Shown: piece by piece, positions 1 through 39,342 of the stretch
Layout: each line of letters begins with the position of its first letter
Numbering within the stretch: position 1 is the stretch's first letter
The notes under the pieces: generated by a model
What the model was told of the DNA's origin: nothing
The model's database searches: none
The model's input: only the letters and a program-made list of their open reading frames with translations
Program-made: the position numbers and the translations under genes
Source of the DNA: a virus
Direction: 5' to 3' (one strand)
Length of the DNA stretch: 39,342 nt
Virus genome (UHGV): UHGV-0147691

Positions 1-39
1 AATGTAGATAAATTTAAAATATTTAATGCTTAAAGGAGA

Positions 40-423
40 ATGATAAAAATGGGAATTATTACTACAGGAATTATAAGTAAAGTTGTAGATATCGCAGGGA
101 ATATTTTAGATCCAGGAAAGAAAAAAGAACTTGAAATTGCTTTAAAAGAAAAAGAAATAGAACTTGAAAAAATAATAATTGAAAATGATACTCAAAAAGA
201 AATTGCAAAGCAAAAAACTTTATCAGTATTATTTGAAAAAGGTGGTTTTCCTGCTCTTATATGGCTGTTTGCTCTGTATGGTGTAGCAGATATATTTTTA
301 CAAATTTTTGGTAGACCTCCTATACAGATGAACTCTGATTTAACATATTTTCTAGGAACAGCATTTTTAGCTGTAATGGGAAAACAAGGCTATGTTAAAG
401 TTAAAGGAGGAATTAATAAATGA
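40..423 (+). CDS. Putative holin or small membrane protein with a coiled-coil N-terminus and two C-terminal TM helices
   Basis: It has a strong RBS (aggaga) and two hydrophobic helices, FPALIWLFALYGVADIFLQIF and LTYFLGTAFLAVMG. It sits immediately after the in-frame continuation of the endolysin if the window is circular. Confidence 0.35.
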   Translation: MIKMGIITTGIISKVVDIAGNILDPGKKKELEIALKEKEIELEKIIIENDTQKEIAKQKTLSVLFEKGGFPALIWLFALYGVADIFLQIFGRPPIQMNSDLTYFLGTAFLAVMGKQGYVKVKGGINK

Positions 424-767
424 TGAAAGTGTTGAAACAATTAGAATCTGCCAGTAAAACAGTTGTAGCAATAATAACAGCAGGAGGAACAATTTTAGGA
501 GTTTTGCTTGGAATATATCACGGGATTTATAAACTCAATCAAACAGCAAATAATTTAGTTAAATCTTTGCCTGTGATTGAAAATAATATGAAATTTGCTG
601 ATATAAATATAGATTACGATATTTCTTTGGCAGAAAAACAACTTGCTGAACAAGGTTATGTGGATAGAATTTTAATGAGGAAATTACTATTATATAAAAA
701 AGATTTAAAGCTAACATCTAGCCAAGTTACAAATATTAATTATTTGGAGAGCAAAACAAAATATTAA
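420..767 (+). CDS. Hypothetical single-TM membrane protein, possibly a holin partner
   Basis: Its start overlaps the stop of the upstream gene (ATGA). It has one TM segment, VVAIITAGGTILGVLLGIYHGIY. Confidence 0.3.
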   Translation: MMKVLKQLESASKTVVAIITAGGTILGVLLGIYHGIYKLNQTANNLVKSLPVIENNMKFADINIDYDISLAEKQLAEQGYVDRILMRKLLLYKKDLKLTSSQVTNINYLESKTKY

Positions 768-775
768 AGCTGTGG

Positions 776-976
776 TTATTCTTCCACAGCTTTTATACAT
801 TTATTAATTTCTTTTTCAACTAATTCAATTATCTTAGCACTTTTACCATTTTCATCAAGCCACTCGGCTATATGTGGAGGAAGTGAATATTGTTTTTTTA
901 CATTACCTTTTGCTTTTCTTCCAGCAAATCCTTTAGTAGAATGTCCACCAGATCTTTGACCTTTTACTCCTGCCAT
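776..976 (-). CDS. RHH (CopG/Arc/MetJ-like) DNA-binding protein
   Basis: KKQYSLPPHIAEWLDENGKSAKIIELV fits the RHH strand-helix-helix pattern. The N-terminus is basic. It is followed by a hairpin at 771-790 (GCTGTGG..CCACAGC). Confidence 0.45.
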   Translation of the reverse strand: MAGVKGQRSGGHSTKGFAGRKAKGNVKKQYSLPPHIAEWLDENGKSAKIIELVEKEINKCIKAVEE

Positions 977-1055
977 AAAATCACACTCCTTTACAACTAT
1001 AATAACATTAAATTTTAATATTGTAAATAAGAAATTAAAATATTTTAAAAAAATG

Positions 1056-1084
1056 TTGACAAAATTAAAATAAAATTATATAAT
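1056..1084 (+). promoter_or_regulatory. Consensus sigma70-type promoter TTGACA-17-TATAAT
   Basis: It reads ttgaca, then a 17-nt spacer, then tataat. An AGGAGG RBS and an ATG at 1113 follow. Confidence 0.5.
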
Positions 1085-1112
1085 GAATTATCAAAATAAG
1101 AGGAGGTGAGAA

Positions 1113-1199
1113 ATGAAAAAGGAAAAAATAAAAGAGATACTAGAGTGGATCGCGACAATCTTAACAATAGTATCTCTTTTAAAAGAATTATTCTTTTGA
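1113..1199 (+). CDS. 28-aa small hydrophobic peptide MKKEKIKEILEWIATILTIVSLLKELFF, a possible type-I-toxin-like or exclusion peptide
   Basis: It has a perfect promoter, an AGGAGG RBS and an intrinsic terminator immediately downstream. The C-terminus is amphipathic and hydrophobic. Confidence 0.4.
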   Translation: MKKEKIKEILEWIATILTIVSLLKELFF

Positions 1200-1205
1200 G
1201 GATTG

Positions 1206-1226
1206 GAGCTTAGGCTCCTTTCCTTA
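1206..1226 (+). terminator. Rho-independent terminator hairpin GGAGCttagGCTCC followed by a T-rich tail
   Basis: It is a 5-bp GC stem followed by tttcctt. Confidence 0.4.
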
Positions 1227-1253
1227 AAAACATTATACCTTTTTCATATAAAT

Positions 1254-1382
1254 ATGTCAAAAATATTATTCATAGCGAGTATTGTTTGTATCTATTTTGG
1301 GTATAAAAGTAAAAACATTTATCAAAAGTGGGCTTCTGTAATAATTGCTATCTTACTTTTATTGGTACAGTTTAAAGGATAG
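1254..1382 (+). CDS. Possible 42-aa two-TM micro-protein MSKILFIASIVCIYFGYKSKNIYQKWASVIIAILLLLVQFKG
   Basis: The frame is open and has two hydrophobic helices, but there is no clear RBS. Coordinates are hand-indexed. Confidence 0.2.
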   Translation: MSKILFIASIVCIYFGYKSKNIYQKWASVIIAILLLLVQFKG

Positions 1383-1615
1383 TGATTAAAATGGAAAAAA
1401 TAAAATTTATTTATTGTGGCCAGGAAAAAAATAGTAATTTTGAAGATATTAGAACTTGCATAGAAACTATAGCAGATTTTCCTTACTACTATCCTGATGA
1501 TATTATCTCAATTTCTTTAAGTGAATATAAACTTATAATAATGAGCCCAAATGAAAGATATTCTTATGAAAATTGTTCAGGTGTTTGGGGGAATAGAATA
1601 ATTTTTGAAATTTAA
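1382..1615 (+). CDS. Hypothetical 77-aa protein
   Basis: This is a track ORF with a GTG start and is followed by a strong terminator. Confidence 0.35.
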   Translation: MIKMEKIKFIYCGQEKNSNFEDIRTCIETIADFPYYYPDDIISISLSEYKLIIMSPNERYSYENCSGVWGNRIIFEI

Positions 1616-1618
1616 AAA

Positions 1619-1645
1619 GGAGTGGGAAAACCACTCCATTTTTTA
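1619..1645 (+). terminator. Rho-independent terminator GGAGTGGgaaaaCCACTCC followed by TTTTTT
   Basis: It has a perfect 7-bp stem and a T-run. Confidence 0.6.
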
Positions 1646-1760
1646 TAGTATACCATGACTTATTTGCAACCACTTAAACTTGATATAACTTATTATTTTA
1701 TATTAATATATAACTAATTTCAAAAATGGACTTTTTTATAATTATATGCTACAATAAAAA

Positions 1761-1776
1761 TGGTTGCAAAATGGTT
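1761..1776. repeat. 16-bp direct repeat TGGTTGCAAAATGGTT, copy 1 (attP arm or core candidate)
   Basis: It is identical to 1953-1968. An inverted partial copy, TGGTTGCAA, lies at about 1664-1672. Confidence 0.45.
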
Positions 1777-1946
1777 ACAGTAAATTAAAAAAACTTAAAA
1801 TTTACATATTTTTAATAATTTTAAATGCTATAAATATCAAATAAAATAAGAATTTGTGATATAATGGCATTTAGAATTTATTGTTGAGAATTGGACAACG
1901 AAGATAGTGTAGAGCAATTATTTAAATAAGTTACATCAATAAAAAA

Positions 1947-3011
1947 TTACTCTGGTTGCAAAATGGTTGCACCAAGTAAGTTAGCTATCTTCTTACCAGA
2001 ATCAGCATAAACATGGGCATAAACTCTTGAAGTAATACTTGCATCAGCATGGCCTATTCTCTTGGAGATTTCAAAAATGTTTACTCCCATATTTATCAGC
2101 AAGGATACATGACTATGCCTTAAGTCGTGTATCCTTATTTTTTTTACTGAAGATTTTTTTATATAACTTTGCATAGTTCTTCTAACAATTTCTCTTGCAA
2201 CAGGATATACTCTTGAATCTTCATCAGGCTTATAATAAGAATCTGTATATCTTTTTAATAATTTCATTACATTTTCAGGAACATCAACTGTTCTTATACT
2301 TGATAGTGTTTTTGGTGGTGTTATAATATCATTTCTTTCAATTCTTGTAACAGTTTTATTAATATTAATTGTATTCTCATCAAAATTAATATCTTTAAAA
2401 GTTAATGCTAAGATTTCCCCTACTCTTGCACCTGTATAAAATAATAAGTAGAATAGTGAAATATAAAACATATTTTTCCCTTCAAAAGAATTAATAAAAG
2501 TATTAAATTCCTCAACTGTCCATACTTCTTTCTCTGCTGCATGATTATGATTAGTTACTACACCAACTTTTGTTAATGGATTTTCCTTTAATCCGTAAAC
2601 TTTTACAGCATTGTTAAATATTGCACTTAAAGTTTTTTGAACTGATATTAAATAAGCAGCAGAATAATTTTCTTTTAATAATAAATTTTGCCAGTGTCTT
2701 ATTGTTTTAGTATCAATATCACACATCTTTAATTTATAAAAATATTCATATTTAGGTAAAGAATATTTTACTGCCTGATAGCTGCTTAATTTATGTCTTA
2801 CTTTATATTCTTCCATATATATTTCTATAAAACTTTCAAAAGTCATCTCTAAGTTAGATGTATTTTTTAAAAGATATTCTCTTTCCCACTCTTTAGCTTC
2901 TCTTTGAGTGTCAAATCCTCTTTTATGTTTAGCAATAGTTTTTCCAGTAGAATCAGTATATCTAAAATAGCAATCCCATTTTTTAGTTTTTGCATTTCTT
3001 TTTACTGACAT
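1947..3011 (-). CDS. int: Tyrosine site-specific integrase
   Basis: The N-terminus MSVKRNAKTKKWDCYFRYTDSTGK resembles an AP2-like arm-binding domain. The C-terminus has HDLRHSH...RIGHADASITSRVYAHV, matching the catalytic R..HxxR..Y region. The start was moved to M24 of the track ORF, where an AAGGAG-type RBS is present. Confidence 0.85.
   Translation of the reverse strand: MSVKRNAKTKKWDCYFRYTDSTGKTIAKHKRGFDTQREAKEWEREYLLKNTSNLEMTFESFIEIYMEEYKVRHKLSSYQAVKYSLPKYEYFYKLKMCDIDTKTIRHWQNLLLKENYSAAYLISVQKTLSAIFNNAVKVYGLKENPLTKVGVVTNHNHAAEKEVWTVEEFNTFINSFEGKNMFYISLFYLLFYTGARVGEILALTFKDINFDENTININKTVTRIERNDIITPPKTLSSIRTVDVPENVMKLLKRYTDSYYKPDEDSRVYPVAREIVRRTMQSYIKKSSVKKIRIHDLRHSHVSLLINMGVNIFEISKRIGHADASITSRVYAHVYADSGKKIANLLGATILQPE
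1953..1968. repeat. 16-bp direct repeat TGGTTGCAAAATGGTT, copy 2, overlapping the 3' end of int
   Basis: It is identical to 1761-1776. It contains an internal GGTTGCA x2 with 11-bp spacing. Confidence 0.45.
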
Positions 3012-3150
3012 AAAATCACTCCTTTTCTTAATTTTGTGTATTACAAAATAACCAAAGTCGTGATATACTATATTTACCAAATGTGCATACCTTTGACTTT
3101 AGTTAATTGTATGTTAAACAGTTCCTGTTACCAGCAGGAGCTGTTTTTAA

Positions 3151-4257
3151 TTAATTTAATTTTTTAATTTTATTTCCTTTTCTCTCGTCTTTTAATTTCT
3201 TTTTTACATCTTCGTGAGTTTTCATTAATAATTGACATAGTTCTGAACTTAATTCATTACTTGATAGAAAATCAGGAATATCTATATTTTCTTTTCTTAA
3301 TGATATATTAGCAACAGCATTTATAGAGCACATTTTTAAAGAATGTGAGTAATATTTTTCAAGGTCAACAGAATTTTTTTCATATTTTTCTATTATATTT
3401 TCCTCTAAAATCTTAAGAAATAAATCAGGGTACATTTTTATATATCTCTTATTTAAAAATCCTACCTCAGAAGATAAATCCATAATATCACTTGCATATA
3501 AAGGAACTTTAGCTGTATATTTAGCATATAATTCTAATTCTGAATTTCCTGAATACAACTCTAATAATTTTTTTACTGCATTAATATCATTTGAAAATAT
3601 ACAATAAAATAATAAACATTTAAATCCATAAGAGAAAAATGAAGGATTTTTATATATTTTTAATAAATCAAAAATCATTTTTAATGCTTCTTTAGAGTTT
3701 TTTAAAAATAAATATCTTTCAAGTCCATAATAGAATAGGAAAACATAACCTATATCAATATTTGTATTATTCAATGGATTTTCTAGCCATTTTAAATAAA
3801 TATATCTTTGTTCAGGTGTTAATCCTTTATATGATGGAAAATATCCTATTTTGTCTGTTGGATTAGTATTCTTTGGCTCCTCTACTTTTAAAGTAGTATA
3901 TATAAGACTAGGCTCTTCATCACTGGAAGTTGAAAAATTTATCTTTATTTTAATACCTTCAACATCTATTTCACTCTCATCAGAATCTACATAATTATAA
4001 TTTGCATATTTTCCATCTGCAAACCATAAAAGATTTGTAATACTTTCAGATATCTCCATTTTAAATTTTGTGATATTGGTTTTATTTCCTTTATTTTTAA
4101 CTTTAGAAATATCAGTAGTTTTTTTAGTTGTAAGATCATATTGTGAAGTTATTTTATCAGAATTATTTACAAATTCTTTAGTATTTACTTTAGAAGTCTT
4201 CTTCTTTTTGTTGTAATAAAAAAGAATTATTAACAAAATGATTAAAATTATTAACAC
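3151..4257 (-). CDS. N-terminally membrane-anchored 368-aa protein of unknown function in the lysogeny module
   Basis: It has a GTG start with an upstream AAAGGGGA RBS and an N-terminal TM segment, LIILIILLIILFYY, followed by a large soluble domain. It lies between int and the ImmA/repressor pair. Confidence 0.5.
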   Translation of the reverse strand: MLIILIILLIILFYYNKKKKTSKVNTKEFVNNSDKITSQYDLTTKKTTDISKVKNKGNKTNITKFKMEISESITNLLWFADGKYANYNYVDSDESEIDVEGIKIKINFSTSSDEEPSLIYTTLKVEEPKNTNPTDKIGYFPSYKGLTPEQRYIYLKWLENPLNNTNIDIGYVFLFYYGLERYLFLKNSKEALKMIFDLLKIYKNPSFFSYGFKCLLFYCIFSNDINAVKKLLELYSGNSELELYAKYTAKVPLYASDIMDLSSEVGFLNKRYIKMYPDLFLKILEENIIEKYEKNSVDLEKYYSHSLKMCSINAVANISLRKENIDIPDFLSSNELSSELCQLLMKTHEDVKKKLKDERKGNKIKKLN

Positions 4258-4281
4258 AATCTCATCCCCTTTGTAATTATA

Positions 4282-4713
4282 TTAATAAAATTCTCTTATA
4301 AGATTTTCCAAATTTCTAAATCTTTTTTCTTTTATTCCACTTCTTTCTATATTTTCAATATAAAAATCTGGGCCTAAAAATTCCAAAGCAAATAAATCTG
4401 CTTCTGTTTCATAAATAGAGCCTTTTGGCAATATATGACTTCCTATTTTGAATTGTGGCCTTAAAAATTTATGCATAACACAATGCCCAATTTCATGCAA
4501 TAAAACCAAGTATATAGAATTATCATCCTCAAGGTCATAACTTAAAACAACATATTTTCTTCTAACACAAATTTTATAAAGTCCAGAAAATTCTCCAATA
4601 TCATCATAAACAATATCTATTTTTAACTTTTTTGCAAGAACAAAAGGGTCGTTTGTTCCGTATTTTTCTTTTAACTTTTTAACAATTTTTCTTATGTTGT
4701 CGATATTTACCAT
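4282..4713 (-). CDS. ImmA/IrrE-family zinc metallopeptidase
   Basis: It carries the HEIGH (HExxH) motif in LLHEIGHCVMH and is adjacent to an XRE repressor, which is the classic arrangement. Confidence 0.75.
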   Translation of the reverse strand: MVNIDNIRKIVKKLKEKYGTNDPFVLAKKLKIDIVYDDIGEFSGLYKICVRRKYVVLSYDLEDDNSIYLVLLHEIGHCVMHKFLRPQFKIGSHILPKGSIYETEADLFALEFLGPDFYIENIERSGIKEKRFRNLENLIREFY

Positions 4714-4725
4714 ATTATCACTATC

Positions 4726-5373
4726 CTATTTTTTTCTTCTGTTCTTTTCTTTTGCGTCATAGAACATTCTTTGGAATGATAATAATAACTTATCTTTTGT
4801 TTCTTCTGATATAGAATCATCATCAAAAAACATTGCAGATTCTCCCATAAATTTTATATACTGTTTCCTTGAAATTCCTTTTAAGTCTTCAGGTATACTA
4901 AAACGGTTTTCAAGTTCTTCTATATCTTCTAAAGAAAATTTATTTTTTAAATATTTTATTTCATAGGCTTTTAAAATAAGTTCAACATCATAAGTTTTTA
5001 AAATTTCTCCATTTTTTATAACATCAACTTTATTTCCTCTTTTTATTTCCCCAAATGAACAAGCACTATTTTTTTCTAAAATGGAAGAGAGGTCTTTTAT
5101 TAATTTTTTTTCTTCCAATTTTTGAAGCTCTTTTGAGGAAAGAGGAGTATCACCTATAATTAATTCTTTTTTATCTTCCATTCCCATTATAAATTCTGGA
5201 GAAACTTGAAGAGCTTTAGCCAGAAGAGAAATTTTATCTCTTTTCATATTTTCAATAGCACCAGTTTCCCATTTTCTAACGGTACTTTTAGTTACTCCTA
5301 CCATGTTCCCAACTTCTTCAAGAGTAAGATTTAGTTCTAATCTTCTATTTTTTAATTTTTGACCATCTCCCAT
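4726..5373 (-). CDS. XRE-family HTH transcriptional repressor (CI-like)
   Basis: It has an N-terminal HTH, LTLEEVGNMVGVTKSTVRKWETG. It is divergent from a Cro-like gene across a promoter and operator region. Confidence 0.8.
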   Translation of the reverse strand: MGDGQKLKNRRLELNLTLEEVGNMVGVTKSTVRKWETGAIENMKRDKISLLAKALQVSPEFIMGMEDKKELIIGDTPLSSKELQKLEEKKLIKDLSSILEKNSACSFGEIKRGNKVDVIKNGEILKTYDVELILKAYEIKYLKNKFSLEDIEELENRFSIPEDLKGISRKQYIKFMGESAMFFDDDSISEETKDKLLLSFQRMFYDAKEKNRRKK

Positions 5374-5426
5374 AGTAAAACTCCTTTTAAATTTATTTAC
5401 TTTTATAATGTAATTATATTATAGAA

Positions 5427-5522
5427 GTATCTTTTTTGCAACTAATTTTTTTCAAAAAAGTGTCTTTTAGGAGTTGACAACTTTTAAAAAATAATATATA
5501 ATCAAAGTATCTTATAAGACAC
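5427..5522. promoter_or_regulatory. Operator region of GTATC half-site palindromes
   Basis: GTATCTTATAAGACAC (5507-5522) is a 16-bp near-palindrome. Further GT(A/G)TC half-sites lie at about 5427 and about 5460, overlapping the -35 element. Confidence 0.4.
5474..5502 (+). promoter_or_regulatory. PR-like consensus promoter TTGACA-17-TATAAT reading into cro
   Basis: It reads ttgaca, then a 17-nt spacer, then tataat, 45 nt upstream of the cro ATG. Confidence 0.5.
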
Positions 5523-5546
5523 AAGAAAAAAGAAAGGAGATTTCTA

Positions 5547-5747
5547 ATGAATAGTAATTTATTAAAAGAAGAATTAAAAAATAAAAATAAAACTATTGAA
5601 GACTTATATAAGCACTTAAATATTAGTAAGTCTGCTATGTTCAGAAAGTTAAAAGGGACATCTTATTTTAAAGCGATTGAAATCAAACAAATAACAGAGT
5701 TTCTTAAATTAAGTAATAAAAAAATGAATATGATTTTTTTTGATTAA
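5547..5747 (+). CDS. Cro-like HTH regulator
   Basis: It is a 66-aa protein with an HTH, IEDLYKHLNISKSAMFRKLKG, and is divergent from the repressor. Confidence 0.6.
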   Translation: MNSNLLKEELKNKNKTIEDLYKHLNISKSAMFRKLKGTSYFKAIEIKQITEFLKLSNKKMNMIFFD

Positions 5748-5750
5748 AAA

Positions 5751-5790
5751 GTATCTTAAAGGATACAGAAGGAATACTTTGTTATTCCTT
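5751..5790. promoter_or_regulatory. Palindrome GTATCttaaagGATAC plus inverted repeat AGGAATActttgtTATTCCT downstream of cro
   Basis: It has the same GTATC half-site as the operators and a second hairpin-like inverted repeat. Confidence 0.3.
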
Positions 5791-5849
5791 AAGGCTAATT
5801 ATAAAAAAATAATTGGTCTTAAGAAATAACTAAGGAAAGGGGGCAAAAG

Positions 5850-6062
5850 ATGGATAAATTCTTGTATGTAGAAGATATTATGGAAATCACAGGATTTAAA
5901 GAAACTAAATGTAGAAACATAATTAGAGAATTAAATTCTGAGTTAAAGAAAAAAGGATACATAATTTTCAGAGGAAGAGTATCAGAAAAATATTTTAATG
6001 AAAGATGTTTCCCAAAAGAAAAAGCACCTGAAGAGCTGGCGGGCTCAACAAGTGCAAAATAA
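5850..6062 (+). CDS. Excisionase or HTH_17-family DNA-binding protein
   Basis: LYVEDIMEITGFKETKCRNIIRELNSELKKKGYIIFRGRVSEKYF matches the excisionase-family winged-helix pattern. Confidence 0.5.
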   Translation: MDKFLYVEDIMEITGFKETKCRNIIRELNSELKKKGYIIFRGRVSEKYFNERCFPKEKAPEELAGSTSAK

Positions 6063-6105
6063 AAAAATATGAATATAGGTGCATTATAGCACAAAAGGAG
6101 AAGAA

Positions 6106-6246
6106 ATGAAATTATCAGATTGCAAAATCTTTTTGAGTGCTTTGGAAGTTTTACATTTTCCAGTAGAAACAATGACTTTTAAAGAAATGAAAACAGAACT
6201 TCTTAAATTAGAAAAATACTTTTTTCCAAATGGGATTAATCAATAA
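6106..6246 (+). CDS. Hypothetical 46-aa protein (MKLSD family, paralog 1)
   Basis: It has an AAGGAG RBS and is paralogous to the next ORF: MKLSD...VETMTFKE versus VEQMTVKD. Confidence 0.3.
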   Translation: MKLSDCKIFLSALEVLHFPVETMTFKEMKTELLKLEKYFFPNGINQ

Positions 6247-6279
6247 TATCTGTAGTTAATAAAATTTTAGGAGGAAAAA

Positions 6280-6405
6280 ATGAAACTATCAGACTATGAA
6301 TTTATTTTAAAAGAGCTTAAAAAAATAGGTTATGGAGTTGAGCAAATGACAGTTAAAGATGCTCAAGACATGGCTGATAAATTCAGAATAGGAGAGGGTG
6401 AATAA
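6280..6405 (+). CDS. Hypothetical 41-aa protein (MKLSD family, paralog 2)
   Basis: It has an AGGAGG RBS. Its stop overlaps the ATG of the next gene. Confidence 0.3.
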   Translation: MKLSDYEFILKELKKIGYGVEQMTVKDAQDMADKFRIGEGE

Positions 6406-6677
6406 TGGATTTAAATAAATTAAAAAACTATACAGATTTTTCAAAAGGTCTTACTGCAGATCAGGAATTTGATAAGGTGCTTGAAGAACTTCATGAGTAT
6501 GAAGAAGAAGTTTTTGACGGGAACAAAAAGCAAATAATTGCAGAAGGTCTTGATGTTATGACTGCTGTTTATAATCATCTTATAAAAGTTGGAATGACAA
6601 AACAAGACTTTAAAAAACATATTGAAAAATTAGAAAAATATAGAAAAACAGGAAAGTATGGTGATTTAAATGCCTAA
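6405..6677 (+). CDS. Hypothetical early protein
   Basis: This is a track ORF, translationally coupled to its neighbour. Confidence 0.4.
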   Translation: MDLNKLKNYTDFSKGLTADQEFDKVLEELHEYEEEVFDGNKKQIIAEGLDVMTAVYNHLIKVGMTKQDFKKHIEKLEKYRKTGKYGDLNA

Positions 6678-6882
6678 TAAAAGAAAATGTATTTTTGGAA
6701 GGTTTGAACTTGAACTTATATTTTATCCTGTTGATAAAAAAATGATTTGCTGCACAGTTCAAAATCCTTATAAATCAGAAAAACACGAAGCTACTTTTAT
6801 TGATAAAACAGAGGATAAGATAATAAGAAAAATAGACAGAAGAATAAAAGAGTGGAGAAAAGAATTTAAAGAGGACAGATAA
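6670..6882 (+). CDS. Hypothetical early protein
   Basis: This is a track ORF that overlaps the upstream gene. Confidence 0.35.
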   Translation: MPNKRKCIFGRFELELIFYPVDKKMICCTVQNPYKSEKHEATFIDKTEDKIIRKIDRRIKEWRKEFKEDR

Positions 6883-6883
6883 A

Positions 6884-7027
6884 ATGCCTAAGATTGTACT
6901 TGAACAGCTTAGATTTGAAGAATGCAAATCAGAAAAAAATGGTTATCTTGAAATATATAACCTGAATGATGAAGAGTATGACTTGATTTTTAATATCTTA
7001 AAAAGTGAAAAAGAGGAGGAAAAATGA
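6884..7027 (+). CDS. Hypothetical 47-aa acidic protein MPKIVLEQLRFEECKSEKNGYLEIYNLNDEEYDLIFNILKSEKEEEK
   Basis: The frame is open between track ORFs and its stop overlaps the next ATG. Coordinates are hand-indexed. Confidence 0.3.
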   Translation: MPKIVLEQLRFEECKSEKNGYLEIYNLNDEEYDLIFNILKSEKEEEK

Positions 7028-7236
7028 CAGTAGACGAATTAGAAAACTATGTTTTTGATGTAATAGAAGAACACTATTCTTTTTTAGAAACTGAACTAAA
7101 TATCTGCCGTATAGGTAAAGAGAATTGGAAAATCAAATTTCCTTATAAAAATTTAGTTGGAAATGGAAAAACGAAGGAAGAAGCTTTAAAGGATCTTTTA
7201 TTAAAAATAACAGATACAGTTCTTGAAGTTGCATAG
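7024..7236 (+). CDS. Hypothetical early protein
   Basis: This is a track ORF with an AGGAGG RBS. Confidence 0.4.
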   Translation: MTVDELENYVFDVIEEHYSFLETELNICRIGKENWKIKFPYKNLVGNGKTKEEALKDLLLKITDTVLEVA

Positions 7237-7245
7237 GAGGTAGAA

Positions 7246-7557
7246 ATGTCAATTGATGAGAAACTTAAATATATAAGCAAAAAATTAAAAGAACATAACT
7301 TCCAAAATGATATCCAGGTAAGATATAACGACAGCATAAAAATGTTTGAAATATATGTATTAGACAATGAACAAGAAGATGATTTCTTTTATGGAAAAGG
7401 TAATACATTTGAAGAAGCAATGGAAGACTTTATGTATAAACCTGATGGAATTTACTATATTGACGAGGTTATGCATGAATACTACGAAGAAGAAAGAAGA
7501 GAACTTGCATATAAAAACAAAGTCTACTGGGACAAACAGCTATATAGAAATGCTTAG
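7246..7557 (+). CDS. Hypothetical early protein
   Basis: This is a track ORF with a GGAGG RBS. Confidence 0.4.
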   Translation: MSIDEKLKYISKKLKEHNFQNDIQVRYNDSIKMFEIYVLDNEQEDDFFYGKGNTFEEAMEDFMYKPDGIYYIDEVMHEYYEEERRELAYKNKVYWDKQLYRNA

Positions 7558-7571
7558 AAGGAGGATTTCAG

Positions 7572-7712
7572 ATGTTTGGATATGAGTATGACCAATGGAA
7601 AACAATGTCGGATTTAGACTATGAAGAGAACTTTAGTGATATAGATCAAGATGATTCAGATATAGAATATGCAAATGCCTTGGAGGTTTTAAATGAAAAC
7701 AGTAAGTATTAA
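7572..7712 (+). CDS. Hypothetical 46-aa acidic protein
   Basis: It has a GAAGGAGG RBS and overlaps the start of the ERF gene. Confidence 0.3.
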   Translation: MFGYEYDQWKTMSDLDYEENFSDIDQDDSDIEYANALEVLNENSKY

Positions 7713-8481
7713 AGGAAAAGAATATGTTACAGTTGCTGAAAGATTAAAATTTTTTAGAACATCTGAAGAATTTAAAAATTGGGCAATAGAAATTGATTGG
7801 TTAGAGATTAATCAGGATAGAGCTATTGCAAAAGCTTTAATAAAAAATAGTGATGGAATTATAAAAAGTACAGGTACAGCAATGGAAAATAAAGATGACA
7901 AAATGTCTATGGTAAACAAAACTTCTCACATTGAGAACTGCGAAACATCAGCGATAGGTAGAGCCTTAGGAAATCTTGGAATAGGTCTTGATGGTGGAGA
8001 TGTTGCAACTTATGAAGAAGTTGTTAGAGCTAAGAAAAAACAAGCTATTGACAGTATAAATAGTATGATAGATGACGAAAATATAAAAGAATATGAAGAA
8101 AAATATAATCTTAATGAATTACCTCTTTTATCTCTTGAAGAACTTGAAAATATTGAAAAAAAATTACTTGTTAAAGAAAAAACAAAAGTATGCTTAGCAA
8201 TTACAAAGATGTGTACTGATGATGAATTAAAAAGAGTGTACAAGCAATATAATACAAAAAGGCTTGAAATACTGGACTTAAAAGAGCTTGTTTTCATACA
8301 TGATACAATAGCAAATTCAAAATATAAGATTTCTAAAAAAGAATTACAGGATTTACAAGAATGTGCAGATTTTATGGATTTAAACTTAAAAAATTATACT
8401 CAAGATCATTACAATAAGAATCCTGAGGAACTTACAAAAGAAGAATATAAACAAATAAAAGAACAGTTAAATAAACGATAG
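7693..8481 (+). CDS. ERF-family single-strand annealing protein (putative)
   Basis: CETSAIGRALGNLGIGLDGG resembles the P22 Erf core segment TSSYARKYCLNGLFGIDD. It is positioned ahead of the replication genes. Confidence 0.5.
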   Translation: MKTVSIKGKEYVTVAERLKFFRTSEEFKNWAIEIDWLEINQDRAIAKALIKNSDGIIKSTGTAMENKDDKMSMVNKTSHIENCETSAIGRALGNLGIGLDGGDVATYEEVVRAKKKQAIDSINSMIDDENIKEYEEKYNLNELPLLSLEELENIEKKLLVKEKTKVCLAITKMCTDDELKRVYKQYNTKRLEILDLKELVFIHDTIANSKYKISKKELQDLQECADFMDLNLKNYTQDHYNKNPEELTKEEYKQIKEQLNKR

Positions 8482-8591
8482 AGAAAGCCTATGAAGAAAA
8501 ATATTATTGTTACTGTTCACAGAGGAATTGATACAGAAAAAGCTATTGAAAGCTACTGTATCAAAGTGAATAAAAAAAAGGAGCGTCAAAA

Positions 8592-9461
8592 ATGAGAGAT
8601 TTATTTTTTAATATTAATCAAGCTGAAGCTTTAAAGTTAATGGGAAAATATAAAAATTTATCTTTAGAGGATCTAATTCTTCTTAGAAAAATAGCTGATT
8701 TTACTTTAAGTTCAAAAACTTTATGTGTGATCATAGAGGATACACCTTATTTCTGGGTAGATTACAGCAGTATTCAGGAAGATTTACCAATCATATTCCA
8801 AAGTGTGAGAGGTATAAAAGAAAGAATGAAAAAATTAAAAGATATTGGACTTTTAACTAATAAAGCATACAGAGCTAAAAAAGAAGATAAATTTTTTACT
8901 GAAGCTGGAACTTATTCTGTTATTACTTTGAGCCAAGAGTGCAAAAAAATATTTGATACTCCTAAAACTGAAAATGAAGAAAAAAAACAAGAGGGTACAC
9001 TGGTGGCAAGTGCAGGGGTACACTCTGGAGAAGTGCAGGGGTGCACTGACGGACAGTGCAACAAAGAATACCTTAAAATAAATACCTTAAATAATATATA
9101 TACACACAGCAAAGCAGAAAATTCTCAGCCAATCATTCAAGGAATTTTAAAAAAATATTCAGAACTAAATTTACCAGTTTATGAATATGCTCCAAAAGAT
9201 TATATCATCATGGAATGTTTACAGACTCTTGGAGCTGAAAATTTATTTAAGGCTTTAAGGCTTATGTCAGAGAGCGACTATGTGCAGCAGAACATGAGTA
9301 TAAATTCTATTTTCAAGGTTGAAAATCTTAAAAGTGCTTTAAATGGGAATTTTAAAAATAAAGTCACAGTTGTTAAAAGTGCTGCACAGAAAAGTAAATT
9401 AAAAAAAGAAACAGCTGTTGATAAAAGATTAAGAGAACTTCAAGAAAAGGAGGCTTTATAA
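8592..9461 (+). CDS. Putative replication initiator or replisome organiser (winged-helix N-terminal domain)
   Basis: The N-terminus, SLEDLILLRKIADFTLSS...IKERMKKLKDIGLLTNK, looks like a RepA_N or DnaD-type winged helix. The gene contains a GC-rich iteron island. Confidence 0.4.
   Translation: MRDLFFNINQAEALKLMGKYKNLSLEDLILLRKIADFTLSSKTLCVIIEDTPYFWVDYSSIQEDLPIIFQSVRGIKERMKKLKDIGLLTNKAYRAKKEDKFFTEAGTYSVITLSQECKKIFDTPKTENEEKKQEGTLVASAGVHSGEVQGCTDGQCNKEYLKINTLNNIYTHSKAENSQPIIQGILKKYSELNLPVYEYAPKDYIIMECLQTLGAENLFKALRLMSESDYVQQNMSINSIFKVENLKSALNGNFKNKVTVVKSAAQKSKLKKETAVDKRLRELQEKEAL
8991..9095. repeat. Iteron-like GC-rich tandem repeats followed by AT-rich repeats inside the rep gene (putative ori)
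   Basis: Two copies of aagtgcaggggt(a/g)cact..gg at about 9008-9028 and 9031-9052 lie 23 bp apart. A partial copy lies at 8991-9006. aataccttaaa x2 follows at about 9071-9095. Confidence 0.45.
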
Positions 9462-10057
9462 TGCAAGAAGTTATATTTCTTCAAGGAATGAAAATAATCG
9501 AAGATGTTTATGATAAAGAATTTACAGAAAAAAGACTTGATGCATACAGAACTCTTTTAAGTGACATTCCAGAATCTCTTTTTGTTGATGGAATAAATAA
9601 AATGCTGAGAGAAAGAGTTTATCCAGGTATTCCTACTCCTGCAGATATTAGAAACTACTGTATAGGCAGCATAGAAGAGGGAATTGAGCTTAAAATTGCT
9701 CTTGCTGTAGGGAATATCAGAAAAGCTGTTACAAAATATGGTGGATATAAGACAGTTGCCTTTGATGATCCTATCATTCACAGAATTATAAAAGACTATG
9801 GAACATGGTATGAGTTTTGTACTCTTTCACAAGAGGCACTTGAAAACTTCTTAAAATTTGAAGTTCCTAAGGCTTACAGAATTTATGCAAAAAATAGAAT
9901 AGCAAATATCCCTTTATTTCTAACAGGAAGATTTAAAGAAGATGAGATAACTTATGTTGGAGATAAATCTCAAGCTAAAAAATGGCAGATAGCATATTGT
10001 GAGAAAACAGGGGAAATGTTGCCAAATAACTTAAAAGTTATTGAATATACAGAATAG
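9461..10057 (+). CDS. Hypothetical replication-module protein
   Basis: This is a track ORF whose start ATGA overlaps the upstream stop. Confidence 0.4.
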   Translation: MQEVIFLQGMKIIEDVYDKEFTEKRLDAYRTLLSDIPESLFVDGINKMLRERVYPGIPTPADIRNYCIGSIEEGIELKIALAVGNIRKAVTKYGGYKTVAFDDPIIHRIIKDYGTWYEFCTLSQEALENFLKFEVPKAYRIYAKNRIANIPLFLTGRFKEDEITYVGDKSQAKKWQIAYCEKTGEMLPNNLKVIEYTE

Positions 10058-10066
10058 GAGGAGAAC

Positions 10067-10846
10067 ATGCATAAATCATTTAGAAAATATAGCATTAATA
10101 GTCAAAAGCTCATCTATTGGTTAATAAATGATTATGCTTGTAAGCTCCAAGAAATAGAAGTAGGGCAAACAGCAAGTGAATATTATAGATATCTTGCAAA
10201 ACAGCAGTTAAAAAAACTGTATATGAAGCATTCGGGAATTAATTTAAAAGAATTAAAACCATTCAGTAATTTTTACGAAGATATGAAAAGCAAGATTGAA
10301 GATACTTTAAGTAAGAAAATTTCTGACAATTCTAAGACAGAAGTGATATTAAATGATGTGGATTACCTAATAAGGCAAGAATTTCAAAAGCTAACTTTAG
10401 CATTAGATGGAACTTTCTCATTATGTTTAAACCTTATGTCACAGGAAAAAGCTAATAAATTTATCACTTGGTTATTTGATTATCTCTTGGATAATGAAAT
10501 ACCTATGAGAAAAGAAATTATAAATTTATATGCTGAATCAGAAAATGATAGATTCATATATACAATGCTAAAGCATAAAAAGTGCTGCATATGTGGAAAA
10601 GAAGTTACTTTTCCCCATCATCATAAATCGGTTGGTTTTATTGGAGGATATAAAAAAGATAAAGGAGATCTTCCTATTGCTCCGTTATGTCCCTATCATC
10701 ATTCAGAGTTACATAGTGCAATTGATAAAAATAAATGGATAAAAGAACATGCTACATATGGTTATATCACTTGTAGCGATGAGCAAATAAAAGAATTGAA
10801 AGAAATTTACAAAGGCTTATTTATGGCAGATAAAGAGGAGGAATAA
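10067..10846 (+). CDS. HNH-type zinc-finger nuclease-like protein (NinG or DUF968-like)
   Basis: The C-terminal motif is CCICGK...PHHHKSVG...CPYHHSELHS. Confidence 0.35.
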   Translation: MHKSFRKYSINSQKLIYWLINDYACKLQEIEVGQTASEYYRYLAKQQLKKLYMKHSGINLKELKPFSNFYEDMKSKIEDTLSKKISDNSKTEVILNDVDYLIRQEFQKLTLALDGTFSLCLNLMSQEKANKFITWLFDYLLDNEIPMRKEIINLYAESENDRFIYTMLKHKKCCICGKEVTFPHHHKSVGFIGGYKKDKGDLPIAPLCPYHHSELHSAIDKNKWIKEHATYGYITCSDEQIKELKEIYKGLFMADKEEE

Positions 10847-10849
10847 AAA

Positions 10850-11137
10850 ATGGCAGTATCAGAAAGAGATGTTTTAAGAAAGGCAGTGAGATTTTTAAAA
10901 AATAAATATGACATAGAAGTACCGAGAGCAGAATTAAATTCAATAAATAGTTGTTATGAGGCTCTTGAAAGATGTGTCTTTGAAGCAAATAAAGAAAAAA
11001 TAAATAATGCTGTCTTTAAATTATGTGAGGACTATAGAAAAAGAAATTTCAATTTGAGTTTAGAAATTAAAAAATTAGAACTTGAAATTGAAAGATTAAA
11101 AAATAAGAAATCTCTTTGGGAAAGAATTTTCGGGTAG
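10850..11137 (+). CDS. Hypothetical coiled-coil protein
   Basis: This is a track ORF. Confidence 0.35.
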   Translation: MAVSERDVLRKAVRFLKNKYDIEVPRAELNSINSCYEALERCVFEANKEKINNAVFKLCEDYRKRNFNLSLEIKKLELEIERLKNKKSLWERIFG

Positions 11138-11344
11138 GTGAAAATAATGAAAAAAGAAGTTATACAATTCAATGAAAATCATAAATGGTGTGCAACCTTT
11201 GGTTATATTCATAGAGTGAGAAAAGGGGGAACATATATGATTGCAGTCCCTCTTCCTGAACAGGGAACAGCATTCATTATAGCAAAGAGAGAAGAGTTTG
11301 ATATTGTTGGAGCTACAGACTTGATACTGGGAGATGAAGAATAA
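11138..11344 (+). CDS. Hypothetical protein
   Basis: This is a track ORF. Confidence 0.35.
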   Translation: MKIMKKEVIQFNENHKWCATFGYIHRVRKGGTYMIAVPLPEQGTAFIIAKREEFDIVGATDLILGDEE

Positions 11345-11739
11345 TGGAAATTACAGTAACTTTACCAATTTATGTAAAAACAAGCAAAAAGAAGAAAGAA
11401 CAGCTTGTAGGTCTTAACTGGTTTCGGAATGCTCACTATCAAACCAAAGATAAAATTAAGAAACATTATCATAAATTAGTTTCAGAACAGCTGAGTGGGG
11501 TCAAATACACTTTTGAAAAGCAAATCCAAGTAAAGTATCAGCTCTTTTATAAAAACTCTAATTCTGACCTTATGAATGTTGTCAGCGTGATTGATAAATT
11601 TTTATTAGATGCCTTACAGGAGTGTAATGTAATTTCAAATGACAACATGAAAAAATATGTATATTGTGAAGCTAAGGTTGGAAAAAAAGATATAGAAAAT
11701 CCAAGATTAGTTTGCATTATAAGTGAGGTTGAGCCATGA
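11344..11739 (+). CDS. rusA: RusA-family Holliday junction resolvase
   Basis: SDLMNVVSVIDKFLLDALQECNVISNDNMKKYV matches the RusA catalytic region DLDN...DAL...DD. Confidence 0.55.
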   Translation: MEITVTLPIYVKTSKKKKEQLVGLNWFRNAHYQTKDKIKKHYHKLVSEQLSGVKYTFEKQIQVKYQLFYKNSNSDLMNVVSVIDKFLLDALQECNVISNDNMKKYVYCEAKVGKKDIENPRLVCIISEVEP

Positions 11740-12464
11740 GAAAAATTAAGGTTGATAGGAAAATACAGAAATTTGAAAACCTTTTAGGAGATTTTTACTG
11801 CAAGTGGGTTATACCTGTTCAACACATGGATGAGATTGAAAAAATGACGGATAAAGAGATGAGAAGAAAAGTTGAAGATTTAAAACTTGCCGTAGAGCTT
11901 GTTTATATGAAACTGAGAACAGATGAAAAATATATGTATTATGTGAATCTGTATTATCTTTATGAAATGCTGTGTAATTATTTTCAAAAAGATAATTTAG
12001 TTGCAATTAAAAGAAATATGGAGCCTGAAAAATATGAAGGGATTGAAAAACAATTTGGTTATGAACCTGTATTTTCTAAAGAATTAAATAAAAAAGCTGA
12101 TGATTGCTTACATTGGTTGTCTTGTACTATATTTAGGTTATTAGAAAAATATTATGTATGTGTGAGAGATAATAAAAGCTTAGCTGAATGTATAGAAGAT
12201 AAGATAATAAGACTTCCTTTGACTATTATTAAGAGAACTAATATTTATGGAGAAGAGTTTAGATATTTAAATCTTATGTTTTCAAGACTTGAGTATGCAA
12301 AAAGACATACAGATGTAGTTTATAGCTTAGATGAGTGCAGAAAAGAAGAAGATAAGAAAACTAGAACAATGTTAAAAAGTTCTTTAACAAGAGCAGAAAA
12401 AATATTAAATGTGATCTTGAATGATGTTTTGGATAATGAAATTGAAGAAGGCTATGCAGCATAA
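11736..12464 (+). CDS. Hypothetical protein
   Basis: This is a track ORF. Confidence 0.4.
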   Translation: MRKIKVDRKIQKFENLLGDFYCKWVIPVQHMDEIEKMTDKEMRRKVEDLKLAVELVYMKLRTDEKYMYYVNLYYLYEMLCNYFQKDNLVAIKRNMEPEKYEGIEKQFGYEPVFSKELNKKADDCLHWLSCTIFRLLEKYYVCVRDNKSLAECIEDKIIRLPLTIIKRTNIYGEEFRYLNLMFSRLEYAKRHTDVVYSLDECRKEEDKKTRTMLKSSLTRAEKILNVILNDVLDNEIEEGYAA

Positions 12465-12556
12465 AAGGAGTGAGAGATGAAACTAAAAATTAAAAGACAA
12501 GGCTCTTTCTTAGCTGGAAAATTGAGCCTGTGGGAAAGGATAAAGAGGTTTTTCAG

Positions 12557-13270
12557 ATGAAAAATATCGTATCTTTCAGTGGTGGAAAGGATTCTACTGC
12601 TATGTTGTTGATGATGATTGAAAAAGGAATAAAAATCAATGAAATCATATTTTGTGACACTACTGTAGAATTTCCTGAGATGTATCAACACATTAAGAAA
12701 GTTGAGAAGTATATAAAAATACCTATAACAATCTTAAAACCTCAGAACACATATGAATACATGATGTTTGAATACGAGAAAAAGCGAGGTAAAAATAAAG
12801 GACAACACGGCTATGATTGGGCTGGTCCTAGAGCAAGATGGTGTACTCGTTATTTCAAGTAAGAGGTAATGAGAAAATATATAAAATCAAAATACAAAAA
12901 TGAGCAAGTAATAGAATTTGTAGGTATAGCAGCTGATGAAATAAAACGGCTAGAAAAAAATAAAAGCAAAAATAATTTAAGATATCCACTTGCTGAATGG
13001 GGAATAACAGAACAAGAAGCACTTCAATATTGCTACTCAAAAGGCTTTGATTGGAATGGGTTATATAAAAAATTCAATCGTGTAAGCTGTTGGTGTTGTC
13101 CTTTGCAGTCTTTGAAAGAACTTAGGGTATTATATAAAGATTTTCCTGAGCTTTGGAAAATCTTAAAAGAATGGGACAGCAAAACAAGACGAAAATTTAG
13201 GGCTGACTATTCTGTGAAAGAATTAGAAGAAAAATTTAAAAAAGAAAATATGAAAATTAAACTTTTTTAA
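12557..13270 (+). pseudogene. PAPS-reductase-family PP-loop ATPase gene split by one in-frame TAA at 12860-12862
   Basis: Track ORFs 12530-12862 and 12869-13270 are in the same frame and separated only by TAA-GAG-GTA. The N-terminal half carries SFSGGKDS and RWCTRYFK. The C-terminal half carries the CWCCP motif. An ATG at 12557 is preferred over the GTG at 12530. Confidence 0.5.
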
Positions 13271-13293
13271 GAAAGGATAAAGAGGTGATTTAA

Positions 13294-13503
13294 GTGAATG
13301 AAAATGAATTTAAATATAATGGTATTAAATTAAGAGCTATCCCCGTTGATGAATTAAAAGAACCTTGTGAAGGATGTTATTTTAATAATAATGACTGTGG
13401 ATATACTTTTCTTACCGATTTAAGACCTAGTTGTTTAGCAATAAAAAGAGTAGACGAAACAAATGTTATTTTTGTAGAGGTGGAAGATGAGAGCATGGAA
13501 TAA
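13294..13503 (+). CDS. Hypothetical Cys-containing 69-aa protein
   Basis: This is a track ORF. It is preceded by the 16-bp RBS repeat gaaaggataaagaggt. Confidence 0.35.
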   Translation: MNENEFKYNGIKLRAIPVDELKEPCEGCYFNNNDCGYTFLTDLRPSCLAIKRVDETNVIFVEVEDESME

Positions 13504-13693
13504 AAGAAAAAGACCAAAGCATTGGACAAAGCCTAAGTGGCACAAAAGAATATTCATTTTTAAAACATTCTATATTCTAAAAACTGCTTTTATGAAAGAA
13601 AAACTAAATATTCGTGGATTTGAAGTTGAAAATAAAGTTATAAATACTTGTTTTTTTAATAAAATAAGAGGTGGAATAAATGTGGAAATGTAA
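13487..13693 (+). CDS. Questionable very basic 68-aa ORF
   Basis: The frame is open, but it overlaps neighbouring genes and has no clear RBS. Confidence 0.15.
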   Translation: MRAWNKRKRPKHWTKPKWHKRIFIFKTFYILKTAFMKEKLNIRGFEVENKVINTCFFNKIRGGINVEM

Positions 13694-13859
13694 ATGCTGT
13701 GGAGAATATATGATTGGTTTTGCTGAAACTAAATTTTATGGTGTAGATAAAAATGGAAATGTGCTAAAAGATGAGTTAGATAGCGAAAGTTCATTTATAT
13801 GTTTAGATTGTGATTGTGAGAGTAATAATATAAATGATATAGCTACTTGGGAGGAATAA
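13680..13859 (+). CDS. 59-aa zinc-ribbon protein (two CxxC pairs)
   Basis: MWKCKCCGEY...FICLDCDCE has two CxxC pairs. It has a GAGGTGG RBS and its stop abuts the next ATG. Confidence 0.4.
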   Translation: MWKCKCCGEYMIGFAETKFYGVDKNGNVLKDELDSESSFICLDCDCESNNINDIATWEE

Positions 13860-14135
13860 ATGATTTTTGATGTTGTTAAGATTGTAACTGACAGCTTTGC
13901 TGAAATTAGAGATATTTTAAATCTTCAGGAAGAGGAAGCATCTTTAATTTTAGATGTAGATACTGATAATATCTTAATTGGTATTCAGTACGATGATGTA
14001 GAAATAACTGGAAAGATGAGATTACAGATTGTGAAGAAAATAAATTCTTTGAAAAAATATTTGAATTGTAACCACATTTTAATAGATTCAAGAAGTGTTA
14101 TTTTTCAGGGTACCACAGTAAGGAGTTCAAAATGA
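13860..14135 (+). CDS. Hypothetical protein
   Basis: This is a track ORF. Confidence 0.35.
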   Translation: MIFDVVKIVTDSFAEIRDILNLQEEEASLILDVDTDNILIGIQYDDVEITGKMRLQIVKKINSLKKYLNCNHILIDSRSVIFQGTTVRSSK

Positions 14136-14587
14136 GAGAAATTAAATTTAGAGGATATGATTTATATAGCGAATCTTGGGTATATGGAGCATACATTAAA
14201 CATATTGATTCAACTCCATGTTTATTTCCTAGCAAAGAAGAAGAGGAAAAATGGTATAAAGAGCATACAAAACATCTTATTGCATTTGATGGCTTTTCAG
14301 ATTGGTGGATGCCAAGAGGAATTGATGTGTGTACTTCCATTGTTCCTGATTCAATAGGGCAATCTACAGGATTATTTGATGTAAATAAAAAAGAAATTTT
14401 TGAGGGAGATATTGTTAAATATAGATTATACAACAAATCTGTTCTTTATGAAGTTAAATACAATAATTCAACTTTAAGCTGGCAGTTATCTAATAAACTC
14501 GAGAATGAAAATATTTCATTTGCATTTAAGTCAAGACTTGAAGTAATAGGAAATGTTTATGAAAATCCAGAAATAGAGGTGAATTAA
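14132..14587 (+). CDS. YopX-family protein
   Basis: The N-terminus MREIKFRGYD is typical of the YopX family (MxxIKFRaWd). Confidence 0.5.
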   Translation: MREIKFRGYDLYSESWVYGAYIKHIDSTPCLFPSKEEEEKWYKEHTKHLIAFDGFSDWWMPRGIDVCTSIVPDSIGQSTGLFDVNKKEIFEGDIVKYRLYNKSVLYEVKYNNSTLSWQLSNKLENENISFAFKSRLEVIGNVYENPEIEVN

Positions 14588-14752
14588 ATGAGAAATGCAA
14601 TGACAGAAAATCCTGTTTGTCCTTACTGTGGACATATATATAACGGACCATTGTTTTTTGACAATAAAAAAATAAAATGTAGTAATTGTGGAAAAATTTA
14701 TGAATATGATTTTTATATCTTTTATTCAACTTGGAAAGAAGGTGAAAAATAA
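14588..14752 (+). CDS. 54-aa zinc-ribbon protein (CPYCG...CSNCG)
   Basis: The frame is open between track ORFs and has two CxxC pairs. Confidence 0.35.
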   Translation: MRNAMTENPVCPYCGHIYNGPLFFDNKKIKCSNCGKIYEYDFYIFYSTWKEGEK

Positions 14753-14979
14753 TGGTTTATCAAGATAAAAGAGGTTGGATATTTTTCGTAAGAGCAGGGC
14801 TTGGTGAAAATAATTTTAAAGCTTTTTATACTAAAACAGCAGAAGATTATAAATCTGGAATAAGAAGTCATGGTGTAAAAAGTTTGGAATATAGAAAAAG
14901 TATTCAAGAAGCAGAAATGGATCTAAAAGAATATGCTGCAAAACATAAAATGAAAGTATATGAAGCAGAGTGGGAATAA
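14752..14979 (+). CDS. Hypothetical protein
   Basis: This is a track ORF. Confidence 0.35.
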   Translation: MVYQDKRGWIFFVRAGLGENNFKAFYTKTAEDYKSGIRSHGVKSLEYRKSIQEAEMDLKEYAAKHKMKVYEAEWE

Positions 14980-15013
14980 AAAATTTTACTTGAAGAAAGA
15001 ATAGGAGATACAC

Positions 15014-15169
15014 ATGACATATTACTGCAGAAAATGTGGAAAATTCATTGGAAAGAAAACATCAAAAACAGAAAGATATGTTGGAAAAAACATTGTGAAT
15101 GACCTTATAAAAAATGAAATTACTATAAGATGTGAATGTGGAACAATAAATATAATTAAAAGAAAATAG
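15014..15169 (+). CDS. 51-aa zinc-ribbon protein (CRKCG...CECG)
   Basis: It has a GGAG RBS and two CxxC pairs. Confidence 0.35.
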   Translation: MTYYCRKCGKFIGKKTSKTERYVGKNIVNDLIKNEITIRCECGTINIIKRK

Positions 15170-15200
15170 AACTAATAAAAAGATATAGTGCATATTTATA

Positions 15201-15229
15201 TTGAAAAATAAGTAAAGTCAAGGTATAAT
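15201..15229 (+). promoter_or_regulatory. Putative late-operon promoter TTGAAA-17-TATAAT
   Basis: It reads ttgaaa, then a 17-nt spacer, then tataat. A leader of about 110 nt with a small hairpin and T-run follows, before a strand-consistent gene block that runs to the end of the genome. Confidence 0.4.
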
Positions 15230-15344
15230 ATAATTGACAATTAAATGATTAAAGGACCTAGCAACAGAGGACCTAAATATTCCGTGATGAGCGGTTTATT
15301 TTGGTTTCTCTGTTTTTTTTATTTCCTGAAAAAGAGGTGAAAAA

Positions 15345-15455
15345 ATGGAAAAAATAATAGAAGGACTTCAAGGTGGATTTTATATTATAGCTTTTGGCTG
15401 CATAATTTTCACAGCATACACTTTATATAACGATCATAAAAAAAATAAAAAATAG
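15345..15455 (+). CDS. 36-aa small membrane peptide MEKIIEGLQGGFYIIAFGCIIFTAYTLYNDHKKNKK
   Basis: It has an AAGAGGTG RBS and one TM helix. Confidence 0.35.
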   Translation: MEKIIEGLQGGFYIIAFGCIIFTAYTLYNDHKKNKK

Positions 15456-15564
15456 GAGAGAAAAATGATTAATTTTTTTAATATATATGGAAATTATGGG
15501 CATGGGACTCGTGCTTATGGGATACCTTTATCTTATTACTATAGAACTAAAAAGAGGTAATAAA

Positions 15565-16092
15565 ATGAATTTAAAATTGACTGAAATAGAAACAAATAAA
15601 ATTATTCCTTATGAAAATAATTCTAAGGAACATCCAGAATGGCAAATATCACAAATAATGAAATCAATAGAAGCTTTTGGGTTTAATGATCCAATAGCTA
15701 TAAATGAAAATTTTATGATAATAGAGGGACATGGAAGATATTTAGCAGCAAAAGAATTAAATATGGAAAAAATCCCATGTATTATTTTAACGGGAATGTC
15801 AGATGAACAAATAAGAGCTTATACAATAGCCCATAATAAGCTGTGTATGAATACTGATTTTGATTTGGAAAAATTAAGATATGAAATGAATGCTTTAACA
15901 GTTGAAAATTTTGATATAACTCTTACTGGGTTTTCTCAAATAGAATTAGAGGATATAAATAAAACTTTAGATTGTGGAAAATTAAGATTATCAGAAACTT
16001 ATGAGGATAAAAATAAAGAGATAGATCTTGAAGATGAAGAATTTAAGGATTTTTCTCATTGCTGTCCTCGGTGTGGATTTGAATTTAATTAG
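15565..16092 (+). CDS. ParB-like nuclease-domain protein with a C-terminal CPRCG zinc ribbon
   Basis: IIEGHGRYLAAKEL matches the ParB N-terminal motif. The start was moved to M27 of the track ORF, where there is an AAGAGG RBS. Confidence 0.55.
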   Translation: MNLKLTEIETNKIIPYENNSKEHPEWQISQIMKSIEAFGFNDPIAINENFMIIEGHGRYLAAKELNMEKIPCIILTGMSDEQIRAYTIAHNKLCMNTDFDLEKLRYEMNALTVENFDITLTGFSQIELEDINKTLDCGKLRLSETYEDKNKEIDLEDEEFKDFSHCCPRCGFEFN

Positions 16093-16100
16093 GAGGATAA

Positions 16101-17126
16101 ATGAACAGCTATATTTGGAGATTAGAAGACTTAAAAAATATTGAAAAGAATGGCCTGAAAGTTTTTAGCTGTTTCAGTTGTGGTGGTGGCTCAACAATGG
16201 GATATAAACTGGCAGGCTGTGAAGTAATAGGAAATGTGGAAATAGATCCTAAAATTATTAAAATTTATAAACTAAATCACAATCCAAAATATCCTTTTTT
16301 GATGGGAGTGCAAGAGTTCAAAAATATACCAAATGAGGAATTGCCTAAAGAATTATTTAACTTAGATATATTAGATGGTAGTCCTCCATGTAGTACTTTT
16401 TCTATTGCAGGTAGCAGAGAAAAAGCATGGGGAAAAAAGAAGAAATTCAGAGAAGGACAGACAGAACAGGTACTATCAGACCTATTCTTTGATTTCTTAG
16501 ATGTAGTTGAAAAATTAAATCCTAAGGTAGTAATAGCTGAAAATGTAAAAGGCATGATAATGGGAAATGCTAAAGGCTATGTAAAAGCTATTGCTAAAAG
16601 ATTCAATGAACTTGGATATGATGTCCAGCTATTTTTATTTAATGCTGCCAGTATGGGAGTTCCTCAAGCAAGAGAAAGAACATTTTTTATTGCAAGGAAT
16701 AGAAAATACAATTTCCCAAAATTAAATATATCTTTTAATGAAAAACCTATTTCTTATGGAGAAGTTGAAGAAACATTAAGTGAGAAATATGGAGATAGAA
16801 TTTCTGAGAGAGTATTTGATATTTGGAAAAAAACATATCCAGGTCATAGTTTATCAGGTGCTCATCCACGAGGAAGCTATTTTAATTATTATAGAATTTC
16901 AAAAGATAAACCTGTTAATACAATTACAGCAGCAGAGGGAGGATCTCTTATTCATTATGAACAACCTTGTAAATTATCAGGAGAGGCTCTTATAAAGTGT
17001 AGTTCTTTTCCAATAGACTATAATTTTGCTGATGAATCAATAAAATATATTGTCGGAATGTCTGTTCCGCCTTTAATGATGAAAAGGGTGGTACAAGAAG
17101 TAATAAGACAATGTTTTAATAAGTAG
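16101..17126 (+). CDS. DNA (cytosine-5)-methyltransferase
   Basis: It has motif I (FSCFSCGGGSTMG), motif IV (GSPPCSTFSIAG, the PC motif) and the ENV motif (VIAENVKGM). Confidence 0.85.
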   Translation: MNSYIWRLEDLKNIEKNGLKVFSCFSCGGGSTMGYKLAGCEVIGNVEIDPKIIKIYKLNHNPKYPFLMGVQEFKNIPNEELPKELFNLDILDGSPPCSTFSIAGSREKAWGKKKKFREGQTEQVLSDLFFDFLDVVEKLNPKVVIAENVKGMIMGNAKGYVKAIAKRFNELGYDVQLFLFNAASMGVPQARERTFFIARNRKYNFPKLNISFNEKPISYGEVEETLSEKYGDRISERVFDIWKKTYPGHSLSGAHPRGSYFNYYRISKDKPVNTITAAEGGSLIHYEQPCKLSGEALIKCSSFPIDYNFADESIKYIVGMSVPPLMMKRVVQEVIRQCFNK

Positions 17127-17137
17127 GTGCATTACAT

Positions 17138-17797
17138 ATGAGTAACAATACAAGAGCTCCTACAAAAGATGAAGTTAGAGCATACTATGAAACACATAAC
17201 ATATCTTTAAAAAAACTAGCTGAATATTTTAGTATTTCTGAAAATACTGTTAAAAGTTGGAAATCAAGAGATAAAAAAAATGGTTATGACTGGGTGCAAC
17301 CTGAAAGTAAAAAAGTTGCAACTATGGGTGCAGTTGCAGATGATAGAAAAAAAGCCATTAATGAAGCTAGAATAAAAGTTATTAGTGGCTCAACTATAAA
17401 AGCTGCAGCAGAGGAAACCGGAGTAAAAGAAAGCACACTTCAAAACTATTCAGTGAAAGAAAAGTGGATTGAGAAACAAAAAGCATTTAATCAATATCTT
17501 TTCAATAAACTCATTGAAGAAAAGGGAGAGCAGCATATTGAAAGAAGAGCGGAAGCTATTGAATTTCTTAACTACATTCAGAGAAAAACAATGAAAAAAT
17601 TGGGAGAAGATGAGCTACTAAAAGATGATGCAATAGTTTTAGAGAGAGCAACAAATATTGTTCTTAAGACTATGAAGGGACAAGCAGAATTGTTAGGAAT
17701 GTTAGATATTAAATTATCTGAAAAACTTGAAAATAAAACAGAAGAAGAAAAAATACAGAGTTCAGATAGAGCAATAATTGTAAAGGTGGTTGATTAA
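17138..17797 (+). CDS. Terminase small subunit (HTH-type)
   Basis: It has an N-terminal HTH, LKKLAEYFSISENTVKSWKSR, and lies directly upstream of the large terminase. Confidence 0.55.
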   Translation: MSNNTRAPTKDEVRAYYETHNISLKKLAEYFSISENTVKSWKSRDKKNGYDWVQPESKKVATMGAVADDRKKAINEARIKVISGSTIKAAAEETGVKESTLQNYSVKEKWIEKQKAFNQYLFNKLIEEKGEQHIERRAEAIEFLNYIQRKTMKKLGEDELLKDDAIVLERATNIVLKTMKGQAELLGMLDIKLSEKLENKTEEEKIQSSDRAIIVKVVD

Positions 17798-19121
17798 TTT
17801 GCAAGAGATAGAACTTACAATGAAAAGACATTTTTATAATATTTTTTTAGATAATGATTTTGATATTCTTCTTATGATTGGTGGATATTCTTCCGGAAAA
17901 AGTTTTACAGGATTTTTAAAGACAGCATTACTTGCAACCCAAGAGAAAAGAAAGGTGCTTGTTGTCAGAAAAGTATATGCAACTTTAAAAGATAGTTGCT
18001 TTGAAGATTTAAAAGACGCTTTTTCTCTGCTTGGAGTATCTGATGAATGGAAAATAATAAAATCTCCTTATGAGGCTGAAAATAAAATTAATGGCTCAAA
18101 AATAATTTTTAAAGGTATGGATGACTGGAGAAAATTAAAATCTATTAAAAATATTGATTATATTCTAATAGAAGAAGCTGATGAGCTGAGTATGGAAGAT
18201 ATAAAAGAGTTAAGAAAAAGATTGAGAGTCTTGAATATAAAAAAGCATTTAGTTCTTATGTGTAATCCTGTATCCCGTCTTTCTTCTGTATATAGAATGT
18301 TCTTTACAGAGGAGGGATTTAACTTTGATGAGGAGGAACTTTATAAAAAAAGATTTCTTAAGAAAACAGAAACAATAATTCTTGATAACGGAACAAAGGA
18401 AAATTTCATTATAAAAGTTCATCATTCGACTTATAGGGATAATCCATTTCTTCCTACAAGTTTTATTTATGAGTTGGAAAGTGAAAAAGACCCTCGTATT
18501 AAAAGAATTGCTAGAGATGGAAAGTTTGGAGCTGACGGAGATTTAGTTTTATACAATGCAGTCTTTGAAGAAAATGTATATGAAAGATATGTTCAGGGAA
18601 AATTAACTAAAAGGGACGAATACAGAGGTATTGACTGGGGACATTCTATTTCATATACCTGTGGTTTGAAAATGGCAGTTAATAAAGTTCTAAATGAACT
18701 GTATGTATATTGGGAATATTATGATAAAGGTAAAACTACACAGGAATTAATGCAAGGGTTACAGCCTATGAAAGATAATAATATTCCAATTTATGCAGAT
18801 AGTGCTTCATCTCAGACGATAGCAGATTTTTATGATGAGGGATTTAACATTGACGGAGCGACAAAAGGAAAAGGCTCTGTTGAATACCACGAACAGCTGT
18901 TAAGAAGTTTTTCAAGAATTGTAATTGATATAAATAGATGTCCGAATACTAAAAAAGAGGCTGAGGAATGTGTGTATAAGAAAGATAAAAACGGAGAAAT
19001 TCAAGCAGGAAAATATAATCTTGACCCACATAGTTTTGACTCTATGAGTTATGGTTTAGAGGAATATGATTTTATTCCATTAAAAGAAAGAGTTAAAAAG
19101 AAAAAATATATCGGTATTTAG
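17790..19121 (+). CDS. Terminase large subunit (PBSX or XtmB-like)
   Basis: It has a Walker A motif, GGYSSGKSF, and a Walker B motif, ILIEEADEL. The track gives a TTG start, and the alternative is an ATG at 17820. Confidence 0.8.
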   Translation: MINLQEIELTMKRHFYNIFLDNDFDILLMIGGYSSGKSFTGFLKTALLATQEKRKVLVVRKVYATLKDSCFEDLKDAFSLLGVSDEWKIIKSPYEAENKINGSKIIFKGMDDWRKLKSIKNIDYILIEEADELSMEDIKELRKRLRVLNIKKHLVLMCNPVSRLSSVYRMFFTEEGFNFDEEELYKKRFLKKTETIILDNGTKENFIIKVHHSTYRDNPFLPTSFIYELESEKDPRIKRIARDGKFGADGDLVLYNAVFEENVYERYVQGKLTKRDEYRGIDWGHSISYTCGLKMAVNKVLNELYVYWEYYDKGKTTQELMQGLQPMKDNNIPIYADSASSQTIADFYDEGFNIDGATKGKGSVEYHEQLLRSFSRIVIDINRCPNTKKEAEECVYKKDKNGEIQAGKYNLDPHSFDSMSYGLEEYDFIPLKERVKKKKYIGI

Positions 19122-19131
19122 GAGGTGAGAA

Positions 19132-21237
19132 ATGGCAAAAGAGAATAAAGAAAAAAAAGAAATTATTACATCAGCAGTTGTTAAATTATTTAGTGAGAGT
19201 TCTCCTGAAACTAATAAGATAACAGATGAAACAATAGATAGATTACTTTTAGATATTGATATTAGTTCAGCACTCAATAAGATTGAGAGAGAAACAGCGG
19301 GAAGAATTTTAAAAGTTATTGCTGAAAATCCTGAAAATGATGAACAAGCAAAGGAAATCAATCAAAGATTTTCAAATATAAAATTTAATAGAATTATAAA
19401 TCATTTAATAACAGCAAGATATTATGGATATAGTTGTTTTGAGATAGTCTATAATGAAGATTTTACAATTAATTCATTAGTACCTATTCCATATAAGTAT
19501 ATTACATATAAAACATCTAATAAAAAGTGGGTATTAAGAATAGGAACAAATGAAACTGATTTAAACAGAGATAAGTTCTTATTATGTATTTATAGATGGA
19601 ATCCTGCACAACCAACAGGAAAAACAATATTTGAAAGTTGTCAACAAGCATTTTTAGATAAAGAAATGTTCTCAAGACAATTAAGAGGACTAGCAGAAAA
19701 ATATGGAGATACCATTATAGTATTCCCATACAATGAAAATTTAAGTGATGAAGAAGCTGCAGAAATTGGTAAAACAGTTTTAAATGCTAAAGGTAAAAAT
19801 GCAATAGGTGTTCCAGTTAGTAGAAATCATTCTCTTAAAGAAAGTTTTGAATTTATAAGATTATCAGATTTAGATCCTGAAATATATACAAAATTATATG
19901 CAGCAGAGAAAGAAAAACTTATTCAAAATCTTTTAGGCTCTACATTAACACTTGAATCAAGTAGTAAAAATGGAAAGGGTACTCAAGCCCTAGGAGAGAT
20001 ACATAAAGAGGGATTTGAACAAGTAGTACAAGAAGTATGTAATTTTTGTTCAGATAGCTTATATCAATTAATACAGCTTGACAGTGAATATTTTGGATAT
20101 AATCCTGGTTTATTTACATGGAAACTTGAAAAAGTAGTTACAGAGGAAGAACAAGCTGAAATTGATAAAAAACAGCAAGAGTTTATTGGAATAAAACTAG
20201 ATAATATCAATAAACTTTCAACAGCAGGTTATGAGTTAGAAAATAAATATCTTGGAGAATATCTTGGAATAGATTATACAAAGATATTAAAAAAAACTAA
20301 TTCAGTAATAAATATAAAAGAGTTTGCTGAAGAAGAAGATAAGAAATTATTTAATACTATTGAGGGAGCAAATACATTTAATGCTTATGTTCTTTCAAAA
20401 TTAAATAAATTTACTGAAAATATCTCACAACAAATTATTGAACAAGTAATGAATATAAAAGAAGGAGATGATTTTGTACTCAACTTAGATTATTCAATGC
20501 TTGAAGATGATTTAATAATTTCAAGAATAAAAGGTTTCAGCAATTCAAGATATACAACTTTTAATGAAGTTATAGAAGAATTTGACCCATTCAAAATGAA
20601 GTTTGAGGAAGCTATAAAATCATTCTTAGATAAAATGCCTGTATTGTATGACACGATAGAGGAAGTAACAGAAGATGTGAGAGCAAACTTTATATGGCTT
20701 AAAAAATCAAATGATTTAGAAATTACTACAAGATTATTTGATAGCATGAAGAAATCTCTTGAAAATGGGACTACATTTAAGCAATGGATAAAAGATTGTG
20801 AACAAGCTATCAATAAAGCTGGATTAGGTAAACAAGGTTATTACTTAGAAAATGTTTATAGAACTAATATGATGACACAATACAGTATAGGAAACTATAA
20901 ACAGCAAATGGAAGTTGTAGAAGATTATCCATATTGGGAGTATTCAGCAATAGAAGATAATAGAACTTCTAATATATGCAGACAGCTTGACGGAGTTGTA
21001 AAAAGATATGATGATTCGTTTTGGAGTGCATACTATCCACCTAATCATTTTCATTGTCGTTCAACTGTAATTTCTCGTAATAAAGAAGAACTTAAGAAAT
21101 ACAATCTTAAAATCTCTAAAGATGTTTTTGAAGTAGATATAAAAGGATTTAAAGGTAATCCTGCTGAAAGCTACTGGAATAATATAAAAATGACGGCAGG
21201 AGAAAAAGGCAGACAAGGAACTTTTAAATGGGAATAA
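19132..21237 (+). CDS. Portal protein fused to a Mu-F or SPP1-gp7-like head-morphogenesis domain
   Basis: It is the 701-aa gene after terminase. The C-terminal region YPPNHFHCRSTV matches the Mu F-like motif. Confidence 0.5.
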   Translation: MAKENKEKKEIITSAVVKLFSESSPETNKITDETIDRLLLDIDISSALNKIERETAGRILKVIAENPENDEQAKEINQRFSNIKFNRIINHLITARYYGYSCFEIVYNEDFTINSLVPIPYKYITYKTSNKKWVLRIGTNETDLNRDKFLLCIYRWNPAQPTGKTIFESCQQAFLDKEMFSRQLRGLAEKYGDTIIVFPYNENLSDEEAAEIGKTVLNAKGKNAIGVPVSRNHSLKESFEFIRLSDLDPEIYTKLYAAEKEKLIQNLLGSTLTLESSSKNGKGTQALGEIHKEGFEQVVQEVCNFCSDSLYQLIQLDSEYFGYNPGLFTWKLEKVVTEEEQAEIDKKQQEFIGIKLDNINKLSTAGYELENKYLGEYLGIDYTKILKKTNSVINIKEFAEEEDKKLFNTIEGANTFNAYVLSKLNKFTENISQQIIEQVMNIKEGDDFVLNLDYSMLEDDLIISRIKGFSNSRYTTFNEVIEEFDPFKMKFEEAIKSFLDKMPVLYDTIEEVTEDVRANFIWLKKSNDLEITTRLFDSMKKSLENGTTFKQWIKDCEQAINKAGLGKQGYYLENVYRTNMMTQYSIGNYKQQMEVVEDYPYWEYSAIEDNRTSNICRQLDGVVKRYDDSFWSAYYPPNHFHCRSTVISRNKEELKKYNLKISKDVFEVDIKGFKGNPAESYWNNIKMTAGEKGRQGTFKWE

Positions 21238-21773
21238 AAGTATCAGGAACAGCTTCAAAAAAATTAAAAGAGATTTTAAAAAGATGTAGGAATCTTAAAG
21301 AGCCTATGACGAGAATATCTGTTGACATGAAAAATGAGATTCGTGGAAATATAGATAATCAACATAGTTTTGATGGAACTAAGTGGGAACAATCTAAAAG
21401 AGCGAGTAAAGAAGGTGGTAAGACTTTAAAAGATACTGGCAGACTTTATAACTCTTTTAGAAATACAGCAGGTAGAAATTATGCAAGAGTTGGAACTAAT
21501 GTTATATATGCTAGAACATTAAATCAGGGAGCAGATAAAGGAGAGTTTGGAAAAGTATATTTTACTGTTCCGCAGCATACAAGGCGAATAAAAAAATATA
21601 AAAAAAATGGAGAGCTTTCCAAGTATAAAAGAAAAATTACAGTTCATGCTCATTTAAGAAGAGCAAAAGTTCCTTGGGGAGATATTCAAGCATATAGATA
21701 CATGGGTATTAACGAAGAAATGAAAAGAAAATATATAGCAATTTTAACAAAATATATTATTAAAGGACGGTAA
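21228..21773 (+). CDS. Putative virion morphogenesis protein (Mu G-like)
   Basis: TGRLYNSF resembles the Mu gpG family motif. The neighbouring genes support the call. Confidence 0.3.
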   Translation: MGIKVSGTASKKLKEILKRCRNLKEPMTRISVDMKNEIRGNIDNQHSFDGTKWEQSKRASKEGGKTLKDTGRLYNSFRNTAGRNYARVGTNVIYARTLNQGADKGEFGKVYFTVPQHTRRIKKYKKNGELSKYKRKITVHAHLRRAKVPWGDIQAYRYMGINEEMKRKYIAILTKYIIKGR

Positions 21774-21778
21774 AAGAA

Positions 21779-22036
21779 ATGAAAATTACAGCTATTACAT
21801 TAAGACAACCAAAAGAAAACAAAGGAAATTTAAAAGCTTATGCAGATGTAGTTATTGAAAATTGTTTAGTTATAAGAAATTTAAAACTAATTCAAACAAA
21901 AGAAAAAATAATTTTATGTTTTCCAGCAAGAAAAGTAAAGGAAAGTTTCAAAGATATAGTACATCCAATTACAACTGATTTTAGAGAACAAATTACAAAT
22001 GAAGTTGTAGCAAAATATAAAGAATTAAATAACTAA
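21779..22036 (+). CDS. spoVG: SpoVG-family protein
   Basis: It aligns along its full length with B. subtilis SpoVG: MKITAITLR...LKAYADVVIEN...FPARKV...FKDIVHPITTDFREQITNEVVAKY. Confidence 0.7.
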   Translation: MKITAITLRQPKENKGNLKAYADVVIENCLVIRNLKLIQTKEKIILCFPARKVKESFKDIVHPITTDFREQITNEVVAKYKELNN

Positions 22037-22052
22037 AGAAAGGAGGGGTAAT

Positions 22053-23036
22053 ATGCCTAAAATATTTAAAGCAGGAAATTATGGTAAAAAAGGAAATTAT
22101 TCTACTGATACTTTAAAATCTTGGATAGGGAAAGAGTTTAACATTACAGCAGGACATATTGGAGATTGGGTAAATAATGGTTATCCAGTAACAGCTATTC
22201 CTATTGCAGGAAGTTGTAAAGTTACTGATGTAGATAATGATGGTTTTCTTATAGGGGAATTTTCTTATAATTCTTTTGGTGAAAGCATTAAAGAACAATA
22301 TCCTAATCTATCAATAGGAATAGGAGAAAATGGAGAGCCTAATCATTTGGCAATGCTTGGATATGCTCCACCACACATTAAGGACCTAGATAAATCATTT
22401 AGTGAATTTTCTCAAGATTTAACAGCTTTAGAAAAAACAGAAACAATAGAATTTTCTGAAGAAGATGAGCAGAACAAAATTGATGAATTTGTGGAGTATT
22501 TAAAAGGTATTGATCCTACAAAAGTAAAATTGCAAAATCTATTTGATGTAATGTGGGGAAAAGATAACGAGAAATATTATGCTGAAAAATTAAAAGAAGC
22601 AGGATATACAGTTGAAAAAACAGCAGAATTTTCAGCAGATACTTTAAAAACTATTGCAGATACTCTAGGAATGATAGTTACTAATAAACCTGTAAATAAC
22701 TTAACACCTGAAGAAATTTGTTCAAGAGCAAAAGCAGAGTTCTCAAGAGAAGCAGAGAGGGAAGAAACTAAGAAAAAAATAGTTTCTATGTTCCCGCCAG
22801 TAATGAAACCTTTAATGGAATTTGCTATTGATAAAGCATTTGAGGAAGCAGAATATTCTAAAATTATTGAATTTTCTGAAACTGAAAAATCTACAATGGC
22901 AGAAAAATTAAAAGAATTTGCAGAAGGCGATAGTCCATTCAAACATCTATTTAAAAACATTACTAAGACAGCAGAGTTTACAGAAGAAAATGAAGAAAAA
23001 AATACAAAGACAAGAATAGGAGGATATTATGAGTAA
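22053..23036 (+). CDS. Putative scaffolding or prohead-processing protein with an acidic helical C-terminus
   Basis: It sits between the morphogenesis genes and the capsid gene. The C-terminus has repeated EF(S/A)E acidic helices. Confidence 0.35.
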   Translation: MPKIFKAGNYGKKGNYSTDTLKSWIGKEFNITAGHIGDWVNNGYPVTAIPIAGSCKVTDVDNDGFLIGEFSYNSFGESIKEQYPNLSIGIGENGEPNHLAMLGYAPPHIKDLDKSFSEFSQDLTALEKTETIEFSEEDEQNKIDEFVEYLKGIDPTKVKLQNLFDVMWGKDNEKYYAEKLKEAGYTVEKTAEFSADTLKTIADTLGMIVTNKPVNNLTPEEICSRAKAEFSREAEREETKKKIVSMFPPVMKPLMEFAIDKAFEEAEYSKIIEFSETEKSTMAEKLKEFAEGDSPFKHLFKNITKTAEFTEENEEKNTKTRIGGYYE

Positions 23037-23382
23037 TTTAGTTAAAAATGTTGCTGAATTTGATACAAAAGTTTATAAAATTTCAGGACCTTTAGGAAAA
23101 AACATGGTACTTGCACAAGGAGAAAATAAAATCGAGATAGGGCAATTATTAGCTTACGATAAAGATACAGGAAAAGTTGTTAAATATGTTAAGGACACAA
23201 AACCTGCATTCACAATAGCATTATCTGAAGCTGATAGTACTTCAGGAGATGTTCCTGTATTAGTAGCGGTACCAGGAACAGTATTTAATACAACAGAAGT
23301 TAAAGGGGCTACATTAACAGAAGATTTTAATGTTGTTGGTGAACTATGGGGAAATGGAATAACTTTAGAGGAGGTAAAATAA
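23029..23382 (+). CDS. Putative head decoration protein
   Basis: It is a 117-aa protein immediately upstream of the major capsid gene. Confidence 0.3.
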   Translation: MSNLVKNVAEFDTKVYKISGPLGKNMVLAQGENKIEIGQLLAYDKDTGKVVKYVKDTKPAFTIALSEADSTSGDVPVLVAVPGTVFNTTEVKGATLTEDFNVVGELWGNGITLEEVK

Positions 23383-23383
23383 T

Positions 23384-24379
23384 ATGGCATTAACAAGAGA
23401 ACAAGAAGCATGGGTTGGAGTATACGGAGAAATCCCTCATGTAGTAAACAGATTTTTTACAAGAAGAATTAAAAGAGGAAAAATTCCTTATGTAACAAAT
23501 ATGACTACAATTAACTTTGAAGTTGTAAAAGAATTTGCAAGAAAAGCAAAAATTTTACAAAGAGGAGCAGAATTTCCTACTGCAAAATTAAATGGTAGTG
23601 TTATTCAATCTGTTACACCTGAAGTTATAAAAGATAGTTTTCCATTCTTTGCTGAGGACCAATTAAATAGACCTGTTGGTGCTCCTATCTATGTAAATGG
23701 TAAAAAAGTAGATAACAGAACTTATGAAAGAGACAGAAGAATTGCAGGACTAAAACAATCTATTGAAACAGTTCAAGAAGAAATTTCAGCAGGTGTATTC
23801 TTAAAAGGAACTTATAAGTCTCCTGATACTCAAAATGAAGTTAAATATACATTCCCAACAGAAACAAAAGTTAATAAAGCTGACGTTAAAGAATGGGCTA
23901 TTTGGCTTACAAAACAATTAAATGAGTTCTCAAAAGATAGAAAAGTTTCTGCTTCTGAAATCTTAGTTGGAGAGAAAGTATTCTATGAAATTCAAAAAGC
24001 ATATAATACATCTTCAAATAAAGTAATTCCTGCACAAGTAACAAGAGTTCAAACAGAAGATAAAGATTTTGAATTACATTTAAATGTATTTGGATTTGAC
24101 TTAGTAATGATACCACAAGTTACAGGAACAGATGGTGCTTTAATAGATTGCTCTAAAAAAATTGTTATATACAATGATTTAGCTTTCTTACCTGCTTATG
24201 CTGGACTTGTAAATGTTACAGACGGAGTATCAACTATGGAAGCAATAGATGTTTTAATTAGAGAGACATCAGCAAACCAAAAAACAGGAGAAGCTGAAAC
24301 TCTTGGAGAATCTGGATATTGTCCTATCGTTGTAAATCCGTCTCTAGTTAAAATAATTGACGTTCAAGATTTAGCATAA
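23384..24379 (+). CDS. Major capsid protein
   Basis: It is a 331-aa protein in the head module and is followed by a strong terminator. It resembles lambda E or Mu T-like capsid proteins. Confidence 0.5.
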   Translation: MALTREQEAWVGVYGEIPHVVNRFFTRRIKRGKIPYVTNMTTINFEVVKEFARKAKILQRGAEFPTAKLNGSVIQSVTPEVIKDSFPFFAEDQLNRPVGAPIYVNGKKVDNRTYERDRRIAGLKQSIETVQEEISAGVFLKGTYKSPDTQNEVKYTFPTETKVNKADVKEWAIWLTKQLNEFSKDRKVSASEILVGEKVFYEIQKAYNTSSNKVIPAQVTRVQTEDKDFELHLNVFGFDLVMIPQVTGTDGALIDCSKKIVIYNDLAFLPAYAGLVNVTDGVSTMEAIDVLIRETSANQKTGEAETLGESGYCPIVVNPSLVKIIDVQDLA

Positions 24380-24385
24380 AGTTTT

Positions 24386-24406
24386 AGAGGGGAATAAATC
24401 CCCTCT
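24386..24406 (+). terminator. Terminator hairpin AGAGGGGAataaaTCCCCTCT after the capsid gene
   Basis: It has a perfect 8-bp stem. Confidence 0.5.
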
Positions 24407-24423
24407 TCCTTTAAGGAGGATTT

Positions 24424-24810
24424 ATGGACTATATACCACAAATAACAATAGACCATTTTGAAGAAATGTATATTGAACATGTATGCGAAGTTCATCGTTG
24501 GACCGAAGAAGAATTTGAGCAAAAATTAAATGATATTTCTTCAACATCTTTAAATAAAAAAGCTGAAAGATTTATAACTACATATCTTAAGAATAGAATA
24601 GAAAGTCTTACAGAAGATAACTGGTATGCTTCTAAAGAACTATATATTCAATGGAAACTATTTGAAGGTATAGAACTTGAAAGAGAAAGCCAAGATAAAA
24701 AAGAAAGCCTTTTAGAACTTTTAGAGCTATTTAAACAAGAAGTTATGGAACTAGAAGAAGATAGTACAGACAAGAAGAAAAAAATAGCAAAAATCATTGT
24801 GGTTGGGTGA
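24424..24810 (+). CDS. Putative head-tail connector or adaptor protein
   Basis: Assignment is by position only. Confidence 0.3.
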   Translation: MDYIPQITIDHFEEMYIEHVCEVHRWTEEEFEQKLNDISSTSLNKKAERFITTYLKNRIESLTEDNWYASKELYIQWKLFEGIELERESQDKKESLLELLELFKQEVMELEEDSTDKKKKIAKIIVVG

Positions 24811-25258
24811 TTGCATGATTAATAAAAGACTTGAATATTTTAAAAGATATTTTGAAGAAAAAAACAACAAATGGAGAGTTTTTTATAAAGAAGAACTTCC
24901 TGAAAATATTTCTCCAAAGACAATTTATTTTGTTATCACAGGCGAAGAAGTAGTAAAAAAACAAAAAACAATAGATTTTTCAATTTTTTATATTATATCT
25001 AGGGAAAAAGACGGACTTCTTAATTTCAGAGATGAAATAAGAAATTTTATAAAAAATAATTTATCCAAAGAATTTGAAACATCTAATTTCTTTTGCAATA
25101 GCGGGTATAGAATAACTTATTCAATAGACCTTGCTAGAGATACTTTAAGAATAGCTGAAATTCAATGTACTTATGATAATACAAGAGAAATTTTAGATGA
25201 AGAAAAATTTATGAACATAGACAAATTAAATGACAAATATATTATGAATGAAAAATAG
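24797..25258 (+). CDS. Putative head-tail joining or tail completion protein
   Basis: Assignment is by position only. Confidence 0.3.
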   Translation: MWLGDCMINKRLEYFKRYFEEKNNKWRVFYKEELPENISPKTIYFVITGEEVVKKQKTIDFSIFYIISREKDGLLNFRDEIRNFIKNNLSKEFETSNFFCNSGYRITYSIDLARDTLRIAEIQCTYDNTREILDEEKFMNIDKLNDKYIMNEK

Positions 25259-25267
25259 GAGGTAAAA

Positions 25268-26425
25268 ATGGCAGGATTAAACGGAAAATGTAAATTTCAG
25301 TTAGAATTTATAGAAAGAGCTGCCGTTGGAGTTTCTAAGAGTGTGAGAGGAGTTCTTGGTGTTATTATGTTTGACACTACTAAAGAAGATTTCACTAAAA
25401 AAGAATACTATTCGGCAGTTGATATTGATAAAGCAGATTGGACAGATGAAAACTTTAAGGCTTTAAAAGCAATGGCATTTAGAGGAAATCCTTTTAAAGT
25501 TGTAGTATATAAAGCTACAAAAGAAAATTTTAAAGATGTTTTAAAACAAATCGCTTTAGAAGAACCTAATTATCTTGTATGCCCATTTACAACAGGAGAG
25601 GATAAACCAGAAACTACTGTTTCAGACTTAGAGACTTGGATAAACTCTATAAGAAATATAGAAACAGTAAAACTTGGTAATAATACTTCTACAATAAAAT
25701 TAATTGTAGCTTCATCTTCAAAACCAGACAAACCTTGGATAATTGATTATGATGTAAGACAAACAGCTCATACAATAGTAGATTTTGAAGAAAAAGCTTA
25801 TACAGCCCAAGAATATACTCTATGTATTGGGTCTTTATGTGCAGGAGCACAATTAAATTCATCTATTACTAATATGGAGCAATCTTGGTTAAAAGCATTT
25901 ACAACAACAGTAGATGATGAAAATACAGCTATTGGAGAGGGTAAATTACTTACATCTTTCGACGGTAGCAAATATGTAATTCTTAGAGGTGTAACTTCAT
26001 TTACAACAGCAAACGATAAAATGAACAGAAGTTTTACTAAAATAAGAAAAATGGAAATAATGGATTTACACCAAAAAGATATTAGAAATACATTTATTAA
26101 TTTTTATAGAGGAAAATATCAAAATATTTACTCAAATAAATTATTATTCCTTGGAGCAGTAAATGCCTATCTTGCTACATTCCAAAAATCAGGACAGCTA
26201 GACCCTGCAAATGAAAACAGAATGAAAATAGATACAGAAGCAGTAAGAAATTGGATTATTTCTAAGGGAACTTATAAAGGAAAACCTATTACAGAAGAAG
26301 AAGCTAAAAAATTAACTGAATATGATTTATGCAGAGCAAATACTGACGATATTGTGTTCGCATATATTCCAGATTATAAACCTACTGACGTAATGGAAGA
26401 TTTCCAAGGGGAAGCATATTTATAA
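25268..26425 (+). CDS. Tail sheath protein (XkdK-like)
   Basis: It is a 385-aa protein directly upstream of a 149-aa tube-like protein in a PBSX-ordered tail module. Confidence 0.5.
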   Translation: MAGLNGKCKFQLEFIERAAVGVSKSVRGVLGVIMFDTTKEDFTKKEYYSAVDIDKADWTDENFKALKAMAFRGNPFKVVVYKATKENFKDVLKQIALEEPNYLVCPFTTGEDKPETTVSDLETWINSIRNIETVKLGNNTSTIKLIVASSSKPDKPWIIDYDVRQTAHTIVDFEEKAYTAQEYTLCIGSLCAGAQLNSSITNMEQSWLKAFTTTVDDENTAIGEGKLLTSFDGSKYVILRGVTSFTTANDKMNRSFTKIRKMEIMDLHQKDIRNTFINFYRGKYQNIYSNKLLFLGAVNAYLATFQKSGQLDPANENRMKIDTEAVRNWIISKGTYKGKPITEEEAKKLTEYDLCRANTDDIVFAYIPDYKPTDVMEDFQGEAYL

Positions 26426-26440
26426 AAGGAGGAGTAATAA

Positions 26441-26890
26441 ATGGCAGATTTTATATTTAAAGAAACTGACGTTGTTTCAGGAAGTTTTGGTAAATGCTAT
26501 ATTGACGGCAGACATTGGGCAGAAGTAAGCGAATTTGAAGCTAAATTAAAACTTGACAGTAAAGATGTTCTTCTAGCAGGAGGACAAAAAGGGAAGAAAA
26601 ATACATCTTCATCAATAGAAATTAAGATTAAACTTCAAAAAGTTTTCTCTACTGAAACAGAATTACTAAAATCAGTTATTTCAGGAATGTTAAATCCTAT
26701 GACAACTATAAATGTACAACTTGATGACCCCGAAGCAAGAGGGGCAGAAGCATTAGCTTTCAATGATTGCATATTTACAGGAGATATTGATTTAGGAAGT
26801 TTTAAAAACGGAGAACTTACAGAAAGAGAATTTACTCTATCATGTGTACCAGATAGAATTGAAATTCTTGAAAGTATAGCAGATGTATAA
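26441..26890 (+). CDS. Tail tube protein (XkdM-like)
   Basis: Its size, position and beta-rich composition fit a tail tube protein. Confidence 0.5.
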   Translation: MADFIFKETDVVSGSFGKCYIDGRHWAEVSEFEAKLKLDSKDVLLAGGQKGKKNTSSSIEIKIKLQKVFSTETELLKSVISGMLNPMTTINVQLDDPEARGAEALAFNDCIFTGDIDLGSFKNGELTEREFTLSCVPDRIEILESIADV

Positions 26891-26906
26891 GAAATAAATT
26901 AAAAAT

Positions 26907-26927
26907 TTGGACATTGGAAATTGAATA
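26907..26927. repeat. 21-bp direct repeat TTGGACATTGGAAATTGAATA, left copy
   Basis: It is identical to 27752-27772, and together they flank the moron cassette. Confidence 0.55.
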
Positions 26928-26965
26928 TTATTCGAGGTAAATAAAAAGATTATTTATAAAAGTAC

Positions 26966-26994
26966 TTGACTTTTAAAAGAAGATATTTTATAAT
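26966..26994 (+). promoter_or_regulatory. Near-consensus promoter TTGACT-17-TATAAT inside the tail operon
   Basis: It reads ttgact, then a 17-nt spacer, then tataat, followed by GAAGGAGGAGG and an ATG at 27024. Confidence 0.5.
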
Positions 26995-27023
26995 ATACTT
27001 AAGTTGAAGGAGGAGGTAAAATT

Positions 27024-27137
27024 ATGTTGTTAGCAATAATTATTGCCCTGATTACTTCTTTACCAAGTTATTCAAAAGAAATTCGTGAGTGGTATATACT
27101 ACTTAAGAAAGACAAAAAGAATAATAAAAGAAAGTAG
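27024..27137 (+). CDS. 37-aa small membrane peptide MLLAIIIALITSLPSYSKEIREWYILLKKDKKNNKRK
   Basis: It has a strong RBS and a hydrophobic N-terminus, and it shares the KEI(L/R)EW motif with the peptide at 1113. Confidence 0.4.
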   Translation: MLLAIIIALITSLPSYSKEIREWYILLKKDKKNNKRK

Positions 27138-27196
27138 TCAAACAGGAGGAGACGGCATTCTCCTCTTTCAGCTAAACAATAATAGGAGTTGATTAT

Positions 27197-27340
27197 ATGA
27201 AAACAGTTTTAATCGTTGCTGTTATATTTTTAATACCTGTTTTAAGTAATATTATAAGAAATATTTACAGATATAAAAAAAATCTTCCTTTTGAAAATAC
27301 TTTCATAGGAAGAACTTTAGAAAATCTTATAAAAAAATAA
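27197..27340 (+). CDS. 47-aa small membrane peptide MKTVLIVAVIFLIPVLSNIIRNIYRYKK...
   Basis: It has a GGAG RBS and one TM helix, and is followed by a terminator. Confidence 0.4.
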   Translation: MKTVLIVAVIFLIPVLSNIIRNIYRYKKNLPFENTFIGRTLENLIKK

Positions 27341-27365
27341 GAAGGTCGGCATACCTTCTTATCTT
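27340..27365 (+). terminator. Terminator hairpin AGAAGGTcggcatACCTTCT
   Basis: It has a 7-bp stem and a weak T tract. Confidence 0.4.
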
Positions 27366-27535
27366 CGTTGAAGTTTAAATTATGTTGCTATATTTAGATT
27401 ATAATAACTTTTTACAAAAAAGTCAATGATAATAAAAAGAACCTTGAAAAATAAATTTCAAAGTTCTTATTAATGTTTAAGTTCTTAGGTACTTGAATTA
27501 TAGTCTATTTTTAAAAAAAAGTCAAGGAGAACACT

Positions 27536-27712
27536 ATGGCAGGAAAAGTTGGAAGACCAGCAGGTATTACAAAAGATAAAAGAATGTTTGGTTATAAATA
27601 CAATGAAAAAGAGTACAATGAGATGAAAAAAGCTCTTGAAAAATATAAAGAGAAACATCATTGTACAACATCAAAGGCACTATATATCCTGATTACAGAA
27701 AGTAATAAATAA
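27536..27712 (+). CDS. RHH (Arc/CopG-like) DNA-binding protein, 58 aa
   Basis: MAGKVGRPAGITKDKRMFGYKYNEKEYNEMKKALEKY matches the RHH strand-helix-helix pattern. The N-terminus resembles that of the 776-976 gene (MAG..G). Confidence 0.4.
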   Translation: MAGKVGRPAGITKDKRMFGYKYNEKEYNEMKKALEKYKEKHHCTTSKALYILITESNK

Positions 27713-27717
27713 TTTTT

Positions 27718-27751
27718 TAAATCCTCGGATAATATTCTGAGGATTTTTTTA
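27718..27751 (+). terminator. Terminator AAATCCTC..GAGGATTT followed by TTTTTT
   Basis: It has a stem of up to 8 bp followed by a 7-T run. Confidence 0.55.
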
Positions 27752-27772
27752 TTGGACATTGGAAATTGAATA
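27752..27772. repeat. 21-bp direct repeat TTGGACATTGGAAATTGAATA, right copy
   Basis: It is identical to 26907-26927. Confidence 0.55.
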
Positions 27773-27864
27773 GGTGTGATTTTAAATATATTTATATCTT
27801 GATTTTTATATAGTTGTGTACTATCATTAAATTAATACTACAATTTAAACAACGGGGTGGTTTT

Positions 27865-28485
27865 ATGAAAACTGAATTTACTGAAGCTGAAGTTAAAAAA
27901 GCTAAAAGAAGAGGGATAGGGTGTTTAACTGTAATAGCAATTATAGTAATTTTTATAATTACTGCTTATTTAAATTATGAGCCTAGTCCATTAGAAAAAA
28001 TATTTAAAGATAATGATTTAGGACTTGTTGAAAATGTTGTAGAAGACACTTGGAAAACAAATGGTAAGATTTTAAATTTTGAAACTAGAAAAATAAAATA
28101 CAAAGCATACATTGAAGAAGATGGAACACCGTATCAAATTTTTGTAGGAAAAGGAAAAAGTTTTCCAATTTATGATACAAGTAATAACGATACAGTTATA
28201 GATGAAAATGAAAAATTAATAATATATAGAATGATTAGTTTTATGGATAAATCAAGTAAAACATACTCAGGTCTTATTCCTGAAATAAAAGCTGATATAG
28301 AACGTCAACTTAATTTTCCAGATACATTTTCATGTAAAAATATTCAAATGTTCGATATGGGAAAATATTATATATTAAATATAACTTTTACTGCAAAAAA
28401 TGCTTTTGGGATGAAATTAACAAATGTAGCAAAATATAAAATGGACTTTGAAACAAATACATATTCTTTAATAGAAATTCTTTAA
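27865..28485 (+). CDS. N-terminally membrane-anchored moron protein of about 206 aa, possibly a surface-exposed exclusion factor
   Basis: It has the TM segment GIGCLTVIAIIVIFIITAYL, an extracytoplasmic domain and its own terminator. The start was set at M18 of the track ORF. Confidence 0.45.
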   Translation: MKTEFTEAEVKKAKRRGIGCLTVIAIIVIFIITAYLNYEPSPLEKIFKDNDLGLVENVVEDTWKTNGKILNFETRKIKYKAYIEEDGTPYQIFVGKGKSFPIYDTSNNDTVIDENEKLIIYRMISFMDKSSKTYSGLIPEIKADIERQLNFPDTFSCKNIQMFDMGKYYILNITFTAKNAFGMKLTNVAKYKMDFETNTYSLIEIL

Positions 28486-28506
28486 TAAATTATAAATATA
28501 TCTATA

Positions 28507-28540
28507 ATCACACCTATTTAATTAAAGGTGTGATTTTTTT
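28507..28540 (+). terminator. Terminator ATCACACCTatttaattaaAGGTGTGAT followed by TTTTTTT
   Basis: It has a perfect 9-bp stem and a T-run. It overlaps the tool's GTG start at 28530, which supports 28563 as the true start. Confidence 0.6.
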
Positions 28541-28562
28541 ATACAAAAATTTAGGAGGAAAC

Positions 28563-28940
28563 ATGGATATTAAAAAACTTATAGAACAAGCAGAAGAATT
28601 AAAAAATAAAAAGGAAACAAGAACAAAAATAACTCTTGAAATTCCAAGATTTAAAGAGCTTGGATTTGAAGATTATACAGTCGTTCTACAAAAGCCTACT
28701 ACAACTATTATTTTATCAGCTCAAGAACATGAAGATAAATATTACCAAATATGTGAGTGCATGATTACACCTGATTTATCAAATAAAGATGTTCAAAAAG
28801 CCTTTAAAGTAAATAATAAAACTTCACTTTTGAGAAAAGTATTTACAGAGGAAGAAATAGAAGACATGATAATGCACTTAGGAAGATTAACAATGACACA
28901 GACTAAAGCTAGATTGGTTGCTGATATAAAAAACTTATAA
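28563..28940 (+). CDS. Tail assembly chaperone (XkdN-like), short product
   Basis: It has an AGGAGG RBS and lies immediately upstream of the tape-measure gene. It ends in the slippery heptamer A_AAA_AAC. Confidence 0.5.
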   Translation: MDIKKLIEQAEELKNKKETRTKITLEIPRFKELGFEDYTVVLQKPTTTIILSAQEHEDKYYQICECMITPDLSNKDVQKAFKVNNKTSLLRKVFTEEEIEDMIMHLGRLTMTQTKARLVADIKNL

Positions 28941-29098
28941 AAACTAATGATAATCTATACAGGATTTATCATTGGAGCTTAAAAGGACAACCTATATTTA
29001 ATAAGCCTTTATCTGAAATTGATAGCATAGAGCAAACGTTTTTAGATGCTTGTTTTATGCTTGAAATTGAAGAAAAGAAAGTTAATAAAAGGGGGTGA
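28563..29098 (+). CDS. Predicted -1 frameshift extension product of the tail chaperone (G/GT-like)
   Basis: A_AAA_AAC lies at 28928-28934. The -1 frame is open for about 55 codons (KKLIKTNDNLYRIYHWSLKGQPIFNKPLSEIDSIEQTFLDACFMLEIEEKKVNKRG) and ends at a TGA at 29096-29098, just before the tape-measure ATG. Confidence 0.45.
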
Positions 29099-29102
29099 AT
29101 AA

Positions 29103-31241
29103 ATGGCGGAACGTGAATACATAGAATTTGTAACAAAAGTTCAAGGTAAAGAAAATTTAGAGCAACTTGGTGGCATATTTGAAGAACTTATACAAGAAGC
29201 AAAAAAAGCTGGAATAAATGTTGATAAATTCGCAGAAAGATTAAAAGAACTAGCAGGAAAAACAAAAAATAATTTACCTGTATATGATATGTTTATATCA
29301 AAATTAAAAACTATTGCAGGTATAACAGCAGTTGGAATGGGAATGAAAAAATCAATAGATTTATTTGCTTCCTTTGATGATGTGGCGAGAAGAGTACAAG
29401 CAACAACAGGGGCAACAGCAGAAACAATGGAATTATTAAGATACCAAGCAAAAAAATTAGGAGCTGAAACTTCATGGAGTGCGAGCGAATCAGCAGAAGC
29501 CCAATTTGAATTTGCTAAAGCAGGATTTACAAGTAATGAAATTTTAGCAGCGACTTCTGGAATATTAGATATAGCAACAGCTTCTCAATTAGGTTTAGCA
29601 GAAGCAACAAGTATTACAGCAGGAGCTTTAAGAATGTTTAAATTAGATGCTTCTAAGAGTTCAGTTGTAGGTGATATGCTAGCAAAAACAGCGAGTGCAA
29701 CAACAACAGATGTTAGAGGACTAGGAGAGTCTTTAAAATATGCAGGAGTTGACTCAAGAAATTTTGGAATGAATTTACAACAAACTTTGGGAATACTTGG
29801 AAAACTTGGTAATGAAATGTTAGCAGGTGGAAGTGCAGGAACAGGCTTACAATCTGTATTTTCAGCACTACAAAATAAAGCAAAAGCTAAAATATTAGTT
29901 GAAGCAGGAGTAAATATATCTCAAGACGGAAAATATAGAAACTTCTTAGATATTGTAAAAGATATTAAAAAAGCTACTTCAAACATGGAACAAGTGCAAG
30001 CAGGAACTTTAATTAATAATGTATTTGGAGAGCAAGGCTCACAAGTAATGAAAAGACTTTTACAAGTTCCAGAGGAAGAATTACAAAATCTTATTAAAGA
30101 GATAGAAAACTCAAAAGGCTTCGCAAAAGATATGGCAGATTTACTTAATGGCGGAGTAGGTGGAGCTTTTAGAAATATGGGGTCAGCAGTAGAGGGACTA
30201 GGAATTTCTTTAGGTGAATTCTTAGAACCGTCAGTTACTCTTTTAATAAATTCTATGACAACTATTATTGGAGCAGGAACAGGTTTTATAGATTGGTTAA
30301 ATTCTGGTAGTTATATGGCAGATATAATGAGTTCTGCAATAATAGGTCTTACAGCAGGGTATGGAACTTATAAAGCATATTTAATAGCGACAACTTTATG
30401 GGAAAAAGCTCATAAAACAGAAATTTATAAAAAAATAGCCGCCTTTAAATTATCATCGGTTGTAACAGCAATAGCAACAGGGTCTCATAAAATTTATTCA
30501 TTTGTACTTGGCCTTTTAACAGGAAAAGTGACAATGACAACAATATCAATATGGGGATTGAATACAGCAATGGCGGTTATGACAGCGCCTATTGGTCTTG
30601 TAGTTGCAGGAATAGTTGGAGCAATAGCAGGGTTTACTTTTCTATATCAAAAATCTGAAAGATTTAGAAATGCTATATCACCACTTATAAATGCTTTAAA
30701 AAATCTATGGAATTGGGTTAAAAAATTTGATTTTGTAGGTAATGTAATTGATAATGTCAAAGCAGGATTTGGAAAAATAAAAGATTTTTTTGTAGCAGGA
30801 ACTCAAGGAAAAACTAAAAAACAACAGCAAGAAGAACTTAATAAAATAATAGCTGAAGTTGAAGCAGGACAAGGAACATCACAAGAAACAGCAGTAGGTA
30901 CAGGAGTTAATACAGATTATTTATTTACAGGTGGAGCAAGTGGAAGTGGTGGAGTAAGACATAACGGATACTACTTAAAAGGCTCTAAGAATATAACTAA
31001 CACATCACAAGGTAATATTTATACAGAAAATTCTAATTCTTCTGAGAACTCTACACCACAAGAGACAACAGAAAATCTTATAGTAAATACCTTACAAGTA
31101 ATTGCAACTACTCTAAAAGAAGTATATTCTGAAATGAAAACTAAAAAAAGCGGTAATGGTAATACATATATAGTAAATGATGTAGAAACAACATTAGATA
31201 AAATTGTTACAGATTTACAAATAGCATTAGGTAATATGTAG
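29103..31241 (+). CDS. Tail tape measure protein
   Basis: It is a 712-aa protein with a helical, Ala/Gly-rich core, internal TM-like segments and a Gly-rich C-terminus. Its position fits XkdO. Confidence 0.8.
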   Translation: MAEREYIEFVTKVQGKENLEQLGGIFEELIQEAKKAGINVDKFAERLKELAGKTKNNLPVYDMFISKLKTIAGITAVGMGMKKSIDLFASFDDVARRVQATTGATAETMELLRYQAKKLGAETSWSASESAEAQFEFAKAGFTSNEILAATSGILDIATASQLGLAEATSITAGALRMFKLDASKSSVVGDMLAKTASATTTDVRGLGESLKYAGVDSRNFGMNLQQTLGILGKLGNEMLAGGSAGTGLQSVFSALQNKAKAKILVEAGVNISQDGKYRNFLDIVKDIKKATSNMEQVQAGTLINNVFGEQGSQVMKRLLQVPEEELQNLIKEIENSKGFAKDMADLLNGGVGGAFRNMGSAVEGLGISLGEFLEPSVTLLINSMTTIIGAGTGFIDWLNSGSYMADIMSSAIIGLTAGYGTYKAYLIATTLWEKAHKTEIYKKIAAFKLSSVVTAIATGSHKIYSFVLGLLTGKVTMTTISIWGLNTAMAVMTAPIGLVVAGIVGAIAGFTFLYQKSERFRNAISPLINALKNLWNWVKKFDFVGNVIDNVKAGFGKIKDFFVAGTQGKTKKQQQEELNKIIAEVEAGQGTSQETAVGTGVNTDYLFTGGASGSGGVRHNGYYLKGSKNITNTSQGNIYTENSNSSENSTPQETTENLIVNTLQVIATTLKEVYSEMKTKKSGNGNTYIVNDVETTLDKIVTDLQIALGNM

Positions 31242-31244
31242 GAG

Positions 31245-31904
31245 GTGAGAATTATAGTAAATGAAGCACTAGAAAGATTAAAAAAGACAAGTATTCTAGC
31301 AAATGTAGACCCTAAAACACAATTATCAGAATGGGCAACTCAGAAAATAACAGGTGGAGTTGCTAGTAATGTTAATTCACTTTTAGGGAAAACAGGACTT
31401 TTAAATAAAGTATATGCTTTTTCAAAGATAATGAAAAATATACAAATATCAGTTGCAGAAGAACGAAACGGTGTTGAATTATCTATATTCAAATTTCCTA
31501 TCGTTCCTGCAAAAATAAATTTTACTGCAAATAATATAGAGCAATCAGTGGATACGATAGCAGGTAAAATAAATTACATTAAAGATACAGATTTTCATAC
31601 AATTTCATTTTCTTCTTTCTTCCCGTCTGTATACTATCCTTTTTCATCAAACTATCAAGCATTTGGCATAGATTGTTCAAATACACTTGAGGAATTAAAG
31701 TTAAAAAAATCTCCATTGAAATTAGTTATTACAGGAATTGGTATTGTTCAAAAAGTATATATTACAAAATTTGAATATAATACAACATCTGAGGGCGATA
31801 TTGAGTTTACTATTGAGTTCAAGGAAGCAAAAGACCCAAGTATTTATGAAAACGAGTCAAAATTCTATTCATTTAAACCGTCTGCATTTAACTTAAGTAA
31901 GTAG
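31245..31904 (+). CDS. Tail or baseplate protein (XkdP-position)
   Basis: It is a track ORF with a GTG start abutting the GGAGG motif. The true start is uncertain. Confidence 0.35.
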   Translation: MRIIVNEALERLKKTSILANVDPKTQLSEWATQKITGGVASNVNSLLGKTGLLNKVYAFSKIMKNIQISVAEERNGVELSIFKFPIVPAKINFTANNIEQSVDTIAGKINYIKDTDFHTISFSSFFPSVYYPFSSNYQAFGIDCSNTLEELKLKKSPLKLVITGIGIVQKVYITKFEYNTTSEGDIEFTIEFKEAKDPSIYENESKFYSFKPSAFNLSK

Positions 31905-31913
31905 GTGGTAGAT

Positions 31914-32918
31914 ATGAAAAGAGTTTATTGTATAAAAAATACAGCAAGTCAGACAATAGATATAACTAATATCGTAAAAGACGGTATGAAATTAAAGAAA
32001 TCTATAAATGAGTTTGCATGGGTTTTAGATTTACAAATAACGAGAAACAATATTTTCAATGATATAGAAATTGGAGATATTATCGTTATTAAGTTAGACA
32101 ATAAAGAAATATTTTCAGGAATTATAATTTCTGGAGATATTACAAACTTGACATTTAAAGCAGTAGATTATGCTTGGTACTTCAATAAAAATGAAGAAAT
32201 ATATCAATTTGAAGATGTTGAAAGCTCCGTTGTAGTAAGAAAATTAATTGAAACTTTTGGTGGTAAAGCAGGTAATATCGAAGCAACTAATACAATGGTG
32301 GATAAAATTTATTTCAGTAAAACTCTAGGGGTAATTATTAAAGAGATTATAAAAAATATAAAGGACTTAGAAAATCAAGATTTTAGATTTTTTTATAAAG
32401 ATACGAAATTTCATTTTGAGAGAAGTAAGAAAAATAAATTCTTAAGAAATCAATATACACCACTAGACACGTTAAAAGGGATTTTAAATAACTACTCTTT
32501 CAATGCCTTAAACTATATCAAAGAACCTAAGAGAACACAGTCTATCGAGGATATGCACAACTCTATAAAAGTTTATAAAACATCTGGGAAAGAATATATC
32601 CAAATGAGTGGAGCTAAAGATAAAGATAATATTGATAAATACGGTTTAATGCAGAAACTTGTATCTTATAAAGATAATGACCTTAACGGTGGAAATATTA
32701 CAGCAGACAGTATTCTATCACAAGAAAATAAAGTTAAGGAAACAATATCTCTTGAAATTCCAACTTTAAGCGAATTTATATTTGACGGAGAACTTTTAAA
32801 AATTAACTATGAGAATTATGGAATAAATGGAGTTTATGAGGTTGTTAGTATTACATATACTTTCAGTAACGATGAGAATATGTTTAATTGTGCAATGCAA
32901 TTAGAGAGGGTGAGCTAA
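31914..32918 (+). CDS. Baseplate hub or late-control-D-like protein (XkdQ-position)
   Basis: An ATG at 31914 was chosen (M4 of the track ORF) because it has an RBS, GGTGG. Confidence 0.35.
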   Translation: MKRVYCIKNTASQTIDITNIVKDGMKLKKSINEFAWVLDLQITRNNIFNDIEIGDIIVIKLDNKEIFSGIIISGDITNLTFKAVDYAWYFNKNEEIYQFEDVESSVVVRKLIETFGGKAGNIEATNTMVDKIYFSKTLGVIIKEIIKNIKDLENQDFRFFYKDTKFHFERSKKNKFLRNQYTPLDTLKGILNNYSFNALNYIKEPKRTQSIEDMHNSIKVYKTSGKEYIQMSGAKDKDNIDKYGLMQKLVSYKDNDLNGGNITADSILSQENKVKETISLEIPTLSEFIFDGELLKINYENYGINGVYEVVSITYTFSNDENMFNCAMQLERVS

Positions 32919-32919
32919 T

Positions 32920-33357
32920 ATGAATAAGACAGAAAGATATAATAAAAGCATTGTAAAATTAGCAGAAATCATAAAAAAAAGGGATAACCCTTTATGGCTT
33001 GGAGCTGTTACAGGAGAGGTTGTAAAAGCTCCCCCAGAGCTTCAAGTTAAGTTAGAAAATGGAATTATTATAAAAAATCATAAAATTATGATTAGTATAG
33101 AAAAAATAGTAGGTTATCAAAGAACTTATTCATTGCAAGGCAAAATTACTCAATATGATTTTGAAAATACTACAAGTTCAGAGCCTGTACCAAATCACCC
33201 TGCACACCCTATTAAGAAATTATCAGGAAAAGGTACTTATACAGCAGAGGGAACTGTACAATGGACAGATACTTTAAAAGTTGGTGATAAAGTTCTTATG
33301 TTACCTACAAATAAAGAAGAATATTTTTATTTAATAGACAGGGTGGTGAGATTATGA
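32920..33357 (+). CDS. Baseplate protein (XkdR-position)
   Basis: Assignment is by position only. Confidence 0.3.
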   Translation: MNKTERYNKSIVKLAEIIKKRDNPLWLGAVTGEVVKAPPELQVKLENGIIIKNHKIMISIEKIVGYQRTYSLQGKITQYDFENTTSSEPVPNHPAHPIKKLSGKGTYTAEGTVQWTDTLKVGDKVLMLPTNKEEYFYLIDRVVRL

Positions 33358-33830
33358 CATTGCCTATAAGCTATTTAAAAATTAATGATAATATAGCTGA
33401 AATAGAAGCAGAAAAAGAAATACAAGCTCAAGAAACTATAAAAGAAAAAGATGTTATCTTTGATTTTACAAAAGGGCAGTTTATATACAATGGGTTAGAG
33501 CCTAGTAGAACATATGACAAAATTGAAATTATAAAACAATGGATAAAAAAGTTGTTTTATACAGAGAGAGATAGGTGGAATTGCTATATAAAAGATGTTG
33601 GCTATCCTTTTGGACTTAATCTATATAAATATATCGGACAACAGCTATATCCTGATATGGATTTAATAGAATTAATAAAAGATGATATTTACAACTCTTT
33701 ATTAAATCATAAAGATATAAAAGAAGTTCATTATCTGCAGCTTATACAGATAGATGACAAAATGTATTGTGGATTTATTATTGAACTTGAAGATACAGCC
33801 TTTGAGGTAGAGGAGGTGCTTAAAAATTAA
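33354..33830 (+). CDS. Baseplate wedge protein (XkdS or gp25-like position)
   Basis: Assignment is by position only. Confidence 0.3.
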   Translation: MTLPISYLKINDNIAEIEAEKEIQAQETIKEKDVIFDFTKGQFIYNGLEPSRTYDKIEIIKQWIKKLFYTERDRWNCYIKDVGYPFGLNLYKYIGQQLYPDMDLIELIKDDIYNSLLNHKDIKEVHYLQLIQIDDKMYCGFIIELEDTAFEVEEVLKN

Positions 33831-34876
33831 TGGCAGAATTAGAAAGAATAAATAAAAAAGTTGAAGATATGGCAGAGATGATTTCTTATAATACCTCAAA
33901 AGGAAGTTTTGCAAGAGATATAATAACATCTTGTGCGATTGAAATGGTAAAAGAAGAGGATGATTATTCCGAGCAACTAGATAAAAGACTTATTGATACA
34001 GCTACAGGAACAGATTTAGATGTATCTTGTGCTGATAAAGCCCTTACAAGAAAAGAAGCTGTTAAATCAACAGGTAAAGTTAAAATTACAGGAGTAAATG
34101 GAAGTGTTATAAAAAAAGGATATATCGTTATTAATTCATCTACTGCAACAGAATATGAAGTTCTTGAAGAAAAAACAATAGAAAATATCTCTACAATAGT
34201 AAATATTCAATGTACAAAAGCAGGAGTAATAGGAAATTGTGAAGTAGGACAGATAAATAAATTTGGGCAAGAATACACTGGACTATCTCGTGTAGAAAAC
34301 TTAGAGAACATCATAAATGGTAAAGATATAGAAACAGATGATGAACTAAGAACAAGAGCTTTGGAATATATAAGAAAACCTCGTATTTCATGGAATCAAT
34401 ATGTATTTGAAGATAAGGCAAAGGAAGTTTCAGGAGTGGAGCATTCTCATTGTATTCCTAGATTTAATGGTGCAGGAACTGTAAAACTTGTTATAACTCA
34501 AAAAGACACTGAAACAGTTTCTGAAGAATTAAAAAAGAAAGTAAAAGATTATATTGATTTAGAAATAATATCTGATATTGATATCACAGTTGAGGGAGTT
34601 GAAATTAATAAAGTTGACATAGTTGTAAAAGGCTTTATCAGCTCAGATTTTAATGATGAAGCTGCAAAAACAAAATTGACAGAAGTTTTAAATAATTTCT
34701 TCTTTGAAAATCTTTTTAAGGAAAAAATATATTACTTCGATATTGTGGAAATAATTCAGCATGCAGGCTGTATAACGAAAATTGGAGATGTTACAGTTGC
34801 AGGAACTAGAAACGATATAGTTTTAAATGAAAATAAATTATGTAAAGTAAAATCAATTACTTTGCAGAAATTATAG
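33830..34876 (+). CDS. Baseplate J-like protein (XkdT-position)
   Basis: It is a 348-aa protein whose position and size fit the Baseplate_J family. Confidence 0.4.
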   Translation: MAELERINKKVEDMAEMISYNTSKGSFARDIITSCAIEMVKEEDDYSEQLDKRLIDTATGTDLDVSCADKALTRKEAVKSTGKVKITGVNGSVIKKGYIVINSSTATEYEVLEEKTIENISTIVNIQCTKAGVIGNCEVGQINKFGQEYTGLSRVENLENIINGKDIETDDELRTRALEYIRKPRISWNQYVFEDKAKEVSGVEHSHCIPRFNGAGTVKLVITQKDTETVSEELKKKVKDYIDLEIISDIDITVEGVEINKVDIVVKGFISSDFNDEAAKTKLTEVLNNFFFENLFKEKIYYFDIVEIIQHAGCITKIGDVTVAGTRNDIVLNENKLCKVKSITLQKL

Positions 34877-34885
34877 GAGGATAAA

Positions 34886-35257
34886 ATGGCAGGACTTACA
34901 CATAAAGGAGAAAATTTAATAATAAATGACTATTTTAGAAAGAAAAATTTCTATCTAGGACTTTTAAAAGCCAATCCTACTGATAATGCTACAAATATTC
35001 AGGAAGTTACAGGAGCTTCATATCAAAGACAACAAATAATATTTGAAGAGCCTGTTAATGGGGAAACATATAATAGTAATGATATTAATTTCCCTGTTGC
35101 AACTGAGAACTGGGGTTGGATAACTCATATAGGACTATTTACAGCACCTACAGGTGGAGAATTAATGGCTTATTCTGGATTAGATTATACAAAAGAAATA
35201 AGAGCCGCGGATATTTATAAAATACCTCAAGCATTTTTCATTTTTAAAGTAGACTAG
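34886..35257 (+). CDS. Tail protein (XkdU-position)
   Basis: Assignment is by position only. Confidence 0.3.
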   Translation: MAGLTHKGENLIINDYFRKKNFYLGLLKANPTDNATNIQEVTGASYQRQQIIFEEPVNGETYNSNDINFPVATENWGWITHIGLFTAPTGGELMAYSGLDYTKEIRAADIYKIPQAFFIFKVD

Positions 35258-35267
35258 GTGATGTTTT

Positions 35268-35972
35268 ATGTCAAAAGTAGCTTTAAAAAAATATGTAGAA
35301 GAGCAATTACAATTTGACTTAGAAAGTTATTTAGATGATATAGTTCACGATTTTGCTTTTAATACTCAAGATAAATTAATGCTTTCATCAAGTACAACAG
35401 CAAAACAGTTAATTACAGTAAAAAAGGATTTATTAGAATTAAAAGTTAAAACTATTATTACAGTTTTAGGTGTCGCGGCTTCAAAAGATTTTGTTGAAAG
35501 AATATTAAATAATCTTCCAATTTATGAAAGAAAAGACCCTTTAATTGTAGAACTTGCAAAAGCAATATCAAGAGAACTGCAAAAAATAGAACTTTTAAAA
35601 AGTGAATATATTTCTAGCTTATCTATTACAACAGCAACAGCAATTTCTTTAAAAAGACTTGAAAAAATATATGCAATAAATCCTAATTATGAATTGGGAG
35701 TTAAATTAAGACAAAATATATTAATTGCAAGAGAAATAACAAAATACAGTATTTTTAATTTTGCTTATATTTTAAAAATGTGTGAACTTTTTATTCTAGG
35801 TAATGTAATTGATGTGATAAATGATAAAAAAAAGAAATCTGTAACAATTATTCTTGAAGATAATATTAATAATATAACAAGTCTTAATGAGTTTAAAAAA
35901 CATATAGATGAATTTTCCCCAGCTTTTTACTTAGTAGAGATAAAAAATAAACAAGAGGAGGCGAATAAATGA
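35268..35972 (+). CDS. Hypothetical tail or baseplate-associated protein
   Basis: This is a track ORF. Confidence 0.3.
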   Translation: MSKVALKKYVEEQLQFDLESYLDDIVHDFAFNTQDKLMLSSSTTAKQLITVKKDLLELKVKTIITVLGVAASKDFVERILNNLPIYERKDPLIVELAKAISRELQKIELLKSEYISSLSITTATAISLKRLEKIYAINPNYELGVKLRQNILIAREITKYSIFNFAYILKMCELFILGNVIDVINDKKKKSVTIILEDNINNITSLNEFKKHIDEFSPAFYLVEIKNKQEEANK

Positions 35973-36286
35973 GTAAAGTAATAGAAAATGAACAAGAATT
36001 AAATACTTCTAATGAAGAACTTACAACTAAAAATTATCTTCTTGAAATTTTAGGTTTAAAAAATCCTACTGATTTAAGAAAATTTTCTCGTTCTTTTATG
36101 AAAATTGACAAAACCATGAAAGATATTGAGAATAATTCAAATAAAATAGCCACTTCTACACAACTTGGAAAAGTGAAAATAGGTAATACCCTTATTATTA
36201 CAGCTGATGGTTTATTAAATGTTCTTGCTACAACTCCAGAAACTTTAATAGCTCTTGTAGAAAAATACAAAGGAGCTGGTGCATGA
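35969..36286 (+). CDS. Hypothetical tail-fibre-associated protein
   Basis: This is a track ORF. Confidence 0.3.
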   Translation: MSKVIENEQELNTSNEELTTKNYLLEILGLKNPTDLRKFSRSFMKIDKTMKDIENNSNKIATSTQLGKVKIGNTLIITADGLLNVLATTPETLIALVEKYKGAGA

Positions 36287-36849
36287 TGAAAGAAATGCTT
36301 ATAAGTTGGGATATTTTAAGAAATGCTAATTTTTCTCCTATTTTTTTCTTACAAGGAGATTTTGGAGTAGGAAATCTTAAGATAGTATTAAGAAATTTAA
36401 CAAATGATTTTCAAGGAAATATTAGGGCTGTATTTTGTAGTTCAAACAATCCTACTGAAACCTATGTTGTTGAAAAAAAAGTTATAGGAACAGTAGTTAA
36501 TATTGATATACCTAATGAAATTTTTCAAGGATTTGGAAAAGTTTTTTGCAGATTAATTTTAAAAAGTAATGACAAAAGAAAAATATTAGGTAGTGTACAG
36601 GAGGTGTATTTTCATGTAGTAGAAAAGAAAGATTGGGAATTTTTAGAGCCATTACTTCCAAGTAATGAAAAAGAATATGTACAAGATATAGTTGATGAAC
36701 TATATGATATTTTAAAAAATTCAAGACAAGAATTAAAAGATTATGCTGATAATTTAAAGGAAGAATTAAATACGAAAGTTTTAACTCTAGAGGAAGCTAA
36801 AAAAATAATTAAAAAATATAAAAATAAAGGAGTGATGTCAAATGACTAA
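36283..36849 (+). CDS. Hypothetical tail-fibre-associated protein
   Basis: This is a track ORF. Confidence 0.3.
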   Translation: MMKEMLISWDILRNANFSPIFFLQGDFGVGNLKIVLRNLTNDFQGNIRAVFCSSNNPTETYVVEKKVIGTVVNIDIPNEIFQGFGKVFCRLILKSNDKRKILGSVQEVYFHVVEKKDWEFLEPLLPSNEKEYVQDIVDELYDILKNSRQELKDYADNLKEELNTKVLTLEEAKKIIKKYKNKGVMSND

Positions 36850-37612
36850 TGAAGAAATGTTATTAAAAGCTATTGAATGTGGAAAATTAATTGATGAAAA
36901 GGTTTATGATGAAACAGTAAAGGTTATTTTTGAAGAAATTAAAAAGAGAGCAGTAGCAGGACATATACATGATGCTGATAGTATTACAGACGGAAGTACA
37001 AAATCAATACCTCTAAAAACAAAACAAGCTGAATGGGATAAAAAAGTAACTACTGAACAATTAAATGCAGCTGTAAATGCTTTTGCAAGTGGTCTTGCAT
37101 GGAAGGGTGTATATACTACTTTAACAGAATTAAATAAAGCTATTCCTACACCAAAAGAAGGATATTTTGTTATTGTTACTCAAGAGCCAACTTACAATAA
37201 TAAAAATACTATGTTAATTTATGAAGCAGAACAAGTTAATAAATGGCAAACTATCGGCGAAATTTTTATGCCAGGAAAAGCTACACAACAAGCAGACGGT
37301 TTAATGTCAAAAGAAGATAAAATAAAATTAGACGGACTACATAATTATGAACATCCTGCAAATCACCCAGCTAGTATGATTACTGAAGATGAAACTCATA
37401 AATTTGTAACTGCTACTGAAAAAAATAATATAGGAGTTGCATTATCTACTGCAAATACTGCAAAACAAACAGCAGAAAGTGCATTATCTAAAGCTAATAC
37501 AAATGAACAATCAATAAATACTGCTAATGGAAAAATAACAGCCCTTGAAGGTAAATTTGTTTATTTATCAGTAGAAGAAGCTCAAGGAATTATAAATAAA
37601 TATAAAGCATAA
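36842..37612 (+). CDS. Tail fibre protein (proximal part)
   Basis: It carries a His-rich HxH motif (GHIHD) and a Thr/Ala/Asn-rich, coiled-coil-like C-terminus. Confidence 0.4.
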   Translation: MTNEEMLLKAIECGKLIDEKVYDETVKVIFEEIKKRAVAGHIHDADSITDGSTKSIPLKTKQAEWDKKVTTEQLNAAVNAFASGLAWKGVYTTLTELNKAIPTPKEGYFVIVTQEPTYNNKNTMLIYEAEQVNKWQTIGEIFMPGKATQQADGLMSKEDKIKLDGLHNYEHPANHPASMITEDETHKFVTATEKNNIGVALSTANTAKQTAESALSKANTNEQSINTANGKITALEGKFVYLSVEEAQGIINKYKA

Positions 37613-37626
37613 AAGGGGGACAAATT

Positions 37627-38370
37627 ATGAAAGATTTTCAAAAAACTTTAAAAGAATTAAGAGAACTTTCAACAATAAATGAAGAAACAAAAGCATTACT
37701 TGAAAAAATGACAGGTAAAGAATTAGTAGACTACGAGAGTATAGATGCTCTCGTAGGAGCTTTAATGACACACTATAACGGAGAACTTAAAAAGAAAGCA
37801 ACAACAAGTCATAGCCATACTTGGTTAGAAGTTACAAGTAAACCAACTACATTCCCGCCAAGTTTACATAATCATGATGAAAGATATTATACAGAGGAAG
37901 AAATAGATACTAAATTTAAAAATTCTGTTCCTGTTCCCGTAGGGGCTGTACTTACTATGTGGAATAATACCAATCCTGCTGAATTATTCTCAGGAACTAC
38001 TTGGGAGTTAATTACTGCAGGAAAATATATCCAATCTGGTAGTACAGCTTTGAGTACAGGAGGAAGCAATTCTGTAAGTATTGCAAAAGCTAATCTTCCA
38101 AATGTTAAGTTAAAAGTAGATAGTTTCTCATTAACTACTCAACCACATACACATAAACTTGATTGGAATGCAGGATACGATGGTGGAGCAACTGGCCCAA
38201 TTACAAGAAGTAGATGGGGAGTTAGCGGACAATCTTCAAGCGGTGTTCATTCATCAGGAGGACAGAATACAGGAACAGCTTCTCCGTCAACTGAAAGCCT
38301 TGGAAGTGGAACAGCTTTATCTATTCAACCAGCTTATATTACTCTAAAGTTTTGGAAAAGATTAAGTTAA
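37627..38370 (+). CDS. Tail fibre protein with a C-terminal phage-tail-collar or receptor-binding domain (expressed orientation)
   Basis: It carries SHSHTW and LHNHDERYYT motifs. The C-terminal domain is homologous to the minus-strand cassette. Confidence 0.55.
   Translation: MKDFQKTLKELRELSTINEETKALLEKMTGKELVDYESIDALVGALMTHYNGELKKKATTSHSHTWLEVTSKPTTFPPSLHNHDERYYTEEEIDTKFKNSVPVPVGAVLTMWNNTNPAELFSGTTWELITAGKYIQSGSTALSTGGSNSVSIAKANLPNVKLKVDSFSLTTQPHTHKLDWNAGYDGGATGPITRSRWGVSGQSSSGVHSSGGQNTGTASPSTESLGSGTALSIQPAYITLKFWKRLS
37901..37922. repeat. Inverted repeat, left copy: AAATAGataCTAAATTTAAAAA (candidate crossover site inside the fibre gene)
   Basis: It has a 13-bp perfect inverted match to 38828-38840, plus a 6-bp flank match after 3 mismatches. 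Confidence 0.45.
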
Positions 38371-38850
38371 ACGTTTCCAGATATTAACTGCTAAGTAAGG
38401 GGGTATAATACTAAAAGGAGTTCCTTTTCCTGTACTTTCTATTGTTGTTATGGGGCTTGCACTACCTGTTGTTTCTCCTCCTGCTGAACTTGTAATCCAA
38501 TAACTGCTTGGATTAGGATTTCTCCAATGGGCTGCATTAACTGCAAAATATTTTCCAGATTGCACTTCAGATGTACTTCCTTGCCCATGATAATGTTCTG
38601 GTTGAGTGTGGACGTGACTAGCTGTTATAGCATTATGTGTATGAGCTGGTAGATGTTCTATGGTTAATTTTACTGTGCTAGCTCCGCCAGTACTTCCTAA
38701 AGAATAATTAGAACCACTACCTAATAAAAATTTACTTTCTATTTTTTCCCAAGTAGTCCCTGTATAGATTTCAGCAGGGTTTGAAGTGTTGCACATCATA
38801 AGGATACCACCAACAGGGACAGGATAGTTTTTAAATTTAGGAACTATTTT
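38362..38850 (-). CDS. 5'-truncated alternative tail-fibre C-terminal (collar-domain) cassette, silent in this orientation
   Basis: It is homologous to residues from about 95 to 247 of the plus-strand fibre. The homology, KIVPKFKNYPVPVGGIL, continues upstream of the first ATG at 38799 to an in-frame stop at 38851-38853. No promoter or RBS is evident. Its 3' end overlaps the plus gene's 3' end by 9 nt. Confidence 0.5.
   Translation of the reverse strand, partial: KIVPKFKNYPVPVGGILMMCNTSNPAEIYTGTTWEKIESKFLLGSGSNYSLGSTGGASTVKLTIEHLPAHTHNAITASHVHTQPEHYHGQGSTSEVQSGKYFAVNAAHWRNPNPSSYWITSSAGGETTGSASPITTIESTGKGTPFSIIPPYLAVNIWKRLT
38828..38849. repeat. Inverted repeat, right copy: the reverse complement of AAATAGttcCTAAATTTAAAAA
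   Basis: See the left copy at 37901-37922. Confidence 0.45.
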
Positions 38851-38946
38851 TTAAGAAAAATCTCTTGTATAAATCTTTATTTAAATAATAAAACGACGTA
38901 ATAATTCACAATTACAAACTATAAAAAGTAATTTTAGGAGGTAAAA

Positions 38947-39342
38947 ATGGTTAGTAAATACTTTAAAATACAAGAATTAGTAAGTGAAGCTGTATATAAA
39001 AAATATGGCGATAAATCTTGGGAATTTATAGATACAAGACTAATAAAAGTCCTAGATTTACTAAGAGAACATTTTAATAGACCTATTACTGTAAATAATT
39101 GGCTATGGGGTGGCAATCTTCAGCAAAGGGGACTAAGAGCGAATAAAGATGAATTAGTGGCAAATAAAAAAGATTATTATATTAGTCAGCATTGTTTAGG
39201 AAAAGCAGTTGACTTTAATGTTAAAGGTCTCTCTGCTCAAGAAGTTTATGATGAGATACTGAGAAATATAGAAAAGTTTTATCTAATTTCTAGGATAGAA
39301 AATATTAAGGATACTCCAACATGGGTACATATAGACGTTGCT
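38947..39342 (+). CDS. Endolysin of the peptidase M15 (VanY/L-Ala-D-Glu peptidase-like) family, truncated by the window end
   Basis: It has an AGGAGG RBS. ISQHCLGKAVDF and WVHID match the M15 zinc-ligand motifs. The ORF has no stop within the window, and its frame continues at nt 1-36 (NVDKFKIFNA*) if the sequence is circular. Confidence 0.6.
   Translation, partial: MVSKYFKIQELVSEAVYKKYGDKSWEFIDTRLIKVLDLLREHFNRPITVNNWLWGGNLQQRGLRANKDELVANKKDYYISQHCLGKAVDFNVKGLSAQEVYDEILRNIEKFYLISRIENIKDTPTWVHIDVA

Follow-up and report, generated by a model that had tools for sequence, protein, structure and literature searches.

How can a unit that carries its own promoter and terminator sit in an essential late operon of a phage without silencing the genes behind it? 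It is on such units, called morons, that temperate phages carry their genes for defence, toxins and virulence. As conceived by Juhala, Hendrix and others, the morons of lambdoid and other phages consist of a promoter, a gene and a terminator between late genes, and late transcription reads through them by way of a phage processive antiterminator such as lambda Q. A phage-wide antiterminator is also the usual explanation for the harmlessness of such units. No Q-like gene was recognised in the phage studied here, and the locus suggests a per-cassette alternative, in which a borrowed rRNA antitermination box is combined with the leader-trailer principle. We refer to the whole stretch of phage DNA that was analysed (39,342 nucleotides) as the window. 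An earlier note, written from the letters and open reading frames of this DNA, had described an autonomous 845-bp module bracketed by two copies of a 21-mer.

We searched the window for the 21-mer, TTGGACATTGGAAATTGAATA, and found exactly two copies, both on the plus strand (26907-26927 and 27752-27772), as the note had claimed; a search allowing up to 3 mismatches found no third copy in the window, and 0/100 shuffles reached two matches. The unit had been placed between the tail tube and chaperone genes, and these flanking genes were confirmed (tail tube gene, DUF2001, 26441-26890; XkdN-like chaperone gene, 28563-28940), but a second cassette, carrying ORF206 (27865-28485), had been overlooked between the second 21-mer and the chaperone gene. 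In three related loci (L001, L002, and L011), cassette 1 is present at 90-95% identity with a single 21-mer at its 5' end, and the segment corresponding to window 27750-28533 is absent; ORF206 is missing from L001 and L002. In L149-L160, ORF206 occurs alone behind an identical or variant head, and in L149, L150, and L153 its cassette lies right after the tube gene and starts with the same 21-mer. Sequence comparison thus shows that two tandem and independently mobile morons, a 21-mer heading each, separate the tail tube gene from the chaperone gene in the window. The junction between them consists of a T-run, then an A, then the second 21-mer.

Evaluation of the related loci established both the boundaries of the cassettes and their mobility. 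A cassette homologous to cassette 1 follows the tube gene in the window, L001, L002, and L011, and lies between the sheath and tube genes in 13 loci (e.g., L004), where similarity extends from position -4 of the 21-mer to window 27749. It precedes the tape-measure gene in the siphovirus-type tail module of L022 and L023 (head, 20/21) and is placed among toxin-antitoxin (TA) modules in L019, where a RelB/YafQ cargo also has this head and a terminator of this family around it. F. perfoetens ATCC 29250 is another carrier of cassette 1. Either cassette or both can occupy the tube/chaperone site, and the sheath/tube site is occupied by cassette 1 in another phage group. All of the cassette copies, 30 or more, point the same way with respect to their flanking genes. 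One locus, L020, contains the TA cargo without a recognisable head, so the shell is not obligatory. The cassettes consist of a promoter, one or more genes and a terminator between genes that are adjacent in related phages, and the autonomous module proposed earlier is a genuine mobile moron, found at different sites across phages with its own consensus promoter and terminator.

The role that the note had assigned to the 21-mers fared less well. It took the unit for a single 845-bp insert, with the 21-mers as recombination boundary sequences and an RHH protein as the antitoxin or regulator of two small peptides. The repeat is indeed exact and present on both sides of the unit, the cassette is mobile, and its left boundary is the 21-mer in every context. 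However, the relatives' cassette 1 has the left copy alone, and the right copy heads the solo ORF206 cassette. The note expected a single 21-mer in an empty site, and the two empty sites that we identified contain none (15 nt between sheath and tube in the window; 13 nt between tube and chaperone in L004); sites with one cassette have one 21-mer, at the 5' end of the cassette. The motif also heads unrelated cargos in unrelated phages. We consider a single insert very unlikely, although a common 21-mer could have supplied homology for bringing cassettes into tandem.

What, then, is the 21-mer? It consists of three heptads (TTGGACA TTGGAAA TTGAATA) and resembles the boxA of Fusobacteria rRNA operons (rrn), whose leaders and spacers contain AAGGACATTAGCAACAGAATA, TTGGACATTGGAAACTATATA and similar sequences. 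It is identical at 18/21 positions to the boxA of the Cetobacterium 16S-23S spacer, at 17/21 to that of Ilyobacter and at 16/21 to that of Fusobacterium, and the head of L019 has 19 consecutive nt in common with the Cetobacterium leader boxA. With a matrix built from Fusobacteria rrn sites only, both 21-mers scored 25.0 and were the top two among ~78,600 window positions; the next window site scored 9.0, the best of 40 shuffles 19.4 and genuine rrn sites 26-30. A matrix from 8 Firmicutes rrn boxA sites ranked the two 21-mers 2nd and 3rd in the window. At least 3 positions separate the 21-mer from each sampled rrn site, all of them from species other than the host, F. perfoetens. Between cassette copies, the motif is conserved at 21/21 positions where the flanks are only 68-77% identical. 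As judged from these matches, the 21-mer is a near-copy of the rRNA-operon boxA/boxC antitermination box of the host phylum (for nut/boxA background, see PMC2724277). Both copies lie on the sense strand with the late genes, ahead of the two cassette terminators, T1 and T2, and both are upstream of the cassette promoters and hence present only in read-through RNA.

Other candidate roles were rejected. An att site, to which the tRNA 3' ends preceding the motif in some contigs might have pointed, was ruled out because these belong to internal phage tRNA arrays, and a promoter was ruled out because no correctly spaced -10 follows the window 21-mers. An exact match in a GC-rich locus (L014) was set aside, as its context is unrelated and about one chance match is expected at that database size.

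We then analyzed the sequences that follow the two heads. The leader strand begins in the last heptad of the 21-mer. In cassette 1 this strand (X1, 26923-26957, plus strand) is complementary to 27705-27737, a segment that covers the 5' arm and loop of T1 together with the flank upstream; T1 is an intrinsic terminator composed of a hairpin (27719-27746, plus strand) and a T run. T1, which the terminator scan rated strong, is the second strong terminator announced in the note. The complementarity has a local alignment score of 41, reached in 0/2000 shuffles; X1 pairs with the T1 5' arm in both the MFE and centroid folds of the read-through RNA, and comparison with L019 revealed a compensatory change (CGAGG/CCTCG versus CTGAGG/CCTCAG). 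The tail of cassette 1, in which the trailer strand overlies the T1 5' arm, spans 27705-27751 (plus strand) according to the terminator scan, the inverted-repeat alignment and the fold switch. In cassette 2, the leader strand (X2, 27764-27796, plus strand) is complementary at 30/33 positions to the trailer at 28491-28523 (score 51, 0/2000 shuffles), which overlies the 5' arm of T2 (AATCACACCT...AGGTGTGATT plus T7) in a tail spanning 28491-28542 on the plus strand. The X2 helix encloses ORF206 in MFE and centroid folds of the read-through RNA, and the T2 hairpin was predicted only in RNA without the head.

This head-terminator complementarity is conserved and recurs, with covariation, in many unrelated gut-phage cassettes. 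Across ~120 motif sites, the recurrent classes of site scored 25-47, compared with a control median of 19, with a T run behind the match 260-1700 nt downstream. The complementarity is not confined to the terminator stem but includes the loop and as many as 16 nt on the upstream side. Each head fits its own terminator better than those of its siblings (0/5000 permutations); triple compensatory changes occur, and covariation with the head includes loop positions. Mismatches on the sense strand comprised 47 G.U versus 11 A.C, although this asymmetry, like the class counts, comes from copies that are not phylogenetically independent. A switch of the MFE fold between RNAs with and without the head was predicted in 13/15 cassettes, whereas the terminator was kept despite the head in 2/15 (the L004 group and L133). 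Leader-trailer helices of Fusobacteria rrn have the same register, starting inside the boxA region. A terminator-tail pattern scan of viral contigs found nothing, and the region and the class i and class ii heads had no match in an isolated-phage collection. In the class ii motif, the last heptad lies 17 nt from an extended -10.

Could the likeness to boxA be no more than a relic of captured rRNA or tRNA operon DNA, with the complementarity as a by-product of terminator palindromy or duplication? The class ii motif does stand directly after phage tRNA genes, as in rrn spacers, and in a palindromic hairpin a copied 3' arm would also appear complementary to the 5' arm. Yet the 21-mer is invariant amid diverged flanks, the complementarity extends beyond the stem, direct-orientation controls were at background (median 19) and loop positions change together with the head; we give a relic almost no credence. 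A DNA element, with MITE-, integron- or inverton-like terminal repeats and the 21-mer as the recombinase site that moves or flips cassettes, is also highly improbable. It would fit the mobility of the cassettes between positions and phage types, the inverted repeats flanking the cargo and the resolvase gene that adjoins the L020 copy. However, that copy is the one without a head, and most contexts contain neither a target-site duplication nor an associated recombinase. The inverted repeat is internal, as the unit starts about 15 nt earlier and ends past the terminator 3' arm and T run. The single orientation of the copies and the match of the 21-mer to rrn boxA also argue against a DNA element, for which the sense-strand G.U bias would be meaningless.

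A third alternative, compatible with the explanation that we favor, takes the head-terminator helix for a processing stalk of the pre-rRNA kind, cut by RNase III. Such a stalk would cut the cassette RNA out of late polycistronic transcripts, separating the flanking late mRNAs and perhaps stabilising them while inactivating the toxin mRNA. The geometry is that of rRNA leader-trailer helices, which are RNase III substrates, and helices of 15-33 bp enclose the whole cargo. On the other hand, the trailer always coincides exactly with the 5' arm and loop of the terminator, with a T run behind it, a siting that processing alone does not need, and many class ii helices (about 15-17 bp) are short for RNase III. 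We regard processing as the main function of the helix as unlikely.

We propose instead that the terminators are conditional on the origin of the transcript. The shell is ordered as 21-mer, leader strand, sigma-70 promoter, cargo and intrinsic terminator, the 5' arm of which (with its upstream flank and loop) is the complement of the leader strand; this reproduces the boxA, leader strand, gene and trailer strand of an rRNA operon. As the head is upstream of the cassette promoter, transcripts from that promoter lack it; they would fold the terminator hairpin and stop, so that the downstream late genes would stay silent in a lysogen in which the cassette would be expressed. Transcripts coming from upstream late genes would contain the head. 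Its boxA part would probably load Nus factors, conferring Rho resistance and keeping the leader strand close to the polymerase; that strand would then capture the terminator 5' arm, and late transcription would therefore read through. Antitermination complexes of the rrn type are best known for acting against Rho-dependent, not intrinsic, termination, and so it is the helix, not boxA, that would need to defeat the hairpin. A local hairpin is normally kinetically favoured over a partner 0.3-1.7 kb away. The 21-mer apparently heads cassettes so that phage late transcription can traverse them.

We next turn to the cargo of cassette 1. The near-consensus promoter, the GGAGGAGG ribosome-binding site and the 37-aa and 47-aa reading frames listed in the note were all found. 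Promoter P1 (TTGACT-17-TATAAT, 26966-26994, plus strand) matches the consensus at 11/12 positions and is conserved in six lineages. A single mRNA would encode both small membrane peptides, pepA (37 aa, 27024-27137, plus strand), a candidate type I toxin, and pepB (47 aa, 27197-27340, plus strand) as the second small ORF. Both are under purifying selection, with pN/pS of 0.07-0.25 for pepA (at pS about 0.5) and 0.25-0.38 for pepB. The peptides had no match in Pfam, PHROGs, or NCBIfam (Pfam and NCBIfam at permissive thresholds), and pepA relatives form only 3 clusters among 1.84 billion representatives. PepA is composed of a hydrophobic helix, Trp23 and a Lys-rich tail. After pepA comes hairpin 1 (GGAGGAGA-CGGCAT-TCTCCTC, 27145-27165, plus strand, identified from sequence and fold), whose loop is the same as that of hairpin 2 and co-varies between genomes. 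In the fold of the own-promoter RNA, the 3' side of hairpin 1 and its flank pair with the pepA Shine-Dalgarno, and the MFE, a single-sequence prediction, pairs GAAGGAGGAGG with the region after hairpin 1.

The terminator that had been placed after the 47-aa gene is present as a hairpin (27337-27362), but it is a good terminator on the minus strand only, where T7 comes after it; on the plus strand the T tract is weak, and termination of the toxin mRNA there is therefore uncertain. The hairpin is the shared, bidirectional one, and it folds at -15.6 kcal/mol, followed by U7, at the 3' end of a predicted antisense RNA. Two near-consensus minus-strand promoters that the note does not mention face P1, both TTGACT-17-TATAAT with 11/12 consensus positions: P-as2 (27426->27398) and P-as1 (27525->27497), which abuts the RHH ribosome-binding site and has a homologue in all six lineages examined. 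From P-as2, duplex prediction points to a putative antitoxin sRNA of about 60 nt (27330-27391, minus strand). This convergent RNA would share the terminator of the mRNA and pair at the start site of the first peptide: a duplex of -20.7 kcal/mol (0/200 shuffles) is predicted between its 5' 26 nt (27391->27366) and 27002-27033, where translation of pepA is initiated. The pairing is repeated, with different sequences, in L002, L004, L019, L020, and L022, and the duplexes of the six diverged lineages range from -18 to -24.5 kcal/mol (0-1/200 shuffles). A second small antisense transcript, which has a terminator to itself (27468->27437), is predicted from P-as1 (27490->27428, minus strand). The search for its target gave nothing significant, as no duplex exceeded shuffles, and the segment of ~99 bp that contains it is absent from L002 and L022. 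An Rfam search returned no known sRNA or antitoxin family.

The convergent promoters and the antisense RNA pairing at the pepA start support the TA-like layout that the note had suspected. Its remark that the layout matches no named family holds for the peptides, which match no known toxin family, but not for the architecture, which fits that of par/Fst type I loci. We infer that cassette 1 is a par/Fst-like type I TA system, the peptides being the putative toxin and the RNA the putative antitoxin.

The gene starting MAGKVGRP was found as a 58-aa ORF at 27536-27712 (plus strand). Its product contains a GRP arm, a short beta strand and two helices, and an AF2 model has beta-alpha-alpha topology (pLDDT 76). 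Foldseek gave weak matches to CopG (E=4) and PutA-RHH (E=7), and hhalign aligned the protein in register with cassette RHH proteins that match Pfam RHH_1 (P=8.6e-4, probability 23%). Searches of Pfam, NCBIfam, and PDB sequences gave no match and PHROGs a weak one at most, and the homologues form nine clusters, all without a Pfam match. The models suggest, weakly, an RHH protein. The gene is probably transcribed by polymerases that leak through the shared terminator, whose plus-strand side is weak. As for its proposed role as partner or antitoxin of the peptides, the convergent antisense promoters and the co-varying sRNA:start-site duplex favor an RNA antitoxin, and the predicted antitoxin is the antisense RNA.

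An RHH protein could alternatively bind the 21-mer, if its heptads were an operator like the heptad arrays of omega repressors, and so co-regulate both cassette promoters. The periodicity would suit this, identical copies stand 26-38 nt upstream of both -35 elements, and the motif has a GRP-type RHH gene behind it in 30/45 contigs of one large phage class. In that same 45-contig class, however, the motif is invariant whereas at least 5 RHH alleles and differing promoter-proximal palindromes follow it. Moreover, the motif heads cassettes without an RHH gene (ORF206; class ii and iii shells) and matches the boxA of rRNA operons, in which no such protein takes part. We give an operator hardly any weight.

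Cassette 2 starts with the second boxA/boxC-like 21-mer and has a candidate promoter, P2 (TTGATT-17-TATCAT, 27799-27827, plus strand; 9/12 consensus), conserved in L149-L153. Its cargo on the plus strand, ORF206, has an invariant G-C-L followed by a TM helix and an extracytoplasmic domain of two helix/beta-sheet repeats. Its homologues form ten clusters, all at the same tube/chaperone site. Weak or no matches were obtained in Pfam, PHROGs, and NCBIfam, and a pattern scan of viral contigs found no relatives; the AF2 model (pLDDT 85) weakly resembles BLIP-like/DUF2874 folds. The product is a predicted membrane-anchored surface protein.

Taken together, we consider it rather probable that the window contains two tandem, mobile, boxA-headed cassettes whose terminators would be conditional on transcript origin and the first of which would be a type I TA system. 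More tentatively, and with slightly less than even confidence, we propose that widespread Fusobacteria and Firmicutes gut-phage cassettes mimic the rRNA leader, with a terminator that would block transcripts from the cassette promoter and pass those from upstream. If so, morons carrying TA systems, exclusion proteins or regulators would have a self-contained and general way to enter any operon without polarity, and boxA, known to be used in rRNA, lambda nut, CRISPR arrays and suhB, would gain phage accessory cassettes as a further setting. The shell would also provide a sequence signature for locating morons and their boundaries in uncultivated gut phages, and a compact insulator part for synthetic biology. 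Cassette 1 is a candidate for a previously undescribed type I TA family in Fusobacteria; we found no type I TA system described from this phylum in the literature searched.

Compared with classical morons, the window cassettes are likewise autonomous units between genes adjacent in relatives, at varied positions across phages, but each appears to bring its own read-through device. Lambda nut sites are composed of boxA and boxB, and lambda sib mediates retroregulation of int by RNase III-triggered decay. The window cassettes have in common with them the use by a phage of a host-type boxA in nascent RNA, and an origin-specific RNA structure by which the promoter decides the fate of the RNA. They differ in that no boxB or N-like partner was identified for them, in that the proposed outcome is terminator bypass by a long-range helix rather than decay, and in that the signal is cassette-borne, one per cassette. 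CRISPR arrays offer another case of a boxA recruited outside rRNA operons, detected mainly in Proteobacteria, Bacteroidetes and Cyanobacteria: a boxA upstream of the array keeps a lengthy transcript that is little translated from being terminated too early (Stringer et al. 2020, PMC7665894). The termination at issue there is by Rho, the array is non-coding, and neither a long-range helix nor an intrinsic terminator is involved.

The defining architecture of par-like type I loci is that of the par locus of pAD1, with the Fst toxin and RNA II (Weaver 2020, PMC7472228). Cassette 1 has in common with it convergent promoters, an intrinsic terminator that serves both transcripts, a toxin start region repeated directly, so that the antisense 5' end is complementary to the initiation site, and a peptide with a hydrophobic TM helix, a charged tail and, in pepA, a Trp at their junction. 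Intramolecular pairing of the Shine-Dalgarno, another par trait, is suggested for cassette 1 by the single-sequence fold. The Fst/Ldr superfamily signature comprises a TM helix with P/D/S/TxxxG(C), a conserved Trp, a charged C-terminus and detectable homology; of these, the PXXXG motif and detectable homology are absent from the peptides. Cassette 1 further differs in having two tandem peptide ORFs per mRNA with an identically looped hairpin behind each, an RHH-like gene conserved downstream, a host in Fusobacteria rather than Firmicutes, and a location inside a boxA-headed shell.

That shell is most like the leader of an rRNA operon, with its boxA/boxC and leader-trailer helix (rrnTAC; Warner et al. 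2023, PMC10250234). The 21-mer matches the spacer boxA of Fusobacteria rrn at 16-18/21 positions and scores like a genuine site; the 5' strand of the helix begins within the box, in its final third, and has its partner immediately beyond the enclosed gene; and in some phages the motif follows tRNA genes, as it does in rrn spacers. Unlike the rRNA leader, the phage shell encloses protein or toxin cassettes of 0.3-1.7 kb, its trailer strand also serves an intrinsic terminator as 5' arm, and its promoter lies between leader strand and cargo, so that the helix would form only in transcripts from upstream.

Within the 39-kb window, we counted exactly two copies of the 21-mer TTGGACATTGGAAATTGAATA, starting at 26907 and 27752 on the + strand, as the earlier note had stated; no additional site with up to 3 mismatches was found, and two matches were obtained in 0/100 shuffles. 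We also confirmed the TTGACT-17-TATAAT promoter (P1), placed at 26966-26994 by a promoter scan, the 37-aa (pepA), 47-aa (pepB), and 58-aa MAGKVGRP open reading frames (ORFs), the strong terminator at 27719-27746, and the flanking late genes (sheath, tube [DUF2001], XkdN-like chaperone, and tape-measure). As a prophage, the window belongs to a Fusobacterium-type host; its nearest genomic relative lies in Fusobacterium perfoetens ATCC 29250, a strain that carries the first of the two cassettes described below. Among the accessory genes 5' of the terminase (12530-17126) are those for a YopX protein, a ParB-N domain protein, a Dcm-type cytosine methylase, and a PAPS-reductase-like fragment; no recognizable Q-like antiterminator or late sigma factor/activator was found in this region.

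The two 21-mers had been read as the ends of one 845-bp insert, a reading contradicted by relatives in which the peptide/RHH unit has the left 21-mer only. These are two close relatives (L001 and L002) and a metagenomic contig (L011), 90-95% identical to the window, where the unit's terminator leads directly to the chaperone ribosome-binding site and window 27750-28533 is missing. A mosaic junction lies in 27750-31210: identity to L001/L002 is 90-95% 5' of 27750, falls to ~65-75% in the chaperone and tape-measure genes, and is high again from 31211. As identity to these relatives from the chaperone ribosome-binding site through the tape-measure gene is only ~67%, we assign the right-hand side to another lineage. 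The order predicted for that lineage, tube, 21-mer, ORF206, and chaperone, was borne out, as ORF206 homologs are always located between tube and chaperone. In three contigs (L149, L150, and L153), the window's 16-nt spacer comes after the tube stop codon, and then the exact 21-mer and ggtgtgatttt..., as after the second copy in the window. Together, these arrangements indicate that the tube-chaperone junction can harbor cassette 1 alone (26907-27751), cassette 2 alone (the second 21-mer, candidate promoter P2, ORF206, and its terminator), or, as in the window, the tandem pair. The empty site with a single 21-mer that the earlier note looked to was not found, since empty junctions have none (sheath to tube in the window, tube to chaperone in L004). 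Each 21-mer is, by sequence comparison, the 5' end, or head, of its own cassette.

The ORF206 family (window 27865-28485 and homologs P0010 to P0019) has an invariant G-C-L immediately 5' of a transmembrane helix; unlike in a lipobox, the Cys precedes the hydrophobic segment. The ectodomain is a confident two-repeat helix/sheet with weak resemblance to BLIP-like/DUF2874 proteins, and the homolog P0012 carries a ~120-aa N-terminal extension.

Cassette 1 is mobile. Thirteen contigs from a related group of myoviruses have a homologous cassette (26-aa and 29-aa peptides and a 60-aa RHH-like protein) at the sheath-tube junction, and its similarity to the window runs from 4 nt 5' of the 21-mer up to 27749. 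In L022 and L023, the cassette is 5' of the tape-measure gene in a different, HK97-gp10-type tail module (head, 20/21), and L019 has a homolog among RelB/YafQ and ParE modules. This last contig has a stack of three addiction-type modules (1972-2670 and 5190-5731), of which RelB/YafQ occupies a boxA-headed shell and another is the peptide/RHH type I module; the third, a DUF6290/ParE pair, has a promoter of its own directly 3' of the RHH stop codon. The most divergent copy (L020, 3735-5201) encodes a 66-aa RHH protein with an N-terminal extension and adjoins a divergently oriented resolvase gene, with a holin downstream; no recognizable boxA-like head was found in this cassette.

We then analyzed the regulation of cassette 1, which is predicted to be a par/Fst-like type I toxin-antitoxin. 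The promoter scan revealed two minus-strand promoters as good as P1 (27525->27497 and 27426->27398). The latter is predicted to give a ~60-nt transcript that carries the hairpin 3' of pepB in its 3' half, and then U7. The first 26 nt of this transcript are complementary to the pepA start region (27002-27033), and the Shine-Dalgarno sequence is looped out of the duplex (-20.7 kcal/mol; 0/200 shuffles). In L002, L004, L019, L020, and L022, we found the same layout. A forward promoter precedes two peptide ORFs, both with a hairpin on the 3' side, an antisense promoter adjoins the ribosome-binding site of the RHH gene, and the predicted small RNA is complementary, at its 5' end, to the start of the first peptide; the duplexes, with a different target sequence in each lineage, range from -18 to -24.5 kcal/mol (0-1/200 shuffles). 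Such features, namely, promoters that converge, a terminator acting in both directions, and direct repeats sequestering the initiation site, define par-like loci (PMC7472228). Purifying selection on pepA is strong (pN/pS of 0.07-0.25 at a pS of ~0.5). Sequence searches of pepA and pepB retrieved no known family, and the PXXXG motif is absent. Since the architecture is shared but a match to the peptide family or to PXXXG is lacking, cassette 1 would act in the manner of par but is not a demonstrable Fst/Ldr member. The earlier statement that it matches no named family thus holds for the peptide sequences but not for the layout; similarly, the toxin/antitoxin-like layout stands, but the proposed pairing of the peptides with the RHH protein gives way to a predicted antisense RNA complementary to the pepA start in six lineages.

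An AF2 model gives the 58-aa protein an RHH topology, and the protein can be aligned in register, though weakly, with genuine RHH proteins. Expression of its gene probably requires leak-through past the hairpin 3' of pepB, where the plus-strand T tract is poor. In the window, L002, L019, and L022, the hairpins after pepA (window 27145-27165) and pepB (window 27337-27362) of a given genome share one 6-nt loop, which covaries between genomes (CGGCAT in both hairpins of the window, TGGCAC in both of L002, and CAGCAC in both of L022); this suggests that a single antisense RNA loop could kiss both. An extra segment of ~99 bp (27427-27525), present in the window and L001 and missing from L002 and L022, contains a duplicate of the antisense promoter and a separate minus-strand terminator; the second ~60-nt RNA predicted from it had no significant target.

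A degenerate search recovered the motif of the 21-mer from numerous unrelated phage contigs, in each case heading a transcription unit: 3' of a terminator in one class (45 contigs), 3' of phage tRNA genes in another, and 5' of the RelB/YafQ pair of L019. We compared it with the rrn operons of four Firmicutes and four Fusobacteria. In the Firmicutes operons, motif-like sites were found only at the leader and spacer boxA positions, and the corresponding matrix ranked the 21-mers 2nd and 3rd among ~78,600 window positions. The best window match to this matrix, ATGTTCTTTCAAAATTAAATA at 20387-20407 (+) in ORF 19132-21237 (score, 17.2; best of 30 shuffles, 15.5), might be one more antitermination box, embedded in a late structural gene, or could have arisen by chance. 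The Cetobacterium spacer boxA, TTGGACATTGGAAACTATATA, matches the 21-mer at 18/21 positions, with the first 14 nt identical; those of other Fusobacteria read ATGGACATT... (Ilyobacter) and CTGAACATT... (Fusobacterium), and the L019 head and the Cetobacterium leader have 19 consecutive nt in common. With a Fusobacteria-only matrix, both 21-mers scored 25.0, against 26-30 for genuine sites of the compared operons, 9.0 for the next site in the window, and at most 19.4 in 40 shuffles.

A large phage class, made up of L035 (3248-4980) with 44 viral contigs like it (GC, ~0.40), has the order terminator, TTGAACATTGACAACTGAATA, promoter, one or two RHH genes, 224-aa gene, and terminator. Their RHH genes (MSPRTGRPK...) comprise at least 5 alleles, each with its own promoter-proximal palindrome, and the unit has the appearance of an exchangeable cassette of a regulatory or immunity type, built on the same shell. 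In Firmicutes-type phages (L104, 4236-4800; L036, L041, L138, L055, and others), the motif lies 1-3 nt 3' of phage-encoded tRNA genes, and its last heptad (TTGAAT) is 17 nt 5' of an extended -10 (TGgTATAAT), so that the box overlaps the promoter -35.

The heads are complementary to the terminators of their cassettes. In a 33-nt inverted repeat (27764-27796/28491-28523), one copy takes in the end of the second 21-mer and the other the 5' arm of the ORF206 terminator. The equivalent in cassette 1 is 26923-26957/27705-27737, and both pairings exceed 2000/2000 shuffles. Across ~120 motif sites, the best reverse-complement matches of recurrent classes scored 25-47 (control median, 19) and were located 260-1700 nt downstream with a T run immediately after. 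Among the heads of one homologous class, the fit is better to the own terminator than to those of siblings (0/5000 permutations), and triple compensatory changes occur, terminator-loop positions included. Mismatches are biased toward G.U on the sense strand (47 versus 11 A.C, counts that are not phylogenetically independent). In minimum-free-energy folds, the terminator 5' arm paired to the head in 13/15 cassettes, with two exceptions, and the terminator formed in most of those 13 once the head was removed.

Since the head is always 5' of the cassette promoter, it is present only in transcripts from the late genes. There, its boxA would load Nus factors, which would give protection from Rho and tether the leader strand; this strand would capture the terminator 5' arm and let late transcription pass through, while transcripts from the cassette promoter would terminate. 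We infer this mechanism as a whole computationally. rrn antitermination complexes act mainly against Rho, and for read-through the long-range partner must outcompete the local hairpin. Further caveats are the two exceptions in the folds and the headless L020 cassette. A role in RNase III processing is a live explanation and is compatible with read-through. A literature search found no link between boxA and morons or long-range antiterminators, and a search of isolated phages found none with these heads; the components are each known, and their combination appears to be new.

Downstream of boxA, rRNA operons have a leader strand whose pairing partner is the trailer beyond the gene (PMC10250234), and the leader-trailer helix of Fusobacteria rrn operons begins within the boxA region in the register of the cassette helix. 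The cassettes resemble rrn operons in this respect, as they too have a boxA-type head and then a leader strand paired beyond the cargo.

Follow-up and report, generated by a model that had tools for sequence, protein, structure and literature searches.

A probably locked, recombinase-less pair of tail-fibre tip cassettes from a shufflon family in Fusobacterium-type phages

The window, that is, the whole stretch of 39,342 nucleotides analysed here, is a complete circular phage genome of 39.3 kb with a G+C content of 28.5%. Towards its end, a tail-fibre gene meets a convergent reading frame encoding a second version of the fibre tip, and the two tips are enclosed by an inverted repeat. The relevant features, in window coordinates, are the following.

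37627–38370, plus strand: tail-fibre gene, 247 aa, C-terminus WKRLS* (window sequence)
37627–37909, plus strand: constant N-terminal part of the tail fibre, residues 1–94, up to the crossover core
37898–37922, plus strand: left crossover site (IR-L), outer arm AAGAAATAGATA and 13-nt core CTAAATTTAAAAA, within coding sequence (E-I-D-T-K-F-K)
37923–38370, plus strand: expressed tip cassette A, Gp10_C-type receptor-binding domain, up to WKRLS* (Pfam PF21939, E=7.8e-7)
38362–38827, minus strand: silent tip cassette B, open from the core to WKRLT* (Pfam PF21939, E=1.4e-11)
38828–38852, minus strand: right crossover site (IR-R), core CTAAATTTAAAAA and outer arm AAAAAATAGTTC
38853–38946, no strand: distal flank F, non-coding, between the cassette pair and the endolysin gene (alignment)
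38947–39342, plus strand: endolysin gene (Peptidase_M15), running over the circular junction to window position 33
1947–3080, minus strand: arm-type integrase of the phage, the only recombinase in the genome

On the minus strand, a frame runs without interruption from 38850 to 38365 and ends with the stop codon 38364–38362, so close to the end of the fibre gene that the two stops overlap, with 9 nt shared (38362–38370). At the site, cassette B lacks a start codon: a TAA lies in frame at 38853–38851, and the earliest ATG is at 38799. Tips A and B share 40% identity over 163 aa (E=2e-27), and their alignment begins with EIDTKFKN and KIVPKFKN, respectively, 5′ of this ATG. An earlier note on this DNA had described the convergent arrangement, the 9-nt overlap, the WKRL(S/T)* ends and a homology that continues upstream of the first Met to the in-frame stop, all of which is borne out. 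It had further called the tip a collar-type receptor-binding domain; Pfam places the domain in the Gp10_C family (PF21939), not in Collar. The segment between the sites (37923–38827) consists of the two tip cassettes with their overlapping stops and holds no chaperone gene. The nearest relative of tip A is a silent cassette, that of locus L030 (78% amino acid identity), and the final ~80 nt of tip A are 98% common to cassette C of L035 and L126.

The inverted repeat at 37898–37922 and 38828–38852 matches at 22 of 25 nt, with the 13-nt core exact, which confirms and extends the repeat that the earlier note had placed at corresponding positions of the two copies; the first T of the in-frame stop sits one base outside IR-R. 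The K-F-K-N codons have the same phase in both repeat copies, as had been claimed for the K codon, and recombination between the repeats would thus place the alternative tip in frame behind the constant part of 98 residues. Inward of the repeat, inverted homology goes on at 73% (78 nt), and outward it is degenerate, with a TTATAC block displaced by an indel of 9–10 nt; the core is therefore conserved above its surroundings, which answers the objection that the repeat might be no better matched than the homologous domains around it. The exact core occurs in the window only in IR-L and IR-R, and the single copy with one mismatch, inside a gene, is within chance expectation.

Both the cassettes and the sites belong to a larger family. 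Convergent tip pairs with overlapping stops recur in the related loci L001–L007, L030–L039 and L120–L129, and every one of the ~50 cassettes begins at the ATTTAAAA core and stays open to WKRxx*, the core being invariant even in copies with a non-coding outer flank. Residues 1–98 of the fibre are 100% identical in proteins P0002–P0005, which carry four different tips immediately after ...EEEIDTKFKN; the constant segment thus breaks into different tips at KFKN, the core. The sites are centred on TAAATTTAAAAA and partly palindromic, and their outer arms are kept in four unrelated contexts, coding or non-coding: in L030–L034 and L126, the expressed cassette follows IR-L with an identical outer arm, and IR-R with its outer flank is also found in L001, L035 and L124. 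In clade 2, only the core and the inner arm (ATTTAAAAATTTCTGYCC) are conserved, and the outer arm is variable.

By codon comparison, the silent cassettes are under purifying selection, with dN/dS of 0.06–0.25 between silent cassettes against 0.27–0.28 between expressed ones; tip B and its counterpart in L035 differ by five synonymous and one non-synonymous change (dN/dS 0.06). The identical 145-aa ORF of tip B is present in at least 24 contigs (nucleotide identity at least 97.9%), on short (247-aa) and long (705–766-aa) fibres alike, beside flanks F, post-recombinase and A. When combinations of cassette and flank were scored between assemblies at 98–100% nucleotide identity, other cassettes proved similarly versatile: cassette C was joined to the CONST, F and post-recombinase flanks, cassette S to A, F and CONST, and cassette Y to CONST and post-recombinase, in each case in different assemblies. 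Near-identical cassettes are hence found both at CONST, the expressed position, and at the other three flank types. Tip B itself was nowhere found in the expressed slot, although the look-up, made through the silent ORF, is biased against finding it there.

A metagenome scan with the constant region returned only relatives at 66–71% identity (L036–L040), 75 further metagenome loci being discarded as irrelevant since only an HxH...DERYY motif was in common. Exact-pattern scans of IMG/VR for tip B behind the constant flank or in any context gave zero matches, and that collection is therefore taken to be without these phages; a DNA search of INPHARED with the region returned only a chance 53-nt match in Staphylococcus. 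The kind of system is a known one; the literature searched contains no description of this family.

Flank F links the window to complete forms of the system. It carries a degenerate copy of the fibre ...ERYYTEEE... coding sequence and constitutes the distal border of four-cassette, recombinase-bearing shufflons in L003/L116, L001, L123, L124 and L127. The endolysin gene behind it is situated where relatives carry lysis genes directly after the shufflon, and L003 has a 146-aa endolysin orthologue. The enzyme of these relatives is a Xer-like tyrosine recombinase of 314–323 aa with no arm-binding domain (PF00589, E=7e-21; Xer-like in NCBIfam and against XerA from the PDB), encoded beside the cassettes by a gene whose end lies ~15 nt short of a site. 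The gene occurs in L001, L002, L003, L006 (two copies), L007, L031, L038, L123, L124 and L126–L128, and a copy broken by an IS element is one state among the related loci. The closest of the recombinase-bearing relatives, L126, is 99.1% identical to the window in DNA over 3.5 kb upstream and as far as window position 38088; it possesses the recombinase along with four cassettes and carries tip B in the opposite orientation.

A search of all reading frames of the circular window with the family recombinase profile found nothing, nor did tblastn and phmmer searches with approximate Hin and Gin sequences find a match in the window or in close loci, confirming on the closed genome that no invertase is encoded. 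The sole recombinase of the window, the phage integrase, falls outside the family profile (E=0.94), and tblastn gave no match between the two. The suggestion that the phage integrase, or an enzyme acting in trans, would drive a switch here is not supported by the relatives, which carry a dedicated recombinase immediately beside the cassettes. Two-cassette forms without the recombinase recur (the window, L030, L035, L129 and L005), in either clade and on two different fibre backbones, and each retains an intact silent cassette. Against a locked state, such forms could be kept in use in trans instead of being dead ends.

Among the relatives, which have four to six sites, inversions of single pairs and of the central segment were both observed; the window has two sites only. 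L123 and L124 differ in the orientation of one pair (the pair 99.2% collinear, the flanks inverted), a clean inversion of a single pair. L124 and L127 are >99% identical with two pairs exchanged, and the recombinase segment is inverted between L038 and L039, with break points at the cores. In L037 a whole pair has been precisely lost at near-palindromic cores, and L006 contains two units with one pair in common. Two further candidates were dropped: L033 and L034 as two orientations of one segment, their cassettes being only 75–81% identical, and a 'whole-segment' inversion between the outermost sites in L031, L002 and L001, for which an inversion of the central recombinase segment, as between L038 and L039, is simpler. 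Several contigs end at or near sites (L033 at 0 nt, L035 at 2 nt, L032 at 11 nt, L001 at 26 and 40 nt), which is only suggestive of within-sample mixtures and was not relied on.

For this phage, by contrast with its relatives, the orientation was the same in all five assemblies (the window and four others). A protein search for the predicted flipped fusion, the constant N-terminus followed by tip B, did not find it but recovered four proteins with the same N-terminus and other tips. A second search, for a long fibre ending in tip B, gave no high-identity match; it also missed proteins known to be present and is therefore not evidence of absence. The architecture of an invertible, shufflon-like tip proposed by the earlier note stands, but the flipped form of this phage is absent from the five assemblies.

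We favour the reading, at a probability of about 0.7, that the window is a recombinase-less, probably locked two-cassette derivative of the shufflon family in Fusobacterium-type phages. In the full form, the constant part of the fibre is followed by a convergent pair of tips with a site at the head of each, by one or more accessory genes and the recombinase, by a second such pair and by the lysis genes. A dedicated Xer-like tyrosine recombinase of ~315 aa would act on the sites built around TAAATTTAAAAA, and inversion of a pair would fuse the other tip in frame to the constant part, thereby changing the receptor-binding domain; a switch of receptor is probably implied. A deletion from one site to another in direct orientation would take out the recombinase with two cassettes and leave the constant part, tip A, the convergent tip B, flank F and the endolysin gene. 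The module of the window (98 constant residues, crossover site, expressed tip A, convergent silent tip B, inverted crossover site) looks, from its architecture, like the product of such a deletion, although no immediate precursor carrying tip A came to light. Since the sites and the silent tip are intact but no enzyme is encoded, the switch is, judging from the assemblies, most likely locked in this phage, and for it to flip, a related prophage in the same cell would have to provide the recombinase. As a receptor-binding domain, tip B is a genuine and selectable alternative, out of this phage's own reach.

Unlikely, in our estimate, is that the switch is nevertheless still active, with a related prophage that shares the Fusobacterium cell providing its shufflon recombinase in trans; phages without the gene would then depend on a common enzyme. 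The sites would suit such an enzyme, as IR-L equals the constant site of L126 and L031, and IR-R with its flank equals that of L001 and L124, all of them recombinase-bearing; the near-absence of amino acid change in the silent tip relative to L035 and the recurrence of enzyme-less forms on both backbones and in both clades point the same way. The single orientation in five of five assemblies and the missing fusion protein speak against it, and the intactness of tip B may reflect recent loss of the recombinase alone.

A more mobile scheme is likewise doubtful: the middle segment, made up of the recombinase and a cassette pair, or even single pairs may be excised and re-inserted at any site, tips moving like integron cassettes between unrelated fibre backbones and between co-resident prophages, with recombinase-less phages flipped and re-armed in trans. 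Pointers in this direction are the presence of tip B on both short and long fibres and in every slot (beside flanks F, post-recombinase and A), the loss of a pair in L037, the exchange between L124 and L127 and the pair shared within L006.

Quite improbable as a replacement for inversion is that host RecA or a phage recombinase uses the silent cassette as donor in homologous recombination or gene conversion, the 5′ core and the 3′ WKRL end being mere homology anchors. Exchange of this sort has left traces: the window and L035 share tip B and the terminal ~80 nt of the expressed tip (98.4%) and differ in the rest, with a break at ~38290; L030 and L031 are 99% identical until 67 nt past the site; and 'heads' of the first ~25 nt (SVPVP, YPVP or YCP) are swapped between cassettes that are otherwise at least 98% identical. 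However, the break points of the large rearrangements lie exactly at the cores, the outer arms are conserved across four unrelated contexts, the recombinase gene is physically tied to the sites, and a repeat of 13–25 nt is a poor substrate for RecA. Homologous exchange of tips is real, in addition to site-specific inversion and not in its stead. Break points inside tips indicate that homologous recombination also reshapes cassettes and that not every rearrangement is site-specific.

Inversion by the phage's own arm-type integrase or by a host recombinase is very improbable. The integrase is the only recombinase at hand, and host-encoded recombinases acting on several invertible elements exist in other bacteria; yet the enzyme of the relatives is dedicated and very different from the integrase by both comparisons given above, the core recurs elsewhere in the window only as the one chance-level copy, and the flipped form has never been observed.

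That the minus-strand ORF is an independent small gene of 145 aa from ATG 38799, or a functionless decaying duplicate, can practically be dismissed. Gene callers do annotate the protein (P0001), and the earlier note's statement that it has no ribosome-binding site or promoter needs amendment for a weak GGTGG 7 nt before the ATG; it holds for the promoter, as the promoter-like hexamers upstream on the minus strand (38958–38918) are no commoner than in shuffled sequence. The conserved site and the homology to the expressed tip extend upstream of the ATG, and the first in-frame start varies in position among silent cassettes, lying >65 codons in for L003. Decay is excluded by the dN/dS values of silent cassettes together with ~50 intact frames at so low a G+C content. 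A diversity-generating retroelement was rejected, the repeats being inverted and diverged throughout, not only at adenines, and a Pfam scan of 30 window ORFs, covering roughly half of those of at least 70 aa, giving no reverse-transcriptase domain.

The closest known relative in logic, by likeness of layout, is the Rin shufflon (PMC6109161), described in prophages of Bifidobacterium and Eggerthella lenta (Mavrich et al. 2018, PMC6109161; PMC8778435). There, a constant N-terminal segment of the receptor-binding protein is accompanied by several promoterless variable C-terminal cassettes, each after a short asymmetric repeat, and by an adjacent XerD-like tyrosine recombinase without an arm-binding domain, repeat inversions changing the expressed tip (PMC6109161; PMC8778435). 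The constant segment and the promoterless, inverted in-frame cassettes of this kind are both present in the window; the adjacent arm-less recombinase is absent from it and present in relatives, L126 included. The systems differ in host phylum and phage type, the present ones being low-G+C, Fusobacterium-type myovirus-like phages, in the fold of the tip (Gp10_C here, TP901-1-like in Rin) and in the site (TAAATTTAAAAA-centred and partly palindromic here, the 11-bp TTCCCTAACCC in Rin). Unlike in Rin, the cassettes here stand in convergent pairs with overlapping stops, and the recombinase of the family lies between pairs, within the invertible segment.

The Mu G, P1 C and e14 P segments and p15B Min share with the present module the swap of fibre C-termini through in-frame repeats inside coding sequence. 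The Gin, Cin, Pin and Min systems rely on Din-family serine invertases, with 26-bp sites, a 2-bp crossover and a Fis-dependent enhancer, and no serine recombinase was found here or in close relatives; the likeness to Mu G, P1 C and e14 P drawn by the earlier note is therefore apt for function and not for the enzyme. Those segments also carry genes for fibre-assembly chaperones (U/U′), whereas the cassettes here encode the tip only. In the R64/IncI shufflon (Rci, sfx, pilV), as probably in this family, a tyrosine recombinase selects one C-terminal tip through multi-site inversions, but its target is a conjugative pilus adhesin instead of a phage fibre, and the recombinase here scores as Xer-like. 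The sfx sites, as Gyohda and colleagues reportedly described in 2002, are asymmetric with a variable outer arm, like the clade 2 sites here. Deletions between sites, which the sfx asymmetry suppresses, are evident in the family (L037 and the recombinase-less forms).

Fusobacterium phages are under development against F. nucleatum in periodontitis and colorectal cancer, and an unannotated, recombinase-driven tip switch would make host range variable within one phage stock. The family extends tyrosine-recombinase fibre shufflons from phages of Actinobacteria to a Gram-negative, low-G+C lineage, and its intact four-cassette forms, deletion forms and IS-interrupted recombinase make up a natural series in which the switch is on, off or broken.

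A related arrangement is discernible in the Fusobacterium phages Funu1 (KR131710) and phiRTG5 (OR492272), in which a recombinase 45–46% identical to that of the family immediately follows the tail-fibre gene and is labelled simply 'integrase' in the GenBank records. Tips and site sequence are other than those of the family. In phiRTG5, two small convergent ORFs overlap the 3′ end of the fibre gene, and the motif TTGAATAATCT, which encodes LNNL, has one copy in the fibre and two inverted copies. Because phiRTG5 is a Mu-like phage that integrates by transposition, its recombinase is not needed for integration.

The tail-fibre gene of the window converges on a minus-strand frame for a second, silent receptor-binding tip (tip B), as follows.

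33830-34876, Baseplate_J (Pfam match)
37627-38370, plus strand, tail-fibre gene of 247 aa, downstream of the baseplate genes
38850 to 38365, minus strand, open frame of silent tip B, first ATG at 38799

The stop codons of the fibre gene and the minus-strand frame overlap within 9 nt, an in-frame TAA (38853-38851) lies directly outside that frame, and both it and the expressed fibre tip (tip A) match Gp10_C in Pfam. By BLASTP, fibre residues 92-247 aligned with the entire minus-strand frame at 40% identity (E=2e-27), beginning at EIDTKFKN / KIVPKFKN, that is, upstream of ATG 38799. The inverted repeat (37898-37922 and 38828-38852) matches at 22 of 25 nt and includes an exact 13-nt core, CTAAATTTAAAAA, with no further copy in the window; the codon phase, read directly from the sequence, is identical at both copies. 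The earlier note had proposed an invertible fibre tip from this convergent arrangement, from homology reaching beyond the first Met of the cassette to an in-frame stop and from repeats placed in phase at corresponding positions, and its observation was right in every checkable detail. The flank outside the right-hand repeat (38853-38900) retains a degenerate copy of the fibre coding sequence for ...ERYYTEEE... (compared with 37868-37900 in alignment A1), explained either as the remnant of an old duplication or as an accessory binding site; in the same flank, an invariant TTATAC block is shifted by an insertion of 9-10 nt, about one helical turn.

An endolysin ORF (Peptidase_M15) continues across the window ends (38947-39342 joined to 1-33, ...WVHIDVA followed by NVDKFKIFNA and a stop), so that the window represents an entire phage genome of 39.3 kb, closed into a circle and with 28.5% G+C; the joined ORF agrees with a 146-aa orthologue in the related contig L003. 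Holin-like ORFs follow at 40-767. The sole recombinase recognized by Pfam is an arm-type tyrosine integrase (1947-3080). A profile built from seven copies of the recombinase found at related loci matched no stop-to-stop frame of the circularised window, and Hin and Gin queries had no match in the window either, in agreement with the claim that it encodes no invertase.

The relatives of the window stem from Fusobacterium records. In a tblastn search with both tips, every related locus had tips in convergent pairs whose 3' ends overlap, two pairs in L003 and L007 and three in L006. The same core opens every cassette, whether expressed or silent: TAAATTTAAAAA in the clade of the window, with a semi-conserved outer arm (consensus aAAtAg.Tac) ahead of it even in non-coding contexts, and ATTTAAAAATTTCTGYCC in a second clade, where core and a good outer arm form the palindrome AGAAATTT-AA-AAATTTCT. 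In about 50 cassettes, the frame is open from the core through WKRxx and the stop, against a background of 28.5% G+C. The dN/dS values were 0.27-0.28 between expressed cassettes and 0.06-0.25 between silent ones, indicating that the latter are kept as coding sequence. A stand-alone gene was ruled out for the silent cassette because the start codon position is not conserved: the first in-frame start varies and, in L003, lies more than 65 codons in. The cassette heads (first ~25 nt after the core; 37923-37947 and 38803-38827 in the window) read SVPVPVG, YPVPVGG or YCPxSVG and are swapped among cassettes otherwise at least 98% identical, so that crossovers or repair tracts extend beyond the core; the silent head of the window begins the expressed tip of L031, and the reverse is also true.

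In the relatives, an ORF that ends in ...LMRKNAGLI lies upstream of one silent cassette and stops about 15 nt short of the site. Its product, 314-323 aa long, is a tyrosine recombinase (PF00589, E=7e-21) that has an N-terminal SAM-like domain but lacks an arm-binding domain; it is Xer-like by NCBIfam and nearest to XerA among solved structures. It is carried by L001, L002, L003, L006 (two copies), L007, L031, L038, L123, L124 and L126-L128. The canonical order (L007, L003, L126) is the constant fibre part, a convergent tip pair with a site at either outer end, the accessory ORF(s) and recombinase, a second such pair and the lysis genes. The accessory ORFs that accompany the recombinase between cassette pairs (L003 3998-5272, L038 8170-9404, L005 1128-2396 and a 219-aa ORF in L123-L128) include two that end in ...ALEKFKNKF..., like the crossover-site peptide (and DNA). 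L006 (299-7575) is laid out as a large mirror image, with different, opposed fibre genes of 309 aa (plus) and 371 aa (minus) enclosing three cassette pairs, the central one common to both halves, two recombinase copies (96.5% identical) and a duplicated 194-aa ORF.

At least 24 contigs were retrieved by an exact look-up of the 145-aa ORF of tip B. When their cassettes were clustered, with thresholds of 95% for DNA identity and 90% for the length covered, the same cassette was found joined to differing outer flanks (CONST, the constant fibre part; F, the distal non-coding flank beside the endolysin).

Cassette C, ≥99.0% identity in cluster: CONST (expressed) in L125, L127, L128 and L129; F in L123 and L126; post-recombinase in L124
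Cassette S, ≥98.3%: flank A, F and CONST
Cassette Y, 100%: CONST and post-recombinase
Cassette B (the silent tip of the window), ≥97.9%: F, post-recombinase and A

Between L123 and L124, one pair is cleanly inverted (99.2% identical and collinear, with both flanks inverted); L124 and L127 have the two pairs exchanged, with every segment 98-99.9% identical; and L038 and L039 differ by inversion of the recombinase-bearing middle segment, with both break points at cores. L037 equals L036 (97.7% identical) minus both tips, a precise deletion between two near-palindromic cores that leaves a fibre gene ending in KFKNC and a stop, right after KFKN. With identities this high and break points this exact, the rearrangements, though compared between assemblies rather than in single-culture reads, leave recombination at the sites as the only explanation. 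The L037 junction (3726-3750, compared with L036 6280-7274) lies within the near-palindromic core, between GAGAAATTTAAAAAT and TGCTGAC; it reflects either a genuine deletion, between inverted palindromic sites, or an artefact of assembly. L128 holds the 3' end of the fibre-constant part twice (1-80 and 3706), one copy continuing into cassette C and the other, where the contig ends, running in frame into cassette S, which suggests that both junctions were present in the sample (DSOU22-1_SAMN20850303). At 9465-9500 in L038, an unrelated 245-aa ORF rather than a tip cassette adjoins a half-site (outer flank plus ATTTAAAAA), which marks the truncated distal end of that shufflon.

We are highly confident that the region belongs to this recombinase-driven family of invertible tips, with two sites and a silent tip of the functional kind. 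The window itself is probably (roughly 0.7) a recombinase-less derivative, static unless complemented. Over 3.5 kb, ending at window position 38088, it shares 99.1% identity with L126; L126 has the recombinase and four cassettes, with tip B in the opposite orientation (98.6% identity, inverted). The window arrangement is limited to the constant part, tip A converging with tip B, F and the endolysin, and the site and flank on its right are those found at the distal boundary of four-cassette shufflons. Deletion between two directly oriented sites of the four-cassette form would yield exactly this structure. An analogous two-cassette product with C and B occurs with a short fibre in L035 and a long, 764-aa fibre in L129. 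The enzyme has been lost in other ways too: L005 is without both recombinase and distal pair. In L125 (2378-4876), an IS110-family transposase gene splits the recombinase (residues 1-104 and 104-315), another route to a locked shufflon. Tip A is a mosaic, its first ~180 nt matching the expressed tip of L126 and its last ~80 nt cassette C, so that homologous exchange also acts on the cassettes.

The main alternative, a window switch kept active by a recombinase acting in trans, is unlikely: four further assemblies with the exact fibre protein of the window have the same arrangement, and the flipped fusion protein was absent from a protein search that did return proteins with the same N-terminus. 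Inversion by the integrase of the window is very improbable, as this enzyme scores only E=0.94 against the family recombinase profile. The striking host-range switch without an invertase in the earlier note is largely explained away, the window being an orphan of a recombinase-bearing family.

In function, the logic follows Mu G, P1 C and Min, which, however, employ serine invertases. Of the systems described so far, the Rin shufflon of Bifidobacterium prophages comes closest: it combines a constant part of the receptor-binding protein with variable cassettes that follow 11-bp sites, and its XerD-like tyrosine invertase was reported to be the first DNA invertase of the tyrosine type encoded by a phage (PMC6109161); a Rin-type system was later seen in Eggerthella prophages (PMC8778435), and programmed inversions that alter prophage tail-fibre genes have been catalogued across bacteria (PMC9881135). 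Our literature search found no paper on such a shufflon in Fusobacterium phages; thus, tip shufflons with tyrosine recombinases are known, and the Fusobacterium-phage family, of which the window is a degenerate instance, is new. The family is useful and modestly surprising in its convergent pairs, the recombinase inside the invertible region, repeated recombinase loss and tips common to different fibres. A change of tip would be expected to alter receptor specificity, given what such tips do in other phages and how diverse the cassettes are.

In the phage collection, the nearest recombinase matches were in two Fusobacterium phages, Funu1 (L117, KR131710, 3970-6945) and phiRTG5 (L118, OR492272, 4331-6942), where a 45-46% homologue, annotated "integrase", directly follows the tail-fibre gene. 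The Mu-like phiRTG5 has genes for transposases A and B and therefore needs no such recombinase for integration; downstream of its fibre gene lie two small convergent ORFs and inverted copies of TTGAATAATCT, and the region looks like an unannotated fibre shufflon. Elsewhere in the window, a TerB_N-domain protein (3151-4257, minus strand) adjoins the integrase, a short PAPS-reductase / PP-loop-like ORF lies at 12530-12862, and a ParB_N protein is followed by a C-5 cytosine DNA methylase (15487-17126).
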